Assembly: GCA_013239625.1 (NCBI GenBank)
Contig: MU053334.1
Span: forward strand, 248,001-312,000
Length of the DNA: 64,000 nucleotides
Reading direction: 5' to 3'
DNA from: Lama guanicoe
Lineage: Eukaryota
Shown here one piece after another: positions 1 through 64,000 of the stretch; positions within the stretch are counted from its first letter, which is position 1, and the number at the start of each line of letters is the position of its first letter. Made by a program: the position numbers and the translations under genes. The notes beneath the pieces were generated by a model. It did not search any database, had not been told where the DNA came from, and worked only from the letters and a program-made list of their open reading frames with translations.

Positions 1-59
1 CCTTAAAACCGGCTCCGCAGGACCCCCACACTTGTTCAAGAAGGGTCCCCAGGAGCATC

Positions 60-640
60 TCCACCCTACTAGGCGCGCGGGCTCTGCAAGGACAGCCACT
101 TAGGGGTCGGGAGCCCTATGCGAGGGCGGGCGGGCTGGGAGGCGAGCGCCGGCTCACCGGGGAAACACCGAGAGGCGGGGACACGCGGGGACTCGGCGAC
201 AGCGGCGGCGGCGGCTCCGCCCGGGCCGGCCCGCCGCCGGGGGTCTCGCTGCCCGCAGAAGGACAGCGCGGCACGCGGCAGGTGGGGCAGCGCAGCTCGC
301 AGGTAGGCGCCTCCCGATCCCGCCGCCGCCCGCATCGGCCCCGCGCCCTCTCCCGCCTCTCCCAGTAGCCGCTGGGCACGCCGATCTTCCAGGTCGCGGT
401 CAGGGACTCCGGGGCCCATTGGGGCGCAGCGGCGGGGACAGGGCGGGCGTGGCCCCCAGGGCGCGGGGTCCTGGTGGCCCTTCCCCTCCCTGCCCGGACG
501 CAACGCAGCTTCCGGCTGGGATGGCCCTTTGGTCTAGTGGAGCCCGTGAGTCGCCGGTGGGGTGGAGCACCCGCCCGGGGAAGGCGGCGGTCTGAGTGGG
601 GAGCTATTTCTGGGCCCCGTGCGCCCTCCTCTCGCGCTTC
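60..640. promoter_or_regulatory. CpG island, likely promoter / non-coding first exon of CRACR2B
   Basis: Dense CpG and GGGCGG boxes about 1 kb upstream of the CRACR2B ATG. Candidate donor cag|gtagg at 302/303 and candidate acceptor ttcacag| at 1595, just before the ATG. Confidence 0.55.
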
Positions 641-1619
641 CTCAGACCTGTCCTCTTTGGAGATCTTGCCCCCACCCCCAGGAATGCGGATGGGGAGAGA
701 GAATCACTGTCCTGGAATGAGGGGTGAGGGGTCCGGAACCCCAGGTGGAAGGTGTTGCTACACTGGGGGTCAGCTTTGGGACATCCAGGGTCAGGGTGCC
801 GTGGGAATGACAAGTGGTCTGATTGGGGACAGGGACTTGGAGGAGGCCAGTCTGGTGGAGAGTGAAGTGCTAGGAGGAGGGGCCGCAAGGACGGACTCCG
901 GCTGATCCTGACAAGGGCCACGGAAGGCATTGTGCCGGGGGCGGGACTCTGGGCCTGCACCCCAGGGGCCTGGTGCGGGTGGGAGGAGCTGTGGGCCAGG
1001 AGGGAGGAGCTTACCCCGCCTGCCAGCTGGTAAGAGGCAGAGCGCTGAGGCCCAGACTCAGGGTCTAAGGACTCAGCCAGGATTGGCTGGGTGCTCCCAC
1101 TGACCCAGTCAGATCAGCCTCGTCTCCAGGTCTCCAACTCCATGACCTGTTCAGCACCTCTGCGGCTGACCAGCCCTGACCCAAGCCTCCACCTCCTCAT
1201 TTTGTCACAAGATCTTCTATAGCTGCTCCCCAACAATACACTGAGACCCTCTCTCCCCCAGCCCACCCTCTCCTGCCCTGGCTCCCTCCTTGGGCCACAG
1301 CCTCTAGCTCCCTGGGTGGCCCTGAGCCCACATCACTCCACCCCTGACAACCATCTGCAGCCCTACCTGCAATTGGGCCATACCTCCCCAGGTTGCCCCT
1401 CCTCTCTGGACCTTGCCATGCCCTCTCCCACCTTCCCATCTGGGGCAGGGAGGCCCTTGGGCTCATCCTGGCTCCCACCACCCCAGCTCAGCCCTCAGAC
1501 ACCCTTACCCCACACCCTCTCTCTGCCTTCACTTCCCCTCTCCCCTCATTTCTTCTCAGCTCTGCTCAGGCCCTGACTCCTCCTTGGCTTCACAGCACCC
1601 AGCAGCTGAGATCCTCACC

Positions 1620-4881
<3,262 letters not shown>

Positions 4882-5122
4882 CCGGCCCGGGTGACTCACT
4901 GGGCGTTACTTGGTTACTTGAAGAGGCTGCCCCTTGAAGGCAACTCGTCATGGCTGAGGGCTGCTCATCCAGAGTGTGGGTTCTACCCAGTTGACTGCCT
5001 GGGCTGCCTGACTTGCAGACATGAAGGAGCTAATCCCAGGGTGGTCAGGGTCTCATGTGCCTCCCTCAAGGTCCTCGTCCTATCCCCATCCCATCAAAAC
5101 CAGTAAGCCCCGCCCCAATCCA

Positions 5123-5128
5123 AATAAA
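5123..5128 (+). terminator. CRACR2B polyadenylation signal AATAAA
   Basis: AATAAA about 240 nt after the stop codon, followed by GT-rich sequence (cctgtgtgcg). Confidence 0.75.
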
Positions 5129-5949
5129 GTCCACTGACTGCACCTCCTCGGCCTCCTGTGTGCGAACCACAGCATTTGTGACGTACACCTAGGTGTCCAC
5201 GGTATATGCGTCTCCCTGGTCGTCTCCCTGAGCCCTCACCGTCTGTCAGAGCTGAAGCCCCACCCCACAAGCACTCTGTAGGGACAAAGGGACTGAGGCC
5301 ACTGTCTCCCAGAAAGCAGCGGATGGGGTTTCCTCCCTGCTCCCAGCCTCAGTCAGCCGCCCCCACCCCATGTCCTCACAGGGCCCTGGGTGGGCTAGCT
5401 AAGCCCGCTGGAGTCCTGAGTGGAGCCGCCTGGGGTAGGCCTGGAGCTGCCCCCCCCCACCCGTGCCCCTCCTCCTGCCTGGGGAGCTGGCAGCTGCCAG
5501 CCCGAGCCACCGGCAGGGAGCTGGGGGTGAGCGCTGCCCACTGTCCATGGAGAGCCGCTCCAGCCCACTGTGCAGACTCAGACACGCCTGGGACTCCCCT
5601 TCCCCTCCCTACTCCCACTCTCAGCTTCCCAGTTCGGCATGTCAGCAGGCGCCGCCCTTTCTCCCTCACATCTTCCCACCACTCCCGGGCGGATGCCCTC
5701 CAGACTGGACTACCTCTCACATTGACCCTAAGCCTCCCCTCCAGGCCGTCCTCCAAACTACGCCCAGAGGACTCCTCTCTGCATCTGACCATACCTCCAG
5801 ACCCTCCCCTCATCTGCTCTGCCGACCCCTGCAGACTCCGGGTCTTGGACACAGCCCAGGGCCTCGCTGGCCTGACCGCCTTCCCCCCCGCCCCTTCCCG
5901 CCACAAGCGCAGCTCCCCCCGAGGGGGCTGGCCCTGGCTGGGCTGTGGG

Positions 5950-6780
5950 CACCCCCGGGCTGCAACTCTCCCGGCCTCGGCAGCCTCGGGTGGACCCCAG
6001 CGCCTGCACCAGGCGGTGTCCCACCGGCTTGAGCGCGCGCGCGCGCGCGCGTCGAGCTTTGCTCAGACCTGCCGGGCGTCGGCGGCCGTGGGCGGGGCCT
6101 GCGGGGCTGGGGCGGGGCCCTGGGCGTCCCGGCGCGTCTCGCTCGCAGCCTCGCGGCCGGCCGCGCATTCTCCGCGCTCGGAGCCGCCGCCGCCGACGGC
6201 CCGACTCCAACGCGTGGCTGGTGAGTGCGCCGCCTGGCCCGGCCGACCGGGAAAAGCTGCGCGCCCCGCGGCCCTGCTGGCCCTTTCCGGAGGGAGAAGG
6301 GCGCCGGGAGGCGGGGCGCGCGGAGGGTCCACAGAGCGAGGGCAAGGCGCCTCCCGGGTCCTCGATCAGGCCTGGCGGCCCCCTCGGGCCAGCGGTTCCA
6401 CCTGAGCACCGCACTCGCTGTGCGTGGACACGGGTCCCCTTCCCTCCGCCCGGTGCAAGTGGGCGGTCCGTGTGCTGCGCCCGGCGTGGGGGGCGGCGGC
6501 GGCCGCGGTGACTTCATCGCGGTGACGCGCGAATTCCTCACCGGGCCTGGCTGGAGCGGAGCGCGGAGTCCCCCGCCTTGGGGCGCGGGCCGCCGACGGG
6601 CCCTGTTGAGCGGCGGGGGCTGGGGGCGGGACAGCTCTGTCCCAGGCCGCAGGAACTATTTTTGGCCGGCCCTTTCCCGGGAGGATCGTCTCCACCAGAC
6701 ACTCCCGGAAAGAGCAGCCCCTCCTCGGCCGGCCTCCGGTGGGCGGGCCGTGGGGGCCGGATCTGTTTCTGGGAGCAGCC
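5950..6780 (+). promoter_or_regulatory. CD151 CpG-island promoter with non-coding exon 1 (donor ctg|gtgagt at 6220/6221)
   Basis: CpG-dense, multiple GGGCGG boxes, a (GC)9 tract and a strong donor. A probable second non-coding exon lies at 7161-7217 (ttctag| ... cag|gtgagt). Confidence 0.7.
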
Positions 6781-8006
6781 TCCCCAGAAGGCCTAGGGCC
6801 TCAGAGCAGGCTCCCGCACCCCGCAGCTCTGTGGTAGGGGTCTGCGCCTTCTTTTCTTCCCAGGTTGCTGCTACTGTTGCTCGGTGGGGGAAGGGGCAGT
6901 GACAGTTCTGGTGCTGAGGCCAGAGTGGGGTGCATGGAGGAGGCGCGTGGTCCCTCCCAGGGTCGGACTGTCCAGAAATATCCTCTGCCCTGCCCTGCCC
7001 CTCCCTAGCCCAGACCAAAATACGCAGCCTGGCCGCTCCCCTCTCAGCCTGCTCTGGAAGCCCAGCTCCGGTCCACTGCCTGGGTGGGCCACAGAGAGGG
7101 GTGGCAGGATCCCGCCCATCTGGGTTGAGTCAGACCTGCGACCTGTCCCTGCTCTTCTAGCGGAGCCTTCTCAGGAACGTCTGTCCATCTGCCTTACAGA
7201 GCAGCCCCCCTAGCCAGGTGAGTGTAGGGTAGGGTGGGTCAGAGTCCAGCTCTGTTGGCTCTTTGCCTGTCTGGAAATATGGCCCTGGTGCTCAGCCGCT
7301 GTCTGTGCCCCACAGCCCTCCTCCCACTCTCCCCAGTGCAGACACCCCGGAACAGAGTGGGCAGGGGAGGAGAACAGGGTGCCTCGAATAGGTGTCTCGG
7401 GGGAGGAGCACTGCCTGGAGCTGCACTTATCCCTGGGGTCGGTGTGGCTGTCCGGGTTCCAGGGATGAGGGCGGCACTGAAAGCCCGCAGCTCCATCTGC
7501 CTCGCACCTTTCCTTTCCCCTGAGGCCGCAGGACTAGGTTAGAAAGGGGCAGGTCAGTCCCCTCCAGCAGCCGGTAGGTTCCTGCCAGCTCGTGACATGG
7601 GGTCCGGGGAATGCTGGGGTGGGGTGAGGAGCCTGCATGAGCTCACTCGGAGGTGCCTGCTGGGGCTTCCTACCCTGGCTGCCAGCAGAGGTGAGTCAGC
7701 CGCCGATGGCTGTGGGTCCTTCATGCTCCCACTGCTGGGCTCTGGGCTCTGGGCAGGGAAGCCAGGCCCTCTGTCCTTTAGCTGGGCTCTGGGCGCCAGG
7801 GGTCTGCCCTCACTACGGGAGGACTGGGGGCTCTTGAGCTGCCCTCCCAGGAAATGTCCTGGTTCCCATGGACACTGTCTCAGAGCCCCTGTCTAGGGCA
7901 GGACCCAGCCTGGGGCTGGCCTGGACACTTGTGTCCCCTCCCTCCATCCTCACTGGTGGCTGGTGGTTCTCCCAGGCAGGCCCTGCCCCACCTCCCTGCC
8001 GCTAGG

Positions 8007-10115
<2,109 letters not shown>

Positions 10116-10445
10116 CCTGCCCGCGGGCCGCCGGCCTCGCCGCGCTGCTGCTTCTCACTGATGCGTAGACTACTGAGCTGACGCTCCGGGCGGCTGGCCG
10201 GGGAGCCGCGGGCCCGGGATGCGGCCCCTTCCCCTCCCACTTTGGCAGGGAGATCTTGTCCTCACGCCTGGGCCCCCGCCGCCGTGCCATCACCAAGACC
10301 TCTGGGGACCCCCAGTCCCAGAGGGAGCTTCAAGTGCCTTTAGCTGCACACCAAAGTCCTAAGGCCTGAGGCAGGGCTCCTCCTGTCTGCCTGTCTGCCT
10401 GCCGGGGTGGGTGGAGCTGATGGGATGTGGGGATTGAGTTCTGAT

Positions 10446-10870
10446 AATAAAGCCCCCCTTCGCTGAGGCCACCTCCTTTGGGGTGGGATCCTGGGTCCTT
10501 GGGTTGCTCCCTGATGCGTATTCAGTTAGAGGGACCAGTTTGATGGACAGAAATGGCTGGCCCACCCAGGGTGCTCCCTGTCCCCTGGATAGTGGTCATG
10601 GGCAGCACCAGGAAGGGCAGGGCTGGTGAGAGTCGGTGTAGGGGGATGGCAGGCAGCGGCAGGTGAGGCGCCCCATGTGCCCACCCCCAGAGCCCCCAGG
10701 TATTGGGGGCCTCTGGTTAAGCCACCTCCACCCCTCTGGGGAAGCCAAGCAAGAGCCCTCTCCCAGGTCACTGTTGTCTCCCCTTCCCTGGAAGCAGCTC
10801 TGTGGGCTTTATTCACTGCTGTCTGACCACGCCTAGGACTGCTCCTGCTGTGTACTGGGTGCTCAATAAA
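10446..10870 (+). terminator. two candidate CD151 poly(A) signals (AATAAA at 10446-10451 and 10865-10870)
   Basis: Two canonical hexamers downstream of the CD151 stop codon. Confidence 0.6.
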
Positions 10871-12155
10871 CGCCTGTGGACCCGATCGGGGAACTCTACG
10901 TTAATGATGGAGATGGTTCTGGTCCTCAAGGCCTTCATGTCTTGCAGGGTGGACAGGACTACCCACCTCGTGCCACAGAAAAGAAGTGCAGAGGCCCAGG
11001 CGTGAGCTGAGAGCTGGGGATGCAAGGGAGAGGAGGCCAGTGGCAGGGATGAGCACAGGCTCTGGTGCAGAGCCCTGGCTGTCCATGGACCCAGTGACGG
11101 GTATGGCCAAGGCCCCACGGAGGAAGTGGACGTGGACCTCAAGTGGCTCAGGCCGCTTGTGGTTCCAGAGGTCCTTCTGGCCACTGTGCAGGGACCAGGT
11201 GCAGGAGAAGGTAGAAGAGAGGTGGGGGAGGGGAGTGGAGGTGTTTCAAGAGTGAGTTGGGGTCCGGAAGGACACATGCTAGTGCTGGGCCCAGAGGGGC
11301 CATCACAGGCAGACTCCATCTTCCCCTTGAACCGGTTTCCTCATCTGTGGTCAGAGGACCACTTCAGGCATCTGGGCCGGCCCTGAGCAAGATACCCTCT
11401 GCCTGCTGGAGGGAGTGGGCCTGCCTCACCCCTCCCATCCCTGCTGCAAGGCAGCTTCTGGCCACTTCTTCGCATGGAGTGTTAATGCCTGGGACAGTGG
11501 GAGCTCATCCAGCCCCTCCTCTGGGCACCTGCAGCCCACGGCGGGGTCTACAGGCAGCCTGTGGAGGTTGTGCAGCACTTGCTCGCTGTGGAGGGGAGAG
11601 GCCTGCTGGGCTCCGGCAGAGCCTGGAAGCTTCTGACAGCAGTGCCCTCCAGAGGGGCCCCTGTAACCACAGCAGGCACTCTGTTCAGGGCTCAGAGAAT
11701 CTGGTTCTTTAGATTTAGATCCTGGGGGAGAGGATGTGAGGACCTCTGTCCTCAGCCTACGGAGCACCCAGAGCACTGATGTGGGGATGCCATCAGCCCT
11801 TGGCCCACAACCCAACCACTCACAGTCTATGCTTTTCGTGGGGCTGAGTGCAGCCTCCACAGGAAAGCTAGCCCGGCAGAGCATGGCCGTGTGGATGGGG
11901 GCCCTGTGCATATTTCTCCCTCCTCCTGGGCAGTGAGGGCCGAAATCACCTCCGCTGGCCTCACGCACAAGGCAGGACACAGGAACAAAGCTAGGCCAAC
12001 TCTTAGGACCTCCAGGTAGCCCTCAAAAACCTTTATCGGATGGTTCTTTCCAGAGAGGGAGATGCAAGCTGACAGGGCTGTGGGCAGGCATGGCTTCCAG
12101 GTCCCCACACCAGGGGGGACGAGCTGTGGGCAGGATGCTGTCTGTTGGGCCCACA

Positions 12156-14150
<1,995 letters not shown>

Positions 14151-17100
14151 GAGAACCGGGATAGTCGTGGAAGAGGTGTCTTTCAAGCTGAACCTTGAAG
14201 AGAGAGCCCGAGTGTGTGTGAGAGCAGGACAGATCCTGGCAAAGGGAACCCTTGGGCAGAGGCCTGCAGGCTGTACCTGGAGCTGGAGGAGGTGATGGGG
14301 CAGGAGCCATGAAGGATTTAAAGGGAGGGGAATCTGTGTCTCTGGAAAAGAGGTGGGGTGAAGCCCCTGATCCTATGGCTAGGGGTAGTGGAGAGGGCTG
14401 TATACAGTGAGAAGCAGGGAAGGCTCCCTGGAGGAGATAAGCTTTGGACTGGGGAGGGTGGATGTGTCGCACAGTGGCACCTGTGACTTAGGCACCTATG
14501 CAGGCTTTGGGCAGTTCGCTGGCCTGAGGAGTCTGGATCTCACTTTGGGGTGGGTGGGGCCTGTCTTGGGTCCCAGGCATCAACTAACTGCCCTCTCAGG
14601 GTAGATGATGGACCCTGGCCTTAGTTGAGAGGCAAGGAGATGGAGGTCCAGGCGGGAGATGGAGAGGCTGACCAGAGCTGCTGCCTGCCTGAAGTTTGAG
14701 CCCCCACCTTTGCCTGGGCCCTGGATGGCCTCCCCAGTGGTGTTTGCCATCCCCCATCCTGCCACGTGCGGAGCCACGAGCTGGAGGCCACTTCCCTGCC
14801 CTGCCCCCCTTCCCAGGCTGACTGGACGCACATCCTGTCCCCAGCCAGAGAAGCGGGAAAGGGACCTTGAGTCATAGGGGCCTGGGGTCATAGCCAGGCT
14901 CAGCTGTAGAGGCTGCTGCGTCTGTGGAGGTGAGGGAGACGGGGGAGGGATCTGGGATGTCATCTGGGTGGGCCTCTGGGAGCACGGGGGAAGCTGGGGC
15001 AGAAGGCTTCCTGGAGGAGAGGCTGCCTCGCCCGGCTCCTGCCCCGTAGTTGTTTACTCCCAGAGAGGGAGGGGACGGAGTGCCAAATTGACATTCCTGG
15101 AATTCTGAGAGCTCTGTGTGGATTTGGGGGTGGAAGCGGTGGCGGCCTCCTCCTCTCCAGCTCCCTGATTTCCAGGGGGAGGCTGCGGGGAGCAGTGTGC
15201 AGGGCCCCAACGCTCATGTGCACTTGGTCCTCCGTCTCCACTCTGCCCTGGCTCAGTCCCAGCCAGCTAGACCAGAGGACAGGGGAGCCTCAGAGATCAG
15301 CCCTGCCCTCCTGCCCGGCCAGCCCTGAGTGGCCATGTCCTGCTAGGTGTGTTGGGGGGAGCAGGCCAGGGTGTGGGCAGGCTCTCCTCAGGGTGGGCAG
15401 GGGCAGGAGGGAGGCCCCAGGGACCAGAGCATGGGTAAGGGTGAGGGTGGAGGGGAGTGTGGGCAGGGGAGGGAGGGCTGTGCTCACACGTGGTCTGAAA
15501 CCCGTGAGCCCTGCTTCCTGCTCGAGAAGGGTCACTTCAGGGCAGGCAGGGGACAAGGGGCAATTAGCGATTGAAGTTTCAGCTGCTGGGACCCTCTGGC
15601 CCTGAGTGTTCTGGAAACAGGCTGAGCCCAGGGAGAACCCTGCCTGGGAGTCGGCTGACCCACCCCCTCGGCCTGGGTCCCAGCCTCCGCTTCACCGCTT
15701 CACCGCCCGAAAGTGTGGGTGGAACCAGAAGCTGCCCAGCTGGAGGGTCCAATTGGGGCTACGTGGGCCTGGGGTCCCGGGCTCAGCCCCTGGCCCTGAT
15801 TGCTATGGGTAGGCTTATGCTCACACAGGGGTGATGCAGGGCACCCGGATGCCGCCCCAGGGGCAGAGGGGCTGCCCATCTGCTACTCCCACGGGAGCCC
15901 TCCCAGCCCCAGGGGCTGGGGAGTTGGGTGTGGTGGTTTGCCGGTGTGCTTGAAGCTGAACTGGCCCTAACATAGAGACCCCTGGACACGCCTGGGCCGC
16001 ACTGGGCTTCCTGAGGGTGCTGCTCTGGAGGGGTCTGGGCAGCCCAGGGGTGGGGGTGGGTGTCAGGGCTGAGGTTGGGGAACATACCTGGTGGGCACCG
16101 GAGAAGGGTGCTCCCAGGGCCTGTGGTGGGTGGAAGGAGAGGGTGGTGGGGGAAGGCCCTGAGTTTGGGGTGGGACCCAGGGGGCCCAGGAACAGACTGG
16201 GGCCTCCACCCCTGGAGGGGGTGTCTCCCAGCCCCGGAGGCTCCAGTTTGGGCTAGGGGATGTGGCTCCTCCCAGGGAGGGTGTGCCAGCCTGGGGGTTT
16301 GCCTGCCCCTCCCCCAGGGTGGGGGCCTACGGAGGGCTGAAGCAGCAGCAGGAAGGCTGACACCACAGGCCTGTTTGTCTTGGCGGGGCCCTCCTGGCTC
16401 CTCAAAGCCGCCTTAGAGCTGGGGGCCTGGGTGGGCGGGCCGGCTCCGCTCTCCACCCTGAGCTGCCCCCACTGGGGTGCATGCTCCCAGGCCAGGCCCC
16501 TGCCGCTGCCCTGCTGAGAACCGCAGGTCTGCCCCAGGCCTCCGAGTCTGCCGTGGGCAAGCCCTGCTTCGGTGTTTGGGGAGGTCCTTCTTCGAGTGGG
16601 ACCTTGATCTAGCCGGGTAGGTGCCCACGGCCTCTGTGTGGCTCATGCTGCCCCAGGGCCCCCACCCCAGGGTCCTGGAGGGTCTAGAAGGCCCAGGCCT
16701 GGGCTGGCAGGCTGTGGGAGGGGTGTCTTGGTGTTCTCGTTCAGCCCTATTCCTGCTGCCTGCTGTGTGTGCTGTACTGGGAGACGCAGGCCTGTCCCAC
16801 TCTGAGCTCAAAGGAAGCCCAGAGCAGGGAATGGGGCAGGGAGGCTTCCTGGAAGAGGAGGCTGGGCCTGGGTTGGGGAGCGAGCCACCCCTGGTCCTGT
16901 CCGGCCCTGCTCCCATGCCCTGACTGCACGGTTGTGTCTGAGTTGTCTGAGATGGGGGTGGGGGCCCTGGATTCATGGAGAGGCATGGTGGGGACCAGAA
17001 GGTGCCGGGATCATTCATGGAGGGTCCAGGGGCTGCCTTGGGGGTTGGGTTGGGAATGTGGCCAGGTAGTGGTGTTGGCCACAGGTCCTCCTCACATGTG

Positions 17101-20100
17101 GGGGCCCAGGAGGGTTGTGGGCCATGCCAGGTGCTGCTGGAGCTGCCCTTTAGGGCCTGACTGGGCGGCCCCATCCCCTGATGCCCAGGTCCTGGGGGGT
17201 AGGGTGCACAGACGCAGCCTTAGACCTGGATGGATGCATGGTTTTTAGCTTCAGCAGTGTTGCTGTGGGCTTTGGGCCCCTCAGCTCCCGGTCTGTCAAA
17301 GAACATGGGGCGTGTCCCTCCCACCCTTCATACTTCGCTGGGCCTGAAAGCCCTCCGTGGATGCTTCATCCCTGGGCACAGCGACTGCTCTCCCTGTGTG
17401 GTAGGTGCACTGGGGTTTCAGAGGGGCTAGGTCTCGGGTTGTCGGGGCCTCGACCGGCTCAGTGGCTTCACGTCTGTCCCAGGTGTGGGTCTGAGTGGAC
17501 CGGCTGGCAGTGGGCTGCCCCTGAGGGGATGAACATGAGGAGATGGGCACGTGCCTGTGTGGCGTCTGAGCCTCTGCTGCCCCTCCTTGCCCTTGGGCTG
17601 CTGGGAAGACCGGCTGCCCCACCCCCCAGGCTGCCAGGAGCCCTGGTCTGAGGGGTGAAGTGTGCACGCGTGGCCAGGATGCTGTCGCAACCCCTATGTG
17701 AGCTTGGGACCCCTCCCCACAATCCCTGGCTCTCAGGGGAGGACCCCCGTGAGCACTAACGGCAGATCAGTGGGCCTCGTGAGTCATCACTGGCTGGCTC
17801 CTGGGGAGAGCTTAGGCCTGTGGCTTGGCGTGTCTGTCTGCTAGCCCCAGATGAGCCCAGGAGGATGTCATGGGGGAGGGGGACACTGCAGGCTAGTCTC
17901 CGGGGCCCAGGACCGCCTGGGACTGGGACGGCCCTCAGCCTGTGTGTGTGTCCTCGTCTCTGGACGTGTGTGTTCTCTGGTTGCACGTCCCCACTTGAGC
18001 AGCCGGGTGTCTCCCTGGGCGTCTTGGAAGGCCATGCGAAGGGTGGGTGGGGGTGCAGCCCGCAGGTCTGAGCACACCCCTAGCTGCCCCCCAGCTGCCC
18101 CCCTGCCGCGGGAGGGACCTGGTCCTGAGTGGAGGGCTGTTCCTCATCCCCTTGGAGAGCCTCCATTCTGCAGTCGTTCCTACAGGGAGCTCCAGCTTGC
18201 CTGCTGGCTGCCCAGCCTCCAGGGGCACTGGGCACAGCCTGCCCTCTTTCCTGTGGCCAGCCCAGGTACGTCCCGGCCTGGCGGGGCAGGGACGCAGCAC
18301 TGGGCTGCCTTCTGGTCTCACCCACACCCAGCCCGAGGGCCTTGATGGCTGGCCACCCTCCTGGTCCTGGGACAAACCGGGGCTGAGCCAACCAGACGTC
18401 ACCTCCTCAGTGTGTCTCACTGGGGTCCCACCTGCTGAAGGAAAGGCTTGACTGTGGGGACAGGGTCCCTGGGGCTGGCTGGGAAGCGCTCCACCTGGCA
18501 GCCTGGATGTACTCCTGTCCTCGCTCCAACTGGCCCCGGGACCCTTGGTTGAGTTTTCTGGTTTAATCTCAGCTCAGTCTCACCTGCTCACCTGAGTGAT
18601 GGGTGCAGGGTTTAGAGACGGGACAGGGGTTAGCAGGAGTTTTAGGGGCTGTAGGAATGCTATTGGCTGAGTGAGGTGGGGAAGGGGGGGTCCTGGGTGC
18701 TGGGCCCAGTGTGGGAACCCAGGCCAGACTTCCCCTTCCCCACCCCGCCCTGAGCTCCAGTGTGATGAAGGAGTGGAGGGCCGAGCCCACGGCTCCCCAG
18801 GTGGGTGGCCCCACCCTGGTCCTCGGAGGCCCTGCCCTGGGAGCCAGGCTGGGGAGATAGACATGCCCTTCCGTCCTCCTTAGCCTGCCTGTTCCCACAA
18901 GTGTGCACAGAGCACACACCCTCTCATGTGCTGGGACTCTTGGGGCCCCGAGTGTCCATCCCTGGCTTGGGCGTGTGGGGCTGGCTGAGTTGGGCCAAGG
19001 GAATGGTGGCTGGAGGCTGCTGGGGATCCCCAGAGTCTCCAGGGGTCACCGGCAGCCACTTGCTCCCTGGGCAGAGCTGCAGACAGTGGTCTCTGCAGGG
19101 CCTGGATGGGGGCTTCCAAGGCCTGCTTCTCCACCGGGCCCCTGGTGTGTGGTCACTGTTGTGTCCCATTCCAGGAGCCCAGGCACACCAAAGAATCCTT
19201 GGGGGAGGAAGGATAGAAGGACCTGGGAAGCCTTGGCAGGCCCCCAGTTTGGGCAGGGTAGGGACACTGGGGTTCTCCTGTTCCTACTCCCTGCTAGCCA
19301 GAACCAGCTCAGCTCAGAGAGGACAGCATAAAGACACTGCCCCTGAGGCTTGAGCTGCAGTTCTCCTCAGAGCCCTCCGGCAGCACAGGCCTGGGGCAGT
19401 GGTCCTCAGAGCACAGCAGGGCTGCCAGACCTCACTGGGCCCCCCGCCCAGCAGACATCTCCCAGACTTGCCACCGCAGGCACCACTTAGTTTCAATCTA
19501 TCACTTTGTCAGCACCACTGATGGGTCCCCCTCCCTCCTCCTCCTTGTCCCCCCATTTCTTTTCCTTCCTTGCACCATCTCCCCATCCCCATTCCTCCCA
19601 CTCCTCTCCCCTCTGAGTTCTGCGGACCTTGGGTGAGTCCTTCCCTCCATTTCTGGGACCATCCAATGGGATGGATGCTGTCCATGGGCGGCCTTGGGGA
19701 TAGGGTAGACCCAGTCCAGGGCTCAGGGCTCATCTATGCCTGTGGTGGCCACCCTCCCCCAGGCCTGGCTCTTCTGTCTGTGCAGACAGGAGGAGCTCAA
19801 CCCCTCCTGGGCCGCAGGCAAAGGGCAGACAGGGAGGGGGCATCTGGGACAAATGCTGGTGTCTTCCCAGCACACTCTAGGGTCCCTGCCAGTGGGGTGG
19901 GCTGTGGGGGTACAGCACCTGTGGTGGTGGTGCATGTGCCTGCCCCTCTGGGCTGTTCCTGGTGCGTGTCTCTGCTCATCAGCCCTTGGGCACACCACAC
20001 CCCCGGCACAAGAGGCTTTGGAGCAACACGTGTGCGTGCCACCTGTGATCCGCAAGCCTGGTGTGAACCCACATCCAGCTGAGTGTGTGGATGTGTCTGG

Positions 20101-20579
20101 GAGGGGCTGGTGCAAAATGAAAGTCAGAGCCCCTTGGTCAAAAATTATGGAGAATTTCAAGACAGTGGCTGCAGAGCATCAAAACCAGGAAGGGGTCCTG
20201 TGTGACTGCACATGTCATGTGCCAGTGAAGCCAGCCATGCTCCCTTGGCTGGGTGAAGCAGGGTGCCGCCAGGGTTGAGCGCTGAGTGGGCCTGGGGTGG
20301 GCCGCCAGCTTTGCATGGGGTCTGTCTCCCAGGCTGACCCCTGTCCCGTGTGAGCTGCGCAAGCTTCGGGGTCCTGGCGCAGCCCTTGTCCAGCACAGGG
20401 TGGGCTGCTCGGAGAGTGTGCACCCGCTGTGTGTTCCGGCTGTAGTCCCCGAGCTCCCTCATCTGGGCCAGAGGTCTGGGCCGGAGCTGCCCCAAGTCGC
20501 CACCAGACGGCAACTGGGTCACCCCTCATTTGCATAATGCTTTGCATTTTGCGTGGGTCAGAGGTCTCTGAGCCCAGCT

Positions 20580-21570
20580 TGGGGGCAAGGACGGGGACGT
20601 CGTGCCCGGGACTGAGCGCTGCCTGGGGCCCCTGCCCTCAGCCCCCAGCCCCCGCCATCGCTTCCCGGGCTGGGCGGGCAGGGGAAGTGGAAGGCCGAGG
20701 GGCGCCGGCGCGGGCGGAGGGCCGGGGGCGGGGGCGCCGTCCCGGGGCTGCGATTGGCCCGCGCAGGGCGGCGCGGTCGGAGTTGCGAGGCGGCGCGGCG
20801 AGGAGTGGCCGGGGCGGGGGTCTTCGCGGGGGCGNNNNNNNNNNNNNNNNNNNNNNNNNGGGCAGGTGTCCGGGGCCCGCCGCGGGTCCGAGAGGGGCGG
20901 CGCGCCCGGAGCCACCGCGGCCCGGGGCGCGGAGCCTGGGGCGGCCCCGGCGGCCCCGCGCGATGCGCCGCTCAAGCACAGACGAGTCCACGTACCGGCG
21001 CAGCCCGTCGCCGCCGGGCAAGGAGCCGGGCTTCGCGCGCGGCGGCGCCTTCTTCGGCCTGCACGCCAATCCCGGCCCCAAGGCGGCCCAGGCGCGCTAC
21101 ACGTCGCCCAAGGGTAACAAGTACGTGGTCTTCTACCTGGACCTCTCCTTCATCTTCCTCCTAGAGCTGAAGCGCTGCAGCATGGCGCGCGGCTGCCTCC
21201 AGGGCGTCAAGTACCTCATGTTCGCCTTCAACCTGCTCTTCTGGGTGAGTGGCCGCGGGATGTCGGGGATCCGGGGTCGCCGCTTCGGCAGGGGTACGTG
21301 GGGGACACCCGGGACGTGGACTGGGAGGCGTGCCTGGGGGTCGCCGCTCCCTCTGCGGGCCAGGGCTGGATCGGCCCCTGGGGAGGGTTTCCGGTACCTC
21401 TGGGGTCCGCCCCGGCCTCTGCACTCTGGGCGGCCGCCCCGCATCCTCTCCCTGCTCCTCTCTTCCTGAGACCAGGCGCGTCCCGCGCCTGCCGCAGGAT
21501 CGCCTCAGGCCCCGCGCCTGGCCTCTGCCGGGTTTAAGTCCCTGTCGGTGCGCGGGGCCGCGGGTGCCTT
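20580..21570 (+). promoter_or_regulatory. internal CpG island / alternative promoter of TSPAN4
   Basis: CpG-dense, with reverse CCAAT (attgg 20753-20757) and GC boxes (ggggcgggg near 20725 and 20811). A 25-N gap lies at 20835-20859. The island spans the first coding exon. Confidence 0.7.
20963..21181 (+). CDS. TSPAN4: putative 73-aa N-terminal extension of TSPAN4 (long isoform, 311 aa)
   Basis: In-frame ATG at 20963 with no stop before the canonical ATG at 21182. 68 of 73 codons end in G/C. Peptide MRRSSTDESTYRRSPSPPGKEPGFARGGAFFGLHANPGPKAAQARYTSPKGNKYVVFYLDLSFIFLLELKRCS. Confidence 0.6.
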
Positions 21571-24500
21571 CCCTCCGTCCCCTTCCTCCCTCTTCGTGGC
21601 TGCAGTGCTCGTCTCTTCTTGCCTCCCCTCCTCAGCAGACTGGCCTACCGGGCCCCAGGGACCACACTTAGGGAGGGGCTGAGGAGGGGAGCGCGGTGGG
21701 GCGGGAGAGGAGGGTGTGTGGGTGATTGCGCTGGTTGGGCCCGAGCCTGAGCAGGATGGTGGGCCAGCAGGAGAGGGGCCTGGCCTGTGCTGCCTCATCC
21801 AACGTGGGGGGGGCATCCATAACTTTTGCAGAGTTGGGTTGGGTTTGCTCAGATGAGGTGCCTGTGTTCAGGGTCAGAGGTGTTGGCGCTGCAGGGTTGT
21901 CCCCTCCCTGCAAGATTGAGAACAGAGGGTCCACCCGGTCCCGTAAGGGCAGAGAGGGTGCTGGGCTGGGGCTGGGGCAGGTGTCACACTTGGCTCCACT
22001 GGTCGTGCTGGGAGAAGGTTGGTGGAGACATGATGCCAAGGTCACACTCCCTGCTCAGTTGTTAATTCGTGATCGGACCCTCCTTCCACAACTGGGAGTA
22101 AGGGGGTGTGGCTTTAGCTCCTGCCTGGGCTCTGGGCCCCAGAAGAAGGCTGTCATTTGTAAGCTCATTTGCATGAGGTCCAGTTAAGGCCAAATGCTCA
22201 GAAAGCCCGTCTGCCTTTCTGCACCTCCCTTCCATCCTGGGCGCTGGCTTTCCTCTCCTCAGTTTGTTAAGGGGGGGGTGTCCCTGGGAGGGGTGGCCAG
22301 CCTGGGAGGCTCCTGCCCTGATGCCCGTCTCCAGAAGGGGTCACCCGCAGGTTTTCTTCTCTGCAGGGGGCTCCTGGGAGGGGCAGGCCCCAGGCCAGAG
22401 TGGAGGGGTACGCGGGAGGCCAAGAGCCAGCAGCAGAGGCGGTGTGCAGCTGGAGCTCTGCCCAGGCATGAGAAGAGGGGACTGTCTTCTCTTGGTGGGG
22501 GACGTTGACCAAACGTAGGGGCACCAGTGTGGTTAGCACTGAGCGGCTGGCAGGGTAAGCATGCCCTTGGCAGTGTGACAGGAGAAGGCTGCAGGTGACA
22601 GTGTGACCAGAGCTGGCAGCCATGGGTGTGAGGGAGGTGAGCCGTGTTTGTGGCAGAGTGACAGGGGAATGGGCTGAGGGTGTGAGGGATGGTCCTACGT
22701 GGTGGCAGCACCTGCTTCTCCCCTTCCCTGCCCTCCTCAGTGACCTCTGCTTGCATGGAGGAGAAGGGGTCCCTCAACGTGGCCTGTGCTCTGAGAGAAG
22801 CCCACCCCAATGGGCTGTCTTTGCCCTGTGCACCCGCAGGAGCCCCCTGCCAGCTGCAGGGTGGACACGCTCCACTGATCCCCATTGTGGATGCTGTCCT
22901 CAGCCTAGGGAAGAAAAGTCAGGAAGCCCTCTGGGACTCTCCCCTGAGGAGAAAATCCAATTCTCTTTCATTATCCAATTAAATTTCCCAGCCAAGCCAA
23001 CCGGGCCCCTGTACCAGCCTTGGCCCCTCCACGCCCCAGCTTCATGTCAGGGGAGTGCAGAGGCCTGCCAGTCAGAAAGTGGACCCATGGGAGATGTGCT
23101 GAGGCCAGGGGTGGGGAGAATGGCTGCAGGCTGGGCGCGACACTCACCCTGCTTTGTCCCTGTGCAGGTGCCAGCTGAGCCCTTCCTGCTGGGGACCAAG
23201 GCTGCAGGCAACAGGGTGGCGGCTAGAACATGCCTTCCCAGGGACGCTGGCTCCTTTGCTGCCTGGGGGCACTGGGCCCCCACAGGAGTGGTAGTTTTTG
23301 CCCCCAACTCCATTTCTCCCCGAGAGTGTCCTGCCTCAGCCTCCCCACTGTGTTTTTTAAGTAACACCGTTATTGAAATTTATGTGGTATTTATTCACAT
23401 ACCACACAATTAACCCATTTGAAATGTGCAGTTCAGTGCTATTCACAGAGTTGTGCAACCATCACCAAAATAAATTTTAGGACATTTGATTCGAGTCATG
23501 AAAGGTTCACCATGGGCTCCGAGGTGGTGGTGGGGGAGCCAGTGGGCTGGAGACCCTCTCCCCCTCACCTGTGTCAGTCCTGACTCCACCCTCCAGGGAT
23601 GGGCCGGCTCTGGCCATAATTGACTCCTCGTGCTCTGTTGGACAGGTCTCCCTGGGGGCTCCTGGCTGGAGTCCTGAGGGCAGGGCTGAGGCCTCCAGCC
23701 TTGGGTCCCAGTGGGGCCGGGAAATGTCAGTACCCATCTGTCCCAGGGTTGCTCTGCCCGTTCCTGGGTGGCCGGTGGGTCATGGACCCATCTCGGGAGG
23801 AACCAGGCCTGCTTGTTGTCACCAGTGCTTGGAGCTGGGGTGCCCTGAGAAGGGGAGCCAGGAGGGCGCAGGCGGGCGGCAGGGTCACTGGGGGAGGAGA
23901 GGCCCAGAGGGGCCGGCGCTGGGGTCTCTCCGAGCTCAGAGTGGCCAACTCCCAGAACTGCACCTGCCCTCCTGCAGCGGACGGGCCCTCACAGGCAAGG
24001 GGCAGCCCCCCTGGGGGTGCAGCCTCCCTTCTCTGAGGTGTGCACAGGGGGTCAGCAGCTTAGGGCCAGGGTCCCTGGGGCAGGGTGTCTCCTGGGAGCC
24101 CCATGCTGGTGATTAGGGCTCTGTGCGGGGCCCAGGAGTGAGGGCCAGGGGCTGAGCAGCCCCTGGGAAGCGGCCGGGGTTGGGCAGAGGAGGGAGGCGC
24201 CTCCCTGCCCCTTCCTTGCTCTGGGTCAGGTGTTCAGGGCTCCCCCAGGGACAGTTACCGCAGCCCCAGATGTAGTCTGGTTGGTCTGGGGATGGTCCTG
24301 GGTGGAGGCAAGGCTGGGTTCAGAAACGGTGAGGGTACTTCTGGGGCTCTCCTGTTGCCAGGTGCCATGCCCAGCCCTAGCCATGCAGCCCAGGTCCTCC
24401 TGAATTTGGATGAGCCAGGGTGGGTGGGCAGCTGTGAAGGGAGGGGGGTCCCTGACCACCCTGGTCCAGGCAGGGGTCAGGATGCCACAGGACAGCTGTT

Positions 24501-27500
24501 CTGCATGAGTTCTGTCCTTGGGGCCAGCAGCTGGCTGACTGGACAGATGGGGACTCTGGGGCCTGGGGATGTAACCCCTCTGTGGTGGCAGCACTGGGAC
24601 CCCTCCCCTGTTCCCCTCCCACCGTGCCCAGCCGTTGCCCTGCTGCAGTGCGGATGGCAGGGAAACAGTCCATTTCCCAATAATCAACTCCTATTAGGAG
24701 GTTGGTGGCTCCCTGGATGGGTTGGGGGTGGCAGGGGCTGGTCAGGGGGCTGTGGGCTCCGGCTGGCTCTGGTGCAGTCCTGGGTGGCCGTGTTTGGCCT
24801 GTCCACCCAGTGACCCAGACGGGCTCCGTGGGGCCCCTGTGTCAACCTGCTGGGAGGGAGGGTGAGGGGAGAGTCATGGCCTCTGTATGGGCAGAACCAC
24901 CTTCCAGACACAAAGCGGAGGCAGAGAGAGCTGCAGGCAGGGTGGGAGTTCTGTCTGGGGCAGAGAGGGGACAGGAAGCAGTGCAGAGGCCAGAAGGCCT
25001 GAGTGGGCAGAGGGGGCCGGGGTCCCAGCCCCACCCCCCACCCTAGGCCCTGTCCCCCGTTCAGTTCCCCAGCCCCTGTGCAGGGCAGACCTGGTTTCTG
25101 GTGCAGGGGACACATTCTGCCGTGCATGAGCTTCGTGACCATGGGCCCCCTCCCTGCTCCCGTGCCTGCTCTTGGCTGGGAGTGGGGTGTTGCCCGCCGT
25201 GCCCAGCCCCACCCTGAGGCTGCGTTGGCTGCCGGGTGCTGGGCTGCTGGACACAAGCTTGGCCCCTGTGGGCACGCAGCCCTCCACCCCCTTGCAAGGA
25301 CATGGCCAGCTGCCCGGCCATCTGCCACACTGAGCCATGTGGCCGGAGGGGCAGCAGTAGAGCACCGGCTGGCATCCACCTGCCATGGGCCTGGAGGGGG
25401 ACAGCATCACTAGCCTAGTGGTCCCCACCTGCCCTAGGCCAACCTGAAAAATACCTGGGCAAGGAAAGAGATGTCAGGAAGTGAGGAACACGCGCCAGGT
25501 GCTGGGCTGGGGCTGGGGGCAGGCGAGGGCGGTGGAGGACAGGGTGTGCCCTCAAGGTGTGTGCCAGGGAGACAGGCCACAGCTGACTGTGGGACTAGGG
25601 TGGGAGACCCCAGTGAGGGGGCTGGCTCCTCTCCCAGGCTGTCGTGGGGTCGAGGTCTTCTTCTTGGCCCCACCTGGGCTTCTGTCTGGCCCAGGCAGTG
25701 ATGAGTGGGGCTGGGGAGGTGCAGGGTAGGCATCATCAGGGTGGGGTGGGACCCCGGCCCCCCGGCCCCCCACTGCTGATGCCCTGGCCACCTGTCCTGG
25801 GAGAGACCTCGACCCTGCCTGTCCTGCGTTGACGTGCCGTCTAACGTGGCCCACTTTCTCCTGTACTTGGAGGCTGTAATTTTCTTGCCAAAAGGTTTTA
25901 AAAGCTGCGTACACAGAAACGTCTTCAAAACTACGGATAATTGTGTTAACCATGTGCGCATCTCAGCACGTCTGTGTGGATGTGCCTGAAAGTGGCGGGG
26001 CCTGGGGGGTTTGGGGCATGTCTGTGACGTGTGTCCGTGTGGTGGGTGACACTGTGTGATGCTTAAGGGCGTCTGACAGCCTGGGCTGTGTGCCGCGTCC
26101 CAGTGTGTCATGGCACGCACCTGGGTGACAGCCAGTGGATGTCTCTCCTGCCACTTCGGGGTGGAGGTGAGTGTGTTTCCTGGAGTGTTAAATAAAGAAA
26201 TGTTTCCACCAGGGCTGGGGGTGGGGCCCGGCCCCTCCAGGCCCCCCGACCCCTACAGCCACTCCGCCCGCAGTGTCCTCCCTGTGCACTTCCGTGCATC
26301 CCCACGGGGCGAGGGAGCTCAGAGGGGCTCACTTTCCTGCTGAAAGGAGCCATCCGCCTCTGTCCTTGAAGGCAGAGCCAGATGGGCAGGCTGTTGGGGT
26401 TTTAAGTAACAGTTCTCCCCGCTGCACCAGCATCTTCCCGCTGCTCAGGGGCAGCCCCACCCACCCCACCGTGGCCCCAGCCTAGATGTAACCTGGAGAT
26501 GTAACCCTCCCAGGATGGCTCCCAGCGCCAGCCTTTCCCAGCATCCTTGGAGATCCCATGAGACCTGGGACAGCCCCTTGGCTCCTGGTTTCTCACCTGC
26601 AGGTTGGTGGGGAGAGGGCTGAATAAGCCAGCGCCTGTCCCAGCCTCTTTTATGCCCCATGGTCCACACCCCCTGGGCGGACATGGGGTGTCCAGAGGTA
26701 CTGGTGGCCCAGCCTTGCTCCCTCTTGGCGGCCATGCCTGCAGTCAGCACTGTGGACAGCGCTGTCCCTGGCACCACGGGTGGGGCCTGCCCCACAGGGG
26801 GTAACGCCACCCCACAGGTGGGGGCACACACGTCTCCTGGCAGCACACACGTGCCCTGTCCTGGGGCTGTGCCAAGCCCAGCTCTGGTGAGGACGGACCC
26901 TCCTGGCACATCGCCTGCTGTCAGTGCCCTGGCTGGCCCCTGGCTTTCACACTCTGGCACACACCAGGCACACGTGCCCCCCACGCCCTTCACGGACCCG
27001 CAGGCCCCTACCCTGCTTTGCCCCGGGGAGGGGCTCAGACGGGCAGGATGAACAGGCCAGGGCAGGAGCCTCCGTGGGGGGCCTGGCGCAGCCTCAGCCA
27101 GCAGCAGCCAGAACAGGTGTGGCGTATAATTTTTAGACAGAAGCTCTCGTGTTTTGTGGACAGCACAAGGAGGGATAAGGTGGGGGACGGAGAGGAGCTG
27201 AGCTAACTGGCCCCCCATGGGGTAGGTGTGGGCATTCTAGCCTGGAGCTCTCCTGTCCACCTCAGCCAGCCCTGGGCAAGGCCGAGAGGGACCTCGGACA
27301 CCAGCAGCAGACTTGGGCCAGAGCCCCTGGTGCCTGCCCACACCCCTGGGATCCTGAGGCTGCTCCTGCTCTTGGGCTGGGAGCTGTACCGCCCCCACCC
27401 CGTAACTGCAGTCTTCCGCCAGACTGGCTTAATGCATGTGTGCTCCCCAGGGACTTAGTGAGAGTGGAGCAGCGGCCCCCACCCCTACCCCTGCAGCCAG

Positions 27501-30500
27501 GGCTGAACTGCTGGTGTGGGCAGGGCGAGTGAGTACATGTGCGGAGGGAGAAGCCCTCCTTAGGCAGGGGTTTCAGGGCCCATCAGGCCTGCCTAAGTCA
27601 TGGGGTATCTACCAGGGTCCAGGCCAGCCTCAAGGAGGCTTCTGGGCCCCGGGGGTGCAGGGCCCCATGTCCTGTCCAGTCGGCGAGTGGTGTGGAGCCC
27701 CCAGGGCTGCCTGGCCTCCCCCGAGCCTGTCAGCCATCCGCCTCCAGCTGGTCTCTCAAAGCCTCGGTTGCCTCAGGACCCAGAACCGGCTAGCATTTGT
27801 AGGGAGCTGCCTGCCCCTAGCCTGTGCCCTGGACACCTTCTCCCGTTTTATCTCGGGATGGCTCAGAGACCTCAGAGTCCTGGGGGGCCAGAGCCGCAGC
27901 CCCTCAGCTGCCCTGGCTCCACCCTGCTCCCCACCCCTAGGAGGTGGGCATCCCTTCCTCACGGAAGGCCGAGAGCCCGCCTTGGATTCACCACCGCCTG
28001 GCCTTCTCCCCTTCCTCATTTTAATTGATTTTTGTAGTAACAAGCAATTATGGAGCTCAATAAAAGCTGCAGTGGTGAAGGAGAGGTGGTGGCAAGGGCA
28101 CGTGGGGGCTGCACTTCAGAAGGGATGGTTAGGGGAGGGCGTGTGGGGGCCCAGCCGGGGTGACGGGACAAGACGGGGAGTTCGGGGGGGCCGCCCGGGA
28201 CCTGGCGGGACGCTCACCTGCTACTCTGCCGTCCCTCTCTCCCCGCCTGGGTCCCAGCTGGGAGGCTGCGGCATCCTGGGCGTTGGCATCTGGCTGGCCG
28301 CCACGCAGGGGAACTTCGCCACCCTGTCCTCCTCCTTCCCGTCCCTGTCGGCCGCCAACCTGCTCATTGTCACCGGCACCTTTGTGATGGCCATTGGCTT
28401 TGTGGGCTGCATCGGGGCCATCAAGGAGAACAGATGCCTCCTGCTCACTGTGAGTCAGGGCGGGGCGCTGGGGCCGGGCCGGGCGGGGCCCCCCTTCACA
28501 GGACACAGACACACAGGTGCCCGCACACCCACACGCATGCCAGGCAGGGCCCCTTCAGCCGGTACCGGGCCCATGCTCTCTGACACCACCTCTCCCATGA
28601 CCCCTCCCGGCTCCTGCCCCTGCCCTCTTGGCTCCCCAGGACCCTCTGTTCAGAGCTCCCAGCCCTCGCCTCAGCTTCGGAGGTGGATTTACAGGCAGGA
28701 TGTTTCCATCCTGGGGAACATCAATCACAGGAGAAGGATAAAGGACCCCTGGGCCAGGCTATGCCTATTAGTATGCCTGGCAGCGGCCTCTGGCGGCTGA
28801 CTCAAGCCTGAAATCACCTGCTTCATCTGGGGCCTCTGTCTGAGGAGCCCTTGCTGGGGAGGGGCCTCCCAGAGGGTGCGTCCCCTGTCTGTGCAGCTAC
28901 CCAACGTGTCCAGTATATGCCCCAGATGTTCCCTTCAGGGCGGCGGGCAGGGGTGGAGCTGAGGCCCCCAACCCTGACCTTTCCCACGGGGTGGCTTGGA
29001 GGTCAGAGGCTAGTGCTCCACTGCTCAGCCCGGCCAGGGCACCTGGGCTGAGGTCAAGGCTGTGACTCGAGGTACCACCACCCAGTGGGCCACTGTGCGG
29101 TCACAGGTGGGGGCTTCTCTAGCTTGTTCCTGCCTGAGTGGGCAGTGGCCACCCCTGGCTGTCCTGAGGGATGGGACCTGGGGGTTGGGGGTCACTGCAG
29201 TCAGACCTTGGGCATCGCCGCACCTGCCCGCCCAGCACAAGGACACGGGTCCGGGGCACACGTGTGTGCTCGAAGACGTGAGGCTGTGCCCAGAGGCCGG
29301 GCAAGACCCGACCGCCCCGGCACAGAGACTGGAGGGCTCCGAGGGAGGTGGGCAGCACGAGTGGGGCCCGCAGGCCTGGCCTGGGGGCTCGGGCTGAGGC
29401 CCGCGCCCCACCCTCTGGGGGCAGCTGGGGGCTGGGTCGCTGAGGCCGCCGGGTCCTCGCCCGCAGTTCTCCGTGCTGCTGCTGCTGGTGTTCCTGCTGG
29501 AGGCCACCGTCGCCATCCTCTTCTTCGCCTACACCGACAAGGTGCGGCTCCCCCACTGCGGGTGTGGGGCTCCATCCTCACCACCACGAGGGCCACGGTG
29601 CACAGGCGACGAGGGGGCAGGGGCCCTGGCACGGCGTGGACCACAAGGGGACCCGGCCGTGCATCTAACTTCAACCGCAACCACTGGAGGCCGGGCCTGG
29701 AGGGAAACGCTGGGGCCCTGGAGGGCAGAGCAGTGTGAGCTCCCAGGCGGCCCCCAGGCTCGGCCCCCTGCTCCTGCTGACTTCAGCTGTGTATCAGCTG
29801 GATGGGGAAAATCTATCCCCCATGGATTTATTTCATGACTTACACCAGTGAGGGCTCATCTACGATATTCTGAGTTACACACTCCAGGACTGTTTTTCTT
29901 GCTCGTCTGTCTTAGTTTTGGTGGCGAGGAGCGCTCACTTGCTCCTGAGTGGAGGTGCACTGAAGGGGGTGCACCTCCTCTCTGGGGAGTCCCTGCCCCA
30001 GCCCTGGACTCGGCCATTTCTCCAAGGAGCCTGGTTCCTTTCCTGGAGGATGGTCTTAGGAACGAGGACCTCGGCCCTCTTGGCCGACAGCGGGGAGACG
30101 AGCGGGTCCTGACGGGTGTGGGCAGACGCAGCTGAGGGTTTCTGTACTGTCTCCCTCTGAACATAACTGACGGAGGTCGTGCTGATGTGTCTGACTCGAA
30201 CCCCGGGCTCAGCACCACGGGTGGCCCAGGGAGACCAAGGGGCAAAGGCCTGAGCCTGCTGAGGGCTTCTGGGAGGGGGTGACTCCAGGAAGGGGGACAG
30301 AAGGCACGGGGTGGGGGCCTGGGCAGAGGTGGGGTCTGGACGAGGTAGGTGGAGCTGGCTGCAGGGTGGCCCCGCTGTCCTGCAGATCGACAGGTACGCG
30401 CAGCGGGACCTGAAGAGGGGCCTGCACCTATACGGCACCCCGGGCAACGTGGGCCTCACCAACGCCTGGAGCATCATCCAGACAGACGTGAGTCGGGGCG

Positions 30501-31345
30501 TGGCAGTGCCGGGCGTGGGCGGTGCCAGGGCGCGGCCAGGGGACAGTCCCAGCCCGCACTTCTTCCGCAGTTCCGCTGCTGCGGGGTCTCCAACTACACC
30601 GACTGGTTCGAGGTCTACAACGCCACGCGCGTGCCTGACTCCTGCTGTTTGGAGTTCAGCGAGAGCTGCGGGCTGCACGCGCCCGGCACCTGGTGGAAAG
30701 CGGTGAGGCTGTGCCCTTCCCCCGGCTCTGGCCCCGGGGACTTGAGGGTGGAGCGCCGGCCTCGCAGCCCCCTGTGACGCCTGCTTTTCCTCCAGCCCTG
30801 TTACGAGACGGTGAAGATGTGGCTCCAGGAGAACCTGCTGGCCGTGGGTGTCTTCGGACTGTGCACAGCTCTGGTGCAGGTAGGGGGTGGGGCTGCCACC
30901 AGAACCGCTGGACCCACCCCAGCCCCCGCCTTCTTCCCCATGGCAAGTCCTGAATGTGGCAGCATCAGGGAAACCCATCTCCGGGGTGCAGACGGGGGTT
31001 GCAGCCAGAGCGGGCGGACAGCACCAAAGGTGCTGATTGCAGTTGGACTAACGGGCAGAGAGCAGCTGCTGGGGCCAGGCCTGGCACCCCTGGGCCCTGA
31101 CGCCACCCGTGGAGGCCAGGGTGGGTGGCCAAACCTGAGGGGAAGGGGTCTGGGCTGAGCCCTAGGGTTACAGGCCATCCAGGCAATGGGGTGGGGTCAG
31201 GGTGCCTACTGCGGCAGGACCTCTCTGGGCTGTCATCCCTGGAGCAGCCCTGCCCAGCTGCCACCTGTCCCCACAGATCCTGGGGCTGACCTTCGCCATG
31301 ACCATGTACTGCCAGGTGGTGAAGGCGGACACCTACCGTGCGTAG
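21182..31345 (+). CDS. TSPAN4: tetraspanin-4 (NAG-2), 238 aa, 7 coding exons
   Basis: Exons 21182-21244, 28258-28449, 29467-29541, 30386-30487, 30571-30702, 30796-30879, 31277-31345, all phase 0; sum 717 nt. Begins MARGCLQGVKYLMFAFNLLFW, contains FRCCGVSNYTDW...VPDSCC and ends KADTYRA*. Confidence 0.97.
23352..23490 (-). mobile_element. old LINE-1 3' end fragment (L1M-type)
   Basis: AT-rich island (tttattcacataccacacaattaacccatttgaaatgtgcagttcagtg...cagagttgtgcaaccatcacca) that resembles the antisense L1MA/MB 3' UTR as recalled. Confidence 0.7.
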
Positions 31346-31769
31346 GCTGCGTGCTGCCTGCCATCCCTGCTTCGCTGCCAAAGGATGTTGCCCACTGGGG
31401 AGAGGACCACGTCCCCACCTGCCTCTCCCGTTGCAGGACTTCTCACCAGCTTGGGCATCAGGAGGGGAGGAGCAGGCAGCCAGACCCCCCCCAGGACTCC
31501 TAGCCAGGCCTGTGAACGTGATGCTGGATGGGGTGGCCGAGTCCTGGCCTGGGGCTGGGGTCGGGAGGGGCTTCTGGCAGTTTTTACACCCAAGTATTCA
31601 CCAGAGTAGTGTTTTCCCCAACAAACCCTGTCCAGGGCAGGCGGTTGGGGCCATGCACGGGTTGGGGTGGGAGGTGAGGGCTGACCGCTGGTCCTGGTGC
31701 TCGAGGCGGGGCCACAGCCCCGCCATCCACATTCCACAGCGGGGCCAGGGTAGGCTCTGGGTGCATCTT

Positions 31770-31775
31770 AATAAA
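31770..31775 (+). terminator. TSPAN4 polyadenylation signal AATAAA (second candidate at 32118-32123)
   Basis: First canonical hexamer, about 425 nt after the stop codon. Confidence 0.7.
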
Positions 31776-34250
31776 GTATGTGGGCAGCAGCCCCCGACCC
31801 GTGTCTGTCACTGCCCAGACCCCTGTTACGGGCCTGGTGCCTGGAGTGGGGGTCCTGGACGTGGGTGGGCCTGGGGAGCTGCCCGGGCTGGACGGACGGG
31901 GGCTCCTGTGCCCGCAGAGGACGGCAGGAAAACCTTAGTGAGAGGAATCCAAGCAGTCAGAGAGGAGCCCTGAGCCTCCCTGACATCCCACTCCCCCGCC
32001 TTGGGGCCTCGCCCTCCCCCAGGGCTGTCCTCACCGAAGGGAGCTCAGCTCCATCTTTCCTGTAACTTCCTGTTCCTAGGGACTTGGCCCTGTGAGTGCT
32101 CCTCTCAAGATTTTGCAAATAAAGTAGGCTGTCGGGAGCGGAGCGGTCGTCACAGCCCAGTTAGAGAAGTGGGTACGCTACGTCAAACCACCTCAGGCGG
32201 GATGAGGCTTCCTGAGGTCAGGACTGAGGGGGGTGCAGAGGCCAATAGGTGTGGGGGCCCCTCCCAGGGGCCTCACTAGCTGTGGGGCATCTGACCCCCA
32301 AAACTGCACCCATAATCTGTTTCCAGCCCCTACTCCTGCTCGCCCCGCGGCCCCACCCGCTCGGTCACCCCGACCCCCTCTGCATCACTGCTGTTGTGCA
32401 GCGACCTGCCTGGCGATGCCCAGCCAAGTACCAACCAAGGCACCACCCAGCCCACCAGGACACCTGGCCCCTCCTGGCTCTTGGCCTCCTGTTGGCATCA
32501 CACTCATCCCACTGACTCCACCTGTCCTTGTTCCACGGAAGCCACCAGAGGTCACACAGGGACTTAGGCTGACGTGGGCCCTCAATCCAGCCCTGACTCA
32601 GCTCCCCTCAGCCCCTGAGCTGCCTTGGTCCCGCTGGGATGTGCAGGGCCTGTTTCCTCCAGGGCCAGCCCTGCTGCCTGCTGCGATGTGTCCTGGCCCA
32701 GGCTCCCCCTTTGCTGGTCCTCCATGTCTTCCAAACCCCAGGCCGGGGAGCCTCACGTGCGCCTGGCACGCCTCTCGCTCCATGTCCACTGACACTGACT
32801 CACGCTGTGGCCCCACTGCTGACTTTCCTCCCCCGTGTCCCCACTCCTGAGCAGACCTCCAGACACACCAGGTCCCAGCACTCACTCCCAGTGCAATGGC
32901 CTCTGCGCTCCCCTCCCACTCGGAGGGAACCAGCCCATGCTTTCAGCCCCGCCCTCTAGCCCACAGCCGGTGGGGGGGTGCCAAGGTGGGGTCTTGGGGA
33001 GATGGGCTGTGGCCCCACGTGCCAGTCGGCACACCAGCACACAGACCCCCATGCACACACAGGAACGCACACACCCACTCACAGCAGCTTCTGAGAGCCC
33101 CACTTCACCCCTCCTTCCATTCAAGCCCAACCCCACCTCACACGCCAGATCTGGGGGGCCAGGCCTGTCTCCCAGAACCAACAGGCCACCCTACCCAACC
33201 CCAGCAGCAGGCCTAGGTGGGGACAGCCCTGGGGGGCCGCTGTGTGGGTCGGGAGAGGGCCCCATCGGACGTACCAGCCCGTGTACTCATCTGAAGCCCA
33301 CACCGGCAGAAGCTTGGTGCCCAGGTGGGCTGCCTTCCCAGACAGACTGGTTTCTGCTGTGGAGCTGCGAGGTCAGACTTCCCGTCCACACCACGCGAGC
33401 AGCTCCTCGGGGCAACTCCTGAGGGCCCGGCCAGTCCTCGACCCCAGGGACAGCTGTGTGTCCCCTAAAGCCCTCCTCAAATTACGCCCCGTAGCAGCAG
33501 TGACTGTGGCCCCACGTGCTTCAGCTGTGCCCGAGCTCACGCCCGGCATCTGAGCAGCGAGCCCACAGGCGCAGTCAGCATGACCACAGGGGTTCATCTG
33601 CTGGGAACCAGTGGGCTCACTGAGGTTCCTCACTGGGGAGGGGTGAGGGCAGGCTCAGCTGCCCTTTGGCTCCAGGCAATCCCAGATTTTTTCCCAGGGT
33701 GTCCCACTGGGAGCATGGCTGCACCTGTGGGCAGCGGGCCTGCAGCAAGCTGTCACTCCACAGCGACCACACAGCTCATGGGCACCAATGGGCTCCCAGA
33801 GGGCCCGGGTCCCCTGGGGCAGAGCTGGCCCCCACGCACTCTACTTGTGGGGCCTGTCAGGCTCCTCTGCAGGCAGGCCAAGCCAGAGCCTGCAATGGGA
33901 GGCGGGCCCCTCTGCACTGCCCTGAGGAGATGCCCAAAGTCGGAGAGATGTGAACAGAGGCCTGGAGTCCTGGTGTGGGGGACCCTGGGATTGTCCTGGA
34001 GTCTCCAAACTCACAGCAAACTGCAGGCCAGTGGGACCCCCGGCCACCCTATGTGGTGGGGGCTCTGCTTCCTGCCCTCACCTGGCCGGGACTGCCCGCT
34101 CCACGTCACTGAAGGGGAGGCTGGGTCCCAGGACCTCTGTCCCCACCCGATGCCCACAGCATACAGAGCATGGAGAATGGAGAAGAGTCTGTATTTTGCA
34201 CACCAGTCCTTCTGTCTCTTGGGAAAGCGCAGGTCGGCTCCAGACTGGGC

Positions 34251-37200
34251 CTACAGCAGGTCGTAGAAGTAGTCCAGGCCCTGGCCCAGCTCCCAGATGG
34301 ACACCCCAACACCCAGCTCCCTGGCCAGCTCCAGCCGCACCTGCAAGGACTGAGGCAGAGGAAGCTCAGTCCCACCCCTTGTCCCTAGGCTGCCCCGGCC
34401 CCACCCGGCCCCGAAATGTGCCCAGGTCCGAGCCCACGCTGACCCCTGCTGCCCACCCCAGCCTGGCTGAGGCCAAGGCTGTCAGGGGAGGGGTGGTGCC
34501 GGCTGCCCGCACCCCCAGCGTGAAGGCCGGGCCCACACCCACCTTTAGTGTAGGGTAGAAGACGACGTGCCTCCCACCACGGCTTCTGCAAGAGAGCAGG
34601 ACCCTTTGTCTGGCCGGCCTGATTCCCACCTGCCTCCCCTTCTCCCAGGCCCTCCTCCCCATCCAGCCAAGGTCGCAGGTCTGGCTAGAAAAGGCCCTCC
34701 CTGGTGCTACTCCTCAGGCCAGGCTGGCCCTGGGGGCAGAGGGGCTTGCGGCCTGGGACTCCCGGCTGGCCCACGCCTCACCCGGGCCCTCCTCCGGGAC
34801 ACTCACTTCTTGTACTCGAAGAAGTGCTCAGCGGCCTGGCTGTCCCACACGATCCGGGGCCTGTGCTCCTTCAGCAGCTGGATGTACCTGAGGGGGGGGG
34901 CGTGTGGGTGCTGGAGCCCTTCCTGCCCGCCCCAACACCCAGACAGGGAGGAGGTGGCCTCTCCCGTCGCCAGCGGGGTGAGGCCGCCCAAGGGCAGCGG
35001 CACGTGGGGTGCTGGACGTCGATGGCCTATGGAGTGCCAGCAGCCGGTGGGAGGGCCACGTGTGCGGCCTGGACACGAGGAAATGCCAAGGAGCAGGGCC
35101 ACGTGGGTCCTCGCTGGGGTAGGGGGAAGACAAAGACCCTGACAGATGGCCCCTGAGACACAAGCAGAGGCCGAGGCTGCATTTCCAGGCTCACTGCCGT
35201 CCTGTGACTTGGCTGCACTAGAGCACCACGTGTGACGTGAGTCTCACCGCAGCACCTCCGCCCCATGCGGGCAGAGCGCGGGTGCCCGTGCTGCGGGCGC
35301 GGTGCCTGCTGGAGGGAGGGGGCTGCTTGCTGCTGCAGGAGAAGCAGCAACTTCTGAAACTGGTGGGGGGGTTGGGGGCAGGTGCAGGCCTCGAGGGTGA
35401 ACGAGGCCTGGGGGCAGCTTCCTGAGGCCCCTTGGCACCCCGCACCCTAGCCCGTCTGGGGACAGCTGTCCAGGGCAGTGGTTTCCGGGCCCTTCCAGAG
35501 GCCAGGCTGCCCTGGGCCGGCCTTCCCTACTGGGGACACAGCTGCCCCAAGCCTGCAGTAGGCCTGGTCTTACTGCCAGGAGCCAAGGGTTCAAGAACAC
35601 CCTGCCCTCAAACACACAGAGGGCTGGCTGGCTCCCAAGGTGCCCCACCGCCAGACAGCCAAGGTCCCTAGCGACGAGCTTCACTGAGCTCACCCAGGAC
35701 CCCGAGCACTGCTTTGCTGATGGGTGGTTGAGATTCCTGCCTCCACCAGGCTGTGCTGGGTGGAGGGGGGACACACAGCCCACTGGGCAGCTCCACTGGG
35801 CGAGTGGGTGGCTGGGCGGCTGTCCTGAGAGCCCACCCAGGCTCCTCTCAGAGCCCCTGCAGTTTGCAGCCAGGCCCAGGCACCAGGCCCAGCACAGGCC
35901 TCCCCTGGGCTTCAGTTTCTGTGGCGAGGGCTCTGACTCCCACCTTGCTGGGCCAGGGTGTGGCCCGCCCTCCCTGTGGCTGGCAGAGGGGGGACAGACG
36001 GGCCAGCCCTGCCAGGGGCACAGGAGGAAGTGGGTTTGGGAGGAGCAGCTGAAGCAGGCCGGGGGCCTTCCAGGAGGGGACATTCTCCTCTGCTGCTGCC
36101 CGCAGGGTCTCTGCGGCCTGCACTGGGGAGACCCAGGCGCCCCACCCGCTGCCCGTGGCCCCAGCATCCCCTAAACACCCTACTGCCTCGAACCTGCAGC
36201 CCAAGAGGCCTGGGAGACGTCAGCCGTCCTCAGCAGGGCCGGCTGGGCAGAGGCCGCGGAGGGTTCTGGAGGGAGCCCCAGAGAGCCCACAAGGCCCAGA
36301 CCGGCCAGACCCTGGCCTGTGATGAGGGCCTGAGGGTGAGGGGGCAGCCCCTTCAACCACGGTACGGGACAGCCACACCTTTGATGAAAACGGACACCGG
36401 CTGGGCCACACCGTAGCTGGAGGAGAGGGGAGACACTGACCCCGGGACAGAGCGTGGGGATGGGGACCAGAAGTCAGTGAGGGGCCGACGGAAAGCGTGG
36501 GGGTGCAGCCAATGACCAGGTGGGCTCACCTGCACCCCAGTCCAAAACCCCTGACCTCCCACTGGCCAGCGGAGCAGACTGGCCAGGCCTAACACTGTGT
36601 GGGACCCACGCAGCCAGTGGCCTCTCCTTCCTGTTTTTGCTGCAACCCGAGCCCCCTCACACCAAGCCCCAATCCAAGGCCCCTCCGGCAGGCGGTGGGC
36701 CCTGCCTGCAGCACCCCTGAAGCCTGTGTCCAGGGCTCCGTGTCCCCTTGGTGCTGGCCTTCCCAGATTGGGCCCGCAAAGGGCATGTGGAGGGGGCAGG
36801 GCCTTAGGCCCACACGGGGAGTCCAGTGGGCACCTCTGGGTGACGTGAGGAGGTGGCCCCCTTGGTGACCCTGGCTCACAAGTCCCCACCTGCTGGCAGC
36901 GGGACTCATCCTGAGCTGCACCTCAAGGAAAGCCTCCAACACAGGAGCAAGCAGACACCGCAGCAGAGGGTGTGCCAGGAAACCGTGCAGGGGCAGAGGA
37001 CACCTGGAAGCCAACCCGGCACATGGGGACCCTGGGCCTGAGAAACCGGGGCAGGATGCTGGGAGAAGGCCCAGGGAAGGCTCAGGGATCAGACAGCAGA
37101 GCCCATACCCAGTAGAAGGAATGGAAGGCCACAGAGGAGGCCCAGAGGCATAGGAGCAGTCAGGCCGCAGTCCTGGGGCCAGTGCCTGCTTCAGCCGCTT

Positions 37201-40200
37201 CAAGGCAGAGAGACCACGGTGCAGGACGGCGGTGCTGGTAGAGCTTCCCCATGCCCGTGTGCCCTTGACCCCTGGAGTCCTGGCCCACCAAGAGGCTTCT
37301 GGGGGGTGGGGATGGTCTGCCAGGCACCGCCCACCCTTGGGGACCCATCTGGCTGAGTTCTGCTGGGCCTGGCTCTCACCGAGATCCCCAGGGAGGCCCC
37401 CTGGACTGGGGCAGGAGAGGCCAGGCGAGGTGGGGAGTGTGGACCCCAAAGGTGCAGGAGAGCAAGTGCCCACCTGGATTGAGGGCCCTCTTGGGGCTGG
37501 GCAGAGCATCCTGGCAGCCTCTCCGAAGAGGGGGCTTTGCAGCCACAGAACCCATGGATCAGCACCCAGACTTGCTCCACAGGGAACATGAGCCTGCAGG
37601 CTGCGGCGCCCCGGCCCCTCCTGGGGTGTTTCACAGTCACCCAGACTCCTCAAAGTCAGAGAGCGACCAGGCCATGCACGCAGGAGCCTGGCTGTGGTCA
37701 TGATGGGGTCTGCACGTCACCCAGGGTGGGTGAGCAGAGGCCGGTGGGAAGGGGGGACCTAGAACGTGTACAAACGACCTCTGAAGACCGACCCCACCGA
37801 GGCAGGCACACGGCCGGCCTCCTGCCCCCGCCTTCGGGCCCTGGCTCTGTGTGCTGGGGAGCAGACGGCGTGGTGGCTGAGGGGCTGGGACACCTGCCAC
37901 AGAAGGCCCAGGTCTCTGCGCTGGAGAAGCTGAGAGAGAGGGCAGGTAAGCCTGGGCCAGGCTGGGCGGAGCCTCTGTCAGTGGTGAGCCCAAGCGGCCA
38001 TGCAGTCATCGGCCCAGTCCCCTGCCCAGGGGACAGAGGCCATGCAGGGGGCTCCGTCCAGAAGTGGGGGAGCTGGACCTGGGTGACTGCGCCCACACCC
38101 TGTAGAGGCAGCCTGCCCCTCCCCTGGCAAACAGGTACCATCTGCAGGCAGCCTTGCTAAAGTCTTCCATTCGGTCCACCAGATCAAAAGAACCTGGCCC
38201 TGAGAGGGGAGGTTCTGCTGCCCAGCCATGCGAGAAGGCCCCTAACCATGACGCCCAGGGTCCCTGAGCCCCAACACCCTGAGCATGTGTGTCAACTCCC
38301 CTGTGCGCCAGGGGGATGGTCTAGAAGTCAGGCTGCAGGCAAAGGAGGTCAAATGCAACCCAAAGGGGCCAGCCGTGGGCCCTGCCTGCGGGGTTGCTCC
38401 AGTCCCCTGCCTGAGGCTCACGCAAGGGGCTGGTAGCAGGCGACAGATGGCAGACCAGGGCCCTGGAAGGAAGCGGCAGGGGTGGGGGCACTCAGGACAA
38501 TGAAGCCTCAGAGTGAGCTCACGCTGGCGCCCTCCACCCCACTCTGTGTCCCCTCTGTGTGACAGATAACTGTCGATCAATGAGGCCTCTTCTCTGCCTG
38601 CAGCCCTTGCCCAGGGACAGTCCTGGGGGGATGTGACCCCTCCCTGGGCTCACGTCCCCACTTGCAGGGGACCGTTATCTCTGATCCCCCATGAGAGTGG
38701 GGTGGGGGCACCTCGGCCATGTGCGCCCCTGCAGGTGTGTCGGTGCTTCTACTGTCACACACCCGGGGAGGCACAGCAGGGGAGTCTGTGCTCTGCCTGC
38801 CCTCTCTTTAGCAGAGACCCTAAATGTGAATCAGGTCTTGTGGGGACCATGGGGGTGACCACACTGAGGGCCACGTGTGTGCCCCACACCTCCTCTGGTG
38901 CTCAAGCTTGACCCTCCTAGTAGGAGCAGCAGCCCTGCCTGCAGAGCCAGGACTTGGATGCCAGCCCCTGAGGCACCCCGCCCCACACCGCGGGCACCCA
39001 GATGCCCCTGCGCCCTGGAGGACGACCTCCTCCTGCCCACTGAGGTTAGGGAGCTGAGGAGTCCTGGGGGAGATCAAACCAGGCAGGAGGAGGGCCCTCA
39101 GAGGCACCTGCTCCTCCCCTGCACCTCTCTGCCCCCTCCTCAAAAGCCCCTGCGGAGCGGCGGGGCCTCTGACAGGACCACACAAGCTGGGTTAGGGGCT
39201 GCAACAACTCCACTTCATGAGCTACTGCTGGACCCACGTTTAGTGAGTGAATTACAGCTCTTCACTTCTCAGATACTGTTGGAGATGAATTCTGTCCCCT
39301 GATACCATACATTGGGGTCGTAACCCCAGGAACCTCAGAATGTGACTCTATTTGAAGCTGAGCCTTTAAAGAAGTGATTAGTGTAAAATGACTGAGGTGC
39401 CCTGGGGTGGGTCCTAATCCCACAGGACTGGTGTCCTTACAAGAAGAGATCAGGACACAGACACACGCAGGCGGACGACCACGTGAGGACGCGGGAGAAG
39501 ACGGCCGTCTCCACGCCGAGCAGAGAGGCCCCGGGTGGAGCCGGCCCTGCCCACCCCTGGACCTGGGACTCCGGCCTCTGGGACTGGGGACAACACGCTT
39601 CTGCGGCTCGAGCCCGGCTACGGCCCTGGTGGGGCAGCCTGAGCTGAACAGGTGGTACCCAGGCCAACCCTCCTGCTCTCTCCGCAGGGCTCCCAGGCCT
39701 GCTTAGACCCAGACCCAGACCCAGACCAGCTGGTGCACAGGGGGCACGACTGGCCCTGAGATCCCACCTCTGAGGCCCTGTCCAGCAGTGGTCACAGCTC
39801 CCTGGGGGCATCCCACCTTGTTTTGGAGGCCCTGCCCTTAGAGCCCTTAGAGCAGGAGGGAGCCAGAGGAAACAGGGGAGCCCCCTCTGCACTCAATGGT
39901 GAGTGGGTCTGGGAACAGCTCCCCAGAACCCATGAGTCCAGCCAAGGGCCATCCTCTGTGCCTGCCCCAGGGCAGACCTGAGGGGGTCACGGGACCATTG
40001 GTGGGCAGCAGACATTCAGCCAGGGTGGACGCCCAACCCCCTGCCTGGGCAGATGCGCTGTGCCCCTGCGGTGAGCAGGCCTGCAGGCTTAGCTCACGGC
40101 TCCCGGACCGTCCCCAGAGACAGGACCAGGGCCTTGAGAGAAACGGCTGACTCTGTTTCCAGGGGAAGGGACGGCACCAAGAACAAGAGTGGAGGCTCAG

Positions 40201-43200
40201 GATCACTGAAGTGCCCAGCGCCTGGCCAGGCGAAACGCACAGCGCCTGGAGTCCCGCCCAGAGCAGAGGCCCGCGGAGAGCCGGCTGGACAGGACCGCGG
40301 TGGGAGAGACCATGCCGACCGCCCCCAGCATGATCTGGACGGAGCAGCAGGCGGGGTGCCAGGCAGCCACCCTCAACCTGCGCAGGGGACGTGCAGTGGC
40401 GAAGCCCCAGGACAAACTGCCGGACGAGAGAACTAGGCCGCGGCAGAAGCAGCACAGACAAACCGAGGACTCGATGCGCAGAGAAACAGCCTGTGAGCCG
40501 CAAGACAGCAGCAGAACCAAACAAAGGGAAACACAGGGACGAAGGCCAAAAAGACAAGACGAGTGCCAGTGGGGGGCGGAGTCGCCCGAGGGCCCGGAAG
40601 GGGAGGGAGAAAGGGAAGGACGGGAGAGTACCTGAAGAGAGCGGCTGCAGCCTCCCCAGAGGCGGTGAGAAGCGTAAAGCCAGACCTAAGCGGCTCAGCG
40701 AGAACCAGGCACCGAAACGAACTACGCGAACGCACCCGGGACCAGCACAGCAGGAGGGACGCGGCCGGCGAGGGTCTCGTGGCCGGAGCGCAGCGGACGG
40801 GGGGCGAAGCAGCACCTTTAAGGTTCTGGGAATGGTGGGCAACCGAGACCCCACACCAAAACGTCCTCCAAAAACCGAAGCCACGCAGCGCGGAGGGGAA
40901 CTCACACAGCCCGGCACAGAGCCCCCAGCAGCGCCCGCACAGGCACTCTACAGGCTGATGGGAAGGATGTTGCCAGGCAGCTCCCGCTTCTGCTGGGAAG
41001 CAGGCCCGCATGCCTGGCCCCCCGACAGAGGGGAAGGCGGCGCTGGGATGGGCTACCAGGGTCCGCGTGCGGGTCAGTCCTGCACAGTGGGTGCTTACCT
41101 CGTCCCGATGACGGGCTCGCGGGCGTCCCTGGAGGCCGAGTGGTCCATGCCATAGAGGTTGAGCCCCAGGAGGATCTTGCTCCGCCACCTGGACTTGGGG
41201 TCCAGGACCTGGACACAGGCTCGCACCCAGGACAGTGGCGCATTGGGGCCGGGCCTGTGGGGCCAGGGAGGAGTGGGTTTCAGCGGCAGGCAGAGGCTTA
41301 GTTCGTCCCCAGTGGGTGCCCCAGTCCGGGGCTGGGGTCAGTGCACACAGTGGGAAGAACAGTGTGATTCCCCCAGTGCCTTCTGGCCAGACTTGGGACC
41401 TAATCTGTGCCTGCATCTGCTCACCCAGACCCCCTGCAGAGACCAGAGCGGCCCCAGTGAAGGCCGAGGTGGACTGAGACACTGTCCCCGCCCCAGGATC
41501 CCCCGGGGCAGCCACCCTGCCCACAGGAGTCCTTCTCCTCAGCAACAGGGCAGGCCTAGCACCACAGCCACCATGTGGTGGCCAGGGTCGGGGAGGCGTG
41601 GACAGACACCCCAGGATGGCATTCCCATGGGGGTTGCTGCTGCCCTATGACCCGTGACCCGAGTGAGCAGGCTGCCCATTGCAGGGCCGACTGTGGGCTC
41701 CGGGGAAAAGACCCGGCCCTTCGTGCTCCTGGAGCCACATCCCCTAGGCAGGCCGGCGGGATGTGTTCCAAGTGCCCAGCGTCCAGGCAGAGGGCCAGGC
41801 TGGGGCCCCGGGCCCTGCGGCGCCCACACTCACTGCTGCGCTGCGGGGTAGTCGTAGGTCATCAGACTGAAGCCGTCCAGCACGGGGGCCAGCTGCTCAA
41901 ACTCCTTCTGCGTGAACAGGCCCAGCTGGTCGGTCCTGCGGTGAGGCGGCAAGGTCAGCGCGGCCATCCCGCCTGCCCTGCCAGCTGTCGTCTGGGCTCA
42001 GCCCAGCGCACGCCCTGCTCTGGGAGACACCTCCAGGCACGTTCCCGGGAAAGTCACTTGGCACTCAGTGATAGCAGATGGCCCCTGGCTGGGTCAGGGA
42101 CACTCCAGAGCCAGGGCGGGGCTGCGGGGGCCAGCAGAGACGCAGCCCCCCCCCACGTCAGAGCACGTGGTCAGTCCAGCTCCGGGCAGCCTACCCCTGC
42201 GGTGGGCTCCCCTCATCTCAGCCCCGAGAACGGTGTTGCAGGCAGAGTGCCCTTCATTCCAGGGCCTCAGGCCTGAGGCCGGCAGGAGCCCAGGCGGCCC
42301 GTCTGCTGGACACACCTGGTCTGCTAGCCCACCGGCTCGGCCATGTCCCGAGCCAGGGAGGGGCTCTCTGCTTCCCCCACAACATGAACAGAGACAGGAC
42401 CCCTCCTCTCAGCTGACGCCCCCATCCCTGGGCAGGAGTGGCCCACTGCACGGACCCCAGACATGGTCACTGATTCCACGGGGTCTTGGCCACCCTGCGA
42501 TACCCCATCTCAAGCCTGCCCAACTCTAGCCGAACAAAGCTGCCCAGGAGAGTCGCCTTCGCTGGGAGCAGCCAGGAGGCCAGGCCCAGACCCCTGGGGA
42601 CATCAGGCACCCGTGGGACCTGAGGACAAGCAGCACCAACAGTGACCCCACAAGCGGGACAAGGCAGGACTCAGCAATGGGTGCCGGCCACTGCCGGAGC
42701 TCGGGAACGCACCTGGGGAGCAGTGACTGACACAATGCCTGTGGCCACACCCCAGACGGGCCCCCTAAAGTCAGCTAGAGACACCAGGCCCTGGCCACCA
42801 CAAAACAGCAGATGCCATCAGCTCCAGGAAGACGTTTCCACGTTTCGCAAGCCCACCCACCCCCAGGTGGACATTCGCTCAGGAACCCATGAACGTCCAG
42901 ACCCCACTGTTTCTGGGTTTGATGGCTCACAAGGGAAGACAGGGCTGCGAGCTGAACAGTGCAGAGGGACCCCAGCAGAGGGGTGTGCTCCCAAGTCTTA
43001 TGCTCTGGTCACTGCAGCAGCCGAGGCCTTCCAGGAGGGATATGGGGCCTGGCACTGTCCCCAGTCAGCTGGGAGGAGGAGCCCACCCCCAGGGTCCTGG
43101 AAGTGCTGGGACCAGGTGTGAAAGGGAGGGCTCAGGCAGGCAGAAGGGAGGGGGAAGTGAACCGGGGTGGGGGGGGGACCAGGAGGCCTGCTACCCTGAG

Positions 43201-46200
43201 GGCCTCACTCACCCCATAAACAGAAACCCTTCTGCTCAAACCCACGCAGCACGGCCAACGGCCTTGCTGTCACTGGCTGATCAGCCTTCAGAACAGATGC
43301 TCGAAACAAAGGCCACAGGGGTCAGGCAGACGGAGTTTCCCAGGGCTCTGCCATCTGGGAGGGGCGCGCCACACGCATGTCACAACTCCTGAGACCCCCC
43401 TCTGCTGGTTTCTGCGCAGCCTCGTCGGAGGCAGACTGCGCTCTGTAACAGCCGCCTGCAGGGCCGGTCCTGGGAGGGAAGCCGGTCCTCCTGCGTCTGA
43501 GGTCAGCCCCCCGAGCCCTTTCCTCAGGCGAAGGGGGTCCACATGTTCTGCCCCTGACAGCAGGCCAAGCAGATGACCAGGACCAAACCGTGCCCGCAGG
43601 AGCAGGGCTCAAGGTCAGGACAGCACCTGTGCCAGCAGCCACCGCGGGCGGGCCCCAGACACCGGGTGGCAAAGGCGCCCCTGCCCCGGGCCGCACAGAC
43701 TCCCTCTCGGAGCTGCTGTTCCCACGGGCGGTGGCACAGCCTTCGTGAGATGACTGATGTTGCAGAAAAAGCCAGAAAAACCATTAAGAGTTTATCGTCT
43801 TCTCCGTGGGGGCCGCCGGCAAGTATGAGAAGAGAAGGGGGATCAAAGCCAACGATGATGAGACAAACTCCTGGGGCCATCAGAGCCTCTGCTGTAAGCG
43901 GGGTCTGCTCGCCAGCTTCAGGGCGCCATCCAGATCCGTGCCCATGAAACCCACCCCCGGCTGCCAGGCTGGGCCCCCCCACCCGTGCTCGGCAGTGCCC
44001 AGGACCCCTGCCCTCAGCCTCCGCCACGCTGGCCATGGTCCCTTCCCTCCCGTCATCTGCTTGGATCCACGCGGAGAGAGTCTCTTGCCCTGGTCGTTGC
44101 GGGGTGAGGGCCTAGCTCACGCCGCCCGCTCCCTCCCAGGGGCCAGGAGCTCAGGGCGGACCTCTTGGCCGAGAGAGCACCAGCTGGACAGCTGCCCCCT
44201 CCTGCCCTCCTCCCCACCGGGCCCAGAGACCAGGCCTGCAGGGGTGTCCGCCCCCACTCCCGCCCTGCCAGTCAGGCCCAGAGACCAAGTCTGCAGGGCT
44301 GTCTGCCCACCCACTCCCCCAACCTTTGAGGCCGCCCCCGTACCTGTCCCAAGCTGTGAAGCTCTGTGGGACTGATGACTGCACGCAGCAGGGAGGGGCT
44401 ACAGTGGTCCCGGCTCCAGCTGCATGACCAGGCATCCCCCTTCACCCCTACACAACCCTGAGGAGCTCGCCACCACCATAGCCCCCCTGCATTCATCCCA
44501 CAGATGGCCTTTGACCTCAAAGGGCAACTGGGGTTCCACTGGCCACAGCTGACCCCAAAGCAGACCAGAAACCAGGAGGCCCTGGAAATGGGAGCCGCAC
44601 CTGCGGCCAAGCCCACAGGCTGCTTGAGTGTCTTGTCTCCCCTGGCCCTTCCAGAAGGCCAGCTCCTTCCTTACCACCCCTGGAAGCCACAGGCCCCCAT
44701 CCTGGGAGCCCCCGCTGTTGCCGGTCCTGCACATGTGTGTACTGTACATGAGCACGTGTGTGGCTGAGGGCCCAGGAGGGTGGGGGAGGAGCACAGGACA
44801 GGAGGCTGCCACCCAGGGCCCAAGCCCCCGTGTGCTGGGCCTGGAAGACCACAGCCCCGAGTGACGTGCTCAGCCTCGGCCTCTGGTGACATGTGGGGGG
44901 CTCTGCGGGGCAAGTGAGCGCCAAGCACAGAAGAGCAGCTGGCCAGGAAGCGAAGCCAGCATACCTGCCGCAGCAGCGTGGCCCACGGGCTCTTTCGTGT
45001 GAGGCCACTGGCCTGTAAGCGTCCAGCCACCAGATACTGTTCAACCTGATCCCATTAACTGGCCCTGCTCGAGTGAGCCGATGGCCGTGGGGTGACAAGA
45101 CAGTATCTCCCCCCAGAGCAGGGGGCTGCGGGTGCAGGCAGCACCCTAGGGCCTCTTTGTGCCCCCCACCTGCCAGTGCCCCACCCTGGGCCCCCCGTCT
45201 GCCCTCAGTCCTCACGCCGTGGTCCAGCCTCCTATGCCCAACACAGGGTGGACAGGGGAGTCAGAATGCGCGGCTCCAACAACCGGTGCCAGGTGCCCCA
45301 CCCCCCACCCCAGGGGGTCTGGAGGAGCCGCCTCACATGGCTGGGGAAGGCAAGCAGCCAGGCCAAGTGGTGGGAGCCATGACCACACAGCTCTGACCCC
45401 CCAAGGCCTCAAGCGTCCTGGTGGAGGGACTCAGCCTTGACCTGCTGAGCCGTGAGGACCTGCCAAGTCCACTCAGGTGTCCCGAGTGCACCGGCTCGGG
45501 TCCCAAGACCCTCCCTGGGCCAACACGTGCAGTGGCCCCGGGGGAATCTGGACGGGGCTGGGTGGTGACCAGGAAGAGCCTCTCTGCCCGAGCCTGCAGG
45601 GCACTCACCCGGGGCTGACGGCAGGCGGGATGACCAGGATGGCCAGAAGCCTGGCCTGGTGCAGCGCCTCGGCCACATGGGTCAGCATGTGAATGAGGCC
45701 CCTGCAAAGAACGAAGAAAAGGTCAGGAGTGGCTTGGCCGAGACGCACTTGGGCAGGCGCCCCTTCACAGCCCTTCCTGCCCGGGAGGCGCAGGCTCTGG
45801 GTTGGCCCCACTCGAGCACCAGGGCAGCCCTGGACCTTGGGGGCCGCCCTCTACCCTAGCCAGCCTGCCCCGGCCCCGCCCCTCCTCACACTCAGGGTCC
45901 CTCTAAGAGCAGCAGGGGTCCGTGCAGCGCCCCATCACCTCTGGACCCTCCCAGAGCAGAGCCAGGCAGGGATGAGGAGGGATCCCTGTGGACCAAGTGC
46001 ACTGGCCTGCCGGGGGCTGAGTCAGCCAGGCGGTGTGACACTGGAGGTGCCTCGGTATGAGAGGGGCATGGGGGCTGCTCCACCAAGGTGGCCTTGTGCT
46101 GACGGGACCCTAACCTCACCCCCAGGACGACTGCCTCACCTGTCCAGCCCCCCAGCTCAGATGCCAGGACACGGAGCTCTGCCTGCTTGACCCCAGGCAG

Positions 46201-49200
46201 GGGCGTGAGGAGGGAGCCCTGGCACATCGTGTGCCCAGACATAGGGGAGGAGCGTCCCTGTGGGCAGTGGGCCACCAGTGAGGGGACAGGGAGGGAGATG
46301 GCATCAGACTCCTCTGGCCCCTTGGCCTGTGGGAGGTGGCGGCAGGCCCAGTAGGAGCCCCTGTCAGGACGCCACTGGCAATACGTGGGCTGTGGAGGGG
46401 CTGGTGCTGATGAGCCTCAGCCCTGCAGGTCCCAGGCTGGCTCTGAGCTGTGTGTGTCCACTCTAGCCTGGCCCCTCCATCACTGCTGGGAGGCCCTGGG
46501 CCCAGTGGCTGACCCTCAGGAGCCACCTCCCTCTGGAGAAGAGGCGGCCAGTCCCACCCCCTCATGCGCAGGCGGGTCAGAGCGGCTGAGGGGCCGAACG
46601 TACGTGCAGCACCTCCCAGGTGGGCTGACGCAGAGCCCGTGGGCCTGGGCACGAGTCTTGTCCCAGAGGACTCCGCTGCTGTCTGCCGTGGCCCTGCAAG
46701 GCCACCTCTTCTCAAAGTCCCCAGGAAGGCTCCGTCATGCCACCCACCCAGCTAGACACCCCCCACAGCTGCTCCAGGGGTTCACGGAGCCACTCGCTGA
46801 CTTTCTTGGAGTTCTATCCCCACCCATGGGTGCAGACGTGGGAATAAGGCCCTCCTCTCAAACGGGCCACCGAACCCTCCTCTAGCCTCTTCCTGCCACC
46901 TGGGAGCCAGGAAGGGCGGAGGGCAGCCCGCCCGTCAGCCACCCAGAGCCCACTCACATGTGCTTCTGGCTCAGCAGCTGGCTCCAGACCTCCACCACGA
47001 AGCCGTCAAAGTGCTGGCTCTGAAAGGAGAGGGCACAGGTAAGAAGAGTCCCGGCAGCGCAGAGGGGCTGGGCTCCCACACACCCCATCCGCTAGCATGT
47101 CCCAGGGGGCACTCTCCTCCCTGCAGCCCAGCACCAGCGAGCTAGGGTGGGCACCCTCCCAGGAGGGTGGCAGACGGCTCACCCAGGGAAGGCCCTGCCC
47201 TAGAGACTCCCGTGGTCACAAAGGAGCCTGGAGCAGCCTGTGCCGGACCTGCCAGCGCCGGGCGTCACCTTGGCCACCTGCACGATGCTCCTGCCAAGCT
47301 CTTCTATCTCATCCTCGCTGTCCAGGGTGTCCCGGAAGTCCTCGGGAGTCCAGTCCTCAAACAGCAGCCGAGGCACTGGGAACAGAGCGGCCCAGAGGTA
47401 ACCCTCCTGGGCTCGGCCCTGCCCACAGCGTGGCCCTGCGCCTCCAGGGCACAGTGACCACAGCTGAGCACCCAGTGTGGTCCTCCCAGTGCCATGTGGC
47501 CTGGCAAGGGAGAGCACTGGGGGGCGCTGGGAGAGGACAGACACTGACCCTTTGTTTCCTGCACATGCCAGGCCTCCGAGTGCCCAGACCCTGCTCCTCC
47601 AGCTCCCCCTCAACGCTCCCTGCGGGCCCCCTCCCAGCTCCTCCTGCTCAACGGTTACATGCTCCCCAGAGCCCCTCTCCCCTCTCCGCAGTCACACATT
47701 CAACAGCCCTGTGCGACGGGCCCCTCTCTCACCAGCCATTGGCTCCAGGAAGGGGCTGGGCAGGGTGAGCGTCAGCCCCAGTAAGTGCTCGTGGGTGAGT
47801 GAGGAGATGGGAGGGCAAAGGCCACGGGGAGAGGCCCCCAGGGCTCCAGCTGGCCTGAGGGCCATGCATGTTGGCTCGGGCTGGCCACGTTTCTGAGCGG
47901 TTGGGAGTGACCCCCGTGAGAGGCAGCACAGCCTGGGTCACAGGCCCATGGGGAGGCCCAGGCCCCCTAGCCCGTACTGCACGGCCTAGAGGCCGAGGAC
48001 CCCGACCACCCGGGCCCACCGGACTCACCGATGTGTAAGCCCCTGCTCTGCTTCCTGACGGCCCGCAGCCACCCTGCGGGACGTGGAGAGGACAGTCAAC
48101 ATGGGGACACAGCCCCTCGCCTGTGTGATGACCCAGCCTGCTCCCGAGGAGAAAATGCGGCCCCTCCGCCTCTGCTACGGGAGCACAGCAGGGGGGCGGC
48201 AGGAGAGAACATGCGCCCCCCCTCCACAGAGCAGCTGGGACCAGTGGACCAGCGGCCGCCCCAGGTGCCATGACTCCGCAGGGCCTGAGACTGTTCTGAG
48301 CTGAGGGCGTCGGAGGCCGGGCCCTGCGACGCCCAGCCGTGTCCTCTGACACATGGCCCATCAGCATCAGAACCCACCCCAGATCCGGGAACTCGACAAC
48401 CAACTAACACACTCTCTCTCTGAACCCCCAAGGGGGCACATCTGTGTCAACTCGGGTGCATGCCCCCAAACATGGCTGTCAGGACACCCAGGCCTCACCT
48501 TCTCCTGGACACTCTGTCCCAGAGCCTCCCCCCAGACGCCTCTGCCCTGGACACCCAGCCCTGACACCACCTCCTTGGACACCGTGTACAAACCACCAAG
48601 GGAAACGGGTGCGGGTCAAGGTGGGCAGTGACCACACTCACACACACTCAGACACGCTCACACACCTTCCCCCCACCCCACGTCCACTCACACCCCCCGG
48701 GCCCTCGGGACGAGTGCGAGCAAGCAGCAGGGTGAGAACCTTGGTCCACGCCGTCAAGGCCCGTGACCTCGAACATTTCGCGGCCGCGCCTCCGCAGCTG
48801 CAGCCACACAGGGGAGATCTGGGTGAATTTGCCCCCGAAGATCTTGGCGACATCGTAGCCATGGCTGTTCCACTGGCAGAGGGCAGAGAGTGGTCAGCCC
48901 GTCTGCAGCTGGGGCCAGAGGGCCTGAGAGCCGCCCCTGGGCTGGGGCACCATGGGGTCGCCCTGCCATGTAGACCGAGACCCTGGGGCAATTCTGGCTA
49001 CTCCTCTGGGCAGCATCGCTCCCACTGCACCCCTCCCCCGGATGGCCTGGGGAGGTGAGGACACAGACCCAGTGGCCACCTTGCCCTTGGTACCACCCTG
49101 CCCACCTCAGGGCCCAGCTTACTGGAGTGACGTAGCCCAGGACCTCCCCAGCAAAGTGCCTCCTCCGGGCTTTGGCCGAACAGTAGCTGCGATGCTCAAG

Positions 49201-49946
49201 AACCACGTCCTCAGCTCTGAGGTCGGTCACCACCAGCCCCCGCTCCTGGACCGGCTTATCTGAAAACTGAGTCTAAAGCACGAGGAACAGGGAGAAAACT
49301 GTCGGCATCCAGCCCCAGGCAGAGCCCCAGGGACGGCAGCCGGCCCCTCAGTCAGCAGGGACTGTGTCCTGGGATCAACACGGAGCTGCTGACTGCGAGC
49401 CCACAGGGAGAGGCCCACATGTGAGGAGCTGACAGTCCCCGAAGACCCACTCTGCCTCCCTGGGGCCGTCCCCGGAAAACAGCACAAAGACACAGCCTAG
49501 CCTGGCGTGGCTCCTGTCCGATTTGCTCGACTGCCTCGAACAGTATAGCTCAATGAAGCAGGAAAGGGCGCAGGTGGGGAGAGACACAGAAGGCAGGGTA
49601 GGAGCGGAAATGTGGACACAGCCACAGGAGACAGCCCGGTGGGGCAGGCGCACCCTTAGGCCCCAGCCCCAGGAGCTGCTGCCCCTAAGGCCCCTGCAGA
49701 GCCCCGGGCGGCACAGAGCTGGCTGCCCACAGTGGCCAAGCGCCCAGCTCTCAGCTCCCAGGCCACATCACAGGCCCTGGTGGGCAAGAAGGCACGATGG
49801 GGCAGCCCTTCGGCCAGCCCCCGGACCATCCCTACCTTCTCCAGCAGTGTCTTCGAGGCAGCCTTTTTGGCATCTGACTTTGACAGGGTGGTGTGCACAG
49901 AGCCACAGGCCAGGGCCAGCCAGAGTGTGCTGAGCAGCGCCCACAT
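34251..49946 (-). CDS. CHID1: chitinase domain-containing protein 1 (SI-CLP; catalytically inactive GH18 family), 393 aa, 12 coding exons
   Basis: Exons 49946-49836, 49272-49123, 48872-48740, 48073-48029, 47375-47269, 47019-46958, 45701-45609, 41935-41834, 41254-41099, 34887-34807, 34585-34543, 34349-34251. Phases are consistent; sum 1182 nt. Signal peptide [19 protein letters not shown], then VLGYVTPWN, a degenerate GH18 motif FDGFVVE (no DxDxE), LMTYDY, and the end [18 protein letters not shown]. Confidence 0.97.
39275..39650 (+). mobile_element. MaLR LTR, MLT1B-like
   Basis: Hallmark segments ccccaggaacctcagaatgtgactctatttgaa, gggtgggtcctaatcc..gactggtgtccttacaagaagag and gaagacggcc. Shares blocks with the copy at 58877. 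Confidence 0.8.
40430..40900 (+). mobile_element. highly diverged, GC-shifted LINE-1 ORF1-region remnant in a CHID1 intron
   Basis: A/G-skewed tract whose blocks (cccggaaggggagggagaaaggg, tacctgaagagagcggctg, ggctcagcgagaaccagg, cctttaaggttctgg, aaaacgtcctccaaaaaccgaag) follow the order of old L1 ORF1 consensus blocks as recalled. Confidence 0.5.
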
Positions 49947-50329
49947 GCTGGGGGTGTCAGAGCAGGCTCCAATGTCGGAGTCCTGGGGGCTGCAGAGAGA
50001 GCAGAGGATATGAAGTCCACCAGCAGACGGGGTGTCCCCTCTGCCTCCTGGAGCACGTGTCCTAATGGAGCCTGGGTCCTCCCAGACACCCAGAAAGAGC
50101 CCGCTGTGCGGCAGGCCAGAGGGCCCTCCCCCACTGCCTCAGGGCCACCCGAACTTTGGCCCCCAATTAGCAAAACATAGGCTCCCCACCTCCTCAAACC
50201 CAAGAAATGTGGCTACCAGCTACCAGCTTCAGTGCAAAATAACAGAGCCACGGAAAGGACTTGAAGAGAACATGGTTACCGGTGCGTTTAAATGTGGGGG
50301 TGGGGGCGGGTTTTTCACCTGTGTCGGCC

Positions 50330-50580
50330 ACAGTGTAGCTTACAAAGCAAAGCGTTAGAAGAGTTTACTACTTAAAACTGAGAGACTTTCCCTTAGGAAG
50401 CAAGACGTTGATTGGAACAAATAAACAAAACAGGAAAACACTTACAACGTACTTGACAGTAAGCTTCTATCTGCCTTGTACCTGTAACACGCAAAGGACT
50501 CTTAAAAACTGATTACAAAAGACACTCCAGTAAGAAACACCCCACTGCAGAAATAAGGAAGAGTCGTGAAGAGGTGTAGG
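50330..50580 (+). mobile_element. probable ancient L1 ORF2/3' fragment
   Basis: A-rich island in GC-rich surroundings (acttaaaactgagagacttt...aaaggactcttaaaaactgattacaaaagacac). Family assignment is tentative. Confidence 0.35.
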
Positions 50581-53479
50581 ACAGAAACCCCGTGACTCGC
50601 CCATGCCTCATCACAGACACCCCGAGCCCCAGAGAGAGCACCTGGCTTCCAGCGATCACAGGAACGGACACTGACGGGAGACGGTGTGTCCGCCCAGCAC
50701 TGGCGAGGACGCTGCCTCGAGGACCCAGGGCAGCAATAACTCTCACAGCTGTCCCTGGGAATTCAAGCTGATGACACTTTTGCCAGTGACAACCTGATAG
50801 TGAATATTACACTCTCCGATGCGTGTTTCCACTTGTTTGCAAATTCCACTATGGGGGCTGTCACGCCTATTAGACCCCGCACGAGGCCCCCACAGAGAGA
50901 GGGACGGATGGACAGACGGACGGGGGAAGTAAACAAGCAGGCCCTCTGGACCGCTGGCTGCTCTGTCTTCCCTTTGGCTTTGTCTGCTTCCTGGCATTCC
51001 CGTGCGGGACGTTCTTTGGCTGGCAGGGCATTTCACGGTCCGGGGCCCCACCTCTCCCCCGTGATCCTGCCTCCTTGTCTTTCTCTCTTGGGGCAGCTGA
51101 GCAAAGAGTCGGCTCAGGCGGGCCGTGGTCCCTGATGAGGCTTGAAGACACGCAGATAAGGCTTGGACTTTTATTTTCAGTTTATAAGACAAGCCTGTCG
51201 GTCAATGATCTCATTGTCCCAGCAGCATGCTCCCCCTCAGCCCAGCCAAGGGGTCGCTGGTCCAGAGGAGACCCTGGACCCCTACGCTACTAGGAGTTGG
51301 AGGCTGACCCAGCCCCCTGCCCAGGGGCGGGCACCCTGGGGACCCTCCTGGGCACCTGTCCCTCCACCACAACCACTTCCTGGCCAGAAGCTTGTTTTCT
51401 CAGCCTGCCTCTCTGCGCAGAGCAGCACATGCCCCTGCTTGGAGCTGTCGCCCCCACCCTCCCCACCCCTGTGAGATGGGCGCTCCTGGTGCAGACTGCC
51501 CCGGGCAGCAAGTTTCCACACTGGGGCACCTGATACACCCACTGCATACCTGCGTGGGGCCTTGGGAGAATGGGGCCCTGGGGCTCCCTCCCCAAAAACA
51601 AGGAGGCACAATGGCAGGACCAGATACCTCCAAAGGGGTGTGGGGGATACGAGGACGCAGGCCAAGTGTGCCCTCCCTGCCAGCCCCTCTCCCTGGTAAC
51701 ACTGCCCAGCGTCAGATTCACCCAGAACAGCAGCCTCTGCCACCCCAGGCCAACCCTGGCATCTCACCACCACAGTTGTGGGACCTGAGCTCCTTGGCCA
51801 CAGCCCAGGGCTCGGAAGGGCCCTGTGGGAGAGGGACACTGGACATGGCAGGGATGGGCGGCCCAGAATCACCCAGCACTCCCTCGGCCAGTCTGAGACT
51901 GTGGCTACTAAGCTGTGAGGACCAACCCCAAGCAGCCTGGCCACCACAAGGCCGGAAAAACACCTAGGCAAACATGCTTCTGGAGTGAGGGCTCACATGA
52001 GTGGCTGCAGAGCTGACACGCCGGGCACCAGAGGGACACCTGCCCCTGCCAGGGGTGGGGCCTACTCTGCCAGGACCCCATCTTCAACCCCGGCCCCCTC
52101 GGGCCTCTCTGTGGTTGCTGGCTCCGCTCCGGCTCCAGGGTGGAGGTCTGGGTCACTGAGGATGGAAAGGGATGAGAAATCAAGCAGGAGCTGGCCCTCT
52201 TGAAGCCGTCCAGCAGGGATTTGGGGGTGCTCCCAGAGAGCCCTCTGCCTGACCCCTGACCTGTGATTTCACAGCACAGGAAAGAACAAAGAGGAAAGGG
52301 TGGTGATGGGACTGCTCTGGAGGAAGGGAGGCAGGCCTCCCGCTGGCTCCCCTGCCCTGTGGAAGGGCAACGGGAGAAGCGGACCAAGTGCGAGGCCTGG
52401 GCTGGCACTGCCCTGAGTGCCCAAAAACAGTGGGCCAGCCCTAGGGCGCAGCTCGGCAGCATCAGGGGGAGTGCTGGGCTGCTCCTGGAACGGCCATGGA
52501 ACTTTCTAGACCTACTGTCTGCACCTCAGTGGCAGGGACATGTCAGCTGTGCTGTGCGGGTGCTTAGGCCATGACAAGGCCCCACCCGGGTGGCTCCCAG
52601 GACCCCCCACTGTGCATTTTGGTGAGGTGTCTGCTGGCCCCTCCACCCTGAGGCCTGAGGGCAAACTCTCCATCAAGCTCTTCAAAGAGCCGACTTCTGG
52701 GCTCACACACTGTTTCTGCCCAAAACGTGTTCCTTCCCTGCACACTAGTAACTCTTTGGGCAGAGCGGCCTCTGCAGTGTGGTGTGCAGTGGCTGGTTCA
52801 CACTCATGGTCACACGGGGGGGTCATCACAAACACAGACCAGAGGGCCCTTGGAGGTGGGGTCTCAGACCTGCTGCCTGACTCGCTAGTGACCAAAAGCC
52901 CCGCTTCCCCAGGGCTCCAAGGTTTTGGGAGGATGCTTCAGCAGTGTCGGCTGAAGCACGGCAAAACGCCTTTCATCAAGACCCACGGTAAGAAAAAGTT
53001 TGTGGTAACCAGGTATGCACACGCATGTTGTGGGTGTGCACGTGTGTCATATGTATGCATAGACTGAGAGGAGATGATCAGAGCTAACCCTGCTGAGACG
53101 TACTCTGACATTTTCTACTTCATCTTTAATAAGCTGGTTTTTATCCATCGTATCTGTTTCACTCCTCAGTGACATGCAATTTAAGAGACGCTGCTGGACA
53201 CGCCTGGGTGTGCGTCACCCACACCTGGTGGGACCCCTGAGCCAAGTGCCTCATGAACAGAATGCTCCCGTTCCCACAGCACGTGCTATTCTCACCTGTG
53301 AGCACAAATTTTGGAGCCCACTGTGCTCCCGCCGGGAGAGGCGAGGTGGGAAGAGAAGAGAGTGAAAGAGGTGGGACGACCACAGCCTGGCTGACTTTAT
53401 CAGCCCCGTGCTGCGTTAACCGCGGGTCTGTTCAGACCCCGGGAGCAGGCACTGCGTCGTTCCCTCCACAAATGAGGCC

Positions 53480-54720
53480 GAGGAAGCCGCCCCGAGGCAG
53501 CCCTGGTGGGCGGTGAGCGGCCGCCGGGCGACCCCAGCTCCACAGGCGGCGGAAGCGAGATGGGATGGAGGTCGGGGTCGGCCGCCCAACCGCGGTCCCC
53601 CGACTGCTGCGGGCTCATGCCTAGGAGCCCCTCCCCAGTGCGGAAGATCTGCAGCCTTCAGCGTCTGGGACTGAGGCGAAGAGGGAGTCAGCCTAGAGCG
53701 CCCCAAAGCGCATCGGGGTCACCCGCCCCCGCGCTGGCCCGCCCTGCCCGCAGCCACTCTCGCTGCCGCCCACACAGGCTCGCGCCTCCCGCTCCTCCCG
53801 CTGCCCACGCCTCGTCCTCTCGTGCGCACCCGCTGTCACACCGCCTCCCGTCCACGCCCGCCGCCCCTCCTGGCCGCACACGCAACCCCGCGCGCCCACT
53901 CCGCGGAGGGGAACTGAGGCCCTGGGAGCCGGGGAAGCAGGCGCCGGAACTCGGGGCGCGAACGCCACCCCGGCGGGCCGCCGCGGGGCTCACCTGCATG
54001 TCGCAGGGCTCACCTGCATGTCCCGGAGGGCCACCGGACCCCCCTCTCGCGTGGCCGGAAGACGCTCGCTAACGCCGCCGGAAGTCCCGCCCCAGGAGGC
54101 CCCCGCGCCGCCGCCGCGCACAGCACGCTGGGGGGGGGNNNNNNNNNNNNNNNNNNNNNNNNNNNNGGGGGGGGGTCCCGGCTACGGGCCGAGGGGCGGG
54201 GCCTGGAGGACAGAACCCGGGGGAGGATCGATCTCGGGGCGGAGCGAGGCCGAGGGGCGAGACCGGGCCGGGGCGGAGCGCTGGGCGGGGCGGGGCTGAC
54301 GCTGGGGGCGGGGCGAATCAGAGGCTCAGAGGGGCTGGGCCAGGGGCGGAGCCGACCCAGAGGAGGAGCCCGGCGGGGACTCGGCGGGGTCCAGACTCGG
54401 GCACCCGAACTGAGAGCCCGCGCGCGCCGACCCCGGCCTTCCGTGGGCCCTGGCCTCTGATGGGAACCAAACGCCCTCTCTCGAGAGCTGGCGCGGAGGT
54501 CTGGGTTCCAAGGGGCGCGCAGTCCCCTCTCCTCCCCAGCGCACGCTCTGTGGAAGGCCCGGCTCCGGGTGCGATGTCTGCGCTGCGACCACCTGGGTGA
54601 CCACCAGGGCGCGCCGCGGGCTCCAAGGCCTTTGCCCAGCCGGGCAGGGGGCCGAGGGGACCTCGCAGGACCGACCTCCCGCACTTCCACGTTCTCTCTT
54701 GGACCCAGGAATCGCCTCTC
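53480..54720 (-). promoter_or_regulatory. CHID1 CpG-island promoter and exon 1 (donors at 54014/54013 and 53994/53993)
   Basis: CpG-dense. ETS motif ccggaagt at 54078-54085 next to a GC box. CAG|GTGAG donors on the - strand. 28-N gap at 54139-54166. The exon-2 acceptor tctctctgcag| opens at 49989. Confidence 0.75.
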
Positions 54721-56251
54721 CAGGCTTTCCTCCTACCGCCTAGGGGCTGCCCCCCAGCCTAGCGCTCCTCCGTCATCCCCCAGGTCTCCCTGGATGAGCC
54801 TTTGTCAGTCCTTGGCTTTGGTCACTATCCAGGGGCCAGTGGTACCCAGCACGGTGTCTGGAGCAAGGAATCGTGCTCCAGGCCCTCTGAATGGCCCTTG
54901 GACATCAAAAATCCCACGTATCTTAGACTCAGCGCGCCCTCTGTCCTCACCTCCAGGAACGCTGGCACATTTCACCTGCAGATCTCACAGCTGGAACCTT
55001 CCAGAGGCCAATAGTACCACCCCCACCCCACCACCATCTCAGCCCCCAGCAAGAGGAGTCAGTGAGCCTCTGGGATGGACTGGATGCAAAGTGGCCAGTA
55101 GTTTAAATCACAAGGCATTTTACACCTCATACAAGCTGACAGATCCCTAGCGTTCCCAGCAGTTTCCTGCAGAAAACCGCACAGCCCGTCCCCACCCCAG
55201 CCCTACTCAGCCAGCCCCAGGACCCACTGCACAGCTGTTTCCCCATTTCTGCTGCTCATGAGGCTCCTCCCTGAGCTGAACTTTGTTCTCTTTCTTCCTA
55301 CTCATGTTTCCTTCTTTCTCTTCCCCATATTTCCTGCCAGCTAACCCCCCTCCAAGTCTTCCCAGGGCCTGGGGTTTGGTGTGTGTCCTGAGGCATGGCA
55401 CATACCAATGCAACAGCTCTGCATTCCCCGCACTCAGCTCAGCCCTGAGGCCAGACATTTGGGGTAGTAGCGCCAGGTCAGGCAGAGCTCTGGAGAGGGC
55501 CTGAAGGCTACGCTGGATGCAGCCCTAGGAACACCAAGGAGACCCCAGCAAGGCCAAAGTTCTCTTGGTAAAGCATTTAGTCACCTTAGGATCCCACTGA
55601 GTGCAGAGGTCTTTGGAGCTAAAGAATTGTGAAATCACTGTGTTCAGTCTGAGCCAGCACTGCATCCTCCAAGAGCAGGCAGGAAGGAGGGGCAGGGAGC
55701 CCCACACCAGCTCCCCCTGCAGAGATCCCACTGTGCAGGGTTTGGGGGTTCTGTGGGGTTGTGAGCACAAGCTGTCAGCCTCCCAGCTGGCATAGCTGGT
55801 GCCAAGGGGCCCCAGAACCCAGATTGAAAACTGACTGCTTTGAATGATAGCTATCAGCCAGCCATAGGGAGATTTAGAATAAGGCATAGAAAGGGTTAAG
55901 AGAATCAGAACCATGCCGTTAGCACTTACATATTAAGTGAAACCTGAACACATTTGCTATTTCAGGTTTCTGGAACATTTCAGACAACTTGGGGCTCACC
56001 ATTTTGAATATTTAATCTACTGAGTATATGAGCACTTGGAGCACCAGAGGTTTTGCTGCCAATTCAGACAAGCTAAAGCACATAAGAAGGGAATAAAATA
56101 TATTTAACTCATAAATTCAGTTCAAAATCTTAAAAATGCTTAATTACCAGAAAAGTAAATAAAGTATATATTTAAAAAAAAAGCTTAATTAACTGAGTTT
56201 GTAGGTGGAACCAAATATTATGCAGAGGGCCCTTAAAAATGACTATAAAAT

Positions 56252-56335
56252 TGAGGGGTGGGTATAGCTCAGTGGTAGAACATATGCTTAGCGTGCATTA
56301 AGCCCTGGGTTCAATCCCCAGTACCTCCATTAAAA
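56252..56335 (+). mobile_element. tRNA-Ala-derived SINE (camelid Vic-1-like) with 17-bp target-site duplication
   Basis: A box TAGCTCAGTGG (56265-56275), B box GGTTCAATCCC (56308-56318), tRNA-Ala(AGC)-like body and A tail. TSD aaaaatgactataaaat at 56235-56251 and 56336-56352, preceded by TT (L1 endonuclease TT/AAAA site). Confidence 0.88.
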
Positions 56336-57637
56336 AAAAATGACTATAAAATCTGCCAGGCTTATAAATGGAATAATAGAGTTTATAAAATTGAAGAACT
56401 TAGCACATTAAAAAAATTAGATTTTGAATTTATAACTTCAATAAATTGAATCCTAATTGTTTAAATTTAATGTAAATCTGAGTGTAAACCCCTTGTTCAG
56501 GCTCTAAACCCACCCCTCAGCCCCGCTCCAGGCCCTCTTCCTGGAGAAGCCACCTGCCCTGCCAGGTCCAGGCTTTGAACTGTGAGCCTAGGTCAAGCCC
56601 ACCCTTGCCCCTTTCTCCTCCTGGCCCCCCACCTGTCTGCAGTGGGCACTAGAGGACGCACAAGGGCAGATCCAGGCCCTGCGGAGCAAGAGGGCCTTCA
56701 GAGACATGCCCTCCTGCTGTTCCTGAACCCTTTCCCCCATGTCCTGTGGACACCCACAGGGCTGGAGTGCCCCACTTCAGGGGCCCCTGTCTGAGGCTGC
56801 CTCTCCAGGACAGCTTTGAGGGCCTCCCTGAGTTACTATAGGGAGTCCATTATGTGGCTGACACCCCAAGAGCACTTCCATCTGGTTGCTGGAGGTGCCT
56901 GGTGGTTGTGGGGCTTCTGGAGGCCAGGCTTGTACCTTCCCTGGGGTAGGGTGGGGGTGGGGCCCCTGTCCTTGCAGTCAGCCGTGAGCCTCTTTTCATT
57001 TGCCGAGTCAGCACAAGGTAAGGCCTTTCCTGGCAGAGGCCACCCCTGACTTGTCCTATTTTAATGGGGAGGCCTTGGCTGGGGGTCACCCCAAGGCCAG
57101 GGCCCAAACACTATCACCAATCACGTCTTGTCACTCCTGGGCTTGCAAACGTTCAGGAAGAGGAATGTAGATCAGGATTTCCTGCTGCCTAGCCCTCCGC
57201 CTGGTTGTGGATGGGGACATCCTCCCAGTGTGCTGGGAGGAGCAAAGTCCAGAGCAAGAAGGGAGAGGGAGCAGGCATGTCACGTGCAGCAGAAGCTTTG
57301 AGACATGGCTCCAGAGCCAGCGCAGCAGATCTGTCTGTGTTCCACACATGTGGGGGTCCCATGAGCCCGTCTGGCCTGGGCCAGGCTGACTGCTGTGACC
57401 GGGGCGTCACATGCTTTTTGGCACATCACTGTCCAGGCAGTGGCAGGGCAGTCGCTGAGCGCCAAGGTGGGCTTTGGTGACGGGCAGGTGGCCCTGCACA
57501 GGGTGTTGCGTTCTGTGGTATCAGTCATGGGTTTTGTGTTTCTCACTATCCCACAACCAACTTTAAAATACTCTGTAACCAAGGAGGGGTGGGGTGTGTG
57601 TCACTGAAGCCAAATGAAACGGCATTTCTTGGTGGCT

Positions 57638-58088
57638 GCGGTGGGGTGAGTTGAGTGGCGGACTCCAGAAGGTTATCCATGTCTCAACGTCCAGCACCTG
57701 TGAACTTATTTGGAAACAGAGTCTCTGCAGATGTGATTAAGGATCTCAGGAGGAGGTCATCCTGGATTTAGGGTGAGACCTCAACCCAGTTTCTGGGATC
57801 CTTGCAAGAGGAGAGAGGAAGGTTTGAGACACAGACACAGGGGAGGAGGCCACAGGATGAGGGAGGCAGAGATAGGGGTCACACGGCCCCCAGCCAAGGC
57901 TGCTGGCAGCTACCAGAAACCAGAAGAGGCGGGGAATGGAGTCAGCTAAAAACCTCCAGGGCGAACCACCCCTGCACACACCTTGACCTTGGACTTCTGG
58001 CCTCTACAATCGTGGAGAATCCATTTCTGCTCTTCCTAAAGCATCAGTTTGTGGTTATCTGTCATAGCAGCCCCACGAGACAACCACA
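57638..58088 (+). mobile_element. MaLR LTR, MLT1C-like
   Basis: Segments acctgtgaacttatttggaaacagagtctctgcagatgtgattaagga, cagccaagg..ctggcagctaccagaa, accttgaccttggacttctggcctc and tttgtggttatctgtcatagcagcc are typical of MLT1. Confidence 0.8.
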
Positions 58089-58876
58089 GCGGTGCCCGAG
58101 GCCTGAGATGGCATGCTCACTTCTGTTTTCCTTCCTAAAGCTGCTCTTCTCAGGCCAGTCTTCCATCAGCTCATCCTGGCTGGGCCTTTAGAGCAAGGAG
58201 CTGCAGTGGGTGAGTGTCGGCCTGAGTTGGACGCCCTTGCCACAAAATATGCCAGAACAGGAAGCCGTTTGGGGATGGACGGCTGGCTGGCTATCGGTGT
58301 GGCTGGTCTGGCCTTTAAAGTCAAGGGGTGTATTTTCAACAGGTACCTTAGGGAGACTGGAGGCCATGGGTCCCTACTCTGGGGGTGAACAGGGTGACTG
58401 ATCTGGCAGCATCCTGGCGGGGCAGGATTTTCATGGCCACCTCCTTCACCCCTCCCCTGGTTGCATTGCCCCTGCAACCGTTTACTGATGATTGACAGTG
58501 CTTGTGTGGTCCCTTCAAGCCCAAGGGGAATAGCTGTGAAACGGTCTCGATGACAAGCCACAGGGCAGGATGAGGGGGACATCCTGATACGGCCCAGGGC
58601 CTCAGGCCCCCAGAACCCCAGGAGCCCCAGTGACACAGCACCCTCGGGCATGGGAACAGGTATTCATGAGCGTCTGGGTTTGGCTGGGTGTAGCAGGGCC
58701 CCCACCACAGGCATAAACACGGCAGCTGGAGGGCTAGCGTGGTGGAGGGGGTGGCTCTCACCCCTACAGCCCCAAGCAGAGCTCCAGCTACAAAACCGTG
58801 TTCCCAGTCGGCATGAGGAAAAGACTGCGGTGCAGGGACTCAAAGTCATGTGCCCAAATGTGCTCACATCACTGTC

Positions 58877-59230
58877 TGTTCTGGGTTGAACTATGTACCC
58901 TGAAAGTTCACATGTTGAAGTCCTCAGCCCCAGTGCCTCAGAATGGGACCCTCATATGGGTCCTTGAGGTGTAATTAACTAGGATGACTTCACACTGGGG
59001 TGAGGCGGGCCTCCAATCCAAGACAGCTAGTGCCTTGGTAAAAGGGGGGCATTTGAACTGGGAGCGAGACACGCAGAGAGGGAATACGGCGTGAAGAGAC
59101 ACGGGGTGAAGACGGCCATCTATAAGCTGAGGACAGAGGTCTGGGCTAGATCCTGTCACAGTCTCAGAAGGACCAGTGCTGCTGACACCTTGATCAAAGA
59201 CTTTCAGAACTGGAATAAACCTCTGAATTC
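58877..59230 (+). mobile_element. MaLR LTR, MLT1B-like
   Basis: Segments tgttctgggttgaactatgtaccc..catgttgaagtcctcagccccagtgcctcagaatg, gaagacggccatctataagc and gctgacaccttgatc. Confidence 0.8.
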
Positions 59231-61179
59231 CTTTCCCTACGTTATATACAGGAGTTTATGGCCTCTCAACCCTGTTTTAACACGGGCCACCGAGTCCAGC
59301 CTCCAGGTGGTCAGCTGGCCAGGCAGACTCAGCTGAGCCAGATCACTGGGTGCCCCACAGGCCAGGTCTGCTAGCCATGCCTGCTCTCTGAATCCATCCC
59401 ATACACACTCTGCAGAGTTCTGCCGACACAGACTCAGCCTCCTGCAGTTCTCCTGGTAGCGAAGCCTTCTGCATCTGGCTGTGACTTTTGCCTTGGGACC
59501 TGCTTCTCCCAGGTCTCAGGATGGGGCCTGGCCGGGGGGCTTTGAGGGGAACTGACTTCTCTCTTACAAAGTAACTCTTTCAGGGGATGTCATTACAGGG
59601 TCTTCCAGTGTGGGGACAACTTTGTCCAATGAGGGGAAAGGGGCCATGGAGAGCAGTGGGGGCGCTTGGAAAGTAGAATTGGGGTCCCCTCGGCTGCCCC
59701 ATCCCTCGGCTCCCCTTCTTTGGGCCGCACCAGTGCTCCAGCTGTCCCTGAACGCAGCTGGGGAGGCCACAGACTCACCTTCTGTGTCTCTTTTGAAACA
59801 ATCCGTATCCAGCTGTGTACAGTTTTGGACTCAGTTTTAGGGCAGTGAGAGTGAGAGCTGGTCACAGGCGGGTCCTGCTGCCCTAACGTCCACGAGCAGC
59901 TCGGGGCTTGAGCTCATCGCTGATCTTCTACAGGTGGTCAAGCTTCCTTGGATCCCCCCACCCACCACAGACTTCTCCAGTTCCTCGTGCTCTGTACACT
60001 TCCCATGCCAGGGGATGGGTTCAGTCCCCAGAGCCTGGCCAAGCACGTTATTCCTGCAGAGTACAGGTAGCCACTGGGGGCCAAGGACTGCTCGGCTGAA
60101 CACGCTTGGCTGCTTGGTTCCTCTAGCTATGCTTGGACCAGGCTGTTAACCCCGATTTTCTGGAAGGGTTGTTGTCTGCAACTCCAGAGATTAGGGAAGG
60201 GAACTGGGTCACTCACGAAGTGGAAAGGCCCAGGTAGGAGCCAAGACACCGCCTGTTAGCACTGCAGGCCCGCGGCACCGTGGCTGTGCCATCAACCCTG
60301 GGCTCCCTTCAGAATGCAAGGGTGGGGGCCCTGCCCTCCCACTGGCCACGGAAGGAAGAGAGGCCGGGAACAGTGCTGTGACCACCGATGGCCAGAACGG
60401 GACACATGTCCAGTTCACGCAACCCAAGAAAGCCCTGCACATGGCAAAGTGGCCGGTCGCTTGCTGAGGAATGATTGTGTTCAGGGAGGGCTGTATCGAC
60501 TCAGGCCAGAAGCCTGGTGACTAAGTGATCCGAAGGGCCTGTGAAGGCACCGCAGAAGGCCAGGGTCTTTCGCACAGCCACCTGTGTGTCTCATCAGGCT
60601 CTGGGACTGCCCCCAACACACACCTGCGGGAATCTGAGGACGCTTGGGAAGCCCAGAGTCAGCACTGAGAGGAGGTGGGATGCCTGCGCATCTCCAAGTC
60701 CCTCCTCCGAGAAGCCCCTCCTAATCTCACCCAGCCGGGTCTGGGCCAGTTCCAGGTACAGGGCCAGGTAACCTCAGATGAGGAAGGGTCCTCTTTAGAG
60801 CCATCCCTCTTCATAAAGGAGAGTCCAGTAGGGCCACCAGCTCTCCAAACTCCCCGGTGGTCTGTGCCCACCAAGGCCCCAGGCTGCGGAATCGGGTGGT
60901 GGCAACGGTGGTCATTGAGGAGTCGATTCAAGATTGGGCCCTGGTCAGCTGGTGCTGTCGGGGTGGGGGTGCGCAGTTTTCGGGCCTCAGTCTCCTCCTT
61001 CCTGAAGGAAGGAACTGGCTCTGGACAGCCTTGGCGATGCGCAGCAGGCCCTCGGAGCTCCGGGTAGAGACTGGTCCCCCAAGGCCGGCAGCAAGCTGCC
61101 TCAGGGCCCGGGCTGGGCAGGGCGGTGGGGGTCTCCGGTGCGGGCAAGGGTGGTGAGGGGTCTCGGGTGGTAGGTGGGG

Positions 61180-61487
61180 TCAGCGGTGTGGGTGTGGGTC
61201 AGCCTGGGGCGCCGTCACGCGCTGGAGGACCAGGGGACGCAAACCCGCAGCTTTTGCGCGCCCGCCGCCGCCGTGCTCGTCCCCGCGCCCCGCGAGCGAG
61301 CGGAGCGTGCGCGTGCGTGCTGCTGCGAGCGTGCGTGCGTGCGCGCACGCGGAGGCGGCGGCCCCGAAGCGGCGCTGGAGCCTGAGGCGGCTGGGCTGAG
61401 GCGGCTCCTCCCCGCTCCCGCTGCCCGCTGCCCGCTGCCCGCTCCTCCCCTGGGCCCGCCAGCCCAGGCCGCTCCCCGGGCCCGAAG
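61180..61487 (+). promoter_or_regulatory. AP2A2 CpG-island promoter / 5' UTR
   Basis: CpG-dense. (GCGT)n and GCGCGCACGC NRF1-like tracts at about 61305-61350, directly upstream of the AP2A2 ATG. Confidence 0.65.
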
Positions 61488-61504
61488 ATGCCGGCCGTGT
61501 CGAA
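61488..61504 (+). CDS. AP2A2: AP-2 complex subunit alpha-2, start of first coding exon (truncated by gap; the rest of the gene lies beyond the window)
   Basis: aagATG CCG GCC GTG TCG AA = MPAVS(K), the alpha-adaptin N-terminus, in a CpG island at the syntenic position next to CHID1. A 49-N gap (61512-61560) hides the rest of the exon. Confidence 0.75.
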
Positions 61505-61560
61505 TGTCGAANNNNNNNNNNNNNNNNNNNNNNNNNNNNNNNNNNNNNNNNNNNNNNNNN

Positions 61561-61958
61561 CTGGGGTCCCGGGCGCGGACCTGGCGGGCGGGGGCCCGGC
61601 GGCGCGGGGCTGGGGTCCCCGGCGCTGACCTGGCGGGCAGGGGCCCCCGGCGCTGACCTGGCGGGCAGGGGCCCGGCGGCGCGGGACTGGGGTCCCGGGC
61701 GCGGACCTGGCGGGCGGGGGCCCGGCGGCGCGGGGCTGGGGTCCCCGGCGCTGACCTGGCGGGCAGGGGCCCGGCGGCGCGGGACTGGGGTCCCGGGCGC
61801 GGACCTGGCGGGCAGGGGTCCGGGAGCGCGGGGCTGGGGTCCCGGGCGCGAATCTGACGCGCTGGGGTGCTGGAGCGCGGGGCTGGAGTCCCGGACGCGG
61901 ACTTAGCGGGCAGGGGTGTTCGGGATTGGGGTCCCGGGCACGGACCTGGCGGGTGGGC
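61561..61958. repeat. GC-rich minisatellite, about 48-bp unit, about 8 copies
   Basis: Unit ctggggtcccgggcgcggacctggcgggcgggggcccggcggcgcgggg and its variants repeat in tandem, degenerating toward the 3' end. Confidence 0.9.
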
Positions 61959-63084
61959 GAGAGGCCACTGGGGAGCCAGCTGAGGTCCTGGCAGTGTGGA
62001 CAGGGGCCCGGGGTGTGGGGTGTGCGAGGCGCATCCTCCACCTGCGTGGGGGCTGTGGCATCGCTGAGGGGTGTCTGGCGAAGACGCCCCTCCCCAACAT
62101 GATGTCATCTTGAGCAGTCTGCCCGTCTTTCTAGTAATGGTGCATTTAACCCAGCATTTTCCAAAATAGCGTGGATTTTCACTGGGAGTGGAAATAGCAG
62201 CACCCGTGTCTTGCTGTGAAAGCAGCTCTGACCCGGGTTCTGGCGGGTTATTAGGCCCTGGTTAAAATGACTCCTTCCTCAGGGAATCTGGACAGGCAGT
62301 GGGGTGTGGGTGGGATGGCTGTGGGGGAGCTGCTCTACCTGCTGTCTGATCAGGGACAGCGTTCTTAGGGACACATGTCCTCTCAGAGTGGAAAAATCCA
62401 CACCAAAAGGTGAAACGGGCTGGGAGGCCAGTGGGTGCATGGGTCCACCAGTAGATTTGGCTTTGGTGTGCAGAAACTCCCGTTGGTTGTCAAGGAACGT
62501 TCTCTTTATTTAGTTACAAAAAATAAACACAAAGCTGGTTTGTTGGTCGATTTCATTTTTTGTTATCCACCAGGTATTTGACTGGGGGTTTGCTGCGTGT
62601 TTTGGAAGGATGATTGTAACTTCACCTCCTGGTAAATGCTACTTGTGCTGAACCCTCCCGTGACCTCCTCAGCTCCTCACACGGCTGTGGAGGACCCAGA
62701 CTGTGGAAGGGAGCTTGGGTCCCTTCCCTTCCTCAGCAAGAAATTGGTGTGGAAGCACTGCCTGAGGTCTGTGCTTCTGCAAGTAGGGCAGTAGCCTCGT
62801 TTTTCTCTTCCTTTGCTGTGTAATGTAATTTCCAAGACAGTAACCTTCATGATTATAACGCATCTTGTAGAGATGAGTGTGTGTGTGTGCTGCCAATTCA
62901 GGGCACCCCTGGGCTGAGGCTTAGCAGCCTTACACTAGCTGTGACGTCTGTCCTTCCGTTTTGGTAGCTCACTGAGATTGAAATCCATTTTCTCTGACGA
63001 CTGGTCACCTGCGTGCTGGACGCGTGTTCTGTGCTGGGTCTGCCACATAGCTAGGCCCTGGCTTGTTGACTGACTGTGCAGACA

Positions 63085-63278
63085 GGCTTTCTCCACCCCT
63101 GCACTGTGACATTAGGCGCCAGTCACATGTTGTGTGGAGCTGTCCTGTGCTTCTTAGCTTCCCTGGCCTCCCTCTGGCTTCTGAATGCTTCAGCTGTGAC
63201 AACCAAAAATGTTTCCAGCCGCTGCCCTGCAGGGCAAAGTTACCTCCCCCTCCCCCTTTGAGAGCTACTGGTGTAGAT
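63085..63278 (+). mobile_element. MER20-like hAT DNA transposon remnant
   Basis: cactgtgacatt..ctgtcctgtgc..ccctggcctc..gtgacaaccaaaaatgtttccag..gggcaaa..ttgagagctactgg matches MER20 blocks as recalled. Confidence 0.7.
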
Positions 63279-64000
63279 CAGTGAATGAGACAATTTCTTC
63301 CCTGAAGGAAAATTTGCCTAATCCTTGGGGCGGGGGGGGGCATTGCAGGGGGGACGGGGAGAGGGCACGTCAATATTTAGCATGGCCCCTTCTCAGAAAC
63401 AGCTTTCCCACCTTGCCGTCCTGTGAGCCCCTTCCTTCAGAGCTGGGTCGGCAGTTTGTGCGCCGGGAGCTGTCCGCGGTGGGGGCCACGCCTGCCGTGT
63501 CACCCCTCCCCTGCTAGAGACCTCACCTGGAGAGGCTGCTGGGGCCGCCTGCTACAGGGCCTTGGTGTGTGCGGGGCGGCGGGCGCCACCGTCACATTCT
63601 TACCCTGCTGTGGGCTGGTGGCTGGATGTGAGCTTGGAAGGCAAACCCAGGTCAGAGCTGGTCTGAGCTTGACCCCTGGCGGCAGGGAGGGGCCCTTGCT
63701 TCCCCAACCCCTGCCCGCCTCTGATTTTGTGTGCTGGCTGTGCTCCTGTTGTGATGGTGGTCAATGTAGCTGGACTGTGTGGGGAGAGGGCACCAAGCTG
63801 GCCGCAGGGGCTCGGACCCTCTGCCTCTCACCGGCCCCGTGACCGACTGGAAACCACGGCCCCAAGCCTCAGTCTTGTCACCTGACAGAGGGGTGGGCTT
63901 TGAGCTGACGTGTCACTGGAGTCTGGTCGGCCCCATGCCTTTCCGCGCTGCAGTCCCTGCAGCCCCCTCCGTGCCTGAGCTCTGCTGCTCTCTGCCCTTC

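Follow-up and report, generated by a model that had tools for sequence, protein, structure and literature searches.

We analysed a 64,000-nucleotide stretch of guanaco (Lama guanicoe) DNA, hereafter the window, that carries the tetraspanin gene TSPAN4 on its forward strand. CD151-like tetraspanin exons lie upstream on the same strand (8218-9805), and a CHID1-like C-terminal exon, ending in ...LDYFYDLL and a stop, lies downstream on the reverse strand from about 34350 onwards; the window matches CD151-TSPAN4-CHID1, the gene order of mammals. The canonical TSPAN4 start codon and the first 21 codons occupy 21182-21244 (A at -3, G at +4) and are followed by a donor GT at 21245-21246. We located the downstream exons by tblastn of the vole long isoform (P0118) against 21300-33000. 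On the forward strand, these are the next coding exon, with the rest of TM1, EC1 and TM2 (approximately 28258-28452); the exon with TM3 (29470-29544, start approximate); several exons with the large extracellular loop (CCG, PDSCC) and TM4 (approximately 30383-30888); and the last coding exon (31274-31339), which ends in ...ADTYRA and a stop, as does the camel model (P0105). The exons of the window encode the hallmarks of a tetraspanin (GGCGILGVGIW..., FRCCGVSNYTDW...PDSCC and ...ADTYRA), and PF00335 is recorded for homologues of the long isoform described below. Four masked runs of N interrupt the window, at 4060-4203, 20835-20859, 54139-54166 and 61512-61560.

An open frame ahead of the canonical start

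An ATG at 20963-20965 on the forward strand (G at -3, C at +4) is in frame with the canonical ATG at 21182 and opens a run of 73 codons, to 21181, without a stop; beyond that ATG it stays open over 21 canonical codons, as far as the donor. The two in-frame starts are 219 nt apart with no ATG between them, and the acceptor used by upstream exons sits in that interval. Upstream of 20963 the frame remains open as far as the run of N, and conservation begins at the ATG. The 73-codon N-terminal extension (20963-21181, forward strand), recognized by its periodicity, its homologues and its conservation, has a conserved serine-rich N-terminal block (residues 1-20) and, after a middle part that varies, a second conserved block that ends in a core motif and a cysteine.

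The first-pass annotation had described this stop-free frame and had ascribed coding-type periodicity to it, with 68 of 73 codons ending in G or C. Direct reading of the sequence bore out the frame, and our recount of the codons agreed exactly. The GC counts by codon position in 20963-21181 are 42/73, 39/73 and 68/73 (0.58, 0.53 and 0.93 for positions 1, 2 and 3), and the binomial tail for at least 68 of 73 at the GC content of the stretch itself is 2.5e-7. We scored periodicity as GC3 minus the mean of GC1 and GC2 in all 219-nt windows on both strands of the 64 kb. The extension ranks 104 of 125,326, and the maximum of the entire window falls within its cluster, exceeding every exon of TSPAN4 (~28.3-31.3 kb) and of CD151 (~8.2-9.8 kb). 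The open frame alone is weak evidence: at the local composition, the chance of a stop-free frame of 73 codons is ~0.24, and long open reading frames are also present in other frames of this region.

The open frame of the extension also contains the splice acceptor of the exon with the canonical ATG, with its pyrimidine tract and AG (21143-21164, forward strand). The last codons had been said to serve as polypyrimidine tract and acceptor as well as coding sequence, and the position of this element within the frame agrees. The AG is carried by a CTA codon, as read from the sequence. That this codon is fixed by the acceptor, also proposed earlier, is consistent with the DNA of two orthologous loci, one bird-like (L001) and one fish-like (L003), which are identical over CTC CTA G|AA CTG, as expected because the stretch serves both splicing and coding. 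In genomic DNA the frame of the extension passes over the canonical acceptor and runs directly into TM1, both in the window and in single-contig open reading frames of many animals, as well as at L001 and L003. Fusion with another gene was ruled out, since none of the species seen has the extension and TM1 in separate exons.

Immediately upstream, 20560-20962 on the forward strand is a CpG island (GC 0.83, CpG observed/expected 0.91) that is a candidate promoter and 5' leader for the long isoform. The reverse CCAAT box and GC boxes reported earlier are present, the former at 20753 and the latter as seven GGGCGG elements between 20672 and 20939 (at 20672, 20712, 20726, 20766, 20812, 20895 and 20939); a motif scan of 20560-20962 found no TATA and no ATG. 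The masked run at 20835-20859 interrupts the candidate promoter ~100 nt upstream of the long-isoform ATG, and that part of the leader is unreadable. Sequence words of 20860-21300 occur in 21 sequencing runs, and in two of these, recorded as RNA-Seq, 70-79% of the words sampled are present. The canonical exon makes up ~18% of 20860-21300 and cannot alone explain this share, which is weak evidence because the contigs may be pre-mRNA or DNA.

Distribution, age and conservation of the extension

We searched 1.84 billion cluster representatives by phmmer with 94 residues, comprising the 73 of the extension and 21 canonical ones. This returned 70 matches, 55 with E<=1e-10, and many span residues 1-94 in one piece. 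A word search with residues 1-94 of a whale long isoform gave 204 matches at E<=1e-5, which are named as isoforms of tetraspanin-4 or tetraspanin-9. Matches were found in cartilaginous fishes (catshark, skates and rays); in sturgeon, paddlefish, bichir, gar and many teleosts, including zebrafish tspan4a X1; in frogs, lizards, turtles and many birds, including chicken X2; and in mammals, among them koala, armadillo, rodents, carnivores, pangolin, bats, tree shrew, tenrec, cetartiodactyls and primates, the last (Saimiri, Nomascus and Macaca) as database proteins only. No named invertebrate protein was present among matches with E<=0.001. A Pfam scan found no family in the 94 residues, and a sequence search found no PDB match for the 73.

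All of the compared extensions have the same methionine and serine-rich block, begin with methionine wherever the N-terminus was found, vary in length by in-frame insertions and deletions only, and run unbroken into the canonical methionine and TM1. The first-pass annotation had named frameshifts, stops and loss of the ATG in orthologues as points to check: the indels are in frame and the start methionine is invariant in 37 of 37 aligned long isoforms, as seen by a protein search, which cannot return species with a broken frame, such that losses in some lineages are possible. Its central claim, that 20963-21181 genuinely encodes an N-terminally extended TSPAN4, is borne out by the presence of the same extension joined to TM1 across jawed vertebrates. 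It had also pointed, correctly, to a similar stretch ahead of the TSPAN9 ATG, and homologues are found in that paralogue. The extension is present in both TSPAN4 and TSPAN9 and is therefore older than their split; this distribution, taken from protein comparisons, shows it to date at least to the ancestor of jawed vertebrates, before the duplication. Separately, one Logan contig (P0055) encodes a diverged version of the extension, with the core ...VIVLYLDLSFLLLLE..., that leads into a tetraspanin TM1; it may represent a further paralogue or an early-branching vertebrate.

The isoform is not hidden, as had been supposed. RefSeq, Ensembl and UniProt models carry the extension in many vertebrates under names of the form tetraspanin-4 or tetraspanin-9 'isoform X…', and the sequence feature is already known as database models rather than being a discovery. 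One of them, Tetraspanin-4 isoform X6 of Camelus bactrianus (A0A9W3HIP8), agrees with the window at every one of the 94 residues and also matches it in later exons (IKENRCLLLT, ...ADTYRA). Predicted TSPAN4 long isoforms of Manis pentadactyla (X1), Microtus oregoni (X1), Gallus gallus (X2), Danio rerio (tspan4a X1) and Scyliorhinus canicula (tspan4a X2) agree with the window in start and blocks and likewise continue, unspliced and in frame, into the canonical methionine and TM1. The long isoforms of TSPAN9, a different gene, share this architecture (Rousettus aegyptiacus X1, 330 aa; Tupaia X1; Mus musculus X5; Mobula birostris X1, 329 aa): they have the Met-x-x-Ser-Ser start, the R-S-P-S block, K-Y-x-x-P-K-G and the core, followed by the cysteine and canonical methionine, whereas the middle of their extension is unrelated to that of TSPAN4 (22% identity) and lacks FRRYSS.

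We aligned 37 full-length long isoforms from both paralogues. Nineteen columns of the extension are invariant, including M1, S4, R13, S14 and S16, which form the M-x-x-S-S ... R-S-P-S block and are all present in the window. The best-conserved part of the long protein is the core motif, KYVVFYLDLSFIFLLE in the window (residues 53-68; 21119-21166, forward strand). In its consensus, KYVVFYLDLSFxFLLE, 12 of the 16 columns do not vary; the majority fraction is 0.97 there and 0.74 in the canonical 238-residue body. The core is followed by an invariant cysteine and then the canonical methionine, and residues 53-72 of the window carry the core through this cysteine. Between pangolin TSPAN4 and bat TSPAN9 the core is 94% identical and the body 54%.

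Orthologous DNA was compared between the bird-like locus L001 (L002 is the same DNA) and the fish-like locus L003, both from metagenome contigs. Differences at codon positions 1, 2 and 3 number 33, 20 and 55, as a count by codon position and not a dN/dS estimate; nine further metagenome loci (L004-L012) match the TM1 part only and stand outside this count. Over the 24-codon conserved block the numbers are 3, 1 and 11, and within the codons of the core motif only third positions have changed. At the protein level, birds, turtles and lizards have almost the same extension. Across camel, whales, cattle and deer, identity over the 94 residues is 98-100%, and the translated flanks in the same contig open reading frames, just 5' of the ATG and just 3' of the donor, diverge with insertions and deletions. 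These comparisons indicate that the extension encodes protein and that strong purifying selection acts on it, and conservation of such strength implies function.

Loss of the FRRYSS segment and of the canonical methionine

The TSPAN4 long forms in the databases are computed models; outside the cetartiodactyls most are ~20 residues longer than the form in the window and retain an FRRYSS segment. Comparison of extensions (P0114, P0118, P0128 and P0132) places the junction of an in-frame deletion of ~20 residues at 21047-21055 on the forward strand of the window. The deletion is common to camel, whales, cattle and deer and removes the piece from FRRYSS through a glycine-rich segment. FRRYSS is kept in the TSPAN4 of other placentals, a marsupial, birds, reptiles, a frog and sharks, and an RRYSS-type site that is conserved elsewhere in TSPAN4 has thus been deleted in this lineage, including in the window. 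The piece that was lost lies between GGPF...GGPF in other mammals, and slippage between these short repeats may have produced the deletion. The absence of FRRYSS is a lineage variant, and the window still belongs with the long isoforms of TSPAN4 and TSPAN9. A separate and larger reduction is seen in the armadillo (Dasypus novemcinctus tetraspanin-4 X1, P0126), the extension of which is short and diverged, with changes in the core as well, whether through relaxed constraint or because the model is poor.

A different change affects the canonical start. The methionine that begins the 238-residue protein is replaced by leucine in three rays (P0015, P0017 and P0154) and in gar (P0016 and P0153), and by valine in sawfish (P0151). 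In these fishes the canonical methionine is lost, and the upstream ATG is therefore the only start that gives an intact TM1.

A probable alternative first exon and its predicted tail

We consider it very probable that TSPAN4 has an alternative first exon with 20963-21181 as its coding part; the choice between a long and a short protein would depend on promoter and acceptor. Transcripts started in the CpG island (~20.6-20.96 kb) would run through the acceptor at 21164/21165 and retain the extension; the first AUG on them would be that at 20963, which adds 73 residues to give a protein of ~311 aa. Transcripts from upstream promoters would splice into 21165, start at 21182 and yield only the 238-aa form. 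With the weaker context at 20963 and no AUG between the two starts, some short protein may also be made from the long mRNA by leaky scanning.

Two alternatives deny that the stretch is selected as protein. The frame could be open by chance in GC-rich sequence of a CpG island or intron, never translated and periodic by accident. The modest improbability of 73 codons without a stop, the long open reading frames in other frames and the blank Pfam result for the 94 residues would all fit that reading; the G/C-ending third positions and the highest periodicity of the window do not, nor does a protein that has been kept from sharks to mammals and in a paralogue. Propagation of an annotation error through the databases could mimic such conservation, but open reading frames on independent Logan and ENA contigs argue against this. 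Cross-vertebrate protein conservation and periodicity together rule out a chance frame, to which we assign a negligible probability. Conservation might instead serve DNA or RNA, in the form of an acceptor, a branch site or a promoter-proximal or 5'-leader element. The last codons do double as pyrimidine tract and acceptor, are unchanged between the bird-like and fish-like loci, and sit with the rest of the stretch in a CpG-island promoter. Outside the acceptor, however, residues have been preserved through changes at third positions, both in the conserved block and overall; indels stay in frame, the start methionine does not vary among the 37 long isoforms, and rays, sawfish and gar have lost the canonical one. 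We regard constraint of this kind as highly improbable, and in its pure form it is ruled out by the third-position excess and the loss of the canonical methionine in those fishes.

It may also be asked whether the extension, coding in the ancestor, is now a decaying relic in the lineage of the window, with the deletion of ~20 residues reflecting relaxed constraint and the 238-aa form alone being of consequence. That the deletion is common to camel, whales, cattle and deer is compatible with decay, as is the odd downstream splicing in several models of these species. The deletion is in frame, however, and has left the periodicity intact, and the remaining 94 residues are nearly the same in camel, whales, bovids and deer next to flanks that have diverged with indels; we therefore find decay improbable. 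An alternative first exon that is translated and maintained remains our preferred reading.

The extension would form a cytoplasmic, largely disordered tail, rich in serine and proline, with conserved serine sites of basophilic, acidophilic and proline-directed type; the patterns are RRSS, SSTDES-type, R-S-P-S and S-P-K. The invariant hydrophobic 16-mer would follow, and then an extra juxtamembrane cysteine directly before TM1. The long isoform of pangolin was modelled with AlphaFold2 from the alignment of 37 sequences. Residues 1-81 were predicted as disordered (pLDDT 33-42), and a helix at 82-95, covering the latter half of the core plus the Lys-Arg after it (pLDDT ~50-60), was placed before TM1; confidence is low over the whole extension (pLDDT 33-60). 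Our reading of this model is a disordered, phosphorylatable tail that leads into a short interfacial helix, the cysteine and TM1. The 16-mer would most likely be a helix at the inner membrane surface, where it would alter how the tetraspanin is seated in, or recruited to, its microdomain. KYVVF within the core, pointed out earlier as a putative PP1-docking site, is nearly invariant and fits the RVxF pattern [RK]-x(0,1)-[VI]-{P}-[FW], which docks PP1 from accessible disordered stretches, but it runs on into the hydrophobic helix. Promoter use in the guanaco, leaky scanning, topology and phospho-regulation are all parts of the scheme that we infer. The database models are themselves predictions, and several cetartiodactyl models with the extension show aberrant downstream splicing.

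The 16-mer could instead be a true fifth transmembrane helix, which would place the serine-rich tail on the extracellular or luminal side. It consists of 16 mostly apolar residues between a Lys and a Lys-Arg and is predicted to be helical, but it is short for a membrane span (a helix of ~14 residues at pLDDT 50-60, in a model of low confidence) and includes an invariant Asp and Glu. The loop that follows is basic, and serine motifs of kinase type suit a cytoplasmic tail. In tetraspanins the loop just before TM1 is cytoplasmic. A fifth span thus seems unlikely to us, and we favour the helix at the inner membrane surface.

Canonical TSPAN4 has the same four-transmembrane body (21182-21244 and the exons at ~28.3-31.3 kb) and a cytoplasmic N-terminal tail of ~10 residues; the disordered tail, hydrophobic 16-mer and extra cysteine are all absent from it. 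This 238-aa protein is the form used in studies of migrasomes. As far as we found, work on TSPAN4 in both migrasomes and microdomains uses it, and full-text literature searches, including one with the core motif as a string, returned no paper on the long isoform. Caenorhabditis elegans TSP-21 (301 aa) and Drosophila Tsp5D are named as orthologues of TSPAN4/9/CD53 (PMC4433240). They belong to the same tetraspanin subgroup, and TSP-21 is longer than 238 aa.

A strongly conserved module of two tetraspanins thus appears to be unstudied. The natural deletion of FRRYSS in camels, whales and ruminants could help to map the function of the tail. More tentatively, and as a possibility that we hold to be rather doubtful as a whole, the long form may be ancestral for TSPAN4 and TSPAN9 in jawed vertebrates, with the 16-mer and a phospho-regulated tail acting as an unstudied control module, for example as an inner-leaflet wedge or docking site that tunes the assembly of microdomains or migrasomes. 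If this is true, work with the 238-aa form alone misses part of the biology.
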